A DNA stretch of 64,000 bases from an uncultured Alphaproteobacteria bacterium (lineage in GTDB: Bacteria; Pseudomonadota; Alphaproteobacteria; Paracaedibacterales; CAITNM01), in NCBI GenBank assembly GCA_903874955.1, contig CAIQTY010000025.1, forward strand, positions 8,034 to 72,033, in the 5' to 3' direction. Positions within the stretch are counted from its first letter, which is position 1. Each line of letters begins with the position of its first letter. Shown here piece by piece: positions 1-64,000 of this stretch. The notes below the pieces were generated by a model that was given only the letters and a program-made list of their open reading frames with translations, did not search any database and was not told the DNA's origin. Made by a program: the position numbers and the translations under genes.

Positions 1-1
1 T

Positions 2-496
2 TTAAGTGCCGTGTATTTTTTCCTTCCTGTTTTTTCAAATCAAAATAAGAAAAACAAATTTATCGATTTATTGGGATTATCTCCACTGCTGCTCATCCCT
101 GTACATAATCTTTATTTTGGTCACAAGTTTGTTTTGTTAACAACTGCGTCAACGATAGCAGAAAACATGCCTTTAACACCGAAAATGTAATGGGATGGCT
201 TGCTAGCATTATGCGGAATACTGCCAAAGTTTGAATGGGGTCAAAAATTTATCAATCAGTTCTATTTTCAGAATGGATTCACCATATTATTTTTAATGTC
301 TACAAATATGGTCATTGCTTTTAAATACAGACTGTCGAACAAAATAGGAAGCTTAGCAATTGCTTGTTTGTGTGGGCTTTGCCTGCACCTATTTTATTTA
401 GCTATTCCACGATACATTCAACCGTACACATTAATTTCGTGTTTTTTAATATTTACATGTTTGGTACAATATTGCTCATCACTAAGGTCTAGGTAA
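2..496 (+). pseudogene. Possible disrupted membrane-protein gene, with one in-frame TAA between an edge-truncated ORF and track ORF 200-496
   Basis: Manual translation from nt 2 gives 62 sense codons (LSAVYFFLPVF...LSPLLLIPVHNLYFGHKFVLLTTAS...PKM), then TAA at 188-190. WDG and the hydrophobic 98-aa ORF (TTG at 200) follow in the same frame. No family recognised, so this could equally be a true gene end followed by a spurious ORF. Confidence 0.25.
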
Positions 497-615
497 TTCT
501 GTCGAGACAAGATGGGAAAAACAATAGATTTGTGTTATTTGATAACTTTGCCGAGATCAAAGTGTTTAATGAGTCTTTTACAGAACTCAAAACCCCCTGA
601 AAGCGTTGTCCTAAT

Positions 616-691
616 TGGTGGGCCCTGAAGGATTCGAACCTTCGACCCCCTGATTAAAAGTCAGATGCTCTACCAACTGAGCTAAGGGCCC
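616..691 (-). tRNA. tRNA-Lys (anticodon UUU), CCA encoded
   Basis: The reverse complement reads GGGCCCTTAGCTCAGTTGGTAGAGCATCTGACTTTTAATCAGGGGGTCGAAGGTTCGAATCCTTCAGGGCCCACCA. It has a 7-bp acceptor stem (GGGCCCT/AGGGCCC), a GCTC/GAGC D-stem, anticodon loop CT-TTT-AA, a GGTTCGAATCC T-arm and a terminal ACCA. Length is 76 nt. Confidence 0.93.
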
Positions 692-725
692 CAACGGACT
701 TACTTATTTGTTTATAATGAATTAG

Positions 726-747
726 AGGTTGAAGGTCAACCTTTTTT
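726..747 (+). terminator. Hairpin plus T-run (aggttga-agg-tcaacct-ttttt) between tRNA-Lys and the RND operon
   Basis: 7-bp perfect stem at 726-732/736-742, 3-nt loop, then T5-6 on the + strand. It is unclear which upstream + strand transcript it would stop. Confidence 0.35.
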
Positions 748-845
748 CTGGCATATCTTTAAAGAAATTAGCTTTAAGAATTTATTAAAGTTCTTGTGCT
801 AAATTAAGACATTATATTAATACAATATAAAAGAAAAAAACAAAG

Positions 846-1991
846 ATGCGTTTATTTAAAATCATAAAAACTTTAAGTCCCAGTCAAATTGTTACAGCAG
901 TTTTAATTGCAATTATAGGTTTTTTGGGAATTTGGTTTATAGGTCTTCGTGTGGGCAAACCAGTGATGAGATCAATTTGCATAGCAGCTATGAGCACCGA
1001 TCGTAAAGTTGATCGTGAACAACGCTTGAGGGTCGTCGAAGCGCAAACGGTAAATTTAGGTACAGTAAGCAAGCGTATTAATACTGTTGGCCAAATGCGC
1101 GCAAATGCCGTTGTCCAAATCAAATCAGAAATCGCTGGAAGAATATCTGAAATCTTGTTTACAGAGGGAGGTCTCGTTAAAAAAGGAGATCTGATCATTC
1201 GCTTTGAGGATGCAGAATACCGTGCAGCTGTTCAAATCGCCGAGGGTGAATTTGAAAATGCAAAAGCTAATCTTGAGCGCATTACCAAGCTTTATGATCA
1301 AAAAGTTGAAAGTAATAAAAAGCTTGATGAAGCAGTAGCCCAGCTAAAAATCGCAGAAGGTAAACTTCTACAAGCAAAAGCAACCCTTGAAAAAGCCAAT
1401 ATTAAGGCCCCATTCGATGGCACCATCGGAATCATCAACATAAGCTCTGGTGCGTTTGTTCAAGGTGCTACAGAGCTGGTAACTATTGTTGATAACAAAG
1501 CAGTTAAAGTCACTTTTAAAGTTCCAGAAAAAAATATTCACGATATTGGCGTTGGGCAAGTTGTCGAAGTTAAAGTCAGCGCATTTAAAAACCAAGTCTT
1601 TACGGGAACAGTAGAAGCTGTTGACGCAAAAGTTGAAACTGAGAGCCACAGCGTTCAGGTAAAGGGTATCATCCCCAATCCAGATAACCTTCTTCGAGAG
1701 GGGCTATTTGCCAATGTAAGCCTGGTTATCGGCGAAAAAGGCGATACGATGACCGTGGATGAAGCTTGCGTCGAGCGCATGGGAGAAGTTGAATTTGTTT
1801 GGATTATAGAAAGAGGTCGTGCAGATCGCAGACGTGTGTTGACTGGATCAAGAGAAAACGGACAGGTAGAAATTGTTGCAGGACTTCAACCTGGTCAAAT
1901 TGTTGTAACTTCTGGTCAATTAAAACTGAGTGATGGAGCAAAAGTTAAGATCTCTAACATGCCAGATCCAGCAGCAAAAGTAATGCTATAA
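846..1991 (+). CDS. RND efflux membrane-fusion (periplasmic adaptor) protein, HlyD/AcrA family
   Basis: 381 aa with an N-terminal TM anchor and a lipoyl/coiled-coil/beta-barrel layout typical of the family (IKSEIAGRISEI...GDLIIRFED...A.A.L..A...L.R...L; KAPFDGTIG). It lies 10 nt upstream of an AcrB-type pump gene. Confidence 0.85.
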   Translation: MRLFKIIKTLSPSQIVTAVLIAIIGFLGIWFIGLRVGKPVMRSICIAAMSTDRKVDREQRLRVVEAQTVNLGTVSKRINTVGQMRANAVVQIKSEIAGRISEILFTEGGLVKKGDLIIRFEDAEYRAAVQIAEGEFENAKANLERITKLYDQKVESNKKLDEAVAQLKIAEGKLLQAKATLEKANIKAPFDGTIGIINISSGAFVQGATELVTIVDNKAVKVTFKVPEKNIHDIGVGQVVEVKVSAFKNQVFTGTVEAVDAKVETESHSVQVKGIIPNPDNLLREGLFANVSLVIGEKGDTMTVDEACVERMGEVEFVWIIERGRADRRRVLTGSRENGQVEIVAGLQPGQIVVTSGQLKLSDGAKVKISNMPDPAAKVML

Positions 1992-2000
1992 AGGGCTATC

Positions 2001-5000
2001 ATGCGTATTTCCGAAGTTTGTATCGAGCGTCCAGTTTTTGCATGGGTGATGACCCTTGTTCTGGTGCTACTTGGATTAGTTGGTGCTTATAGACTTCCTC
2101 TTCAACAATGGCCAACGATCGCTCGTCCGACGGTTACTATTGAATCCAATCTTTCGGGGGCAAGCCCTGAAGTTGTAGAAGTAAGCCTTACGCGTATTAT
2201 TGAAGAAGCTGTTGCTGGTGTTGAAGGCATTGACCACATGGAATCAATCAGCAACTCCGAAGAGTCGAAGGTTATTATTGAATTTCGCCCTGAGCGCAAA
2301 ATGGAAGATGCCATTAACGATATCCGAGACCGCCTGGCGAAAAGCCAAGATAAACTCCCCCCAGATGCGACTCAGCCAATTTTAACAAAATCTCGCGCTG
2401 AAGACAGGGCGATCATCACGTTAGCACTTACTTCATCAACGCTTGATACCGGTGAGCTGCATGATTTTGCCAAGCGCGAACTAGAAAAAGACCTAGAAGC
2501 TGTAAGTGGTGCAGCACGCGTTGATATTTTAGGTGCAGCAGAATACGTTATGCGCGTTTATTTAAACCCCTTAAGCCTTGCCGCTTATGGGATAACAGTT
2601 TCAGAAGTTCTACACCAAATTAAAAAACAAAATATTGAAAAGCCAGCAGGAAAGCTAATCTCAAAAGATCGTGAGTATTCGGTCACTACAGTTGCATCCT
2701 TAGAAAAGCCTGAAGAATTTGAAAATCTTGTCGTTGCAAACAAAAAAGAATTCCTTGTTCGTCTACGTGACATAGGTAGGGCAGAAATTGATTCCGATGA
2801 CAAAAAAACAAAAACGTTTTTTAACGGTAATGCTGGTGTGAGTATAGGTGTTGTAAAGCAATCTAATGCAAATCCTATTGAAGTTGCCCGCGGCGTAAAA
2901 GCGGTTGTTGAAAAAGTTAAAAAGCACTTGCCAGAAAATATCACCATTCACATCGCAAGCGATACAACAACATTTATTGAACGGGCTATAAACGAAGTTT
3001 ATCGAACCCTTTTCGAAGCAACGATGTTGGTAATTTTGGTTGTGGTTTTCTTCCTGCGTTCTATTAGGGCATCGATTATACCGCTGGTTACAATTCCAGT
3101 TTCGTTGATTGGTGCATTATTCTTAATGTACCTACTCAATTTCACCTTAAACTCCCTAACTCTAATGGCAATGGTTTTGGCTATCGGTTTGGTAGTTGAC
3201 GATGCCATCGTCGTGCTTGAAAACGTGCATAGAAATCGTGAATTAGGCATGAAGCCTTTTGAAGCTGCTTATAAAGGTATTCGTGAAATCAGTTTTTCCA
3301 TCGTTGCGATGACCCTAACCCTTGTTGCGGTGTATGCTCCAATTTCTTTAGCAAATGGACGCATTGGTAAATACTTAACAGAATTCTCTATTACCCTGGC
3401 TGGAGCAGTTTTATTATCTGGGTTTGCGGCACTTACTCTTTCGCCAATGATGTGTGCACGCATGCTGGGAGATAATGATGATCACTCTCCTAAGGAAACT
3501 CCTAAAAAAGACAACCCTTCCCTTTGGCACAAATTTAAAGACTATTTTTTAACCGATACTTGGATGATGGATCTTGAAGTTAAATACGAGCGCGCTTTAA
3601 ATAAGCTTATGCCAAAACGTTTATGGGTTGCTTTAGGCGCAGTTGGAATTGCTTGCATCGGTTATGCACTGCACCAGTATTTGCCAGCAGAAACTGCTCC
3701 CTATGAAGATCAAGGGAGCATTAGAATTGAAGGACAAGCTCCTCAAAGCTCCACCCTTGGCTACACCGAGCGATATGTTCGCATGCTTGATGAAGTCATT
3801 AGCAAGATTTCATCTGTAGAACGACGCGTGATTAACATCACGAACCCTACATTTGAAGGATCAATTCAGTTAAAATCAGCTTCAGAGCGGACTCAGAGCA
3901 CAGAAGAAATTGCTGCTCAGCTGAGAGAAAATTTAGCTGAAATTACGGGTATTGAGACAAAAATTGACTCAGGTGGCGGTGGTGGAAGCAGTGATAGCGG
4001 TCGTATTGTTGACTTTGTCATCCGTGCGAATAAATCTTATCCAGAACTTCAGGCTATGGCTCAAAATCTTCACTATGAGCTAAGTACATCTGGATTTTTT
4101 AAACATATCTTTACCGATTTACGCGGCGACGTAATTGACTATACAGTTACCGTTTTACGCGATCGGTTATCTTCACTAAACATAGAGCCCGATGCAATTG
4201 CTGAAACAATTGACACCCTTATTCGCGGCCGTAAGGCGAATACGTTTAAGAAAGAAAGCAAAACCTACGAAGTTAGGGTTCAGGTTGAAAATGCCGCTCG
4301 CCAAAACCCAGATGATATCATGAACCTGTTCGTCAAAGCTGGCGATAGAGATGGCACTCTGGTACCATTATCTGAACTTGTTATTGTAAACTCACGGGCA
4401 GGACCGGTTGAAATTCGCCGAACTGATCGTGCTCGTTCAGTGATGCTTTCTGGTGAATTAAAGCCTGAATACAGTATGAAAGACGGTATTAAAATAGTTG
4501 AATCAATAGCAAAAGATTTAACAACAACAGACTACAGAATAAGCTTCATGAATGAAGCCAAACGGTTCTTAACTGAGGGACCAATGATGCAGTTGGTTTT
4601 TGGTTTAGCGATTGCGTTTATTTACTTGATCATGGCAGCTCAGTTTGAAAGCTGGCGCGATCCGTTCATTATTATGTTAAGTGTTCCGTTGTCCCTAACG
4701 GGCGCGGTGATGACCTTGGCTTTCCTTGAAAAGGGAAGCTTGAACCTGTATTCAGAAATTGGACTTGTCACCCTTATTGGTTTGATTACTAAACATGGTA
4801 TTTTAATGGTCACTTTCGCCAACCAGTTGCGCGATGAAGAAGGTGCAGGCATTGACGATGCAATTATGCGTGCGTGTAAAATCCGTCTGCGTCCTATTTT
4901 GATGACAACCTTTGCGATGGTTTTGGGCGCCCTGCCCCTAGCACTTGCAACCGGTGCAGGTGCAGAAAGCCGTAGACAGCTCGGCTGGGTTATAGTTGGT

Positions 5001-5102
5001 GGTATGACAATCGGAACAATATTCACCCTATTTGTGATTCCGGCGTTTTACAGCTACTTTACAAAGACCAACAGAGAAGCATTAAAAATTAACGTTGCAT
5101 AA
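2001..5102 (+). CDS. RND family efflux transporter permease (AcrB/AcrD/AcrF-type)
   Basis: 1033 aa with a 12-TM/2 large-loop layout. Family signatures include ERPVFAWVMTLVLVLLG, LAIGLVVDDAIVVLENV and GLVTLIGLITKHGILMV. No outer-membrane factor gene is adjacent. Confidence 0.93.
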   Translation: MRISEVCIERPVFAWVMTLVLVLLGLVGAYRLPLQQWPTIARPTVTIESNLSGASPEVVEVSLTRIIEEAVAGVEGIDHMESISNSEESKVIIEFRPERKMEDAINDIRDRLAKSQDKLPPDATQPILTKSRAEDRAIITLALTSSTLDTGELHDFAKRELEKDLEAVSGAARVDILGAAEYVMRVYLNPLSLAAYGITVSEVLHQIKKQNIEKPAGKLISKDREYSVTTVASLEKPEEFENLVVANKKEFLVRLRDIGRAEIDSDDKKTKTFFNGNAGVSIGVVKQSNANPIEVARGVKAVVEKVKKHLPENITIHIASDTTTFIERAINEVYRTLFEATMLVILVVVFFLRSIRASIIPLVTIPVSLIGALFLMYLLNFTLNSLTLMAMVLAIGLVVDDAIVVLENVHRNRELGMKPFEAAYKGIREISFSIVAMTLTLVAVYAPISLANGRIGKYLTEFSITLAGAVLLSGFAALTLSPMMCARMLGDNDDHSPKETPKKDNPSLWHKFKDYFLTDTWMMDLEVKYERALNKLMPKRLWVALGAVGIACIGYALHQYLPAETAPYEDQGSIRIEGQAPQSSTLGYTERYVRMLDEVISKISSVERRVINITNPTFEGSIQLKSASERTQSTEEIAAQLRENLAEITGIETKIDSGGGGGSSDSGRIVDFVIRANKSYPELQAMAQNLHYELSTSGFFKHIFTDLRGDVIDYTVTVLRDRLSSLNIEPDAIAETIDTLIRGRKANTFKKESKTYEVRVQVENAARQNPDDIMNLFVKAGDRDGTLVPLSELVIVNSRAGPVEIRRTDRARSVMLSGELKPEYSMKDGIKIVESIAKDLTTTDYRISFMNEAKRFLTEGPMMQLVFGLAIAFIYLIMAAQFESWRDPFIIMLSVPLSLTGAVMTLAFLEKGSLNLYSEIGLVTLIGLITKHGILMVTFANQLRDEEGAGIDDAIMRACKIRLRPILMTTFAMVLGALPLALATGAGAESRRQLGWVIVGGMTIGTIFTLFVIPAFYSYFTKTNREALKINVA

Positions 5103-5856
5103 AGTTCCCCAACTATTCGCCAATAATCTTTTGAAGTTTAGGAGTGATCATAAGGCTTTTGTTAGCCTTAAGGATCTTTTGTTTACAATTTTGCAGGAAC
5201 GGCTGAATTTCTTTTCAAGAAAATTTCAGGTGCAAGCATGCCATAGTTTGACGGAATGCCACCTAGATAATAATCCGATTAAAATTGACCTAGAATCACT
5301 TCCTTTTACCCACCAGAGCCTTGATTTGGCTTTAAGTGCCGGACCGCTGATGTTTACTAATGATGTACCAGGGGTCTTAAAACAATGGTACGCAGCTATA
5401 AAACCAGGTGGTATTTTTATGGCTTCTTTCTTCGGGGAAGACACTTTAAGCGAATTGAAAAATTGTATTCTAAATGTGGAAGAATCCTTGAAAATCCCTC
5501 ACGCTTTAAGATTTTTCCCAACGATTGCTACCAAAGACGCTGGCATGCTAATGCAACGGGCAGGATTTCATCTACCAACTTCTGATCGAACACGTTATGT
5601 TTTTGAAGTAAAAAATCTAAGAGAACTATTAAGCATTCTAAAAGCAATGGCGGGAAATATATTGTATGAAAAATCTAAAGCCCAACTCAGCAAAGATTTT
5701 TTTAAACGCGTAGAAGAAGAATATTACGTGCGCTATCCGCTTAATGCTGGTTTAAAAGTAACCACTGATATTGTTTGCATGACAGGATGGGCAATTGAAC
5801 GTTATGCTGAAGAACGAATTCAACAAAATACAAAAAAAAATATAGGATATTTATGA
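5095..5856 (+). CDS. NDUFAF5/BioC-like class I methyltransferase homolog with the glycine-rich motif I region missing
   Basis: TTG start overlapping the acrB stop. The post-motif-I part is clear (SLDLALSAGPLMFTNDVPGVLKQWYAAIKPGGIFMASFFGEDTLSELK...MLMQRAGF...TDIVCMTGWA). Between FFSRKF and ESLPF only about 22 aa remain, and there is no LDxGxGxG. Confidence 0.6.
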   Translation: MHKVPQLFANNLLKFRSDHKAFVSLKDLLFTILQERLNFFSRKFQVQACHSLTECHLDNNPIKIDLESLPFTHQSLDLALSAGPLMFTNDVPGVLKQWYAAIKPGGIFMASFFGEDTLSELKNCILNVEESLKIPHALRFFPTIATKDAGMLMQRAGFHLPTSDRTRYVFEVKNLRELLSILKAMAGNILYEKSKAQLSKDFFKRVEEEYYVRYPLNAGLKVTTDIVCMTGWAIERYAEERIQQNTKKNIGYL

Positions 5857-7109
5857 TTAGAACAACTACCTTAGCAAATGGCCTCAGGATTGCCAGCGAC
5901 ACCATAGAACACGTCGAAACCGTTGCCCTAGGGGTTTGGCTGAATATCGGAACACGGCATGAGAAAAAATCAGAAAATGGCATTGCCCATATGCTTGAAC
6001 ACATGGCATTTAAAGGTACAAAAAATCGAACGGCATTAGATATATCAAAAGCTATCGAAGACGTAGGCGGTTATATGAATGCCTACACGTCACGCGAAAT
6101 GACAGCCTATTATGTACGCGTTCTGCGCAAAGACGTTGAACTGGCTGTTGATATTTTGTCGGATATTTTACAGAACTCAGTTTTTGACGCGGCAGAATTT
6201 GAGAGAGAACAAGGGGTTATCTTGCAGGAAATCGGCCGTTCAAACGATACGCCCGATGACGTTGTTTTTGATTATTTTCAAGAAACCTGTTTCGGTGACC
6301 ACCCCATGGGCTGGGCAACTCTTGGCACGGAAGACATTATAAAATCTCTCACTCCCGAGGCCGTCAAAGCCTACATGGACCGTCACTACGGGGTCAAAAA
6401 TATGGTATTTTGCGCTGCAGGACGAGTAGATCACGATGAATTATCTGGTCTTGTTGAAAAATATTTTACAAACCTATCCGATAAGGGCGATCAAACTCCC
6501 CTACCCGCCCAATATGTTGGAGGAGACTTCAGAGAATCTAAGGAATTAGAACAAGTTCATGTTGTGCTTGGGCTTCCGACAGTCAGCATGTTTGATGAAA
6601 CCTATTATGATTATATGATTTTAGCATCCATTTTGGGCGGCGGCATGGCATCGCGCTTGTTCAACGAAATTCGTGAAAAACGCGGGCTTGTTTATACTAT
6701 CTCAGCTGACCAATATAGCTATACAGATGCCGGCATGTTTAGTGTTTACGCAGGAACTGGGCCAAAGGAAGTTGCTGAATTACTTCCAGTTGTATGCAGT
6801 GAACTTAAAAAAGCCACTGATACCATTACGGAAGAGGAATTAAATCGTTCAAAAAATCAGATGCAGGCTGGCCTTTTGATGGGACTTGAAAGTACGTCTC
6901 ATCGCTGTGAACGACTTGCCAAACATATGCATCTTTTTGGCCGCTCAATTGCGATGGAAGAGGTTTTGCAAAAGCTTAGCCGCGTAAGTGTACAAAGCGT
7001 TCAGGCTGCTTGCCAAAAAGTATTATCAGGGAAACCAACCCTTACAACCCTTGGATTAGTTGATCATGTCATGCCCTATGACGAGCTAGTCAAAAATTTG
7101 GCTGCATAG
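5853..7109 (+). CDS. M16 family zinc peptidase (mitochondrial-processing-peptidase-like)
   Basis: 418 aa with the inverted zincin motif HMLEHMAFKGT (HxxEH) and a downstream EREQGVILQE glutamate. ATGA overlap with the upstream gene. Confidence 0.9.
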   Translation: MIRTTTLANGLRIASDTIEHVETVALGVWLNIGTRHEKKSENGIAHMLEHMAFKGTKNRTALDISKAIEDVGGYMNAYTSREMTAYYVRVLRKDVELAVDILSDILQNSVFDAAEFEREQGVILQEIGRSNDTPDDVVFDYFQETCFGDHPMGWATLGTEDIIKSLTPEAVKAYMDRHYGVKNMVFCAAGRVDHDELSGLVEKYFTNLSDKGDQTPLPAQYVGGDFRESKELEQVHVVLGLPTVSMFDETYYDYMILASILGGGMASRLFNEIREKRGLVYTISADQYSYTDAGMFSVYAGTGPKEVAELLPVVCSELKKATDTITEEELNRSKNQMQAGLLMGLESTSHRCERLAKHMHLFGRSIAMEEVLQKLSRVSVQSVQAACQKVLSGKPTLTTLGLVDHVMPYDELVKNLAA

Positions 7110-7150
7110 AGTATTGAGCCAGACTCAAGATAATAAACAAGAATCTAAAG

Positions 7151-7184
7151 CCTTCCATCAGAAAAACAGATAGGAAGGTTTTTT
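7151..7184 (+). terminator. Hairpin plus T6 downstream of the M16 peptidase gene, in the convergent gap with the MCP gene
   Basis: ccttcc (7151-7156) pairs with ggaagg (7173-7178), with a 16-nt loop, then tttttt at 7179-7184. Confidence 0.45.
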
Positions 7185-7192
7185 CCTAATAC

Positions 7193-8887
7193 TTAAGAAG
7201 AAAACTCAGCAGCTAAGTTTTGCAGCTTTTCGGTTTGGTTTTTTATTTGTTCCTTAAACAGATATGAAATTTTTTTATTATTTTCAATAAGGGACCGATT
7301 AATTGCGTTTAATTGGTCTATCTCTTTAACAAGATTATTAATTGTCATCAAACCGGAGGATTGCTCCAGTGAAGACACTGCTATCTTTTGAATCGATTCT
7401 GAAGAGTCATTTGTTACTTCAGCAATATTTTTAAGCGCTTTACCTGTGTTATTAACTGAAGCAGCGCCAAGAACAACTTCCTCTTTACTTTTTGAAATGA
7501 GGGCCTTAATTTCTTTTGAAGCTTTACTTGATCTATCAGCCAAGCTGCGCACTTCACTAGCCACAACGGCGAATCCTTTTCCTGCCTCGCCTGCCCTTGC
7601 TGCTTCTACGGAAGCATTCAAGGAAAGTAAGTTTGTTTGAAATGCAATTTCATCGATTACATTGGTGATATTTGAAATATTTTCAGAAGAGTCTGATATT
7701 CTTTGCAGACCATCGATTGCTTCATCCACAATAGCATTAGCATTGTCGGTAATTTCTTTATTTGTCTGGGATAATTCTTTTGCATGTTCAACATTTTGAT
7801 TGTTTTCATTAATTAAACTTGATACTTGTTCCATGGTAATGACAGCATCGTGAATTTTCTCTGATTGATGCTGCATACTTTCAAGAATCTCTTCACTCTT
7901 ATTTGATATGTCTTCTGCCCCCTTTGTAACGGTCATTGTCACTTCAGAAATACCTGATACAACATTTTTCAGTGTTTCTAAGGTTTTGTTTATATCTTGT
8001 TTTAAGTCAGAAAATGTTCCCCTACACTCTGCAGTAATTTGAGCTGATAAATCCCCTTTTGCAACTGCTTGAATAACATGGGATATATCCATAACGGTAT
8101 TACTTATTGATTCCATAACTTGGTTGATTCCTGTAACCAACTTTAAAATAAAACCTTCTTTTCCTTGAAGGGGAATCCTTCTAGATAATTCTAAATCAGA
8201 TAACTGGCTCAATATGGTTTCAATTTCGGCGTAAATTTCCTTTTCCTTTTCTTTTAGGGAATGTTCTTTCTTATTTTTTTCTTCTTGCTGTTTTTCAAGT
8301 TCTCTTTGAGCTTTTTCTTTTTCCATCGATTCCTGTAGTGCCTTCATAGAAACATGATTTCTCTTGATCAGGTCACATAAATAGTTTGTTAAAACGATAA
8401 GTATTCCGCATTCTACAATAACAATTACTGCATGAAGTACGACTCGTATGAAACTTGCTTCAGGAAAAACGGCATAAGAAAAACTAAAATTTAATAAAAG
8501 ATGATGAATTGCTGTTAGCAGTGCTGCTGACAGAATGACCAGCGGATCACAAAAAAATGTTAGCATCGCAAAATTCGCAAAATAATACATATGCATATCG
8601 ATTTGCCAACTACCCCTCATTTGATATACAAGCAAAGAGGTAAGAGCAATAATTGAACTAGCAGTTAAGTATCTAAAAGTTTTTGAATCTCCAGCTTTAG
8701 CAATACCTAATTTCAGAGCGAGTGCTACAGGAACCGCAGAGATGAAAAAGCTTATGATTGTTTCATACAAACAAGAATTACCCGAAAACCAGCCAGCAAA
8801 TAAAACTAAAGGTGGGTGACATAAAAGAAACCATACATAAAAAAAGCTAGCTTTTTGCCTTATTTTCGATAATTCTTCATGATGCAT
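7193..8887 (-). CDS. Methyl-accepting chemotaxis protein with a polytopic N-terminal membrane module
   Basis: 564 aa. The C-terminal signalling domain has the highly conserved hairpin tip [46 protein letters not shown]-like segment and coiled coil precede it. The first ~175 aa form about 6 hydrophobic helices with no large periplasmic loop. Confidence 0.9.
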
Positions 8888-8900
8888 TACTTACCTCATA

Positions 8901-9263
8901 TTAATTAAAAGATTCGTTTAATCTTAAATTTTTCAGATTTGGTCGAGGTGCAGTAGGATCAAAGCAACCTTCAGCAGAGCCTGCATTAAAAACAATTAAA
9001 GCCCCAGAGTTCAATGTTTTGTAGATAATATCTGGATCATCGGAACGATATACAACAACGTTGTTCCATCTTCCATAGCGCAAGGGATATCCGCCTATTT
9101 TCATAATTGAGAGAACAGGGTCAATGTTTGGTTTATATACTGCGATCAGGGATGCGCTAGGATCTGGTTTTAGAATCATCACCAGTAAAACCAACAAAAT
9201 AAAAAAGTTAAAAATTATTATGAATATTTTTGAACTTAATTTTTCATCAAAATAAAATTTCAT
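8901..9263 (-). CDS. Hypothetical small membrane-anchored protein, apparently co-transcribed with the MCP gene
   Basis: 120 aa with one N-terminal TM (IFIIIFNFFILLVLLVMIL) followed by a ~90-aa soluble domain. Its stop is 13 nt upstream of the MCP start. No family recognised. Confidence 0.45.
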   Translation of the reverse strand: MKFYFDEKLSSKIFIIIFNFFILLVLLVMILKPDPSASLIAVYKPNIDPVLSIMKIGGYPLRYGRWNNVVVYRSDDPDIIYKTLNSGALIVFNAGSAEGCFDPTAPRPNLKNLRLNESFN

Positions 9264-9614
9264 TGGAAATCATACCGCACAACATAGACTTTATTTTAAA
9301 ATCAAAAAATTAAAATAACATTAATTTAAAATTATAATTATCTATTAATTATTTTTTAGATGTCTATTTGAACGGAACTAGATTTTTAAAAATTGTTTTT
9401 GATGAAAGCTTTCGCTCAATTTCTGATAGTAGTTGTGCTCACATTAAAGACTTTGGCTAGCACGTTTACGCCGTGCTTTTAGCTAAAACAATTGCACGTA
9501 GCTATCGCTGCTCGATTGTCTTGGCTTAGATCTTTCAAACTTTCTAATACTTTTTCTTAGAATTATTCAGTAATTATTTGTGATGCTAAACCTATAAATT
9601 ATTATTATTTTAAA

Positions 9615-19153: not shown

Positions 19154-20548
19154 ATGGACGACATATTAAAATTTCTTCTGGAGAGTTTAAATCTAGGAAA
19201 CTTACTATCTTACCCACACAGTACGGTTAATGTTTCACCAATTATTAACAGTAAGTTTCGTGCTGATGAAGCGAGCACTTCTGTATGTGCAGCCGTTGGT
19301 TTAGTTACTTCACACCTTTGGGAAATTCTTTCTGGCCAAAGACAGTCTATTGAGGTCGATCATACTCGAGCCGCATTAACCTTGGTTAGTTTTATGATAC
19401 AAAAACAAAATGGCTACCCACTCGCTTACCCAGATACCCACAGAACATGGCCCAAATATCCAATAATGGATTCATACCAAACAAAAGATGGTCGTTATAT
19501 ATATATTGATGGAGTTTACCCTCATTTAAGAGACGGTTTACTCGATATCCTTGACTGTCCAAATAATGCCATGGCTTTGTCTGCTGCAATACAAAAGCGT
19601 AATTCTTTTGAACTAGAAGAAGAAATAAATCGAAACGAAATGTGCGGCTGTGTTGTAAGGACTGCCGAGGAATGGAACAATAGTCCACAAGGAAAATTGC
19701 TCAGTGTAATGCCGCCAGTTAAAATTACAAAAGTAGCAGACGGGAAACCCTATATCCCGGCTAGAGGCTCTCATCCCTTATCAAACATTAGAGTACTCGA
19801 TTTTACCCATGTCTTAGCTGGCCCAATGTCAACGCGAGCTCTCGCTAGTCAAGGAGCGGAAGTTCTTCATATTTCCGGACCTAACGTTTTTGAACTATTT
19901 CCATTTTTTATAGACACTGGACATGGAAAGAGAAATGCCACGCTTGATTTAAATAATCAAAATGACAAAGAGAAGTTAAAACAGCTTCTAAAGAAAACGG
20001 ATATTTTCGTCCAAGGTTACCACCCAGGAAAATTCGAAAAATTTGGTCTATCTCCAAACGAAGTATTTAAAATGAAAGAAAATATTATCTACACAACTTT
20101 AAGCTGCTATGGAGTCGAAGGGCCCATGGGATCATGGGGAGGATTCGAACAACTCGGTCAAGCAGCAAGTGGTTTGATGACTGCACACTCAGAGGGTTTA
20201 GAAAAGCCTGAAATCCTTCCTGCCGCTATATGCGACTATCTTACAGGTTATCTAGCAACCTTAGGGATGACTGCAGCTCTTTGCAGAAGAGCCATAGAAG
20301 GTGGTAGTTATCATGTTGAGGTGTCTCTCACAAGAACTGCAATGTGGCTATTATCATTAGGTTTACGCAAAGATGCTCATATTCCGGGTCAATTTCCAAC
20401 AACTCTTCAAGATCACCTTATGGATGACGAAACCTGCTTTGGCACAATTACACACTTAAAGCCAGTTGTGAAATATTCACAAACACCTAGCCATTTTAAA
20501 TATCCTGTTTCGGCTTGGGGATCATCAAAACCAAACTGGAATGACTAA
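19154..20548 (+). CDS. CoA-transferase family III (CaiB/BaiF-like) protein with a ~200-aa N-terminal extension
   Basis: The family III N-terminal signature IRVLDFTHVLAGPMSTRALASQGAEVLHI appears only at about aa 205. Downstream are FVQGYHPGKFEKFGL and the GGFEQLGQAASG region. Length is 464 aa versus the ~400 aa usual for the family. Confidence 0.75.
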   Translation: MDDILKFLLESLNLGNLLSYPHSTVNVSPIINSKFRADEASTSVCAAVGLVTSHLWEILSGQRQSIEVDHTRAALTLVSFMIQKQNGYPLAYPDTHRTWPKYPIMDSYQTKDGRYIYIDGVYPHLRDGLLDILDCPNNAMALSAAIQKRNSFELEEEINRNEMCGCVVRTAEEWNNSPQGKLLSVMPPVKITKVADGKPYIPARGSHPLSNIRVLDFTHVLAGPMSTRALASQGAEVLHISGPNVFELFPFFIDTGHGKRNATLDLNNQNDKEKLKQLLKKTDIFVQGYHPGKFEKFGLSPNEVFKMKENIIYTTLSCYGVEGPMGSWGGFEQLGQAASGLMTAHSEGLEKPEILPAAICDYLTGYLATLGMTAALCRRAIEGGSYHVEVSLTRTAMWLLSLGLRKDAHIPGQFPTTLQDHLMDDETCFGTITHLKPVVKYSQTPSHFKYPVSAWGSSKPNWND

Positions 20549-20553
20549 CTTTC

Positions 20554-21939
20554 CTAATAATGAATCACCCTCCCGTAAGCGTCGAGGGTTGATTCATGCA
20601 TCATTTCAGAAAGGGTCGGATGAGGGAAAATCGTATGCATCAATTCTGCCTCGGTAGTTTCTAAAGTTTTACCAATAGCAAAACCTTGAATTAATTCGGT
20701 GACTTCTGCCCCAATCATATGTGCACCAAGGAGCTCGCCAGTTTTTGCATCAAAGATAGTCTTAACAAGCCCATCAGGCTCCCCAAGAGCAATAGCTTTA
20801 CCATTTCCTCGATAGGGAAACCTGCCAACTTTTAAAGTATGCCCTGCAGCCTTTGCCTTTTCTTCGGTAAGACCAATACTCGCAATCTGCGGATGGCTAT
20901 AGGTGCATCCTGGAATATTTGTACTTTTTACAGGATGTAATCCTTTTATTCCGGCTATGTGCTCAACGGCAAGAATACCCTCGTGGCTAGCCTTGTGAGC
21001 AAGCCATGGAGCACCTGCAACATCGCCAATTGCGTAAATACCTTTTTCAGCCGTTTCGCACCATTCATTGACCAAAATTTGGCCCTTTTCTACCTTAACC
21101 TTAGTTTTTTCAAGACCAAGATTTTCCGTATTACCTGAAATACCAATTGCGACAATAACTGCATCAACTTTTAGTTTTTCTATATCTTTACCGTCTTTTG
21201 AAACAATAACCTCAACAAAATCTTTTGCGGGAGAAAGCTTGCTTGTCGCCCCCAGGTGGAATTTTATTGATTGTTTTTCAAATTGTTTCTGAGCAAGTTC
21301 TGAAATTTCAGCATCTTCATTTGGTAAAATTCGCGTTTGCATTTCAACAATGGTCACTTCGCAGCCGAGAGTTCTATAAAAACTTGCAAATTCAATACCA
21401 ATGGCACCTGAACCAATAACCACTAATGACTTGGGCATAAATTCCGGCGTCATTGCCTGTTTAGCGGTCCATATACGTGGATGAGCCTCAACCCCTGGAA
21501 GCATGCGTGCTTTTGCTCCAGTTGCAATGATTGTATTTTGGGCCTGTATCGTTTCGGATTTTTCCCCTGTGATCTCTATATGATTTGGCCTTTCAAAACT
21601 AGCGGAACCATTAAAAACTGTTACTTTGTTTTTTGCCAAAAGTCCTTTGATTCCCGATGATAGCTGGCCTGCAATTTTCCGAGAGCGCTCAACCATTTTA
21701 TTAAGATTAGGGTTGACTTGTTCAACTTCAATGCCGAATTCATCAGCTTTATTAATCAAATGAAGCACTTCCGCAGAGCGAAGTAAGGCTTTGGTTGGAA
21801 TACATCCCCAATTCAAACAAACACCACCGAGATGTTCTTTTTCAATAATAGCTACTTTTTTACCAAGTTGGCTGGCTCTAATCGCAGCAACATAACCACC
21901 TGGGCCAGCCCCAATGACAACAACATCAAAATTCAGCAT
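20554..21939 (-). CDS. lpdA: Dihydrolipoyl dehydrogenase (E3)
   Basis: 461 aa with FAD motif VIGAGPGGYVAA, redox disulfide GGVCLNWGCIPTK, NAD motif VIGSGAIGIEFA and C-terminal HPTLSE. No E1/E2 genes are adjacent. Confidence 0.95.
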   Translation of the reverse strand: MLNFDVVVIGAGPGGYVAAIRASQLGKKVAIIEKEHLGGVCLNWGCIPTKALLRSAEVLHLINKADEFGIEVEQVNPNLNKMVERSRKIAGQLSSGIKGLLAKNKVTVFNGSASFERPNHIEITGEKSETIQAQNTIIATGAKARMLPGVEAHPRIWTAKQAMTPEFMPKSLVVIGSGAIGIEFASFYRTLGCEVTIVEMQTRILPNEDAEISELAQKQFEKQSIKFHLGATSKLSPAKDFVEVIVSKDGKDIEKLKVDAVIVAIGISGNTENLGLEKTKVKVEKGQILVNEWCETAEKGIYAIGDVAGAPWLAHKASHEGILAVEHIAGIKGLHPVKSTNIPGCTYSHPQIASIGLTEEKAKAAGHTLKVGRFPYRGNGKAIALGEPDGLVKTIFDAKTGELLGAHMIGAEVTELIQGFAIGKTLETTEAELMHTIFPHPTLSEMMHESTLDAYGRVIHY

Positions 21940-22053
21940 GATTTTTCCTTATGGATTTTACATTTTTTTAGGATAACGTAAGTTAACCTCTGATGCTATT
22001 TTCTTTTTTTTATGCCATAATTACTTGGAATCAGTTTGAACTAGCTAAACTAA

Positions 22054-22308
22054 ATGGCAGAAATAGTAATATACACAACAAATTATTGCCCATATTGCGT
22101 TAAAGCAAAACAATTATTGCTTAGCAAATCAGTTGAATTTGAAGAAATTGATCTCACTAACGATGATGCAGGGCGACTAAAATTAGTTGAGATGTCCGGA
22201 GGGCGTAAAACTGTTCCTCAAGTTTTTATTAATGAGAAGCACATAGGTGGATTTGATGATTTACATGAGCTTGATTTAAAGGGAGAGCTTGATTCTTTGT
22301 TAGCATGA
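22054..22308 (+). CDS. grxC: Glutaredoxin 3
   Basis: 84 aa with active site YCPYC and the TVPQVFI..KHIGGFDDL motif. Confidence 0.9.
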   Translation: MAEIVIYTTNYCPYCVKAKQLLLSKSVEFEEIDLTNDDAGRLKLVEMSGGRKTVPQVFINEKHIGGFDDLHELDLKGELDSLLA

Positions 22309-23579
22309 GTCTATTTAAACCAAAATCTCAGAATATTCCCTCAGAAACATTTGCTGCCCTTGATATTGGATCAAGTAAGGTATGTTGCGCCATTGCAAAA
22401 ATGAATCGGGAAATAAATTCCGACAAAACCATGAATATCAAAATTTTAGGGGTATCTTCCCATGTAGCGAAGGGAATTCGAGGGGCTTCAATAATTAATT
22501 TAGAAGACCTCGAAGATTCAATCCTAAATGGAATTCATACGGCCGAACAACTTGCAAAACAAAACATTCAAAGTGTGTACGTAAATCTTCCAGCAGAAGC
22601 ACTACAGTCCCATTACATTACAACAAAAATTTCGCTTCATGGCCAACCTGTTAAAGAACATCATCTTCAAAAAGCTTTGGACGTGAGCCGTGACCAGAGC
22701 ATTGGCGTTGGACGGCGAGTTATTCATATATTCCCTCTAAGTTATGACCTTGATGATAGCACCAATATACATGATCCAAAGGGAATGCTAGGCGATACGT
22801 TAACGACGTGTTTGCATGTCATTAGCGCCCCTGTTCACCTGATTGCAAATTTAAGCGCTTGTATTGGTCGTTGTCATTTAGATGTTAATGCATTCGTAGC
22901 CGGTCCATATGCCACGGCACTTTCTTGCCTGGTTGATGATGAGAAGGAGATGGGTGTAACCCTAATTGATATAGGCAGCAATAGTATTTCCATGATGAGT
23001 TTTTATAATGGTAGCCCTGTATATATGGGCTGCATTCCAGTTGGAGGGAATCACATTACCCACGATATTGCACAAGGATTAAACACAAACATTAGCCAAG
23101 CAGAACGCCTTAAAACGCTGTATGGAACCTTATTAGGTGCTCTTGATGATCGAGAAACAATCTTAGTAACGCAGCTTGGAGAAGACAATACAACTTTTGC
23201 AAACCCTGTTTCAAAAAGTTTTTTGATGCATATTATTAAAGCTCGGGCGGAAGAAATTATCGAAGCTATTGAAAAAGCCCTACGATCACAACGCATTGAA
23301 CCAATTGCCCTTCAGCGCTTCGTGATCACTGGGGGATCGAGTCAACTGCAAGGATTCCGGGAAGCAATTCAGGCCCATTTTAATAGAGTTGTAAGGGTCG
23401 CAACACCTCAAGGGTTGCAGGGCATCGGTGATGTCGTGCACACACCGACTTTCTCGCTTTGCGCAGGACTTTTACACTATGCCATGCGCGATCATCAAGG
23501 ATTACAGCTCAATCGCGCGCTAGAAAAGCCGAAGGGACTTGTAGGACGAACCTGGGGATGGATTCGCCAACACGTATGA
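22305..23579 (+). CDS. ftsA: Cell division protein FtsA
   Basis: 424 aa actin-like ATPase (AALDIGSSKVCCAI, TLIDIGSNSISM, VITGGSSQLQGF) with a C-terminal amphipathic tail GLVGRTWGWIRQHV. ATGA overlap with grxC. Confidence 0.9.
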   Translation: MSLFKPKSQNIPSETFAALDIGSSKVCCAIAKMNREINSDKTMNIKILGVSSHVAKGIRGASIINLEDLEDSILNGIHTAEQLAKQNIQSVYVNLPAEALQSHYITTKISLHGQPVKEHHLQKALDVSRDQSIGVGRRVIHIFPLSYDLDDSTNIHDPKGMLGDTLTTCLHVISAPVHLIANLSACIGRCHLDVNAFVAGPYATALSCLVDDEKEMGVTLIDIGSNSISMMSFYNGSPVYMGCIPVGGNHITHDIAQGLNTNISQAERLKTLYGTLLGALDDRETILVTQLGEDNTTFANPVSKSFLMHIIKARAEEIIEAIEKALRSQRIEPIALQRFVITGGSSQLQGFREAIQAHFNRVVRVATPQGLQGIGDVVHTPTFSLCAGLLHYAMRDHQGLQLNRALEKPKGLVGRTWGWIRQHV

Positions 23580-23734
23580 AAATCGTAAAAGAAGAAAAGT
23601 CAGAAAAACAAAAACGCCTTGAAAAGGCATTGCGTGAGAATTTGCGCAAGCGCAAATCGCAGCAACGTGACAGGGAAAGTAAAGAAAACGATCCCAAACC
23701 TTCAGAACAAAATCATCCAATTTTAAAAAATTAA
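23576..23734 (+). CDS. Small basic protein (52 aa) with an LRENLRKRK motif
   Basis: ATG at 23576 forms an ATGA overlap with the ftsA stop. The product is MKIVKEEKSEKQKRLEKALRENLRKRKSQQRDRE... It resembles small Lys/Arg-rich proteins I recall from alphaproteobacteria (..AALRENL.RRK.Q..). The track's 91-aa version would overlap ftsA by 120 nt. Confidence 0.45.
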   Translation: MKIVKEEKSEKQKRLEKALRENLRKRKSQQRDRESKENDPKPSEQNHPILKN

Positions 23735-23745
23735 CACAGAAAAAC

Positions 23746-24573
23746 TTACCACCAATGATGGTGATGGTGACGATGTCCCCAACCGCCCCCGATCCATACC
23801 CCCCCAACAACAGGAGGACCGTAATAGGGCGCTCCGTAGACAACCGGCGGTGATTGCTGATAAATCACCGTTGGTGGTAGGGGTGGCGCTCCTGGCTGCA
23901 CGATTGACGTTGAAGGTTGTTGTTGAGCAAAAGTTGACGATGGCTGAGAAGATGGCGCAGCTTTGTTTGGTGAAGATTTACTTTTTTTATTAGGATTTTT
24001 ATTACCGCCTTTAATTCTATTGAGAAATTCTTCCAAAAATTTACCAATTTCGGTTGATGAATCTTTAACTGTAATATCAACTGTAACTTTTATGGATTTA
24101 TTTTTCTCTTTATCTCCAGGCCACCGGTAGGTGTACTCAAAAGCATTAGCTTTCCATTTCCCTTTTTCTAGTAATAGCTTTTTTTCATCTTTAAAAAATT
24201 CCATTTCATCATCAGTTGCTTTTTCCTTAGCAAGGTTTTCTCCTTCAACATCGTTCGCCCAAAGCAGTGCGATATGCTTTTCGTCTTCCTTTCTCTGGTC
24301 TTTTGTAAGCTTAATTTTAACTGATGTGTGCTCACCATCGTAGGATAGGTCTTCATTATTAACGAGCTTAATAACCTCATCTTTACCCAATTCATAGCCC
24401 GGGCAGAGCACCCAGTTAATGATGGTTTCATCAGGCAGACTTTTTATTTTATCAAGGTCGTAACCTTCAACTTTTTTTTCAGTGGCTTCATGAGCCTCTT
24501 CTCTTAGCATTGGATCATCAGCAATAGCGTAGCTAGAAAATCCAACAAAAAGTAAGCAAATCAATAGTTTCAT
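23746..24573 (-). CDS. Secreted hypothetical protein with a Pro/Gly/Tyr-rich C-terminus ending GHRHHHHHWW
   Basis: Start taken at MKLLICLLFVGFSSYAIA (signal-like); the track ORF starts 15 nt upstream. A charged Lys/Glu-rich central domain is followed by SSQPSS...PPLPPTVIYQQSPPVVYGAPYYGPPVVGGVWIGGGWGHRHHHHHWW. Confidence 0.6.
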   Translation of the reverse strand: MKLLICLLFVGFSSYAIADDPMLREEAHEATEKKVEGYDLDKIKSLPDETIINWVLCPGYELGKDEVIKLVNNEDLSYDGEHTSVKIKLTKDQRKEDEKHIALLWANDVEGENLAKEKATDDEMEFFKDEKKLLLEKGKWKANAFEYTYRWPGDKEKNKSIKVTVDITVKDSSTEIGKFLEEFLNRIKGGNKNPNKKSKSSPNKAAPSSQPSSTFAQQQPSTSIVQPGAPPLPPTVIYQQSPPVVYGAPYYGPPVVGGVWIGGGWGHRHHHHHWW

Positions 24574-24631
24574 GAGATGCCATAACATTTTATCTAGGAA
24601 TTTAGTTTACAAAAAACTTACTAAAAATTAA

Positions 24632-25021
24632 TTAATACAGAAATTTTAGAAGGCACATACTAAGGAATCCTATAGCCCAAGCACTTATAAAGGGCAGATT
24701 TTGGTTGGCAGTGTATTTGTAAAAAGCAAGAAGAGCTGCCGCTGTAATAAGGCAATAAAGAGGTAAAAATTCAACAGAAAAATGCCCCGCACCTATGCTG
24801 AATAATGCAATATCAATAAGCTGAATGCTGTTTTTACGAAAATACTTGTATATGTATAAAACACTAAAAATAAAAAAACTTATCAACCCAAAACGCAGCC
24901 CTAAGCCTAAAATTACTAGCGTGCATAGAGATAAGACTAGGCTTACACACCTCGTGTGCCAGTCTTGCCAGGCTAAAACAAGTATTAAAGAAATTAGTGG
25001 AATAAAAATATAGTGTTCCAA
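24632..25021 (-). CDS. Small polytopic membrane protein (4 predicted TM), function unknown
   Basis: 129 aa, very hydrophobic, overlapping the upstream YdjM-like gene by 28 nt. The weak A24 prepilin-peptidase resemblance is not supportable (see rejected list). Confidence 0.45.
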   Translation of the reverse strand: MEHYIFIPLISLILVLAWQDWHTRCVSLVLSLCTLVILGLGLRFGLISFFIFSVLYIYKYFRKNSIQLIDIALFSIGAGHFSVEFLPLYCLITAAALLAFYKYTANQNLPFISAWAIGFLSMCLLKFLY

Positions 25022-25965
25022 AGGTCTTGAATTCTCGAAAAAGTAATTTTCACTGGAAAGCGTTCCCAGGTAATTTTTTCATTCTTGTCGATTTTCATAC
25101 CCCAATAGCCTTTGAGATTTTCATCACCTGTACCAAAACGCATGTCCGAAAATAGCAGACCATCATCTTGATCATTAGGAAGAACCCATTCGTCTGCGAA
25201 CCAATAAAAAATCTGAATTTCGCGCTTGGTTAAAGTGCTATCAGAAACGGGAGATTTTTCAAAAGTATGCCACTTAATAGGTTTAGGATTAAGCATATTA
25301 AAAAAGCCCACCCGAAATTGATTTGTCTCTTCGATTACAACGCGGCGGTAGAAAATACTAAACATTGTTGTAAAAGCTTCTGTACGCAGGGCTGGAATTT
25401 TCTCATGCTGTTTTACATAAGTGAGCGCATTATCGCGCACAGCGACCCCTAAAAATAAGTAGGCTGAAGTCAAAAGAAGCATAACTGCCGAAATTGCTTG
25501 AGAAATTCCAATCCTTTTTTTTATAAACCAACCAATTATTATGCTTATCAGTAAAGGAATAGAATATGCAGGATCAATAATTGGGACGGCACAAAAACTA
25601 AACCGATGATCAGAAAAAGGTGCTAATAATTGTGTGCCATATACAGTAAAAACATCTAGCAGTGGATGGGTTATCAACGACCAAAACCACAAACCTATCC
25701 ATGATGGCAGATGTTCTTGTTTATATAAATAATTACATAACCACCCCATAATTGGTGCAAACAGCGGAGCAAAAAACAGAGAATGGGTAAACCCCCGATG
25801 ATGCAGCATTTCTGAGCAGATATCTGTTGAAAGGCGGGCAAAAACATCAGCATCCGGAAGCATGCCGATCACGGCTCCGTAGGCAAGAGCTTTACGCCCC
25901 AATGTTTTTTGGAAACCAACTTGACCTACTGCAGCACCAAGAATTCCTTGGGTAATTAAGTCCAT
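24994..25965 (-). CDS. Membrane-bound metal-dependent hydrolase, YdjM/YbcI (DUF457) family, with a C-terminal extension
   Basis: N-terminus MDLITQGILGAAVGQ, then LPDADV and HRGFTHSLFF, which are the family motifs as I recall them. Length is 323 aa versus ~190 aa typical. Confidence 0.65.
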   Translation of the reverse strand: MDLITQGILGAAVGQVGFQKTLGRKALAYGAVIGMLPDADVFARLSTDICSEMLHHRGFTHSLFFAPLFAPIMGWLCNYLYKQEHLPSWIGLWFWSLITHPLLDVFTVYGTQLLAPFSDHRFSFCAVPIIDPAYSIPLLISIIIGWFIKKRIGISQAISAVMLLLTSAYLFLGVAVRDNALTYVKQHEKIPALRTEAFTTMFSIFYRRVVIEETNQFRVGFFNMLNPKPIKWHTFEKSPVSDSTLTKREIQIFYWFADEWVLPNDQDDGLLFSDMRFGTGDENLKGYWGMKIDKNEKITWERFPVKITFSRIQDLWNTIFLFH

Positions 25966-26243
25966 TATTCTTGGTTCCTTTTTGCACGAAGCGCATTCAA
26001 CATGTCACTCAACCTTCCGCTTAGTTGGTCTTTTATATTGCGTTTTTCCTCATCAGAAAAATCTGACCAATGTTGTATTTCGTCTCTGCTTCTTCCACAG
26101 CCAATGCAAATACCAGTTGTATGGAGAGTACAAATTCTCACGCAAGGGGATGTTTCTATGATAGTACTCCTCTTTCGTAAAGGATTTTTACAATTCTTTG
26201 ATGAATTTCTTCGGGATGAGAATTTGCATCTATAACCACGCAC
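25965..26243 (-). CDS. DUF1289 (YdhL-like) Cys-rich small protein; start uncertain
   Basis: Core SPCVRICTLHTTGICIGCGRSRDEIQHWSDFSDEEK matches the DUF1289 pattern (C..C...C.GC.R...E...W). The only canonical start (GTG 26243) overlaps tmk by 88 nt. A strong SD (AAGAGGAG, 26174-26167) lies 4-7 nt before ATC/ATA at 26162/26159. Confidence 0.65.
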   Translation of the reverse strand: MRGYRCKFSSRRNSSKNCKNPLRKRSTIIETSPCVRICTLHTTGICIGCGRSRDEIQHWSDFSDEEKRNIKDQLSGRLSDMLNALRAKRNQE

Positions 26244-26788
26244 CTAGAGGAATCTTCTTTGGCAATTTCTAGGAATCCATCCCTAATTCTTTGATGAAAA
26301 TCTATATCCATGGCCTCGAAACGTCCTTCAACTATAGTTTCACCTTCCATGCGAGCATTTGCTCGTTTTAAACCTTCTTTCACATCAAGATCAAACACAA
26401 AAGTTAGGTCTGGTTTTGTAGTGCCGACGATATTTTGGTAAAGAAGCTCCAGGAATTCTTTATTGACCCCCCTACCATATCCTTGATAGGCCACTGTTGA
26501 ATCGGCAAACCTATCACACAAAACCCAACTACCTTGTTGAAGTGCAAACTTAATTGTATTTTCCCAATGATCGGCTCTTGCAGCGTACATCAGCAAAACT
26601 TCGCTCATCACTGACCAACGATCAACCGATCCTGTTACAAGCAAATTTCTAATAATTTCAGCACCGGGGCTTCCACCAGGTTCCCTTGTAAGCACTGCAT
26701 TAATACTCTGTTTTTTTAACCATTCAGCCAATATTAAAGCTTGTGTGCTTTTTCCGGTACCTTCACCGCCTTCAAAAGTAATAAACAT
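26156..26788 (-). CDS. tmk: Thymidylate kinase
   Basis: 210 aa with P-loop FITFEGGEGTGKST, the TREPGG motif and DRF..S..AYQG. Confidence 0.95.
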   Translation of the reverse strand: MFITFEGGEGTGKSTQALILAEWLKKQSINAVLTREPGGSPGAEIIRNLLVTGSVDRWSVMSEVLLMYAARADHWENTIKFALQQGSWVLCDRFADSTVAYQGYGRGVNKEFLELLYQNIVGTTKPDLTFVFDLDVKEGLKRANARMEGETIVEGRFEAMDIDFHQRIRDGFLEIAKEDSSRCVVIDANSHPEEIHQRIVKILYERGVLS

Positions 26789-26927
26789 ATTCTCTCCACA
26801 AGAATTGACTGTATAGCTTTTGATTACATTTTTCTAGAATTTTTACAAGCATCAAAGATATAAATTTCGTTCATTATATATTAACAATTTTTACGTAATG
26901 TTATTTAAAAGTAGATTGGAAATTTTT

Positions 26928-27908
26928 ATGAAAAAAGTTTTCTTGATATTAATCAAGTTCACATTTTTGTTAGTTTTAATGAATTCTTTTCATGATTTAA
27001 GTGCAGCTAGTAATCAAGCTGGAAAAAAAACTAAAGTTGTTAAAGCAAAAGCTGGAAAGAAAGTGGGTAAAAAAGCTGTTAAACCAAAAGCTGGAAAGAA
27101 AGCCAACCCTAATAGAGCGAATGCAGCAAAAGCTGGAAAGAAAGCTAACTTTAATAGAGCAAATGCAGCAAAAGGTGGCGCTACTTGTAACCCTAAGGAT
27201 CTCAGTGCAGTTGCAAAAGGATCTAAGCTTTTAGCTACTGGCAAAGCAAGTGCTGCACTAAAAGCAGCATACAAAAGAGTTGTAGCATGCTACAAAAACA
27301 ATGGGAAATTTTTTCAAGGATTAGACATTGTTTGTGATAAAACAGAGAACAATCAGAGTCTTTCCAGAGTTTTTTCAAAGATGTGTGCAAATATAAATTC
27401 TCACAAAACTCCGAGTAAAACCCAAAATAATTCTCAGGATGATAATACTAATTCGACAAACCCTGATGATTCAGAACAAGATGAAAATAACGATACAACG
27501 AATCTTGATGATTCAGAATCAGATATAAATGTAAATAACCAAATGCAAAATCAAAACAATAACCAACCAAATGGTCAAAACCAGATTAATCAATATAATA
27601 ATAGCAGGAACTATCCTCAAAACCTTGCAAACCAAACCTACCCGACCGTCAATAACATGAATTATCCTCAAAATAGTTTATACCCATATGCTTACAACAA
27701 CTACCCACAGAGCGTACAAAATCAAACTTATCCATCAGCGGGCTTAGCTCAGGGCTATAATCCTTACCCGGCGGGAAGTAATTACACTTGTAATACTAAC
27801 CCTTACCCAAATACGGCTTATGCTTCGCCGAATATTCCAAGCAACGCAATTCAAAGCTATCCCTCTAACCAAGGATTGAATACTCAAAATTACAAAAGCC
27901 CATATTAA
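26928..27908 (+). CDS. Secreted low-complexity protein: AGKK-type Lys-rich repeats, a 4-Cys module, an acidic stretch, and an Asn/Gln/Tyr/Pro-rich tail
   Basis: Start taken at MKKVFLILIKFTFLLVLMNSF (signal-like); the track begins 30 nt upstream. Repeats are KAKAGKKVGKKAVKPKAGKKANPNRANAAKAGKKANFNRANAAK. The tail is NQMQNQNNNQPNGQNQINQYNN...YPQN.YP... Confidence 0.6.
   Translation: MKKVFLILIKFTFLLVLMNSFHDLSAASNQAGKKTKVVKAKAGKKVGKKAVKPKAGKKANPNRANAAKAGKKANFNRANAAKGGATCNPKDLSAVAKGSKLLATGKASAALKAAYKRVVACYKNNGKFFQGLDIVCDKTENNQSLSRVFSKMCANINSHKTPSKTQNNSQDDNTNSTNPDDSEQDENNDTTNLDDSESDINVNNQMQNQNNNQPNGQNQINQYNNSRNYPQNLANQTYPTVNNMNYPQNSLYPYAYNNYPQSVQNQTYPSAGLAQGYNPYPAGSNYTCNTNPYPNTAYASPNIPSNAIQSYPSNQGLNTQNYKSPY
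27087..27170 (+). repeat. 2 x 42-bp in-frame tandem repeat inside the Lys-rich gene
   Basis: aaagctggaaagaaagccaaccctaatagagcgaatgcagca (27087-27128) is followed by aaagctggaaagaaagctaactttaatagagcaaatgcagca (27129-27170), with 4 mismatches. A partial unit, aaagctggaaagaaag, lies about 40 nt upstream. Confidence 0.85.
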
Positions 27909-28018
27909 GTTCTGATCGATGTAAGAAATTAATTTATAGCTCAGTTTTGTATTTTAATTATTGAATTTTTTGTGATTCATAACTATAAATACAACACATA
28001 TTTTAAATAGTTTCGTTT

Positions 28019-30178
28019 ATGTTTGGTTCTTGGAAATTAATTATTATTTTGAGTTTGGGTTTTGATTTTCTTATTGCATCGTCACAATCATCATCCCCGA
28101 TAACGGATGACACTAGATCCGCTGATTTGCGCGCAATGGTCGCACGTGAAATTAAGGTTTTTCTGGATGAGTTGGGCAGAGGATCATTCAATTTTTCAGA
28201 TAAAGAATTGTCTCTTGATAAGGACAATCCCGAACAAAAAGCCATTATGATCAGTTTAATAGGTCGGCAGTTTGCAGCAGAAAAACTTCTAAAATCCGGA
28301 GAATCTTTACAAGCTTTCAAAGTCTATGCAAATCTTTTTCATGAAACAAAAAAGCAACAGTATTTAGCCCAAATGATTGATATTGCAAGGAGTCATGACT
28401 TAATAAAGCAAGCGGAAGACGTATATGCACTTTCAGGTCTAATACTCATGCATTCAAAGCCCCCTAGTCTTCCTAAAGTGACGTTAAATAAACTTTTTGA
28501 GAGGTCATACTACGACGATCTTCCCCTTAAAACTTTGCTCACAAATGTTCAAAATTTATCGGCTGCAGTTCATCACACATCAACTGCAATTTATCACAGA
28601 TCAAGTGAAAACTATTGCAAAATTTACAAAGAGTCTTTGTGGGAGAATTTTTCTCTTCTATTTCTTGAAGATTCACCTTATTTAACTCGAAAAATATGTC
28701 TGCTATATCCTAATAACGCAAAACACAAATTACACCTTGCATGTCTAATACAAAATAAACTTGTAGACCTTAATTTTAATAATAATCAAATTGCTTCGCC
28801 TGAAGAACGTAACGCAATAGTAGAAAAATTATTTCGCGAAGTTAACAACTCGGAAGCCATATTGAGTTTAGGCAAAATGATTAAAGATAAAGACAGCAAT
28901 ATTGATCTTCATAAAAAAGTAATAACATCTGATAATCAAAGAAATGAAGCAGTGGCAGAATGTTATCGTCATGCTGCAGCTATCGATGAATATGGAAGTT
29001 CTGCTCACCTCGCTCAGCGTTTACTTGTAAAAATGATCCTCTCTAAACAGACAGACTTTGACGAAAAAAATATAAAAATAGAGGAAAGAAATCGGAATAA
29101 AATAGCTGAAAGATTAGCTCGAATTTCACAATATCCTGGGCATAAAATTGATATCGCTTTAATGATTATTAATGAACAAATAAAAGAAGATGAAAAAGGG
29201 AATCCTTATAACAAGAACGACGCTGCAAACTTGCTTAGGGCAGAAGATTCAGACGGATATAAACTCATTGCTATGATGCATCTTGCTGCAATGATTATTG
29301 ATGGAGAAATAGACAAAGATGAAAATAATCAACAAGTCAGCGACACAAATATAGCTGATACGATAGAGAGAATGATCAGAAATTCTCCTTATGGCGAAGC
29401 CAATGTCTTGATGGCAAAAGTTTACGCTAAATATGGCTGTAGCAATTATAATGATGCCGAAAGTAAGAAAAGAGAAGGAGGAATCAAGGCAAAGGAATTG
29501 GCCCTAGAACAGCTTAGGCTTGCAATTGAAAAAGGATCTTTTTGGGTCTTACCTAAATATCAAGAGCTTAAGGAAGAGTTAGATGCTATCAGCAATCAAG
29601 CAACTTGTTCAGAAGCTTCAAAAGAAGAAACACATTTAGAAAGTGAGCTTGATGATTTAGATGAAGATAGTCATGATGATGCAGAGGAAAATTACTCGCA
29701 CGAACAAAATTCAATTACGACTTCTTCATCGTCGAGCTCTTCATCCTCAAGTTCATCGGATTCAGCAGCAAAATCAACAGAGGCTTTAAGACAAGAACAA
29801 GCTAAAAAAAGTAAAACTTGGAAAGATTATGTTGCGGCGAAAAGATCTGATTGGCAAAAAAGAAAATCACAAGACCCTTTAACCTTTAGATTAGAGCAAA
29901 TGATACAAAAAAAAATTGCTGAATCTTGGAGTAAGCAAGCAATAGAAGAACGTTCTAAAATAGAATGGGTTTGGGGGGATAAAATTAATGCAGTGATTGA
30001 TGCGATTAAAACTGGTGATACTAGCTTTGGAAAACCAGAAATACTGACGGGAAATTATGCAGGATGGATGTCACGGCGCATTTCCAAAAAACACCGCTTG
30101 GTTTACCGCATTATTGAAAAAGAAGGCCAATCAGTTCTTGAAATACCAGAATGCGGCGGACACTATAATAAATCTTAG
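28019..30178 (+). CDS. Large probable exported protein: signal-like N-terminus, divergent Sel1/TPR-like repeats, acidic and poly-Ser linker, C-terminal YoeB-type toxin domain
   Basis: 719 aa. N-terminus is MFGSWKLIIILSLGFDFLIASSQ. Repeated helix pairs are of the type LAQRLLVKMILSKQTDFDEKN / MHLAAMIIDGEIDKDENNQ / NVLMAKVYAKYGCSNYND. The linker is TTSSSSSSSSSSSDS. The last ~85 aa align with E. coli YoeB (see next feature). Confidence 0.8.
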   Translation: MFGSWKLIIILSLGFDFLIASSQSSSPITDDTRSADLRAMVAREIKVFLDELGRGSFNFSDKELSLDKDNPEQKAIMISLIGRQFAAEKLLKSGESLQAFKVYANLFHETKKQQYLAQMIDIARSHDLIKQAEDVYALSGLILMHSKPPSLPKVTLNKLFERSYYDDLPLKTLLTNVQNLSAAVHHTSTAIYHRSSENYCKIYKESLWENFSLLFLEDSPYLTRKICLLYPNNAKHKLHLACLIQNKLVDLNFNNNQIASPEERNAIVEKLFREVNNSEAILSLGKMIKDKDSNIDLHKKVITSDNQRNEAVAECYRHAAAIDEYGSSAHLAQRLLVKMILSKQTDFDEKNIKIEERNRNKIAERLARISQYPGHKIDIALMIINEQIKEDEKGNPYNKNDAANLLRAEDSDGYKLIAMMHLAAMIIDGEIDKDENNQQVSDTNIADTIERMIRNSPYGEANVLMAKVYAKYGCSNYNDAESKKREGGIKAKELALEQLRLAIEKGSFWVLPKYQELKEELDAISNQATCSEASKEETHLESELDDLDEDSHDDAEENYSHEQNSITTSSSSSSSSSSSSDSAAKSTEALRQEQAKKSKTWKDYVAAKRSDWQKRKSQDPLTFRLEQMIQKKIAESWSKQAIEERSKIEWVWGDKINAVIDAIKTGDTSFGKPEILTGNYAGWMSRRISKKHRLVYRIIEKEGQSVLEIPECGGHYNKS
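29921..30175 (+). other. YoeB/Txe-like (RelE/ParE superfamily) mRNA-interferase domain at the C-terminus of the 719-aa ORF
   Basis: The query is ESWSKQAIEERSKIEWVWGDKINAVIDAIKTGDTSFGKPEILTGNYAGWMSRRISKKHRLVYRIIEKEGQSVLEIPECGGHYNKS. E. coli YoeB from memory is LIWSEESWDDYLYWQETDKRIVKKINELIKDTRRTPFEGKGKPEPLKHNLSGFWSRRITEEHRLVYAVTDDSLLIAACRYHY. Shared elements are GKPE.L, G.WSRRI..(E/K)HRLVY and terminal HY. Equivalents of Glu46, Arg65, His83 and Tyr84 are all present. Confidence 0.8.
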
Positions 30179-30185
30179 GGACTGC

Positions 30186-30920
30186 CTACTTAATGCCGCT
30201 CCAAATACGACGCATGGTTGCGTAGAAAAGTCCAACCATAACGAGTAAGTATAAAAGAACCTTAAAGCCTAAGCGTTTGCGTTGTTCAATTTCAGGTTCA
30301 CTTGCCCAGGCTAGGAACGTGGTCACATCCCTGGCCATTTGATCAATCGTTGCTTTAGTACCATCATTATAGATTACTAACCCCTCGCTTAGGGGAGGCG
30401 CCATCGAGATAGCATGACCTGGAAAATATTCGTTGTAATACTGGCCAGGATTTAATTTTAAATTCGGATTCTCTTTAAAGCCAGTTAGTATCGCATACAC
30501 ATAATCCGCTCCATGTTCACGTGCTTTTATAATTAATGATTGATCTGGTGGCAGAGCTCCATTATTTGCAGCTCTTGCTTGTTTATCATTAGCATAGGGG
30601 CTTGGGATATAATCTGAGGGTCTACCAGGACGTTCGAACATGTCACCAGAATCGTTTGGTCCATCCTTGATTTGATACTGAGATGCCAATACTTTAATTT
30701 CAGCCTCCGTTAACCCTAAGGCTTTTAGGTGGCGAAACGAAATATACTTAAGGCTATGACACGTTGAACAAACCTGTTTATAGACTTGAAATCCCCTTTG
30801 CAATGCGCTGCGGTCAAAAGTGCCATTTGGTTTTTTAAAACTCCAGTCTTGCTTAGGAGGTGTAGGGGCATGTTCAGCCATCAAACTTGTAAAAGCCAGG
30901 CAAATTAATAATAGTTTCAT
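30186..30920 (-). CDS. petC: Cytochrome c1 of the bc1 complex
   Basis: 244 aa with a signal peptide, heme motif CSTCHS, a C-terminal TM anchor, and a 4-nt overlap with petB. Confidence 0.93.
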
Positions 30921-32083
30921 GGAATTTCCTCCGGCACACTTTTAGCTTTTTCATACTTTGTAAGAATAGGATAGAGCACAATGAAATGAAAAAAGTAATA
31001 AGCTGTTGCCATTCTGCCAATCAAAAGATACATTCCTTCAGGTGGCTTTGCGCCAACCCAGCCAAGAACGATCGCATTAACGGCCATAACCCAAAAAAGC
31101 TTTTTAAAAATAGGACGATAGGTTGCACTGCGCACCGGATGACGATCAAGCCAAGGGATAACCGCCAATGTTAGCACAGCACCAAACATGGCGAGTACAC
31201 CACCAAGCTTGCTAGGAATCGAACGCAAAATTGCATAAAATGGTAAGAAATACCATTCAGGTACAATGTGTGGTGGCGTCACTAAAGGATTCGCTGGGAT
31301 ATAGTTATCAGGTTCCCCAAAAAAATTAGGAGCAAAAAAAACAAAAAATGCATAAATGGACAAAAACACCGCCAGTCCAAATAAGTCCTTAATTGTGTAA
31401 TAAGGATGGAACGGAATTTTATCTTTCTTTTTCGCATCAAGGCCTGTTGGATTATTTGATCCAAATTGATGCAGACTTACCATATGCAAAATCACTATTC
31501 CCACCAGTAAAAAAGGAAATAAATAGTGCAGCGCAAAGAATCTATTTAATGTTGGGTTATCGACGGAAAATCCACCCCAAAGCCATTGAACAATCGATTC
31601 ACCACCAGGAAAAGCCGAAAATAAATTGGTGATGACCGTAGCACCCCAGAAACTCATTTGCCCCCAAGGCAGAACATAGCCCATGAAAGCGCTGGCCATC
31701 ATCAATAATAAAATGATCACGCCTAAGATCCATAGCAGTTCACGTGGATTTTTATAAGAACCGTAATACAACCCCCTAAAAATATGTAAATAAACGACGA
31801 TGAAAAACATCGATGCACCGTTCATATGAATATAGCGGATCAACCACCCCCCGTTCACTTCGCGCATGATCTGCTCAACGCTATCAAAAGCCTTTTCAAC
31901 ATGGGGAGTATAATGCATGGCTAAAAAAATACCACTTAAGATCATAATCACTAGGGTAATCCCTGCCAATGATCCAAAATTCCAAAAGTAATTCAAATTC
32001 TTTGGGGTAGGATAATCTTTTAGATCTTTACGAAACAGGGTTATGACAGGTAAGCGATGATCAATCCAATCGAGTATTTTCAT
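30917..32083 (-). CDS. petB: Cytochrome b of the bc1 complex
   Basis: 388 aa with [19 protein letters not shown], the [13 protein letters not shown] motif and conserved heme-ligand His pairs. Confidence 0.96.
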
Positions 32084-32086
32084 TTC

Positions 32087-32623
32087 TTATCCAATTTTTA
32101 AAACTGTATTGTTATTTAAGAATTCATAAGCTGGTACATCAAGATTCCTAGGTGCAGGACCTTGAACCACACGGCCTGATGTATCGTAGTGCGATCCATG
32201 GCAAGCACACAGCCAACCACCTTCTGAAGGCGCCATGTTCTTGCGCTCAGTTGGCACACATCCTAAATGAGTACATATACCTATAACCACCAACCACTCT
32301 GGATTTTTGCCAAAACGTTCTTGATCGGTTTGTGGATCTATGGAAGATATTTTTTGTGCAACCTGGATTTCTTCAGGAGTGCGATGTTTAATAAAAATCG
32401 GTTTGCCCCGCCACATTGTTGTAAGACTTTGGCCTGGTTGAAGTTTTGAAATATCAATTTCCACACTGGCCACTGCTAAAACATCAGCCGCGGGGTTCAT
32501 ACTGTTTATGAAAGGCCATGCTGCTGCACAAACACCAACGACTCCGACTGATGCCGCTGTTAATTTCAAGAAGTCCCTTCGATTTTGATCTTCAGCTGGG
32601 AATTTATCTTGTGAATCTTCCAT
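32087..32623 (-). CDS. petA: Ubiquinol-cytochrome c reductase Rieske iron-sulfur subunit
   Basis: 178 aa with a Tat-like RRDFL N-terminus and 2Fe-2S boxes CTHLGC and CACHGSHY. Confidence 0.95.
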   Translation of the reverse strand: MEDSQDKFPAEDQNRRDFLKLTAASVGVVGVCAAAWPFINSMNPAADVLAVASVEIDISKLQPGQSLTTMWRGKPIFIKHRTPEEIQVAQKISSIDPQTDQERFGKNPEWLVVIGICTHLGCVPTERKNMAPSEGGWLCACHGSHYDTSGRVVQGPAPRNLDVPAYEFLNNNTVLKIG

Positions 32624-32872
32624 AAAAACATTAATAAAAGTTCTAATAAGTAAAGGATAATCTAAAATTTTACAGAACGCAAAATTTGAAATACTTTTTT
32701 GTATTTCTTAATAAGCTATTTACAGGCCGGGATTATCTCAAAAAAAAATTTAAAAATCAATTAGGTGATTTAGTCACGGTTTTGAAAAGTATATAAAATT
32801 TTAACTAAATCTGTTTACATTGTTTTAGTTACTATCAACAATCATAGTATTAGTAAATTTAGGAACGGTAGT

Positions 32873-34579
32873 ATGATTAAAACGACGTTATTGTTTTTAA
32901 TGTTGGGGTCTTCGTCAGCAATATTGCAGGCTAAAGAGTCCAATATTGTTGCCCCAGCTTCTTCTTTTAAGAAAGTAGAGGTCACCTCTACTAGTAAAAA
33001 TCTAAGCGTGGAACCTGTTCGTCAAATGACTCAGGAAAAAGCCCCTTTAGTGTTTGAAACTTCAGCCGACGAAGTTGCAGCTTTGCAAAAACAAATTGAA
33101 GCTTTAAAAGATCAATTGGAAAAGATTGCAAAAGAAGTAAAAGATCACGGAAAACAAACTCAGGAAATAAAATCAGAACAGAAAAAAATTAAAGAAGCTA
33201 GGCCTGTTGTAGCAGCAAGCGCTGTTGCAGCCGAGCCTTTACCAGCAAAAGAAGCTACTCCTGTATTTGATGCAGGTTACATACCTGTTCCAGGAACAAA
33301 GGCAGCGATAAAATTTAGTGGTTTGATCAAGTTAGATGCGATCTACGACGGGAAAAATAACGCGGGTGATTATACTCTGATGAGTAACTTGCCATACAAC
33401 CTGCAAGCCCAGTACTATACAGGTTCCGCTGTTGGTGGACCTTCAAATGTGTATACTTGGAAAAAACACTTCCAGATGCACGGAAAACAAACCAGACTTA
33501 ACCTTACAAGCACCGTAAAAAATACTTCAGGTAAAGATCTTAAAGGTGTTATTGAGATCGACTTTTTAGGTAATTTATACTTCGGTGACGCTTACTCTAA
33601 CTATGCTAGTAGCGGTATGAGTGCGGGTGGCGCAGTAAGCACTACTTATACGCCGAGATTGCGCCTTGCGTATATAAACTATGGAAACGAAAAAGAAAAC
33701 GGCGGACGCGTGCTGTTGGGGCATTACTGGACCAATTTTTATGACACGCTAGAAACAATCACACCAACAGTTGACTTCGGATCACTAAACGGACCAGGTC
33801 GCCGTGCCCAAGCCCGCTATACCCATAAGTTTGACAGATTCGAAGCAGCAATCTCCGCTGAAATGCCAAAAGCTGACTATGTGACCTATAACAATGCTCC
33901 ATCTGGAAGTGCATTTAACTATGTGTATATAGGACAAAGCACTAGCGGTAACTACGCAAAACCAGAACGGCCCGATTTTGTGTTAAGCTTAAAGTATAAA
34001 GCAGATAGCGGAAGCTTAGTTTCATTATCGTTATTGAATCGTGATTTGCGCATAAAATATAATAACAATGGGACTGGAGTTGCTAGGGATGGTAGAGTAT
34101 ACAAAGCAGCTAACTATGGTATAAACCTGACAGGTAAGCTTATAACTATAGGAAAAAGTTATGCAACCGCAGGTGTTATATGGGGGAAAGGCCTAGGTTG
34201 GTATATTGGTGATATAAACGGAAGGTCAGCTTTACTTGATATCTCAACAACAGTTAACGGTAATAGAATGTATAAAGCCATACCGGCAACAATGATTTAT
34301 TTAGGTTATACCCATATGTGGAACGACCAGTGGAAAACTAACTTTGGTGGATCACAAGTAAGACTTGGCACGGCAAGTAGTAATTTCAACAGAGGAACGA
34401 ACCAGTGGTATGATCCAGGTCTAGATAAAACAATGACGCGTTATGTTGTAAACACAATGTACTCGCCAGAGCCTAATCTCCAGTTCGGTTTAGAGTTCAT
34501 GTATCTGAAACGTCTATCTGTACTAAAGTATAAAGGCGAAGGTAACCGCTACCAGTTTGGCGCTACCTACACGTTCTAA
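32873..34579 (+). CDS. Outer-membrane beta-barrel porin with an N-terminal coiled coil (DcaP-like)
   Basis: 568 aa with a signal peptide, the heptad stretch ADEVAALQKQIEALKDQLEKIAKEVK, then alternating beta-strand patterns and an aromatic C-terminus YQFGATYTF. GYIPVPGTKAAIKFSGLIKLDAIYD resembles the start of DcaP-family barrels as I recall them. Confidence 0.6.
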   Translation: MIKTTLLFLMLGSSSAILQAKESNIVAPASSFKKVEVTSTSKNLSVEPVRQMTQEKAPLVFETSADEVAALQKQIEALKDQLEKIAKEVKDHGKQTQEIKSEQKKIKEARPVVAASAVAAEPLPAKEATPVFDAGYIPVPGTKAAIKFSGLIKLDAIYDGKNNAGDYTLMSNLPYNLQAQYYTGSAVGGPSNVYTWKKHFQMHGKQTRLNLTSTVKNTSGKDLKGVIEIDFLGNLYFGDAYSNYASSGMSAGGAVSTTYTPRLRLAYINYGNEKENGGRVLLGHYWTNFYDTLETITPTVDFGSLNGPGRRAQARYTHKFDRFEAAISAEMPKADYVTYNNAPSGSAFNYVYIGQSTSGNYAKPERPDFVLSLKYKADSGSLVSLSLLNRDLRIKYNNNGTGVARDGRVYKAANYGINLTGKLITIGKSYATAGVIWGKGLGWYIGDINGRSALLDISTTVNGNRMYKAIPATMIYLGYTHMWNDQWKTNFGGSQVRLGTASSNFNRGTNQWYDPGLDKTMTRYVVNTMYSPEPNLQFGLEFMYLKRLSVLKYKGEGNRYQFGATYTF

Positions 34580-34599
34580 ATCTTTTGAATTATCTCCTG

Positions 34600-34632
34600 C
34601 TCTCCCTAAAAATATTTTAGGGAGAGTTTTTT
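34600..34632 (+). terminator. Rho-independent terminator of the porin gene
   Basis: Perfect 12-bp stem ctctccctaaaa (34600-34611) / ttttagggagag (34615-34626), 3-nt loop, then tttttt at 34627-34632, starting 21 nt after the stop codon. Confidence 0.7.
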
Positions 34633-35059
34633 ATTTGAATCATTACAATTTTAGTTCGATATCTGAAGTTGGTAGAAAGGTCTTAAGAAATAGAGAATGA
34701 GATTCAAAACATGTGAACATCACAGTTCATGCAAAATTTAAATCGCTTTTTATATACCCTAGCCTTTATTCTGACATTTAACCAAGAAATGCTATCAGGG
34801 AATGTCCCTAAAGCCATGTGAAAATCTTTCTAATACACCAGTAAATTGTGAAATAACAAAAATTATAAAAACAACACCTTTAAAATAGTGATCAATTTTA
34901 TGATAATTTTTAACTTCAAATTTACCACTTTTGGCCCATTCTGAGTCCCTAATTCCCTACAATTGTGGGTGAGGGAGGAGGCGGTAAATTTTGTACCACA
35001 AAGAGATTAATAAATCATTAATTTTTATAAATTTAAAAATATTCCTCCTATTAATTTTA

Positions 35060-38000
35060 CTAAATTCCCTGCAATTGTTTAACCACAGCAAAGCAAAATT
35101 TAATCCTAAGATCTTGATTCAGACCTTCACGCAAAAAAGAAATTTTCTGATCCGGCCTTAATTTAACATCGGCCAATTTTCTGGCTTCTGCGGACCCAAT
35201 ATGCATTAATAAGGCCTCAGGTTTTGCAAACTGATTTTTGTAAAAAGCCACCACAATACCCTTCGGACCAGCATCAATTTTTTCAATACCGAGCGCTTTA
35301 CAAGCTATTTTGAGCTCAATAACTTTAAGAAGATTCTCACATTCCTTGGGAATTTTACCAAAGCGATCAACCAATTCTGCAGCGAAAGTATGAACTTCAT
35401 TGACCGTTTCTAAAGTTGCCAAACGCCTGTATAAACTTAAACGCAAGCCAAGATCTGACACGTAGGCTTCAGGAATAAGTAAAGACAATCCTAAATTGAG
35501 TTGCGGTGTCCATTCATGGGATGTGACAACGCCATGCTCTTGATCGGCGCGAACCTGCAAAATGGCTTCTTGCAGGAGGGTTTGATAAAGCTCAACGCCA
35601 ACTTCTCTTATGTGCCCTGATTGCTCTTCACCAACCAAATTTCCAGCACCACGGATATCCATATCATGACTTGCTAATTTGAAGCCTGCGCCAAGTTGAT
35701 CAAGGCTTTGCATAACCTCTAAGCGTTTTTTCGCGGTATCGCTTATAATCGCATCCGGCGGCAACGTTAGATATGCGTAGGCCTGAATTTTTGTACGCCC
35801 CACTCTGCCCCGCAATTGGTATAGCTGCGCGAGGCCAAAGCGATCAGCCCGATGCAAAATGATAGTATTAACCCAAGGCATATCGATACCTGATTCAACG
35901 ATGTTGGTAGCAAGCAGCACTTCGTATTTTCTATCACAAAAGTCTGAAATGATATCTTCCAATTCCGTTGCAGGTAATTGACCATGGGCTACGGCGATGC
36001 GGAAATCAGGTAGCAAGGTTTCAAGAATTTCTTTTGATTTTCTGATATCCTCAATTCTTGGCACCACAAAAAAGCTTTGACCACCTCGGTGATATTCACG
36101 CATTAGGGCTTCTTTAATGACGACCCCATCAAACGGCATGGTAAAAGTGCGAATGCTCAAACGATCAATCGGCGGTGTAGCAATCAGGCTTAATTCACGC
36201 ACACCCGTTAGCGCCAATTGTAAAGTGCGTGGAATCGGGGTTGCCGTTAATGTTAAAATATGAACATTCGGTTTGAGTTTTTTTAATTTTTCTTTTTGCT
36301 TAACACCAAAGTGTTGTTCTTCATCGATAATCAGTAATCCCAGATCATGAAATTTCGTTTTATCGGATAATACCGCATGGGTAGCAATCACAACCCTTGC
36401 ATCACCATTTTCAATTTCCGTTCGAATACGCTTTACATCACCAGATTTAACAAGACGCGATAGCTGCACAACCCTTATGCCAAAACCACTAAAACGATTA
36501 AAAAAGTTCTGGTAATGCTGACGACATAATAATGTAGTTGGGGCGACGATAACCACCTGTTTACCAGACGCAGCCACAGCAAATGCCGCGCGCAGAGCAA
36601 CCTCTGTTTTACCAAAACCAACATCACCGCAAACTAATCTATCCATCGGTTTGCCTGATGCGAGGTCACTAAGAACCTCTTCTATAGCGCGCAGTTGATC
36701 ATCAGTTTCTGGATAAGGAAATCGCGAACAAAATTCATCGTATATTTTTGGCGTAAGGAACGTCTCGCCTTCTTGTAAGGAACGTTCAGCCGCTAGTTTA
36801 ATCAAGTACTCAGCAATAATTAACAATCGCTTTTTAACTTTTGCCTTGCGGTTTTGCCAGTTAGCAGTGCCGAGGCGGTCAAGCTCGACCACCATATCAT
36901 CAGAACCGTAGCGGCTTAAAAGCTCTAAATTCTCAACGGGCAAAAATAATTTATTTTTATCTGCATACTCTAAAAGCAAACAATCGTGCGGGTTTCCGCC
37001 AACATCAATCGTCTGAAGTCCTTGGTAGCGTGCGACACCATGTTCGCGGTGAACAACGTAATCCCCCTGGTTTAGTTCGCTAAGATCTTTAAAAATATTC
37101 GCATTTTTACGGGGCGCCTTACTTTTTCGGGAAATTCTCTCCCCTAAAATATCTTGATCGGTCAGAACAATTTGATGACCAGTGATAAAGCCTTCATCTA
37201 GAGGAAAGGTCAGTGAATATATTGGCTTTTTAGATGCGTTTACCGCTGGCCAATCAGTAAGAGGAAGAATTTGTAAATCGGTGTGTTCCCTGATAATTCC
37301 TTCAAGCCTTAACCTTGCCCCATCGGTTTGGGCAACAACAATAAACTGCTTTTCAGGATGGGTTTCCTTCAGGGAAAGTATGTGGTCAAACAACTCGCCC
37401 TTCTGTCTCGATTGCACAAAGTTAGGGGGACTTTGCACATCAAGTAATGTCGTACCTTCTGCACTGAGGGGTGAAATCACCACATGATCTTTATTGATTA
37501 AATCAGTCCAGCGATTTTCATTCCAATAGACAATTTCAGGCGGGAGCGGTTGATACGAACGGTCCCCAAAAACAGGAGATACTCTCGCCTGATAATATTC
37601 CTGGCAAAGATTGTGCTGTTCCAAAAAAGTTGGTGTTGCATCAAATTCCAAAATTGTGGTTTCGGGACTAATGTAGTCGAGCAATGTTTCAGTTTGATCA
37701 AAATATAAGGGCAACCAATGTTCATAACCTGCGTATAAATGGCCTTCGCTAATATGTTGGTATAAGGAATTTTGATGGTATCCCTCTGGAAATCTATCTC
37801 GGTACGCTTTTTTAAAATGTTCAACGTTCTGATTAGTAAGTGTGATTTCTCTAGCAGGTTTAATAACAACTTCATCGAGCTCTTTGATAGTAGTTTGAGA
37901 AGCAGCATCAAATGCACGAATACGCTCTACATCATCCCCAAAGAAATCAATTCGGTAAGGGTTCTCGTAGCCAATTGGGAAAAAATCTATAATATCGCCC

Positions 38001-38446
38001 CGGATCGCGTAGTCTCCAGGTTCATAAACAATCCCTACCCGATTAAAACCTTTTTCAACTAAATAGCTACTTAAGCGCGAAAATGAATAGGTTTTACCTT
38101 TCTGTAAGGTCAACGATTCACCCAAGAAACTCAAACGCGGCGGCAAGTATTGCGAAAGCGCTGCAACGGATGTTACTAAAATTTGCGCTGATTCTTCTGC
38201 TAGTGTAGTAAGGGTTTGAACACGTTTACTAATACATTCAAGTGACGGCGAGACACGATCATAGGGCAGGCAATCCCAAGCTTCAAAACTTAAAACTCTT
38301 CTTTTAAGAAGAAGCTCTAGCTGTGTTTTGAAAAGAGGCACATCTTGATCTCGACTCAACACTACGAGTGCTGATTTTGTTTTTTCAACGAGAGCCGACA
38401 CCGCAAAGGGGCGGTAGCTTTTAGTAACTTGAGATAAAGTTTTCAT
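35060..38446 (-). CDS. mfd: Transcription-repair coupling factor
   Basis: 1128 aa with a UvrB-homology N-terminal region, an RNAP-interacting domain, SF2 translocase motifs (CGDVGFGKTEVA, DEEQHFGV, TATPIPRTL, QLYQLRGRVGR) and the TRG motif. Confidence 0.97.
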   Translation of the reverse strand: MKTLSQVTKSYRPFAVSALVEKTKSALVVLSRDQDVPLFKTQLELLLKRRVLSFEAWDCLPYDRVSPSLECISKRVQTLTTLAEESAQILVTSVAALSQYLPPRLSFLGESLTLQKGKTYSFSRLSSYLVEKGFNRVGIVYEPGDYAIRGDIIDFFPIGYENPYRIDFFGDDVERIRAFDAASQTTIKELDEVVIKPAREITLTNQNVEHFKKAYRDRFPEGYHQNSLYQHISEGHLYAGYEHWLPLYFDQTETLLDYISPETTILEFDATPTFLEQHNLCQEYYQARVSPVFGDRSYQPLPPEIVYWNENRWTDLINKDHVVISPLSAEGTTLLDVQSPPNFVQSRQKGELFDHILSLKETHPEKQFIVVAQTDGARLRLEGIIREHTDLQILPLTDWPAVNASKKPIYSLTFPLDEGFITGHQIVLTDQDILGERISRKSKAPRKNANIFKDLSELNQGDYVVHREHGVARYQGLQTIDVGGNPHDCLLLEYADKNKLFLPVENLELLSRYGSDDMVVELDRLGTANWQNRKAKVKKRLLIIAEYLIKLAAERSLQEGETFLTPKIYDEFCSRFPYPETDDQLRAIEEVLSDLASGKPMDRLVCGDVGFGKTEVALRAAFAVAASGKQVVIVAPTTLLCRQHYQNFFNRFSGFGIRVVQLSRLVKSGDVKRIRTEIENGDARVVIATHAVLSDKTKFHDLGLLIIDEEQHFGVKQKEKLKKLKPNVHILTLTATPIPRTLQLALTGVRELSLIATPPIDRLSIRTFTMPFDGVVIKEALMREYHRGGQSFFVVPRIEDIRKSKEILETLLPDFRIAVAHGQLPATELEDIISDFCDRKYEVLLATNIVESGIDMPWVNTIILHRADRFGLAQLYQLRGRVGRTKIQAYAYLTLPPDAIISDTAKKRLEVMQSLDQLGAGFKLASHDMDIRGAGNLVGEEQSGHIREVGVELYQTLLQEAILQVRADQEHGVVTSHEWTPQLNLGLSLLIPEAYVSDLGLRLSLYRRLATLETVNEVHTFAAELVDRFGKIPKECENLLKVIELKIACKALGIEKIDAGPKGIVVAFYKNQFAKPEALLMHIGSAEARKLADVKLRPDQKISFLREGLNQDLRIKFCFAVVKQLQGI

Positions 38447-39976
38447 TTATGTCGACATATATTCTTTAAATCTAAGCAGCCCAGCAAGCCATGCCGCGAC
38501 AAAATAGGCCAGAAGTCCAGAGCATACTAATACTCCAAGGGCTACTGACCTAATATGAATGCCTTCGGTAGAATGAAGGTATGGACTTACAATCGGTTTC
38601 ATAACAAATAAAACCAAAAATATCAGCCCACAAGGAATGAGAATTTTTGCTAAAAATTTCCACAACGCACAATCAAAATTAATAAATTTTCGCTTCTTCA
38701 AAAGATAAACTAACACTGCTGCATTAAACCATGAAGCAGCAGAAGTCGCTAATGCAATACCAAGATGTTTGAATTTGTGAATGAGTAAAAAGTTTAAGAT
38801 AACGTTTACAATCATACCTGCGAGTGCCACTTTTATTGGCGTTACGGTATCTTGGCGGGCAAAGAAGCTGGTATTAAAGATCTTTATCAGGATATAGGCT
38901 GGCAACCCTGTGGCAAATCCCGCTAAGGTTTCTGCTGTTGCGATAGATGAAACATTATCAAAAGCACCGCGTTCAAAAATAACCATAACAAGCGGACCCG
39001 ATAAATAAATCAAACCCACCATGGCTGGTAAGGTTATCAGCATCGCAAATTCGATAGCACGATTTTGATTATGCATAGCACCATCGACATTATTTTCTCG
39101 CCACTGTCTCGATAGCATAGGCAATAAAACCGTTCCAAGCGCTGTCCCCGTGATACTAATAGGTAAGTGGTAAAGGCGATCGGCGTAGTACAGGTACGAT
39201 ATAGTCCCCATAGGCAGCAAGGATGCAATTATGGTGTCAACAAATAAATTAATTTGCAAAACACCTGAACCAACAGCAGCTGGAATCATTCTTTTTCCAA
39301 AATTTTGCATTGCCTGATTTTTCCTTGGTTTTCGAAGGGATGGCCGCACCCCCATTAAGAAGCAAGGAACATAAACCCACAACAACTGAACAAACCCTGA
39401 GCCCATAATGGCCGTTGCAACCGCAGCTCCATCCCCAAGCATAGATGGATCTACCATTTTCATAATGAATACAATAAAAAGATTTCCGGCTATTTGCGAA
39501 GATGCAGCGGCTCCAAAACGATCATGAGTATTAAGAACCCCACTAAATAGAGCTGTTAATGAAATAAGCAAAATAAAAGGAAACGTAATTCTTGAAAATG
39601 AAACAGCAAGAGAAAAGACTTCTTCATTAACACCTGGAACCATTACTGTAATAACAGAAGGCATGACCAATTCAACGACGACAATTAATAATATTAAAAT
39701 ACCTGTCATTAATGAAAATACATCTTTGATGAATTCTCTAGATTCATTTTCTTGGTTTACATGCATTGCAGAATAGATCGGCACAAAAGAAGAATTAAAA
39801 GCCCCTTCGGCAAAAATACGCCTTAGGAAGCTTGGAATTTTAATGGCTATAACAAGGGCATCCATCACAAAACTAGTACCAATATATTGCGCCATCAATA
39901 TATCCCTAAAAAACCCTGTCAAACGGCTTAAGATTGTAAAAAACGCAACGTTAAGTGCAGATGATACTAATCGCAT
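38447..39976 (-). CDS. murJ: Lipid II flippase MurJ (MviN)
   Basis: 509 aa, about 14 TM. N-terminus FTILSRLTGFFRDILMAQYIGTS and FAEGAFNSSFVPIY are typical MurJ signatures. Its stop abuts the mfd ATG. Confidence 0.9.
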   Translation of the reverse strand: MRLVSSALNVAFFTILSRLTGFFRDILMAQYIGTSFVMDALVIAIKIPSFLRRIFAEGAFNSSFVPIYSAMHVNQENESREFIKDVFSLMTGILILLIVVVELVMPSVITVMVPGVNEEVFSLAVSFSRITFPFILLISLTALFSGVLNTHDRFGAAASSQIAGNLFIVFIMKMVDPSMLGDGAAVATAIMGSGFVQLLWVYVPCFLMGVRPSLRKPRKNQAMQNFGKRMIPAAVGSGVLQINLFVDTIIASLLPMGTISYLYYADRLYHLPISITGTALGTVLLPMLSRQWRENNVDGAMHNQNRAIEFAMLITLPAMVGLIYLSGPLVMVIFERGAFDNVSSIATAETLAGFATGLPAYILIKIFNTSFFARQDTVTPIKVALAGMIVNVILNFLLIHKFKHLGIALATSAASWFNAAVLVYLLKKRKFINFDCALWKFLAKILIPCGLIFLVLFVMKPIVSPYLHSTEGIHIRSVALGVLVCSGLLAYFVAAWLAGLLRFKEYMST

Positions 39977-40006
39977 TGTTTTTAGAAATGCTTGTTATAG
40001 GTTGTT

Positions 40007-40798
40007 TTAGCCACAAAAATACCATAATAAGCCAGCGGCAAAGGTTACTGCCAAAAGGCTGTCTAATCTATCGAGTAGGCCACCATGCCCAGGAAAGAGT
40101 CGACCCGTATCTTTTACATTAAAATAACGCTTGCACCATGATTCAAGAAGGTCACCACCCTGAGCAAGAAAAACTGATACAGCAGAAAAAATCCAAAAAG
40201 AATTAGCCACTTCAAGCTTCATCGCTTTAATTAAGGACAAAACGCCAAACAATCCAAAGATAATACCCCCAATAAAACCTGACCAGGTTTTGTTAGGACT
40301 AATTTTTTCAGCCAATTTTGGCCCACCAATTGTTCTGCCTACAATGAAAGCTCCAGTATCAACAAACCAGACAAGCGCGAGCAATAAAACGATAAAATAT
40401 GCCCCACCGATCTTAGGCACCACTTGCAAAAAAATACCCATTGAGAGAGTAATGTAAAAATAACCAGTGCATATAACAATAGATTTCTTAGTGTCAAAAA
40501 TATCCAAATAATAAAGCCAGGCACATCCTGCCAAAACAATAGCTATCGCCCCTACAACTAAAACAGGTATAAAAGTTAGAAAAATAGCTAATAAACATAT
40601 GCTATTCATCCAGTAATAATTTTTCCCCATGGTTAAGCGAGACCATTCCCTGAGTAGACCAAAGGCCAAGAAAATCGCAATAGTTTTAAAATAAATAGGG
40701 TCTTGAAAAATTAAAAAAATAACTGCCGGCACCACCAACAATCCTGTAAGGATTCTTGGAAGTAAGTCACCTTTAGGCAGCAACACTGTATAAGCCAT
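40007..40798 (-). CDS. cdsA: Phosphatidate cytidylyltransferase
   Basis: C-terminal signature SWCKRYFNVKDTGRLFPGHGGLLDRLDS. Start taken at ATG 40798 (MAYTVLL); the track uses TTG 40828. Either start overlaps the uppS 3' end. Confidence 0.88.
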   Translation of the reverse strand: MAYTVLLPKGDLLPRILTGLLVVPAVIFLIFQDPIYFKTIAIFLAFGLLREWSRLTMGKNYYWMNSICLLAIFLTFIPVLVVGAIAIVLAGCAWLYYLDIFDTKKSIVICTGYFYITLSMGIFLQVVPKIGGAYFIVLLLALVWFVDTGAFIVGRTIGGPKLAEKISPNKTWSGFIGGIIFGLFGVLSLIKAMKLEVANSFWIFSAVSVFLAQGGDLLESWCKRYFNVKDTGRLFPGHGGLLDRLDSLLAVTFAAGLLWYFCG

Positions 40799-41495
40799 AT
40801 CTTCGATGCCTTTTTGAATACTGTTCAATTGCTAGGTCTAATTGTTTTGCCCCAAAATCAGGCCAAAAGCAATCAACAAAAACGTACTCTGTGTATGCCA
40901 TTTGCCACAACAGGTAATTACTTACTCTTAAATCGCCACTTGTGCGTATTAATAAGTCTGGATCAGGACAAAAATGTGTATCTAAATTTTGAGTAATTAA
41001 ATCTTCCGTTATGTCCTCGGAACGTATAATTCCTTTTTCAACATCCATAGCAATTTTTTGTGTAGCCCTTCGGATATCGTCACGCCCACCGTAACTCAAC
41101 GCTAGAATTACAGTAATACCTGTATTATTTTGAGTACGGTTTTCCATATCAGCAATCATATCTTGCAAATCTTTGGCAAAAGTTGAGCGATCGCCGATGA
41201 CCTTAAGACGTACATTGTTCTTCATTAATTTATCTATCGAATGTTGCAAATACCAGCGAAGCAGCCCTATAAATTCCTCAACCCAGTCTTGCTCACGTTG
41301 CCAATTTTCTGAAGAAAATGTAAACAGAGTGATATATTCAATTCCTATTTCAGCTGCTCGTTTAACAACATCTTCTGCAGCTTTTTCTCCTGCTCTGTGA
41401 CCGGCAATAATAGGAAGAGACCTTGCTTTAGCCCATCTTCCATTGCCATCCATAATGATTGCGGCATGTTTAGGAATATTCAGGTTTAAAATCAT
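40773..41495 (-). CDS. uppS: Undecaprenyl diphosphate synthase
   Basis: HAAIIMDGNGRWA, ITLFTFSSENWQR and RTSGDLRVSNYLLWQMAYTE. Start taken at ATG 41495 (ATGA overlap with the upstream gene's stop); the track begins at 41510. Confidence 0.95.
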   Translation of the reverse strand: MILNLNIPKHAAIIMDGNGRWAKARSLPIIAGHRAGEKAAEDVVKRAAEIGIEYITLFTFSSENWQREQDWVEEFIGLLRWYLQHSIDKLMKNNVRLKVIGDRSTFAKDLQDMIADMENRTQNNTGITVILALSYGGRDDIRRATQKIAMDVEKGIIRSEDITEDLITQNLDTHFCPDPDLLIRTSGDLRVSNYLLWQMAYTEYVFVDCFWPDFGAKQLDLAIEQYSKRHRRYGLYSVAA

Positions 41496-42472
41496 AAGCT
41501 GTACCACCATTTTGTTAATAAGTAATATGTAGGAATTCCAATTGTTAAATTAAATGGGAAAGTTATAGCAAGAGAAGAAGTTAAATAAAATGAAGGATTA
41601 GCAAAAGGCAAAGCAACTCGAACAGCAGCAGGTGCTGCAATGTATGAAGCGCTTGCAGTCATTGTTGCAAAAACAACAGCGTTTGCTACAGAAAATCCAA
41701 TTAGTTTTGCAATAACTATAGCAATAGCTCCTGTTAATAAAGGCATACCTAAAGCAAAACCTATTAGAAATGGACCTGTACGCTGAAGTTCATGCAAACG
41801 AGAACCTGCCATAAGCCCCATTTCTAGCATAAAAAGCACTAAAATTCCATAAAATGGATCAATAAAGAAGCCTGAAACCTTTTCGAGGCCACCAGGACCA
41901 GTTAAAATTCCGATGAGCAAACCACCCCAAAGCAGATATATACTTTTGCTTAAAAATATCCCTCTTAGGCGTTCGAAAAGATCTATTCCTTTTACGGTTT
42001 TTGCGCGGAATACCCCTTGAGCCAAGAGAAGCGCAAAGACAATTCCAGGTACTTCCATAATTGCAACAAGCCCCGTCATATAGTCATCAGATTTAAGGCC
42101 AACCGATTCAACAAACACTCTTGTTGTAATGAATGTTACAATCGAAACAGATCCATAGTGCGCAGCCATAGCAGCCGCATCATCTAGTTTTAATTTTCCG
42201 ATATATCGGCACAGAAAGAAGGCAATGTAAGGAGTGATAATGCTAACACTTAAAGTTGCAACCACCGGAAAAATAATAGTTTTAATAGGGATCTCTCCGA
42301 GCGCCACACCGCCTTTAAGGCCAATAGCCAACAAAAGATAAGCTGATAGACCCGCAAAAAAACTTTCAGGAAACTTCAAATCACTTTTAACAACTGCTGC
42401 AAAAATCCCCAAACAAAAAGCCAAAACAACCGGTGAAAGCAGGTTGGCAGTTAGGATTTCTGAACTAAGCAT
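41492..42472 (-). CDS. SbtA-like (DUF897) sodium-dependent bicarbonate/anion transporter family permease
   Basis: 326 aa polytopic protein. N-terminus LLSPVVLAFCLGIFAAVVKSDLKFPESFFAGLSAYLLLAIGLKGG matches my recollection of the SbtA-family N-terminus. No SbtB/PII-like gene is adjacent. Confidence 0.55.
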   Translation of the reverse strand: MLSSEILTANLLSPVVLAFCLGIFAAVVKSDLKFPESFFAGLSAYLLLAIGLKGGVALGEIPIKTIIFPVVATLSVSIITPYIAFFLCRYIGKLKLDDAAAMAAHYGSVSIVTFITTRVFVESVGLKSDDYMTGLVAIMEVPGIVFALLLAQGVFRAKTVKGIDLFERLRGIFLSKSIYLLWGGLLIGILTGPGGLEKVSGFFIDPFYGILVLFMLEMGLMAGSRLHELQRTGPFLIGFALGMPLLTGAIAIVIAKLIGFSVANAVVFATMTASASYIAAPAAVRVALPFANPSFYLTSSLAITFPFNLTIGIPTYYLLTKWWYSL

Positions 42473-43428
42473 TAACTGAGGCCTTTCTGCCCCATACGCA
42501 GATATTTTTCACGGCGCATTTGCTTTAACTGCTGACCACTATGTCGCTTTAATTCGTCTAAAGTCTTTTGAACTTGACGCTTCACAGATTCAATCACCAA
42601 AGCTGGAAAACGTTGTGCGCCACCTATAGGTTCTGGAATGATTTCATCAATAACACCCAATTGAAACAGGTTTTGCGCCGTAAGTTTTTGTGCCTCAGCA
42701 GCTTCGGAAGCTTTTGCAGAACTTCGCCATAAAATTGAAGCACACCCTTCTGGTGAAATAACCGCATAAATAGCATGTTCTAACATCAAAACTGAATTAG
42801 CGGTTGCAATTGCTATAGCGCCCCCTGAACTTCCCTCACCGATAACGATAGTAATCAGTGGAACCTCAATAGAAAGACATTTTTCAATGCTTTTAGCAAT
42901 GGCTTCTGCCTGGCCACGTTCTTCAGCGTCAATTCCAGGGTAAGCACCTGGCGTATCGACGAATGTAATTACTGGCAGTTTGAACCGGTGCGCAAGATCC
43001 ATAAGTCGTTGAGCTTTGCGATAACCTTCAGGTTTTGGCATTCCAAAATTGTGCCGCACGCGTTGTTCTGTATCGCTTCCCTTTTCTTGACCAATCACCA
43101 TCACTGATTGACCATTCAACTTAGCTAAACCGCCAACGATGCTTTGATCATCACCAAATAAGCGATCACCTGCTAAGGGCAAGAAATCTTCAAACATAAC
43201 TTCTGCATATTGTAAAAACTTTGGCCGATCAGGGTGCCTTGCGACCTGAACCTTTTGCCAAGGCGTAAGCTGTGTATATGCGAGCCGCATTACCTTATCA
43301 GCTTTCACTTGCAGCTTTGAGACCTCATCTGCGATGTTGAGGTCTTTATTGTTAGACAAATGCTTCAACTCTTCAATTTTACCAACGAGTTCAGCAACCG
43401 GCTTTTCAAAATCTAAAAATTTATTCAT
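42472..43428 (-). CDS. accA: Acetyl-CoA carboxylase carboxyltransferase alpha subunit
   Basis: 318 aa with LDFEKP..EL..KIEEL, ITFVDTPGAYPG and the GEGGSGGALA-type motif (GEGSSGGAIA). Confidence 0.95.
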   Translation of the reverse strand: MNKFLDFEKPVAELVGKIEELKHLSNNKDLNIADEVSKLQVKADKVMRLAYTQLTPWQKVQVARHPDRPKFLQYAEVMFEDFLPLAGDRLFGDDQSIVGGLAKLNGQSVMVIGQEKGSDTEQRVRHNFGMPKPEGYRKAQRLMDLAHRFKLPVITFVDTPGAYPGIDAEERGQAEAIAKSIEKCLSIEVPLITIVIGEGSSGGAIAIATANSVLMLEHAIYAVISPEGCASILWRSSAKASEAAEAQKLTAQNLFQLGVIDEIIPEPIGGAQRFPALVIESVKRQVQKTLDELKRHSGQQLKQMRREKYLRMGQKGLS

Positions 43429-43519
43429 GGCCTTAGGTCATGCGTCCATAGGTAGGGTATAGGATGTTTTTTAAAAATTTTCAAGTTTTTACAAGATATA
43501 AATCAAAATATTGGCGGTT

Positions 43520-44425
43520 TTACTTGCTATAAAATTTACTTATCCATTCAAAAGTTTGTTTTGCCTCAGGAAATAAACCAGGAAATTGCGCAAACACATG
43601 AATGACACCCGGAACCTCTAAATACCCCTTTAGTGCTCCTTTTGGTTCTAAAATACTTTTCAAAACCCTTGAATCATCGCGAATCGGATCAAACTCTGCC
43701 GCGATGATTAAAGTTTCAGGAAAATCAATATTTTGAATTTGCCACAAAGGAGAAACTTCAGGTTCACTAGCTAACGCTAAATTTCCACCCAAATAATTTT
43801 TCACGTAATATTGCATGGAATGCTTTGAAAGAACGTAGCCTTCTGCAAATTCATTTAAAGAATCTAATCTTCCTGTTAAATCAAGAGAGGGATAAAAAAA
43901 GATACACTCTTTTGGTAAAGCAAAACCATGATGATTCAAGCGAACAATCAGTCCTGCCAGTAAGTTTCCGCCTGCACTATCCCCCGCAAAACTTACGGGA
44001 AGATCGTATCGTCCTAAAAGGTGTTTATAAACAGCCTCTATTTCATTTATCGCACCTGGATAAGGGCAATCAGGCGATAAAGAATAGTCAACAGCAACGA
44101 CCTTTTTATGGGTTACTAGCGCTAGATTTTGGCACATAATATGATGGGTATCGAGACTTCCACGAGTCCATCCCCCACCATGGGCAAATAAAATAACACC
44201 AGTTGGATTTTCTATTTCAAACGAGCGAATAGTAATAGGTCTAGCAACGCCAGGCAAATCTAAGAGACTATCACTTGATAAAATATCTTCGCTTTTTACC
44301 CCACCGTACAAGGTAACCAACGTTTCATATTGGTCGCGCAAAATATCAACAGGGACTTGTTCAATAGGAGGCAAATTAAGACTTTTCAAGCTATCTAAAA
44401 ATTGTTGTGTTTCAACTGTTAGCAA
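43520..44425 (-). CDS. Alpha/beta hydrolase, hormone-sensitive-lipase-like (family IV) esterase
   Basis: Oxyanion motif HGGGW, nucleophile elbow GDSAGG, and a downstream D...H (DPIRDD, GVIHVF). TTG start in the track. Confidence 0.78.
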   Translation of the reverse strand: MLTVETQQFLDSLKSLNLPPIEQVPVDILRDQYETLVTLYGGVKSEDILSSDSLLDLPGVARPITIRSFEIENPTGVILFAHGGGWTRGSLDTHHIMCQNLALVTHKKVVAVDYSLSPDCPYPGAINEIEAVYKHLLGRYDLPVSFAGDSAGGNLLAGLIVRLNHHGFALPKECIFFYPSLDLTGRLDSLNEFAEGYVLSKHSMQYYVKNYLGGNLALASEPEVSPLWQIQNIDFPETLIIAAEFDPIRDDSRVLKSILEPKGALKGYLEVPGVIHVFAQFPGLFPEAKQTFEWISKFYSK

Positions 44426-44502
44426 GTCAATTAACCTTTAAATTTACTAAAATTTATAATTCATTGTATACTTTTTGCATTCAAAATAAAATAATATATA
44501 AC

Positions 44503-44539
44503 AAAAATGAAGAAAGGCTCTTGAATAGATTCTTTCTTC
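44503..44539 (-). terminator. Rho-independent terminator of the 44571-45554 gene
   Basis: 8-bp stem gaagaaag (44509-44516) / ctttcttc (44532-44539) with a 15-nt loop. On the minus strand the hairpin is followed by ATTTTT (complement of 44503-44508). Confidence 0.5.
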
Positions 44540-44570
44540 ACTTCGATCTTCTATAAAAACGCTCAGAATA

Positions 44571-45554
44571 TCACTCACATACCGAACTAATATAGGGTTT
44601 TTTAGAAAGCATAAAATCAATATTACATTTTGTAACATCAGTGGAGTCTTTTTGATCTTTAATTTTAGTGACCATCTCGCCTAAAGTTCTACTGTAGTTT
44701 TCATGGGCTGTATCATAATGCTCTTGGCCTATTACTGATGAGTTTTTCATATATTTTTGGGCAAGATGCATTCTAATGTCTGCAGCTTTCCTAGGGCCAG
44801 ATTTAAAGAATTCTCCAAACCCCATATACATTTGATCGCCTTCGGCGTTATAACCAATTAACGTAAGATTTTCCCCTTGAAAAACACCATTAGGATGCCT
44901 TTTTTTATAATCCGGATGACCCTTAATATAGACTGTATCACCCGAATTCAGCAGTTTTTTGGAATTTTTTGTAAAAATCACACGACCACAACCTACATAC
45001 AGCACTTGCTGATCTTCTACAGAAAGTTCACCTTTGAGATTTTCGTCAATCGCATTAGGAAAAAGTGTTTCTAAAATAGCATACATAGAAAAATCCGCAG
45101 CCATTTGGCAGTCAATTATGTATGATTCTTTCGCCATGAGGACATCTTGAATTGCTTGACGTAGAGTTCTCCCATGAGCCGGCACTAAGAATGATAGCTT
45201 GTCGCATACAGGTGTCAGCCAGTGATTACCCGGAAACTTATATAGATTTGTTGGAGGGCATTCATCGTAAAACAGCGCATTATTATTAATTTGCCCATAA
45301 ACTAAAAGACACATATTAGCGATTTGAGTTCTTAAAGCGATTTCCTCCTTAGTCATGAGAGGAAGTTTTTTCTGTGCATCGGTTTTTTTATCAAAGGGTT
45401 TTTCGATTAATAACCCCAAGTCTTTTATTGTAGTCATTCCTTTTTTTGAAGAACTGGATTGAGCAGGTTTTCCTGATACTTCATCGGAAGCATTTATTGG
45501 AGAGCAACAAGAAATCCAACAAAAACAAAAACTTATTACTACATATCTAAACAT
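44571..45554 (-). CDS. Secreted hypothetical protein (orphan), possible Cys/His hydrolase fold
   Basis: 327 aa with signal-like MFRYVVISFCFCWISCCSPINA. Candidate nucleophile context is SYIIDCQMAADFSMYAIL, followed ~63 aa later by YIKGHPDY and then GVFQGEN. No family recognised. Confidence 0.55.
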   Translation of the reverse strand: MFRYVVISFCFCWISCCSPINASDEVSGKPAQSSSSKKGMTTIKDLGLLIEKPFDKKTDAQKKLPLMTKEEIALRTQIANMCLLVYGQINNNALFYDECPPTNLYKFPGNHWLTPVCDKLSFLVPAHGRTLRQAIQDVLMAKESYIIDCQMAADFSMYAILETLFPNAIDENLKGELSVEDQQVLYVGCGRVIFTKNSKKLLNSGDTVYIKGHPDYKKRHPNGVFQGENLTLIGYNAEGDQMYMGFGEFFKSGPRKAADIRMHLAQKYMKNSSVIGQEHYDTAHENYSRTLGEMVTKIKDQKDSTDVTKCNIDFMLSKKPYISSVCE

Positions 45555-45764
45555 TAAAGATCCTTTTTTGAAATATTATTACAAAATGAACTTGCCATAA
45601 TATTATATTTTGGGTCAAGCGATTAGTTGTTCGACGAGTCAAAATCTTAACCATTAAGTTTGAGACATCTTGACGTCCATAACTGCGCAAGCCCCAAAAA
45701 TATCTTGCTCAGTTCTTAAAACCGCTCTATACCTAGGTTTATGTTTAAAAAAATTGGTTAAGAG

Positions 45765-46211
45765 ATGGTTGCAGAAAAACTTGATAAGGACGCTATAAAA
45801 GAATTGGCTGAAATCCTCAAGGAAACTGATCTTTCTGAAATTGAATATGAAACAAGTGGCGTTAAAATTCGTGTGGCCAGACAAATTGTTCACACTTCAA
45901 TAGCACAAAGTGCCCCCATAGCCCAAACGACCGAATCGAGTCCTTCTGTTTCAGCAAGCTCTAACCCGTCTAGTCATCCAGGTTCATTGAAATCTCCAAT
46001 GGTAGGGACTGTTTATTTATCGCCTGAACCAGGAGCATCACCTTTTGTGAAAGTTGGAGATAGCGTAAACGCAGGACAGAACCTGTTGATTATTGAAGCA
46101 ATGAAAGTTATGAACCCAATCAAATCAACCAAATCTGGTATTGTAAAACAAATCCTAGTACGCGATGCTGAACCAGTTGAATTTAATACTCCCCTTATGA
46201 TTATTGAATAG
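45765..46211 (+). CDS. accB: Biotin carboxyl carrier protein of acetyl-CoA carboxylase
   Basis: 148 aa with a Pro/Ser-rich linker and biotinyl-lysine motif IEAMKVMN. Confidence 0.92.
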   Translation: MVAEKLDKDAIKELAEILKETDLSEIEYETSGVKIRVARQIVHTSIAQSAPIAQTTESSPSVSASSNPSSHPGSLKSPMVGTVYLSPEPGASPFVKVGDSVNAGQNLLIIEAMKVMNPIKSTKSGIVKQILVRDAEPVEFNTPLMIIE

Positions 46212-46213
46212 CA

Positions 46214-47560
46214 ATGAAGTTATTTGAAAAAATTCTGATAGCAAATCGCGGTGAAATTGCCCTGCGTATTCTGCGAGCCTGCAAAGAGCTAAACATTAAA
46301 ACGGTCGCCGTTCATTCTACAGCAGATGAAAACTGCAAACATGTAAGATTGGCTGATGAAAGTGTCTGTATTGGGCCTGCTTCGTCGAAAGACAGTTATT
46401 TAAAAATGTCCTCTATTCTAAGCGCTGCTGAAATTACCGGCGCTGATGCTATACACCCTGGCTTTGGATTTTTATCAGAAAATGCGACTTTTGCCCAAAT
46501 GGTTGAAGAACATGGCATAACTTTTATTGGCCCTACCCCACAGCACATTACGATGATGGGCGATAAAATTACGGCAAAAAAAACCATGATTGAACTTGGG
46601 GTTCCTGTGGTACCCGGCACAGAAGGCGCTGTAACTGTTGATAATGCTATTGAATGGGCTAACAAAGTTGGCTACCCAGTACTGATTAAAGCTACTTCAG
46701 GTGGCGGCGGCAAAGGCATGAAAGTTGCCACTTCAGATGATGAGGTTGTTAATGCAGTTCGTATGGCAGGGTTAGAAGCAAAGGCTAACTTTGGTAATGA
46801 CGAAGTATATATGGAACGCTATCTGCGCAAGCCACGACACATTGAAATCCAGGTTGTTGGTGATACGCACGGTAATGTTGCTAATCTAGGAGAGCGAGAC
46901 TGCTCAATCCAGCGACGCCACCAGAAAGTTTGGGAAGAAGCCCCTTCGCCAGCCCTTACAAATGATCAGCGCACAAAATTAGGAAGCATTGTTAACCAAG
47001 CCATTAAAAAAATGGGATATCGGGGCGCTGGGACCCTAGAGTTCCTTTTTGAAGACGGTGAATTTTTCTTCATGGAAATGAATACCAGAATTCAGGTAGA
47101 ACACCCCGTTACCGAAATGGTCACCGGTATTGATTTGGTAAAAGAACAAATTATGGTTGCTGCAGGCCATCCTCTATCATTTTCGCAAGAGGATATTAAA
47201 ATCACTGGCCACGCAATCGAGTGCCGTATAAACGCGGAAGATCCTCAGACATTCACACCATCACCTGGGAAAATAACCTCGTATCATACACCAGGCGGAT
47301 TTGGCATCAGGGTTGATAGCCACGTCTATGACGGATATGTTGTTCCCCCACATTACGACAGCATGATTGCTAAACTAATTGTTCACGGCAAAACCCGTGA
47401 AGAAGCAATGCAGCGTGTCAGACGAAGCTTGGATGAATACGTGATAGATGGCATAAGCACAACGATTCCATTACATAGAATACTAGTGGATAATCCTGAT
47501 ATGCGCAGTGGTGACTATGATATTCATTGGCTAGAAAAATTTCTCGCTAAAGAAGCTTAA
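46214..47560 (+). CDS. accC: Biotin carboxylase
   Basis: 448 aa with ILIANRGEIALRI, YPVLIKATSGGGGKGM, EMNTRIQVEHPVTE and the HAIECRINAEDP motifs. Confidence 0.97.
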   Translation: MKLFEKILIANRGEIALRILRACKELNIKTVAVHSTADENCKHVRLADESVCIGPASSKDSYLKMSSILSAAEITGADAIHPGFGFLSENATFAQMVEEHGITFIGPTPQHITMMGDKITAKKTMIELGVPVVPGTEGAVTVDNAIEWANKVGYPVLIKATSGGGGKGMKVATSDDEVVNAVRMAGLEAKANFGNDEVYMERYLRKPRHIEIQVVGDTHGNVANLGERDCSIQRRHQKVWEEAPSPALTNDQRTKLGSIVNQAIKKMGYRGAGTLEFLFEDGEFFFMEMNTRIQVEHPVTEMVTGIDLVKEQIMVAAGHPLSFSQEDIKITGHAIECRINAEDPQTFTPSPGKITSYHTPGGFGIRVDSHVYDGYVVPPHYDSMIAKLIVHGKTREEAMQRVRRSLDEYVIDGISTTIPLHRILVDNPDMRSGDYDIHWLEKFLAKEA

Positions 47561-47734
47561 GTTTTTTTCTTTTTACAATCCACCTTAAAAATATTAGCTA
47601 TTATATAAAGTCTTGAAAAAAATTTCTTTTTATGCTAATTTTAGATAAAATTAAGTTAAAATATTAAAAAATTGAGTTTATTTATCATAAAAGTTTTAAC
47701 TTAAGGTAGAAATTTCAAACTTTTTACGGTCATT

Positions 47735-49039
47735 ATGCGCTTTCTTAGATTATTTTCACCGATATTCTTATTCCTTGGTTTGTTTGTAGGAAGCGGACTT
47801 TTATTCACTTGGCAAGGAGATGCTCAAGCCTTTTATCAGGTCCCCCCTGCTGTTGCGATCATTCCAGCAATTTTACTTGCCTTTTTTTTACTAAAAGGAC
47901 CGATGCAAGATCGCCTAAATAATTTTCTTGATGGCGTTAGACACCGCGACATAATCACCATGTGTTTAATTTTTTTACTTGCTGGTGCATTTAATGTTGT
48001 CACAAAATCAATCGGCTGCGTAGATGCAACTGTAAATTTAATACTTTCTCTAATCCCCACTCATTTTGTGTTAATAGGATTATTCTTAACAGCAGCTTTT
48101 ATTTCCACAGCCATTGGGACATCGATGGGAACGATTGCTACGATGGGCCCAATAGCCGTTGGCATTGCAAATCATGGAGTTTTTCCAATTGATTTAGGTA
48201 TAGCAACCGTCATTGGAGGATCTATGTTCGGAGATAGTCTTTCGCCAGTAGGAGATACAACTATTGCAGCAGTACTTTCGCAGCAGGCGGATTTTAAGCA
48301 AAAGTTAATCCTAAACTCAATCGTTGCCTGTATTGCTGCGGTAATTATGTTGGTTATCTTGCTGCTTATTCATACTCCAGCAACAGAATCAATTTTAAAA
48401 CCCTATAACTTATTTTTGGTTATCCCATATGTGGTCCTAATTGTCCTCGCATTTGCTGGACTTAATGTTTTTCAAGTGCTTATATCCGGATTGATTGTTG
48501 CCGGATTAATTGGTTTCTTTAATCACGGATACAGCATCTTAAGTTTTGCCAAAGACATCAACAAAGGCTTTGAAAGCATGCAGGAAATATTCCTATTATC
48601 TCTTTTTGTAGGAGGGCTAGCAGGCATGCTTAAAGAAATGGGAACAATGCGCTATGTAGCTGATTTTATTGGCAAAGCACACCACCTAAGCAAACGTTCA
48701 GCACAGTTAGTGATTGGCGGCCTTGTATCCGTGTTCGATGTGTTAATAGCGAATAATTGCGTAGCAATCATTTTCAGTGGTGAAATTGCTAAAACGATTG
48801 CGCATCGATATAAGATTCCTAACCATTATACTGCAGCATGGCTCGATATTTTTTCCTGCGTTTTTCAAGGAATTATTCCCTATGGTGCACAAATTTTACT
48901 AGCAAGCACCTTGTCTGGAGTATCACCCCTAACGATTGCAGGGCAAGTTTATTATTGTTACATTTTAGGGTTTGTTGCCGTGATGTACATTTTAGTTGTA
49001 CCAATAAAAAAAGAACGCCCCGAACAGAACGCTCTTTGA
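47735..49039 (+). CDS. Na+/H+ antiporter NhaC-family transporter
   Basis: 434 aa polytopic protein. GTSMGTIATMGPIA and GGSMFGDSLSPVGDTTI resemble NhaC-family conserved loops. Confidence 0.65.
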   Translation: MRFLRLFSPIFLFLGLFVGSGLLFTWQGDAQAFYQVPPAVAIIPAILLAFFLLKGPMQDRLNNFLDGVRHRDIITMCLIFLLAGAFNVVTKSIGCVDATVNLILSLIPTHFVLIGLFLTAAFISTAIGTSMGTIATMGPIAVGIANHGVFPIDLGIATVIGGSMFGDSLSPVGDTTIAAVLSQQADFKQKLILNSIVACIAAVIMLVILLLIHTPATESILKPYNLFLVIPYVVLIVLAFAGLNVFQVLISGLIVAGLIGFFNHGYSILSFAKDINKGFESMQEIFLLSLFVGGLAGMLKEMGTMRYVADFIGKAHHLSKRSAQLVIGGLVSVFDVLIANNCVAIIFSGEIAKTIAHRYKIPNHYTAAWLDIFSCVFQGIIPYGAQILLASTLSGVSPLTIAGQVYYCYILGFVAVMYILVVPIKKERPEQNAL

Positions 49040-49323
49040 TTTCTGAATTCAACCGAATTCATAGTAAAATGGTGTTGTGTAAGGATTGTAAAATGCTAAA
49101 ACTTCGTTTACACCACAAACAAAAATTTGCTCTTTATTAGGCTATAGAAAAAACGTTGATTATTTTTTTTACCACAAGTACTATTCCACAACTTATTTAA
49201 ATTAAAGCGTCGTGATTAATAAAAAATATAAATTTTTGATGAGCAGAAGCTACAAAGTCAAATTGAACAAAAGCATCTATTTTTACCTATTATTTTTTGC
49301 AAGTTTTTTAGGAGTTTAAGGCC

Positions 49324-51574
<2,251 letters not shown>

Positions 51575-51587
51575 TTAAAATTAAAAA

Positions 51588-52412
51588 GTGCGCAGGATCC
51601 TTATCGTCTTTTGCACTGCTGCTGCTTTATATCTAAGTGTGAGCTATTGGTATTTGCCAAATAGCCCTTATTCTAAAAGCTCATTAGATTTTATATCGTC
51701 TCGGGTAATACAACCTATAGCTGCTGCTAACATATATTTTCATAAGTTCTTAAGTTTATTTTCAGACTTAAATAATTTATTTTTAGGCAGAGTCGAAATT
51801 AACAAACGCCTAAAAAAATTAGAAAAAATAGAAGACGAACTTCAACAAACAAAAATAGAACTAAACAGGTATCAGTCAATCACCAAAGAGCTGAAATCTC
51901 TAACAAATTTTCATGTACCTGAAAAATTCAAGCAAGTCAGCGTTAGTGTATATGGTGCTCCAATCGGTTTTTACGATGCCCAACTTATCACGGCATCCCC
52001 CCCGAACGTTACCATTAAGAAAGATGATGTCGCTGTTAATGAAAAAGGACTAATCGGCAGAGTCAGTGAAGCTTCAAGTCGACTCATTCGCATTATGCTT
52101 ATAACGGATATGGCTTCAAGAGTACCTGTAAAAATCCTAGAAACAGGGGAGAATGCCATGATTATCGGTAATGGAACCGCTACCATGTCTTTAAAACATC
52201 TTCAAAGTCGGGAAATGATTACAAACAACTATAAACATCCCCCAAAAATTGGGGACATAGTTGTAACATCGGGAATTGGAGGTATTTACCCTGCGGATAT
52301 TCCCGTTGGCATGATTAACGCAATAAAAGATGAAGAAATTTCAGTCAAACCCTTTGTAATATTTCACACTCTTGAAATTATAGCCATCATTTATGACCAT
52401 GTGGCGCTATAA
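51588..52412 (+). CDS. mreC: Rod shape-determining protein MreC
   Basis: 274 aa with an N-terminal TM, a coiled coil (LKKLEKIEDELQQTKIELNRY), and beta-rich domains with GLIGRV and TSGIGGIYPADIPVG. Confidence 0.88.
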   Translation: MRRILIVFCTAAALYLSVSYWYLPNSPYSKSSLDFISSRVIQPIAAANIYFHKFLSLFSDLNNLFLGRVEINKRLKKLEKIEDELQQTKIELNRYQSITKELKSLTNFHVPEKFKQVSVSVYGAPIGFYDAQLITASPPNVTIKKDDVAVNEKGLIGRVSEASSRLIRIMLITDMASRVPVKILETGENAMIIGNGTATMSLKHLQSREMITNNYKHPPKIGDIVVTSGIGGIYPADIPVGMINAIKDEEISVKPFVIFHTLEIIAIIYDHVAL

Positions 52413-52872
52413 ACTTAGAACCTTTTTAGGTCGTTTCGTCATTCTTGCGTGTTGTAATGCTTTAGATGCGCTTATCTTATTTCAAGGAATCGGATTAAGA
52501 ATTCAAATAGGATTAGTTGTTTTTTACAGATGGACACTCTACACGCCAAAAGCTGGAGATTTAATAAGTTACATAATATTTGGTTTTTTTTGGGATGCAA
52601 TTTACCAGATTCCACTTGGATTCCACAGTTTTTTAATAATCCTTGTATTTATGATACTAAGCACACAAAAACGCTATCTTCAGGTAAGCCAGCAATATAT
52701 GAGATGGATTATTTTCCTTGGAGTGCTCATTTTAATAAACCAAATTGAATATTCGTTGCGTTTGATGTTAGGACAACAAATCGTTATCTCTTATCAATCG
52801 GTGTTGAGTATACTATTAACATTTTCATTGTACCCCTTAATTTTTAGAACCTTACAGCGCTATGATAGATGA
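52393..52872 (+). CDS. mreD: Rod shape-determining protein MreD
   Basis: 159 aa, about 5 TM, positioned between mreC and mrdA with overlaps at both ends. Confidence 0.75.
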   Translation: MTMWRYKLRTFLGRFVILACCNALDALILFQGIGLRIQIGLVVFYRWTLYTPKAGDLISYIIFGFFWDAIYQIPLGFHSFLIILVFMILSTQKRYLQVSQQYMRWIIFLGVLILINQIEYSLRLMLGQQIVISYQSVLSILLTFSLYPLIFRTLQRYDR

Positions 52873-54661
52873 GTCATTCAGTCAAATATTTAAACGCAGA
52901 AGCTTTATCTTAGGTATAGGCAAAGGAATATTATTATCTGGGTTAATTGGGCGTCTTATCCACTTGCAGATCTTAAATCGAGATTACTATAGAAAACTAT
53001 CCGATCGAAATCGCATTCAAACTAGACTCATTGCCCCCCACAGAGGACAAATTGTGGATAGCGCAGGAAAAGTTTTAGCAATCAATCAAAATGTTTATCG
53101 TTGCTTGATTACTCCAGATCCCAATTTCAATGCAGAAGATGAAATCAATATTTTACATAAATTGCTAAACTTAAGTGATACTCAAGCTGAAGAATTCAAA
53201 TCACAGCTTTCCAAACAATCCAAAATTGCTCTTATTGTTAAGGAAAATTTAACTTGGGAAGAGATGGCATCTTTGCAATTAAAACTTCCTGATTTACCAG
53301 GGTTATTTATTGAAAAAGCCCAAGTGCGTCAATATGTTAAGCCAGAATTTCTGTGTCATACGATAGGTTACGTCGCTCAAGCATCTCAAAAAGATTTAGA
53401 TGAGCTTAACATCCCACCGATCCCTGGTCTTCGTATCGGGAAAAATGGATTAGAAAAAACCTTCCAAAATATTCTAGACGGCAAAGCCGGAATGCAAAGA
53501 GTCGAGGTTAACGCAAAAAGAAGAATAGTTCGTGTTATTGATAATTCACCTCCCAAAATTGGACAAGATTTACACGTTACATTGAATCTTGAGCTTCAAG
53601 AAAAGATTGCTGAAATTTTAGAACCTCATCGTAATGCGAGTGCGGTGGTGATGGATGTCGATACAGGGGCAATAAAAGCAATGTTTTCTAAACCAGGCTA
53701 TGATAGTAACCTTTTTGTAAAAGGTATTCAAAAAGATGATTGGAAAAGTCTTTTAACCCATGAAGATAAACCTCTTATCAATAAAGCGATAGCAGGACAA
53801 TACGCTCCTGGTTCTATATTTAAGATGATCATAGCGCTTGCTGCCCTTAATGAAGGGATAATAGACCAGAACACCAAAATTCACTGCCCAGGCCACTATG
53901 ACCTAGGCAACCATCGTTTTCATTGCTGGACATGGAAATTAGGTGGACATGGAACAGTTAATTTAGAGAAAGCTATTGCTGAATCATGTGATGTGTATTT
54001 TTATCATGTCGCCCTGAAAATAGGTGCACTAAAAATGGTTGAAATGGCCTCACGATTTTTGCTTGGGCAACCAACGGGAATTGAACTGAATGGTGAAAAA
54101 AAAGGACTAATACCAACTCCTGAATGGGCAAAATTCCGTAAAGGTTTTTTTAAACAAAAAGGACAAGCCATCAATATTTCTATTGGCCAAGGTGTTATTT
54201 TATCGACTCCAGTCCAAATGGTGCGCATGATAGCAATGCTAGTTAACGGAGGAAAGATAATTACGCCTCATCTTGTAAAAAAAGAAGATCCTATCCCTGA
54301 AAAATTTGTTGAGGGCATAGAACCATTTTGGCTTGAATGGATACAAGACGCGATGAATAAATGTGTTAATGACCCCAGAGGAACAGCTCATAGGGCAAAT
54401 CCAAATTTGAGCGATTGGGGATTCGGCGGAAAAACAGGAAGTGCACAAGTTTGTAGAATAACCATGGAACAACGTGCTGATGGGAGCTACAAAAATTTAC
54501 CATATCACCTAAAAGATCACGCCATATTTGTTGGTTATGCACCTTTAGAAAAACCTCAGCATGCCATAAGTTTAGTAATTGAACATGGTATGAGTGGAGG
54601 CGGTGTTGCAGCCCCTGTTGCCGGACAAATCCTTCAAGCAGCGAGACATTTGTATGTTTGA
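52862..54661 (+). CDS. mrdA: Penicillin-binding protein 2 (elongasome transpeptidase)
   Basis: 599 aa with an N-terminal TM, dimerisation domain, and transpeptidase motifs PGSIFK (SxxK), SCD(V) (SxN-like ESCDVYF) and GKTGSA (KTG). Confidence 0.93.
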   Translation: MIDESFSQIFKRRSFILGIGKGILLSGLIGRLIHLQILNRDYYRKLSDRNRIQTRLIAPHRGQIVDSAGKVLAINQNVYRCLITPDPNFNAEDEINILHKLLNLSDTQAEEFKSQLSKQSKIALIVKENLTWEEMASLQLKLPDLPGLFIEKAQVRQYVKPEFLCHTIGYVAQASQKDLDELNIPPIPGLRIGKNGLEKTFQNILDGKAGMQRVEVNAKRRIVRVIDNSPPKIGQDLHVTLNLELQEKIAEILEPHRNASAVVMDVDTGAIKAMFSKPGYDSNLFVKGIQKDDWKSLLTHEDKPLINKAIAGQYAPGSIFKMIIALAALNEGIIDQNTKIHCPGHYDLGNHRFHCWTWKLGGHGTVNLEKAIAESCDVYFYHVALKIGALKMVEMASRFLLGQPTGIELNGEKKGLIPTPEWAKFRKGFFKQKGQAINISIGQGVILSTPVQMVRMIAMLVNGGKIITPHLVKKEDPIPEKFVEGIEPFWLEWIQDAMNKCVNDPRGTAHRANPNLSDWGFGGKTGSAQVCRITMEQRADGSYKNLPYHLKDHAIFVGYAPLEKPQHAISLVIEHGMSGGGVAAPVAGQILQAARHLYV

Positions 54662-55754
54662 TTTCAAACGACTTCTCTATGTCAATCACACAGTATTAGG
54701 TATTATTGTCGCAATCGTATTTATAGGGCTTGTTACATTATTCTCAGCCGCAAATGGAAGTATTTATCCCTGGGTTGTTAGGCAATTTTTCAGATTCCTG
54801 TTTGGGCTTAGTATTTTTGGCTTAATTGTTGCATCTGATTCAAGGTGGTGGTCACAACATGCTTATTTAATCTACAGCGTTATCTTAGTGATGCTTATGC
54901 TTGTAGAACTTATGGGATTTGTTGGTATGGGAGCCCAACGATGGCTTGATTTGTATTTATTCAATTTGCAACCATCTGAACTGATGCGCGTCGCGCTCAT
55001 TTTAGCATTAGCTCGTTATTTTAGTTTTCTTGAAGCTGAAGAAACCCAGCGGTTAAAAAATTTAATTATTCCAGTACTACTAATAGCCATACCGGTGGTT
55101 TTAGCGATGAGACAACCTGATCTTGGAACAGCTATACTTTTACTAAGCTCTGGTCTTGCAATACTTTTTGTAAGTGGCGTTCCTTGCTGGTTTTTTGCCA
55201 CAGGATTTTTAACGGTTGCTGGATCCGTGCCAATTTTATGGAACTTTTTATACGACTACCAAAAAAAGCGTATTTTGATATTTTTAAATCCTGAGAGTGA
55301 TCCCACTCATGCAGGCTATCACATTTCACAGTCAAAAATTGCGCTTGGATCAGGCGGACTTGTTGGGAAAGGATGGCTAAAGGGAACCCAAAGTCATTTA
55401 AACTTCCTACCTGAAAAACAAACAGATTTTATTTTTACAATGTTTGCTGAGGAATTTGGATTAATTGGTTGTTTGATTGTAATAGGGTTATTTTGCGTTT
55501 TATTTTTTTGGGGCTTTACTGTCGCTGATCACTCACGTACTAAATTTGGAAAATTAGTAGCAATCGGAATCACAACGACCTTATTTTTGTATGTGTTTAT
55601 TAACATGGCAATGGTAATGGGATTATTACCAGTTGTTGGCGTGCCCCTACCCTTTATGTCATATGGTGGAACGGCTATGATCACATTAATGTTGAGCATG
55701 GGAATACTGTCAAGTATTTCAGTTCCAAGGGTCAGGAAAAGCATAAGCTCATGA
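54654..55754 (+). CDS. rodA: Peptidoglycan glycosyltransferase RodA (SEDS family)
   Basis: Start taken at ATG 54654 (MFDFKRLL), an ATGTTTGA overlap with the mrdA stop; the track begins at 54594. Motifs include QPSELMRVALIL, RQPDLGTA, LPEKQTDFIF and PLPFMSYGGT. Confidence 0.93.
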   Translation: MFDFKRLLYVNHTVLGIIVAIVFIGLVTLFSAANGSIYPWVVRQFFRFLFGLSIFGLIVASDSRWWSQHAYLIYSVILVMLMLVELMGFVGMGAQRWLDLYLFNLQPSELMRVALILALARYFSFLEAEETQRLKNLIIPVLLIAIPVVLAMRQPDLGTAILLLSSGLAILFVSGVPCWFFATGFLTVAGSVPILWNFLYDYQKKRILIFLNPESDPTHAGYHISQSKIALGSGGLVGKGWLKGTQSHLNFLPEKQTDFIFTMFAEEFGLIGCLIVIGLFCVLFFWGFTVADHSRTKFGKLVAIGITTTLFLYVFINMAMVMGLLPVVGVPLPFMSYGGTAMITLMLSMGILSSISVPRVRKSISS

Positions 55755-56452
55755 ACATCGACATTATGAATTTAAAAGAATTTTACGAATCACCTATATC
55801 GATCAATGTATATAGCATTGTAAGGAATATGCTAAATCGTTTACGAAATGTTTCTCAAAATAATAAAACGCTTTTCCTGGGGTTTGGAGCCCCCTACGCT
55901 GACGAAAGAAAAGATGAATTCTTGCTGATGCAAGCCCATATAGGCGTTTTAGCGTGGCCAAATTCAAAGAACAATCGTGCATTATTATCGTATGAAAATG
56001 ATTGGCCTTTTGCTGATCACGTTTTTGATGAAATTATTATTATTCATGGTTTAGAGTATTCCCAACATGCAGGTAATCTTCTTGCAGAATGTTACAGGTG
56101 TCTAAAACCTGAAGGACGTCTTTCGGTAGTAGTACCCAACAAAAGAGGGATATGGGTTCGAAGCGATAAGAACCCATTTGGATTTGGTCAACACTTTACA
56201 TTAACCCAGCTTTCAGAGCTTTTAAAAAAATTTGATTTCATTCCAGTTCATACAGTAAGGGGACTTTATAGCTTTCCTTTTTCAACAGTGCTTGGCAGTT
56301 TGGGATCTTGGATATTTGAATGTATTGCTTCTCGAACATTACAAAAATTCAGTGGGCTTGTTGGTATAGCTGCTATTAAGCGTGTTTATGCAGGCATTCC
56401 TGCAAAAAAAATTTTAAAAGACCAGCGCCTAATAATTACTCAACCTGCCTAA
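55751..56452 (+). CDS. Class I SAM-dependent methyltransferase (type 11-like), last gene of the mre-mrd operon
   Basis: ATGA overlap with rodA. LFLGFGAPY stands in the motif I position. FDEIIIIHGLEYSQHAGNLLAECYRCLKPEGRLSVVVPNKRGIW is typical of a conserved alphaproteobacterial methyltransferase family as I recall it. Confidence 0.65.
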   Translation: MNIDIMNLKEFYESPISINVYSIVRNMLNRLRNVSQNNKTLFLGFGAPYADERKDEFLLMQAHIGVLAWPNSKNNRALLSYENDWPFADHVFDEIIIIHGLEYSQHAGNLLAECYRCLKPEGRLSVVVPNKRGIWVRSDKNPFGFGQHFTLTQLSELLKKFDFIPVHTVRGLYSFPFSTVLGSLGSWIFECIASRTLQKFSGLVGIAAIKRVYAGIPAKKILKDQRLIITQPA

Positions 56453-56488
56453 TGAAAGCCTAATAAAATACATCAATACTAAAGCGAA

Positions 56489-57409
56489 TCACTGATTCGG
56501 TTTCTTAGCTCTTGGATGGGCGCCTTTGTAAGTTTTCATAAGAGCCATTTCATCAATTTGCGTGTAAATCTGCGTTGATGAGAGCGAAACATGTCCCAGA
56601 AGTTCTTGAATACCGCGCAAATCATGAGAAGACTGCATAAGATGACTAGCACAACTATGCCTAAGTGCATGAGGTGTTAATGATTCAGGCATACCATAAG
56701 ACCTTCTAAAATTTCGCAAAGTTTTCTGGGCTATTGCTGCTTGAAGTCTTTTTCCCATTTTTCCATAAAAAAGAGGAGAATCAGCAGAAACTTTAAAAGG
56801 TTGAGAATCAAGATAAACAAAAATATCCTTTTTAACAGAATCAGTGACTGGTACTTGTCTGTATTTTTTTCCTTTACCACACACCGTAATAAATTGTTCA
56901 TGTTGTAGGGCTTGTTGATTTAGCCCTAATGCTTCCCCAATTCGCATACCGGTGCAATATAAAAGCTGCATTAATGCCTTATCGCGTAAACCAACCCAGG
57001 GACAAATATCCATATCTGCGATATTTTCAGTTATAGAAAGAGCTTGTTCTATAGTTACAGGCCTTGGGAGTGTTTTTTGTAATTTTGGTGAACGACTATG
57101 AAAAAAAGCATGATCGTTTATGACTTCAAGATTCAAAAGAAATTGTGAAAAATTTTTCAATCCAGCTAATCCGCGTGCTGATGAGCGAATGTTTTTTTGT
57201 TTTTTGCGTTGATGCATCATCCAGGCACGAATATCTTGGGGAGTGATAGTTTTGAAGTTATCAATTGAAAGTTCCGTATTATGATAGTCTTCATAAAAAT
57301 TTTTAAAATCTAAAAAGTCTTGAGCATAAGCAATAACAGTATTAATAGAACGGTTGAAAGACTTTAATTCTTCTTGCCAAGATACAAAATATTGTGCAAT
57401 TTTTATCAA
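56489..57409 (-). CDS. Tyrosine recombinase of the XerC/XerD type
   Basis: 306 aa with an N-terminal SAM-like core-binding domain (TVIAYAQDFLDF). Catalytic residues appear in the contexts GMRIGEAL (R), HALRHSCASHL (H-x-x-R) and LLGHVSLSSTQIYTQ (H...Y). I cannot tell XerC from XerD by eye. Confidence 0.85.
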   Translation of the reverse strand: MIKIAQYFVSWQEELKSFNRSINTVIAYAQDFLDFKNFYEDYHNTELSIDNFKTITPQDIRAWMMHQRKKQKNIRSSARGLAGLKNFSQFLLNLEVINDHAFFHSRSPKLQKTLPRPVTIEQALSITENIADMDICPWVGLRDKALMQLLYCTGMRIGEALGLNQQALQHEQFITVCGKGKKYRQVPVTDSVKKDIFVYLDSQPFKVSADSPLFYGKMGKRLQAAIAQKTLRNFRRSYGMPESLTPHALRHSCASHLMQSSHDLRGIQELLGHVSLSSTQIYTQIDEMALMKTYKGAHPRAKKPNQ

Positions 57410-57462
57410 TTTTTAAATCCTTTATCTAATAATATGACTAGCACACTTAATTAAATATAACA

Positions 57463-58857
57463 TTGTCCAATCGTTTTGAAGAGACTTTGCTAGCAAAAGG
57501 TATTATTACGCCAGATCAACTTCATATTGCGATTTTGGAGCAGCAAAAGCATGACATGTTTTTAGGTGAAATTCTTATTAACCTTCATTTTGCAACACCT
57601 ACTGTTGTTGGAGAACTTGTTAATGAAGTATCTGGCTATCCATACATTGACCTTGAAACTACTAAAATTGATAGAAAATTGGCTTCTAAATTAAGTAAAG
57701 AATTTTGTGAAGAGCAAAAAATCATTCCTTTCAGACATGATGAGATTCTTCATGTAGCCATGTTAGATCCTGAAAATATTATCATCCAGGATATCGTAAA
57801 AAGAAAAACAAAAGATTTTTTTAAAAGTGATCCTAATTGGAAGTTTTATTATACGCATAAACAGTCTCTGCAATATGCATTACAACAGCTGACTCAACCA
57901 CAAACACAAACTGTAGATGATTCGTTTGAAACCCTATTTTTAAATCTAGTAGATGAAGCCGTTACTAAAGAAGCCTCAGATATTCACTTTATGCCTGTCG
58001 AACAGATGGTACTGGTAAAATTACGCATCCATGGAGAATTAGTAACATACCAACATTTAGAATGGAAAATATTTGATAAAATATCAGTGCGCTTTAAATT
58101 TTTGTCTAATCTTGACATTGCTGAACGACGCCGCCCTCAATCGGGAGGTTGTATTTTAACGATTAGAAGTAACCAAGTTGACTGCCGTGTGTCGTTTCAC
58201 CCATGTCTTTGGGGGGAAAGCTTAGTGGTACGTTTATTAGCAACAAATCGAGAGGTTTTAAGCTTAGAGGAACTAGGCTTTACAAATACTCAAATCGAAG
58301 AATTGCGTGATTTGATTAAGAAAACATCAGGGCTATTTTTAGTTTGCGGCGCAACAGGATCAGGAAAGACTACAACACTTCATGCTCTACTCCGGGAATG
58401 TGACTTTACAACCAAAAATATTATGACTTTGGAACAACCCATTGAATATAGGGTCAATGGTATCCGGCAAACAGAAATTTATGAAAATGGCGTCATCAGT
58501 TTTGCCGAGGGAGTTAGATCTATGTTACGTCACGATCCTGACATCATATTTATCGGGGAAATTCGTGACGAAGATACCGCTAAAATGGCTGTAAGAGCCT
58601 CAATGACGGGACATTTAGTTCTAGCTACATTGCACGCTTCCTGCCCGTTTGTAGCACCTGCACGTTTGATTGATTTAGGTATTTCGCCGAATCTTTTAAG
58701 TGGACAAATTTTAGCCATACTCTGTCAAAAACTAATCCGTATACCGAAAGGACGTAAAGCCCTAGGAGAATTAATCGTTCTAACAGACGAAATGCATCAA
58801 CTAATCAGTGACGGAGCAAACGCCACAAAATTGCGCAGTATAAAAACAAATTCGTAA
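57463..58857 (+). CDS. Type II/IV secretion-family hexameric ATPase (PilB/GspE-like), solitary
   Basis: 464 aa, TTG start. The N-terminal domain is MshEN/T2SSE_N-like (LLAKGIITPDQLHIAILEQQ...LGEILINLHF). Motifs are Walker A GATGSGKTTTL, Asp box IMTLEQPIEY, Walker B DPDIIFIGEIRD and His box GHLVLATLHAS. No tetra-Cys motif in the short C-terminus. Confidence 0.85.
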   Translation: MSNRFEETLLAKGIITPDQLHIAILEQQKHDMFLGEILINLHFATPTVVGELVNEVSGYPYIDLETTKIDRKLASKLSKEFCEEQKIIPFRHDEILHVAMLDPENIIIQDIVKRKTKDFFKSDPNWKFYYTHKQSLQYALQQLTQPQTQTVDDSFETLFLNLVDEAVTKEASDIHFMPVEQMVLVKLRIHGELVTYQHLEWKIFDKISVRFKFLSNLDIAERRRPQSGGCILTIRSNQVDCRVSFHPCLWGESLVVRLLATNREVLSLEELGFTNTQIEELRDLIKKTSGLFLVCGATGSGKTTTLHALLRECDFTTKNIMTLEQPIEYRVNGIRQTEIYENGVISFAEGVRSMLRHDPDIIFIGEIRDEDTAKMAVRASMTGHLVLATLHASCPFVAPARLIDLGISPNLLSGQILAILCQKLIRIPKGRKALGELIVLTDEMHQLISDGANATKLRSIKTNS

Positions 58858-58878
58858 CTTAATTAACAAAGATAGAGG

Positions 58879-59097
58879 CTATTTTTGTCGGAAGGTAATA
58901 CGACCTTTTGTAAGATCATAAGGTGTCATTTCAACCGTAACCTTATCCCCCATCAAAACGCGAATTCTATTCTTTCTCATCCTGCCTGATGTGAGAGCTA
59001 ATATTACGTGGTCATTGTCTAGTTTTACACGAAACGTTGCATTTGGAAGGAGCTCGGTAACTACTCCTGTAAATTCAATAAGATCTTCTTTTGCCAT
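58879..59097 (-). CDS. infA: Translation initiation factor IF-1
   Basis: Start taken at ATG 59097, giving 72 aa ([72 protein letters not shown]). The track ORF carries a 25-aa upstream extension. Confidence 0.95.
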
Positions 59098-59301
59098 ATT
59101 ATAGAGTTTAAAAATAATACTTATAATTGCTGTAAATAGCATAAAAATCAACTGATTTAAATTTTTATGCACTAAATATTATCTGTAATTTTTATAAGTG
59201 TTGTATTTTTAAGCCCATACCGTGAGTTGGCAGTGATGATTAACGTTTCGTTAACTAGATTTGTTTTCTAATAAAAGAGTTATGAAGCAGAATGCAATAT
59301 T

Positions 59302-61158
59302 ATGAAATATTTAATTTTTTTATTTATGATGGCGAACTCTCTCTTTGGTCTAGCTTCAGGAGGCGGAGGCGGTGGGGGAAGTGGAAGCGGGGGTAATAAT
59401 AGTGCAACTTCTGCATCTAATGACAACGCTTCTGGATCGTCTAGCAATTCTGCTAGCAGCAGGAATTCTGGAAATAATAACTCGGGAAATAATCAAAGCG
59501 ACGATGAAGATACAGAATCTGGTGATGGATTTGGACTTATTGAAGCTATTGGTAAAGGCATTGGTAATGCTATAGGTCGTGGGGGAAATTCAGGCAGAAA
59601 ATCTAGAAGGGGACAAGCAATAGAACCAGGAACTCATCCTGATGAAATAGATGAAGATGATGAAACTGAAGGAAATCCTGGAGCACCAGGAGATGAATCA
59701 GACGGGTCGGATGAAACGAATGGATCACAAGGATATCAAGGACAACCTGGTGCAGAGCCAGATGAACAATACGGAGCTGATCCACAAGCACAGGATGGGG
59801 ATCTTGATGCTTATGGCAATCCTATTCCAAGAAAGCCGGTAGTAGCCAAACCAAACAAAAAAATTGGTAAAAGACCTGCTAATTCTATGATAGGTAATCC
59901 AAAAGCTAAAAACAGGAGGAAAGCTAATCTGAATCAAGTTGCAGTTTGTGGCTTAAAATGCCGTGCAGATAAAGCAACCGCAGAATTAGATAAAAAGCCA
60001 TTTATTCCAACAGAACAGATCATATTCCCATCAAGTCAAAGTCAAAGTCAAAGTCAAAGTCAAAGTCAAAGCAAGAACCAGACAATGATTAAAGCACCAA
60101 CTACTCAGCAAAATAATCTGAGAATTCTTTCGCTTTTGCAAAAATTACAAAATGCCATAGAGGAAAAACAAGATTCATCGCTTCCTGAATTTTCAGCCAA
60201 TAGACTTTTAAGACCCAGCGATAAAGATGATAGTATTCCTGCATTGCGAGAAATTTTGTGCTCATTAGGGTGTCTCGACCAGGCCAATGGCTCACCATTT
60301 TTTGATATGGAATTGGAAAAAGGCGTGAAGTCCTTTCAGGCATCCCATTGTTTAACGCCTGATGGTATTATCGGCCAAGATACAAAAGCTAAATTAAACT
60401 GGAGCTACGAGAAGCGCTTAAAGATGGTAAAAGACGCCATAGAAAAAATAAAAGCTTTGATCTTTACCGATCACACAATAATCGTAAACATTCCGACCTA
60501 CAAACTTTATGCCTTTGAAAAAGAAACTCCTAAAATGCAAATGAAGGTTATTGTTGGAAAATCTCAGCGTCAGACTCCTTTGATGACAAGTTATATTAAT
60601 GGCATTGAATATAATCCGATCTGGGTTGTACCAAAGACTATTCTTTTTGAAGATGAGCTCCCTAAAATCCAAGAAGATCCGAGAAAATTCTTTGCTCAGA
60701 ACAGGGACTTCCAAATTTTCGATGAAGACGATAACCCTGTTAATCCTAAAAAAATCGATTGGAATAGTTTTGATCTTCATAACTTCCCCTACACGCTTAA
60801 GCAAAAATCAGGGAAGAATAATGCGCTTGGATTGCTAAAATTTAATTTGCAAACTCATGACTCTATATACCTTCATGACACAGCTCACCGTGAATTATTT
60901 AGTCAATTTTCAAGAGCTTTATCATCAGGATGCATACGTGTTGAAAAAGCAGGAAAACTTGCATCTTGGCTTTTAAACGTTACGACAAATCAGCTAAAAC
61001 AAAAAATTGCCAAAAGTGGCACAACAACAGAGCCATTAAAAGAAAATGTAACGGTTCATATTACGTATTTACCTGTTTGGGTAGAGGAAGACGAAGGAAA
61101 GTTATACACCATATGGGGAGAAGATCCTTATAACCAGTATCCAAAGGAATTCTATTAA
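59302..61158 (+). CDS. L,D-transpeptidase (YcbB/YkuD-type) with a PG-binding domain and a ~260-aa disordered N-terminal region
   Basis: 618 aa with a signal peptide and Gly/Ser/Asn/Asp-rich low complexity. PG_binding_1-like segment is LEKGVKSFQASHCLTPDGIIGQDTKAKL. The YkuD catalytic region is IYLHDTAHRELFSQFSRALSSGCIRVE (His...Cys). Confidence 0.85.
   Translation: MKYLIFLFMMANSLFGLASGGGGGGGSGSGGNNSATSASNDNASGSSSNSASSRNSGNNNSGNNQSDDEDTESGDGFGLIEAIGKGIGNAIGRGGNSGRKSRRGQAIEPGTHPDEIDEDDETEGNPGAPGDESDGSDETNGSQGYQGQPGAEPDEQYGADPQAQDGDLDAYGNPIPRKPVVAKPNKKIGKRPANSMIGNPKAKNRRKANLNQVAVCGLKCRADKATAELDKKPFIPTEQIIFPSSQSQSQSQSQSQSKNQTMIKAPTTQQNNLRILSLLQKLQNAIEEKQDSSLPEFSANRLLRPSDKDDSIPALREILCSLGCLDQANGSPFFDMELEKGVKSFQASHCLTPDGIIGQDTKAKLNWSYEKRLKMVKDAIEKIKALIFTDHTIIVNIPTYKLYAFEKETPKMQMKVIVGKSQRQTPLMTSYINGIEYNPIWVVPKTILFEDELPKIQEDPRKFFAQNRDFQIFDEDDNPVNPKKIDWNSFDLHNFPYTLKQKSGKNNALGLLKFNLQTHDSIYLHDTAHRELFSQFSRALSSGCIRVEKAGKLASWLLNVTTNQLKQKIAKSGTTTEPLKENVTVHITYLPVWVEEDEGKLYTIWGEDPYNQYPKEFY
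60034..60069 (+). repeat. Perfect hexanucleotide microsatellite (AGTCAA)x6, in frame (SQSQSQSQSQSQ)
   Basis: Read directly: agtcaa repeated six times at 60034-60069, inside the L,D-transpeptidase gene between the disordered region and the PG-binding domain. Confidence 0.95.
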
Positions 61159-62019
61159 TCCCCAATAATGGCATTGAGCAAAAATTTTTATAGAGTTTTC
61201 TGGATTATTGGGATCCCAATTCTTAAGCAATATTTGCAAAAAAATAAAGCCAAGAAACGATGGGATACCCCCAAGCCATCCCCATGGTAAAAGAAACCAG
61301 AATAACAGGAGATGTGATAATATATTGACCAAAGTCAACCAAGTTTTGGGGGCTCTTTGCATCAAGATTGCTGTCGATTTTACATTTGCCTTTTGATCAT
61401 CTTTTATATCTGCAAAGGCGTAAATTGTATCGTAAAAAATTGTCCATAAGACAAGAGCCATCAATATGGGCCAAATATAACGTACCAACATTCCCATGGA
61501 ACAAAAAATACTTTCTAACGGTCCAGTCCAGGTCACCTCAGCCACATGTAAAAATGCAATGATCAAGCCACTGTTAAATGTGAACCCTAAAAATAGCTGA
61601 GGCCAATAGGTAAAGCGTTTCATGAAGGGATAAATCACCATCATGATACCTGCAATAACACTTGCATATTTTGCAGCTTGATTAAGCTGAATCCAGACAA
61701 TTGCTCCAATACTTAAAAAAACAAAAAATGCTATGAACGCTTGTTTTTGAGTTAATAGGTTGGAAGCCAAAGGACGATTTTTAGTACGCTGAATTTTTTT
61801 ATCAAAATCTTTATCAATTATGTCGTTAATAATGCAGCCAGCACTGCGCATTGCCACAGCACCTATAAAAAATAAAAAGTAATTGTAAAAATCACCATGA
61901 GCAAGTGCTACGCCAAAAAAACAGGGCCAAAGGAGTAGCCATATACCAACAGGTCTATGTAAACGAGCGAGCTGAATGTATGGTAGAAATTGTATAGATG
62001 TGAAAAATTTAAAGTACAT
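61102..62019 (-). CDS. ubiA: 4-hydroxybenzoate polyprenyltransferase
   Basis: 305 aa polytopic protein with RLHRPVGIWLLLWP and the Asp-rich motif NDIIDKDFDKKIQRTKNRPLAS, plus a second D-rich site (YAFADIKDD). Confidence 0.92.
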   Translation of the reverse strand: MYFKFFTSIQFLPYIQLARLHRPVGIWLLLWPCFFGVALAHGDFYNYFLFFIGAVAMRSAGCIINDIIDKDFDKKIQRTKNRPLASNLLTQKQAFIAFFVFLSIGAIVWIQLNQAAKYASVIAGIMMVIYPFMKRFTYWPQLFLGFTFNSGLIIAFLHVAEVTWTGPLESIFCSMGMLVRYIWPILMALVLWTIFYDTIYAFADIKDDQKANVKSTAILMQRAPKTWLTLVNILSHLLLFWFLLPWGWLGGIPSFLGFIFLQILLKNWDPNNPENSIKIFAQCHYWGLIEFLWILVIRIFSPYGV

Positions 62020-62692
62020 GACTAGACTCTACCTCACCCAATCTCTAAAAGCACAAGAAATTGTTGAACTCAATAAAGACCAACGTCATTATCTTGAAAA
62101 AGTTCTGCGATTTCAGCCAGGCGAATATTTTATCGGATTTAATAAGCATGATGGTGAATGGGAAATTGTCTATGAAAAACCATATTACCGTTGCACCAAG
62201 CAGCGAAAACTTGCGTCATCAACTCAACCTTGCTGGCTGGCTTTTTCACCCCTTAAACACGACCCTATGAGCTTTTTAATCGAAAAAGCTACTGAAATTG
62301 GGGTCACAGATTTTCAGCCAATTATTACAGAACGAACTAATAGTCACAGAATCAATATTGAACGTTTGAGAAAAAATGCAACTGAGGCTTCTCAGCAGTG
62401 TGAACGCTTAGATATACCAACCATTCATGAACCTATGCCGCTGAATAGTTTTTTAAATAATCTACCCAAAAATATCCATTGGCATTGCTGCCTTGAACGA
62501 TCTGATTCCGGTATATCTGAAATCCAATTTCCAGCTGGTTTCATTGTCGGGCCGGAGGGAGGATGGTCAAATCAAGAGAGAACAATGTTAGAAAAAAATA
62601 CAACTTCAATTTCCCTTGGAAAAAATATTTTACGAGCCGAAACAGCAGCTATAGTTTCTTTGAGCACAATAATTCTTCTTAAAAATCCTTAA
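62018..62692 (+). CDS. rsmE: 16S rRNA (uracil1498-N3)-methyltransferase RsmE
   Basis: Start taken at ATG 62018 (MTRLYLTQSL); the track starts at 61976. It has a PUA-like N-terminus and the C-terminal SPOUT signature GPEGGWSNQER...LGKNILRAETAAI. Confidence 0.82.
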   Translation: MTRLYLTQSLKAQEIVELNKDQRHYLEKVLRFQPGEYFIGFNKHDGEWEIVYEKPYYRCTKQRKLASSTQPCWLAFSPLKHDPMSFLIEKATEIGVTDFQPIITERTNSHRINIERLRKNATEASQQCERLDIPTIHEPMPLNSFLNNLPKNIHWHCCLERSDSGISEIQFPAGFIVGPEGGWSNQERTMLEKNTTSISLGKNILRAETAAIVSLSTIILLKNP

Positions 62693-62783
62693 AACTATAT
62701 TTTTTAAAAAGAAAAGTCTTGTTTTTCTTGAAAATTTGAAGAGAATGATTATTCTGAAACGAAATTGTGTATTTAGGATAAGA

Positions 62784-64000
62784 ATGAAACAATCTTGGAA
62801 AATGGTCGGCACAAGTGCACTTGGAAATGCTTTGGAGTTTTATGATTTCGTAATCTGCGGTGTATTCATTGCAAAAATTTCTGAAGTCTTTTTTCCTAAT
62901 ACCACACCTACGATAGCACTCTTTGCAAGTATTTTTGCTTTTTCTGCGGCCTTTTTTACCAGACCTTTAGGTGCATATGTTTTTGGATTAATAGGGGATA
63001 CGTTTGGTAGGAAAGTTGCTCTTACATATTCGGTCATGTTGATGGGCTTTCCAACCTTAATTATTTCACTTTTGCCTGGTTACAAAACCATCGGTGTAGC
63101 AGCACCTATCATATTGGTACTATGCCGGATGATTCAAGGTCTATCAACCGGAGGTGAGTATAACGGCGCTGCCATCTTTGCTATTGAACACGGCAGATCA
63201 GATAAAGCGGGTTTGATAAGCGGAATCATTGCGGGATCTTGTATGGTCGGCGCAGTATTTGCGAGCTTTGCAGGATCGTTGATGTTACGCCCAGAAATGC
63301 CTGATTGGGCATGGAGAGTGCCTTTTTTGATCGGCGCGCTTGTAAGTTTTATGGGCTTTGTACTGCGCAAAAATGCAAAGGAAACTGATGCTTTTATTCA
63401 TATTGCCGAAAAGAAACAACAACAAAAACGCCCCATGAAGGTGATTTTTCAAAAACACCGTGGCGCTTTTTTAATGAATATAGTTGTTGGCATTTTCAAA
63501 GGTTCGCTTACCTATACGGTTTTTGGTTTTATGAACGTTTATATGACTAAATTTTTAGGATATGACATGTCTACCGCAGTTCTGCTTAACACTTTTGGGC
63601 TTATTGGTTACACATCAGGGTGCACATTTTTTGGTTGGTTAAGCGATAAAATTACCATGCGTAGATCTGTGTATCTATCATGTTTCTTATGTTGCTCGCT
63701 TTCTTATTTGTGTTTTTACCTTCTGCAAACACAGGATTTATTTTTAGTAGGCCTTGGTCAATACGGAGTAGGACTATACGTAGGAAGTTTTGTTGGTCTA
63801 AGCCACGTTTATATGCAGGTGTTATTCCCTGCCGAAACACGCTATACAGGGGTTGCTGTAAGCTTTTCAATTGGGATAGCCATATCAGGAGGGTTTATGC
63901 CATCGGTTTATACCTTTATGACTGGTTATACAGGCAACTTGTATATGGCTGCAGTTATCATTTCGATATACGCCATAATTTTCACGCTAATTTCTCGTGT
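62784..64000 (+). CDS. MFS transporter of the metabolite:H+ symporter (ProP/KgtP-like) family; 3' end beyond the window
   Basis: Not in the ORF track because no stop lies in the window. Hand translation from ATG 62784 gives MKQSWKMVGTSALGNALEFYDFVICGVF...FFTRPLGAYVFGLIGDTFGRKVAL...CRMIQGLSTGGEYNGAAIFAIEH...WRVPFLIGA...LFPAETRYTGVAVSFSIG, open to nt 64000. The minus-strand track ORFs here are shadows. Confidence 0.85.
   Translation, partial: MKQSWKMVGTSALGNALEFYDFVICGVFIAKISEVFFPNTTPTIALFASIFAFSAAFFTRPLGAYVFGLIGDTFGRKVALTYSVMLMGFPTLIISLLPGYKTIGVAAPIILVLCRMIQGLSTGGEYNGAAIFAIEHGRSDKAGLISGIIAGSCMVGAVFASFAGSLMLRPEMPDWAWRVPFLIGALVSFMGFVLRKNAKETDAFIHIAEKKQQQKRPMKVIFQKHRGAFLMNIVVGIFKGSLTYTVFGFMNVYMTKFLGYDMSTAVLLNTFGLIGYTSGCTFFGWLSDKITMRRSVYLSCFLCCSLSYLCFYLLQTQDLFLVGLGQYGVGLYVGSFVGLSHVYMQVLFPAETRYTGVAVSFSIGIAISGGFMPSVYTFMTGYTGNLYMAAVIISIYAIIFTLISR

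Follow-up and report, generated by a model that had tools for sequence, protein, structure and literature searches.

How can a YoeB-type toxin domain come to stand at the end of a large, exported-looking protein with no antitoxin gene beside it? The canonical YoeB toxin is a small, stand-alone protein (~84 to 95 amino acids [aa]) whose antitoxin gene, Phd/YefM, lies adjacent and upstream in the same operon, and to our knowledge type II RelE/YoeB RNases are regarded as intracellular, self-directed, and always antitoxin dependent. The gene considered here lies in a 64-kb stretch of DNA from an uncultured alphaproteobacterium (the window) and comprises an open reading frame (ORF) of 719 aa at 28019-30178 on the plus strand, with an ATG start and a TAG stop codon (30176-30178). 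The upstream same-strand ORF ends at 27908, leaving an AT-rich intergenic region of 110 nt (27909-28018, no strand assigned) in which the ORF list places nothing of ≥30 aa. Past the other end, 7 nt away, lies petC, the convergent gene for cytochrome c1 (30186-30920; Pfam Cytochrom_C1). This arrangement had been reported in a preliminary description made from the sequence alone, and it was confirmed by the ORF list and the Pfam match. Neither the small stand-alone toxin nor the adjacent antitoxin gene of a type II yefM-yoeB module was found at this locus.

The last ~84 aa of the 719-aa protein form a complete YoeB-type domain that keeps the catalytic set, as the preliminary description had claimed. 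The domain, a YoeB-type BECR RNase (aa 633 to 716; 29915-30166, +), is delimited by Pfam and PDB searches, an AF2 model with Foldseek comparison, and conservation. Pfam YoeB_toxin (PF06769, gathering score 27 bits) matched aa 654 to 716 of the full protein with 36.9 bits (E = 3.7e-9), and the score rose to 41.2 bits when the C-terminal 125 aa were used as the query. In a phmmer search of the PDB, aa 626 to 707 aligned to Agrobacterium YoeB (6n90; E = 3.5e-10), and E. coli YoeB (2a6q) was also matched; a family profile aligns with YoeB chains of known structure over their whole length (E = 1e-19 to 1e-16). The NCBIfam model TIGR02116 (toxin_Txe_YoeB), an equivalog model for the stand-alone toxin, scored below its 51.8-bit cutoff (full protein, 39.2 bits; C terminus, 44 bits), with an alignment that covers profile positions 21 to 80 only. 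The AF2 model of aa 585 to 719, built from an 84-sequence alignment, has a mean pLDDT of 89.2 (>92 in the core) and predicts a YoeB/RelE-type BECR fold: β1, two helices, and then a sheet of three to four strands. Its top eight Foldseek matches all belong to the YoeB family (TM 0.78 to 0.83). The model also weakly matched Cami1, a CARF-RelE protein (8phj).

Alignment columns and the DNA itself identify equivalents of all four E. coli catalytic residues, also as first described: E674 (in GKPE; 30038-30040, +) corresponds to Glu46, R693 (KHRLVY; 30095-30097, +) to Arg65, and H715 and Y716 (GGHY; 30161-30163 and 30164-30166, +) to His83 and Tyr84. These residues occupy near-invariant columns, and the protein keeps all 12 near-invariant YoeB positions. 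Compared with YoeB (Txe/RelK; E. coli 2a6q/2a6r and Agrobacterium 6n90), the domain is full length, of the same fold (TM 0.80 to 0.83; root mean square deviation, 2.2 to 2.6 Å), and ~33% identical, and it shares the catalytic Glu46/Arg65/His83/Tyr84 set with the YoeB of yefM-yoeB. Unlike the stand-alone toxin, however, it makes up only the last 84 of 719 aa in a protein with a signal-peptide-like N terminus, and unlike the yefM-yoeB module, its gene has neither an upstream Phd/YefM gene nor an operon partner.

The rest of the protein is modular. Its N terminus (aa 1 to 22, MFGSWKLIIILSLGFDFLIASS; 28019-28084, +) looks like a Sec signal, as was first proposed: judged heuristically from hydrophobicity and homologs, it carries a single Lys and a hydrophobic core of 14 residues (Kyte-Doolittle mean, 2.5), and positions −3 and −1 of a putative cleavage site after ASS, where MFGSWKLIIILSLGFDFLIASS is followed by Q, are occupied by small residues. 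Residues 7 to 21 are the hydrophobicity maximum of the whole 719-aa protein, and an Asp lies within the h-region. Met1 is supported as the start because its spacing to an FL..LG.G.F.F.D motif is the same in a homolog, P0004. The motif belongs to a helical head (aa ~26 to 250; 28094-28768, +; EI..FL.ELGRGSF.FSD), which phmmer alignments show to be conserved in the closest subfamily; P0004, P0006, P0007, P0028, and P0081 align over aa 29 to 400 of the query.

A region of degenerate Sel1-like repeats follows (aa ~255 to 475; 28781-29443, +), defined with a repeat hidden Markov model (HMM) refined over successive rounds on family members (139 units; core consensus RYEVAARLYRKSKTPEALYNLAVLIEE). Two units are significant, at aa 264 to 290 (28808-28888, +; iE = 3.8e-4) and aa 308 to 319 (28940-28975, +; iE = 9e-4), and further degenerate repeats can be read by eye to ~aa 475. 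The window protein has no match to Pfam Sel1 (PF08238) or TPR models at E < 1; the family profile weakly matches the Sel1 proteins 6ork (E = 2.7e-4) and SEL1L (E = 1e-3) at profile positions 86 to 130. The ~500 aa of Sel1/TPR-like repeats initially proposed overstate the extent of such units, given the two significant units, the end near aa 475, the nonrepeat head of ~230 aa, and the lack of a Pfam match.

Past the repeats lies a conserved helical cap (aa ~480 to 525; 29456-29593, +) with the family consensus AL...A...G...A...Y..LK, in which G506 is near-invariant. The acidic block and Lys-rich linker noted earlier are both present: by composition, an acidic and Ser-rich low-complexity linker spans aa 526 to 584 (29594-29770, +; 19 D+E, 22 S, and a net charge of −13 in aa 521 to 600), and a Lys/Arg-rich segment follows it. 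The Ser run, first counted as 13 residues, has 12 (aa 569 to 580; 29723-29758, +). Relatives have equivalent acidic/Ser tracts. The basic pretoxin segment (aa 585 to 632; 29771-29914, +) is modeled by AF2 as helices at aa 586 to 616 and 620 to 628 (pLDDT ~70 to 89) and contains a motif, W[KR]x(10-14)W.[EK]K, that is common to closer relatives.

The fusion is not unique. A survey for it elsewhere, as the preliminary description had recommended, took the form of a phmmer search, run exhaustively over 1.84 billion representatives, and returned 145 matches, ~26 of which are proteins of 485 to 1,359 aa with a terminal YoeB domain. These SLR-YoeB proteins share a layout of a signal-peptide-like N terminus, a helical head, 2 to 10 divergent Sel1-like repeats, an acidic/Ser tract, a basic helix, and the YoeB end; PF06769 matched 24 of the 26 aligned long members, and Pfam Sel1 matched 5 of these 26 relatives (best E = 4.3e-7). 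Signal-peptide-like N termini occur in nearly all full-length members, some with a lipobox-like L-I-S-C. In a crude neighbor-joining tree, the fused YoeB domains group largely in a clade of their own. The same YoeB tail also occurs on unrelated N termini (P0100 and P0103), and a few N-terminal homologs lack it (P0007, P0025), although they may be truncated or contig-end products. Every one of the 26 long members keeps the catalytic Arg and His, 25 keep Tyr (Ile in the other), and 18 keep Glu; the remaining 8 have Lys in place of Glu, so activity is perhaps not uniform across the family. Of 82 short canonical YoeBs, 6 show the same replacement.

The family occurs in Paracaedibacteraceae, which inhabit the host cytoplasm (PMC11909080) and are represented by metagenome-assembled genomes (MAGs) and by the reference genome of Candidatus Odyssella thessalonicensis (WP_010302372.1), and in a Candidatus Amoebophilus MAG. 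Family genes are set among housekeeping genes, usually with a convergent gene downstream; tandem paralogs occur, and some neighbors encode Myb, Sel1, or LRR proteins or belong to mobile elements. The PetC protein of the window is 84% identical to that of a Candidatus Finniella inopinata MAG. In the closest relatives, the syntenic petC slot lacks an SLR-YoeB gene and holds genes for other small signal-peptide proteins. The long relatives have been named only automatically, as "YoeB family toxin"; on proteins of 500 to 1,300 aa, the database label "type II toxin-antitoxin system YoeB family toxin" is misleading.

The claim that no antitoxin is encoded nearby withstood every search that we made of the 64-kb window. 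Neither tblastn with six antitoxins (YefM, Axe, Phd, RelB, and DinJ among them) nor a Pfam scan of its 36 small or overlapping ORFs gave a credible antitoxin; weak tblastn matches, on the antisense strand of mreB, lpdA, and a YkuD gene, were rejected. The DNA read comprised the window and 10-kb flanks; a cognate antitoxin may be encoded elsewhere in the genome. No partner or downstream gene recurs in nine genomic contexts (the window and eight others), and small flanking ORFs at family loci have no family matches, with no antitoxin among them. SLR-YoeB is a recurrent family without an accompanying antitoxin or immunity gene at the loci examined.

From sequence comparison, we propose with moderate confidence that an intracellular symbiont of protists (Paracaedibacteraceae, near Candidatus Finniella) uses this gene to make a modular effector, probably Sec exported, with a ribosome-dependent mRNase warhead. 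The combination found here is that of host-directed repeat effectors: an intracellular symbiont, a signal-peptide-like start, repeats, a terminal toxin domain, paralogs, and no immunity gene found. By way of the signal peptide, the protein would leave the bacterial cytoplasm and with it the producer's ribosomes, so that an antitoxin would be unneeded. The repeat region may serve as a scaffold or target-binding module and, after release into the host cytoplasm, the YoeB domain would enter the ribosomal A site and cut mRNA, reducing protein synthesis in the host cell, in its organelles, or in bacteria that share the host. [quoted passage not shown] We know of no activity of YoeB on 80S ribosomes, only of RelE. 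RelE cuts mRNA on 80S ribosomes whose A site is empty (PMC3632111). Only tentatively do we suggest a wider possibility: exported Sel1-repeat effectors would have taken over a distinct YoeB-type RNase lineage as their warhead, and this lineage would have passed by horizontal transfer among protist endosymbionts that are not related to each other (Paracaedibacteraceae and Amoebophilus), could dispense with antitoxin by being exported, and would cut mRNA on host 80S or organellar ribosomes. On that view, it would be a candidate molecular basis for the unexplained host-manipulation, "killer," or "addiction" phenotypes of Holosporales-type symbionts.

If delivered and active, the domain would represent a toxin-antitoxin (TA) toxin turned into a host-directed translation inhibitor. 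The secreted molecules of Holosporales-type symbionts are not known (PMC11909080); the protein would be a concrete, testable effector for these bacteria, as well as a natural experiment in the safe production of a ribosome-dependent RNase without an antidote.

The general class is already known; the YoeB warhead and the SLR-YoeB family are not described in the literature that we searched. The earlier suggestion that no such arrangement had been described for YoeB holds to that extent, but the general concept was published by Zhang et al. in 2012 (PMC3482391), who defined Tox-RelE and described endosymbiont effectors with Sel1, ankyrin, or TPR repeats, C-terminal toxins, and no immunity genes. 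Their survey contains a single classical RelE-type case, and "YoeB" is absent from the text. SLR-YoeB proteins follow the same template as those symbiont effectors, which begin with a signal peptide (Amoebophilus, Odyssella, Waddlia, and Wolbachia; PMC3482391), in the same organisms and likewise without an immunity gene, but the toxin domains described there are of types such as Tox-PLOTU and Tox-ODYAM1. Tox-RelE of Paenibacillus elgii (PMC3482391) is likewise a type II TA RNase fold used as a C-terminal toxin; however, it comes from a free-living Firmicute and is accompanied by RHS repeats, a HINT peptidase, and Imm54 immunity, whereas SLR-YoeB, for which export is predicted, has Sel1-like repeats, no peptidase or immunity gene, a domain of the YoeB subfamily, and a multimember endosymbiont family. 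In Candidatus Bodocaedibacter vickermanii, a Bodo saltans symbiont that also belongs to the Paracaedibacteraceae and lives in a protist, secreted toxins have been proposed to explain host dependence, or "addiction" (Midha et al. 2021, PMC8163844), but its loci carry toxin-immunity pairs, orphan modules, and HNH or metallopeptidase toxins with a proposed T6SS route, without mention of YoeB.

The preliminary description had offered two explanations, a toxin recruited as cargo of a secreted effector and a toxin restrained in cis. In the second, the N terminus would be a membrane anchor, the repeats would sense a trigger (phage or stress) or mask the toxin, and the cell's own ribosomes would be hit, so that the cell stops growing or undergoes abortive infection; the N-terminal region or the basic helix would act as a built-in antitoxin. 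We consider this unlikely. It would account for the absence of a separate antitoxin in the window and at family loci and for the conserved basic helix immediately before the toxin domain, and multidomain RelE-superfamily proteins with cis control or antitoxin fusion are known (YefM-YoeB, RHH-YoeB, and transmembrane ToxM; PMC11980606). Like the fusions reviewed by Gerdes in 2025 (PMC11980606), SLR-YoeB places a YoeB or other BECR domain within a larger polypeptide; those fusions, however, have a recognizable antitoxin or DNA-binding domain or an antitoxin gene partner (ToxR), whereas Pfam detects no Phd/YefM, RHH, or HTH domain in the window protein. Multidomain BECR proteins without an identifiable antitoxin were set aside in that work. 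Cami1, the weak structural match, is also a RelE-superfamily RNase with a large N-terminal region and no separate antitoxin, but it is a cytoplasmic, cyclic oligoadenylate-activated, ribosome-dependent mRNase encoded with type III CRISPR; neither a CARF domain nor a CRISPR context nor a match to PADLOC defense families was found here, and the neighbors are housekeeping genes rather than defense islands. Moreover, the N termini, some of them lipobox-like, resemble cleavable signal peptides rather than internal transmembrane anchors, and variable Sel1-like repeats, tandem paralogs, and restriction to intracellular symbionts suit effectors better. The recruited-cargo reading is therefore favored over cis restraint: the layout with signal-like N termini is conserved in a family, no partner recurs in nine contexts, paralogs stand in tandem, and the hosts are intracellular symbionts. 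The earlier suggestion is to be tempered in two respects: the gene is not unique, and the general concept had been published.

That the protein is instead exported against competing bacteria such as co-symbionts, cutting mRNA on 70S ribosomes, with immunity encoded elsewhere or by a novel small ORF, seems to us distinctly unlikely. The polymorphic-toxin layout is there: a trafficking-like N terminus (assigned heuristically), repeats, and a C-terminal BECR toxin, a template in which Tox-RelE exists, and Odyssella is an endosymbiont with immunity genes and true polymorphic toxins (PMC3482391). The proven YoeB substrate is the bacterial ribosome, and tails of an identical type occur on different N termini. 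But the place of a polymorphic-toxin immunity gene, directly downstream, is taken by convergent petC, leaving no same-strand ORF, and the lack of a recurring adjacent partner applies to all nine contexts. No RHS, PAAR, VgrG, TpsA, or MafB-N trafficking domain was found in the window protein or its relatives, nor were orphan toxin/immunity cassettes seen at the loci examined.

We give little credence to a third reading, in which the YoeB fold, no longer toxic as a nuclease, serves to bind RNA or ribosomes or has a structural role, or in which the gene is a lineage-specific relic near loss. The Glu-to-Lys and Tyr-to-Ile replacements in long members, the strongly degenerate repeats of the window protein, the closest sequenced relatives that lack the gene, and the missed NCBIfam equivalog threshold would all agree with it. 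However, the window protein retains its four catalytic residues along with the 12 near-invariant positions, Arg and His are kept by every long member, short canonical YoeBs also show the Glu-to-Lys change, and several samples carry the ORF unbroken and 100% identical, next to a gene that varies.

Lastly, an assembly or frameshift error that joined a repeat-protein gene to a stand-alone yoeB across 29.6 to 29.95 kb, a concern raised at the outset and one to which the low-complexity linker (Ser run and acidic tract) between the two parts, tracts of a kind prone to assembly errors, would lend weight, was effectively ruled out and is vanishingly improbable: the identical 719-aa ORF is carried by at least six independent contigs from different samples and assemblers (including ENA ERZ19566111, ERZ27313292, and ERZ19525865 and Logan ERR11454041), and the ~26 homologs, one in an isolate-derived reference genome, share the same continuous architecture. 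A consensus promoter scan called nothing in the upstream gap (27909-28018) because its rule demands T at the last −10 position; by eye, TTGAAT (27961-27966) and TATAAA (27984-27989), separated by 17 nt, form a candidate promoter-like sequence there.

The C-terminus of the 719-aa window protein (positions 28019 to 30178, +), which carries Sel1-like repeats ahead of it, is by HMM, fold, and catalytic residues a member of the YoeB family at the domain level. Pfam YoeB_toxin matched the protein at 36.9 bits (gathering score, 27; E = 3.7e-9), and phmmer against PDB sequences aligned aa 626 to 707 with Agrobacterium YoeB (6n90; E = 3.5e-10), with further matches to E. coli YoeB, S. aureus YoeB, and M. 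tuberculosis RelK; the stricter NCBIfam equivalog model gave 39 to 44 bits, below its cutoff of 51.8. In an 84-sequence alignment, all near-invariant YoeB columns hold the consensus residue in the window protein (G671, P673, E674, L676, G682, S685, R686, I688, R693, Y696, H715, and Y716). Four of these (E674, R693, H715, and Y716) lie in the alignment columns of E. coli Glu46, Arg65, His83, and Tyr84, and their codons were checked in the DNA, so the equivalents of the catalytic residues are present as the preliminary description had it. An AlphaFold2 model of aa 585 to 719, built with an 84-sequence alignment, reached a mean pLDDT of 89.2 (core >92), and its first eight Foldseek matches in the PDB were all YoeB-family structures (target-normalized TM, 0.78 to 0.83; rmsd, 2.2 to 2.9 Å); together with the above-cutoff Pfam score and the PDB phmmer matches, this bears out the earlier assignment of a YoeB-type toxin domain. 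Weaker Foldseek matches included Txp40, a Xenorhabdus insecticidal toxin (7xbj; E = 1.2e-3), and Cami1, a ribosome-dependent RNase of the CARF-RelE type (8phj); each is a larger protein with a RelE/YoeB-like fold embedded in it.

About 26 long proteins share the layout of the window protein and make up what we call the SLR-YoeB family. An exhaustive phmmer scan was needed to reveal it, because word-indexed homology searches returned nothing with the full-length query, whose low-complexity tracts probably swamped the candidates, and only two short matches with a C-terminal query. The scan gave 145 matches among 1.84 billion cluster representatives, one of them a fragment of the window protein itself; about 26 of the 145 were long proteins (485 to 1359 aa) that aligned with the N-terminal region of the query, finished in a YoeB domain only a few residues short of the C-terminus, or did both. 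Canonical YoeBs of ∼85 to 95 aa ranked lower (34 to 48 bits). The family template begins with a signal-peptide-like N-terminus (with a lipobox-like L-I-S-C in some members) and a helical head, followed by 2 to 10 repeats of ∼37 aa each (core consensus RYEVAARLYRKSKTPEALYNLAVLIEE, then a G-K-x-x-x-D-E-x-G linker), a helical cap, an acidic/Ser-rich tract, a basic tract, and the YoeB domain with its terminal GHY. Pfam YoeB_toxin matched 24 of the 26 members and Sel1 matched 5 (best E = 4.3e-7), and the family profile matched two Sel1 proteins of known structure, 6ork (E = 2.7e-4) and SEL1L (E = 1e-3). Two members, P0100 and P0103, have the same YoeB tail behind unrelated, nonrepeat N-termini.

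Among the long proteins (n = 26), the Arg65 and His83 equivalents are invariant and Tyr84 is kept in 25; at the Glu46 equivalent (window aa 674, positions 30038 to 30040), 18 have Glu and the other 8 Lys, and Lys also occurs in 6 of 82 short YoeBs. Long members with the Lys variant (G.PK.L) include P0014, P0016, P0022, P0038, and P0100; the window protein retains Glu. A crude neighbor-joining tree of 121 domains, not robust and drawn from a sample skewed to relatives of the query, placed the window protein in a clade of 35 sequences, 30 of them longer than 120 aa, which is consistent with a dedicated "fused" YoeB lineage.

In the window protein, Pfam detected no Sel1 or TPR repeats, even at E < 1. 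A repeat HMM built by iterating hmmsearch and hmmbuild on the family found two significant units, at aa 264 to 290 and 308 to 319. The initial account of about 500 aa of divergent Sel1/TPR-like repeats was thus right, on the family evidence, about the Sel1-like kind but overstated the extent: the first ∼250 aa are a separate conserved helical head, and degenerate units are discernible by eye up to ∼aa 475. The N-terminus (MFGSWKLIIILSLGFDFLIASS, with QSSS after the putative cleavage point) includes the stretch of highest hydrophobicity in the protein, and positions −3 and −1 are small residues; the signal peptide call is heuristic. Residues 521 to 600 include 19 acidic and 22 Ser residues, with a run of 12 Ser (aa 569 to 580) rather than the 13 first counted, and aa 601 to 635 are basic. 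A single-sequence AlphaFold2 model of the whole protein had a pLDDT of 41.7, and we describe the N-terminal 580 aa only as "mostly helical." In the closer subfamily, a conserved basic helix (aa 585 to 632, positions 29771 to 29914) with the motif W[KR]x(10-14)W.[EK]K lies directly before the YoeB domain; at this position the distant subfamily has a Lys-rich ARKK.KA.KK.QKK tract resembling a nuclear localization signal. For the helix, a pre-toxin, translocation, RNA-binding, or cis-inhibitory role is conceivable.

The ORF list confirmed the fusion gene, which starts at the first ATG after a stop, and its described surroundings: a 336-aa ORF on the same strand (26898 to 27908, +) ends 110 nt upstream, and the convergent cytochrome c1 gene petC (30186 to 30920) starts 7 nt past the fusion stop, with petB and petA next. 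A promoter and terminator scan found fewer promoter-like sites than in shuffles and no terminators. By eye, a promoter-like TTGAAT-17 nt-TATAAA lies at 27961 to 27989, ∼30 nt 5′ of the ATG at 28019; it is missing from the consensus-scan output because the scan accepts only T as the final −10 base. The start codon has no Shine-Dalgarno-like sequence in front of it. The 336-aa upstream ORF opens with a signal-peptide-like segment, carries AGKK/KA-rich repeats, has a long low-complexity tail rich in N, Q, P, and Y, and had no Pfam or PADLOC matches; across assemblies its length varies (336 versus 323 aa; 96% identity), and the adjoining fusion gene is 100% identical.

Within the 64-kb window, neither tblastn nor Pfam recognized an antitoxin, in line with the preliminary description. 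We used YefM (E. coli and M. tuberculosis), Axe, Phd, RelB, and DinJ as tblastn queries. Weak clustered matches at 51.1 to 51.6, 21.2 to 21.5, and 60.2 kb were judged to be chance because they fall on the antisense strand of other genes, namely mreB, lpdA, and one for a YkuD transpeptidase. A Pfam scan (E ≤ 0.1) of 36 ORFs, comprising all small ORFs outside long genes and all ORFs overlapping the fusion gene on either strand, found no antitoxin family (the only matches were to L31, IF-1, glutaredoxin, BCCP, and DUF1289), and the PADLOC defense library gave zero matches. The window gene lacks both hallmarks of a yefM-yoeB type II module and is not one: its toxin is not a small protein standing alone, and no antitoxin adjoins it.

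The source bacterium belongs to the Paracaedibacteraceae (Holosporales); its PetC shares 84% identity with the protein from a Candidatus Finniella inopinata MAG and 82 to 83% with those of Finniella and Odyssella MAGs. We expected orthologs beside petC in relatives, and found a fusion homolog in 0 of 80 petC loci. In the closest Finniella/Odyssella-like relatives (L005 to L011), the convergent slot just downstream of petC is filled by unrelated, species-specific, signal-peptide-like proteins of 148 to 181 aa (e.g., L005 10677 to 11126 and L010 10733 to 11278); the position resembles a hot spot for secreted proteins peculiar to single lineages. Named family members come from Candidatus Odyssella thessalonicensis (WP_010302372.1), a Candidatus Amoebophilus MAG of the Bacteroidota (MHB9147667.1), and a Paracaedibacteraceae MAG (MBX3456838.1), and the remainder from "Alphaproteobacteria" or "Pseudomonadota" MAGs; their annotations are automatic only ("type II toxin-antitoxin system YoeB family toxin" or "hypothetical protein").

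We compared nine contexts, the window and eight other loci; none of the nine revealed a recurrent partner gene, and the downstream gene is usually convergent. Locus L087 (441 to 2635 and 3403 to 8004) has tandem paralogs of 746 and 667 aa between groES/frr and pyrH-tsf-rpsB, adjoined by two eukaryote-like Myb_DNA-binding proteins; the corresponding frr/pyrH locus of a related genome (L093/L094) has a single YoeB-bearing copy and a 490-aa upstream ORF without a Pfam match. Other copies lie after dnaE, beside ung, between fliF and gmk, and close to IS elements and an unrelated ParE/RHH pair, and Odyssella has two paralogs (927 and 933 aa). In the Amoebophilus MAG (L096 1 to 14080), the 1359-aa member has as neighbors a Sel1+LRR protein, an unannotated one of 721 aa, an IS1 transposase, and a large Mob_Pre/Toprim protein, which suggests carriage on a mobile element and transfer between symbionts of the Bacteroidota and Alphaproteobacteria. 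On a 1.8-kb contig (L085 87 to 1647), the stand-alone YoeB closest to the window domain (P0001; 93 aa, 54% identity) starts 32 nt past an ISL3 transposase gene and may be a 3′ remnant of an IS-disrupted long gene rather than a true stand-alone toxin.

The architecture, intact catalytic set, recurrence, lack of an adjacent partner, and symbiont hosts are established by these results; their best-supported interpretation, toward which we lean modestly, is a secreted effector with YoeB cargo, and for it we infer the following mechanism. The predicted signal peptide would route the nascent protein via Sec, and the toxin domain, made last, would stay scarce near the producer's ribosomes; with the toxin kept from these ribosomes by export, an antitoxin would be unneeded. 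Sel1-like solenoids are protein-protein interaction scaffolds of a kind that intracellular bacteria often have in their secreted factors. Paracaedibacteraceae are free in the cytoplasm of the host (PMC11909080), so a released protein would meet host ribosomes directly. RelE, a related toxin, cuts mRNA on 80S ribosomes whose A site is vacant (PMC3632111), which by analogy makes a eukaryotic target plausible for the YoeB tail. A role as T6SS cargo seems unlikely because the protein has a Sec-type N-terminus and no PAAR, VgrG, or Hcp features; the T6SS is conserved in Holosporales.

Among the alternatives, a cytoplasmic toxin regulated in cis fares best and is still improbable: the basic helix could supply the inhibitory element, and the predicted signal peptide points to export. 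Slightly less probable again is a polymorphic toxin aimed at other bacteria, its immunity gene lying elsewhere; in the family loci, flanking ORFs that are small or unannotated matched no antitoxin or immunity family. We give still less credence to a noncatalytic or decaying domain, a reading in keeping with the sub-cutoff equivalog score and the Lys-bearing members and at odds with the complete catalytic set of the window protein. An assembly or frameshift artifact has next to no likelihood, since at least six contigs, drawn from several samples and assemblers, encode the identical 719-aa product, with the same neighbors throughout.

Reading the window protein as a secreted effector places it among repeat-plus-terminal-toxin effectors of intracellular symbionts, which are already known: those of Amoebophilus, Odyssella, Waddlia, and Wolbachia combine a signal peptide, Sel1, ankyrin, or TPR repeats, and a terminal toxin domain (Zhang et al. 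2012), a template that the window protein fits. Their warheads, however, are OTU, Tox-ODYAM1, latrotoxin-CTD, and others, never YoeB as in the window protein (PMC3482391). The same survey records a classical RelE domain in polymorphic toxins in a single case, Paenibacillus elgii. A classical YoeB TA toxin as warhead, in a family across Paracaedibacteraceae and Amoebophilus, is new within the literature searched. The catalog of Gerdes (2025) includes YefM-YoeB and RHH-YoeB fusions and by design omits multidomain BECR proteins that lack an identifiable antitoxin (PMC11980606); a 2026 BECR classification preprint ties RelE-like proteins mostly to intracellular TA systems; and an eCIS cargo screen includes a few YoeB-annotated predicted cargos, unanalyzed there. 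YoeB and Sel1 effectors are absent from the Bodo symbiont paper (PMC8163844) and a 2025 Holosporales review (PMC11909080). A search for YoeB, Sel1, and effector in the searchable full-text literature, which excludes most subscription journals, returned nothing, and within that literature the family is undescribed. The finding should be moderately surprising to TA and effector specialists; the Odyssella-Acanthamoeba system permits a direct test of the effector reading, and the family could bear on the effectors behind Holosporales-host dependence.

Elsewhere in the window, a signal-peptide-bearing protein (59302 to 61158, +) joins a YkuD L,D-transpeptidase and PG_binding_1 to an N-terminal extension of ∼300 aa that is G/S/N-rich, with acidic tracts and an (SQ)n run. 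The window also encodes an RND efflux pair (HlyD-like and AcrB; 846 to 5102, +) and a methyl-accepting chemotaxis protein (7193 to 8887, −), and in another genome (L092 968 to 4784) an SLR-YoeB family member adjoins the flagellar genes fliF/fliG/fliN; motility and chemotaxis genes are therefore retained in these symbionts.
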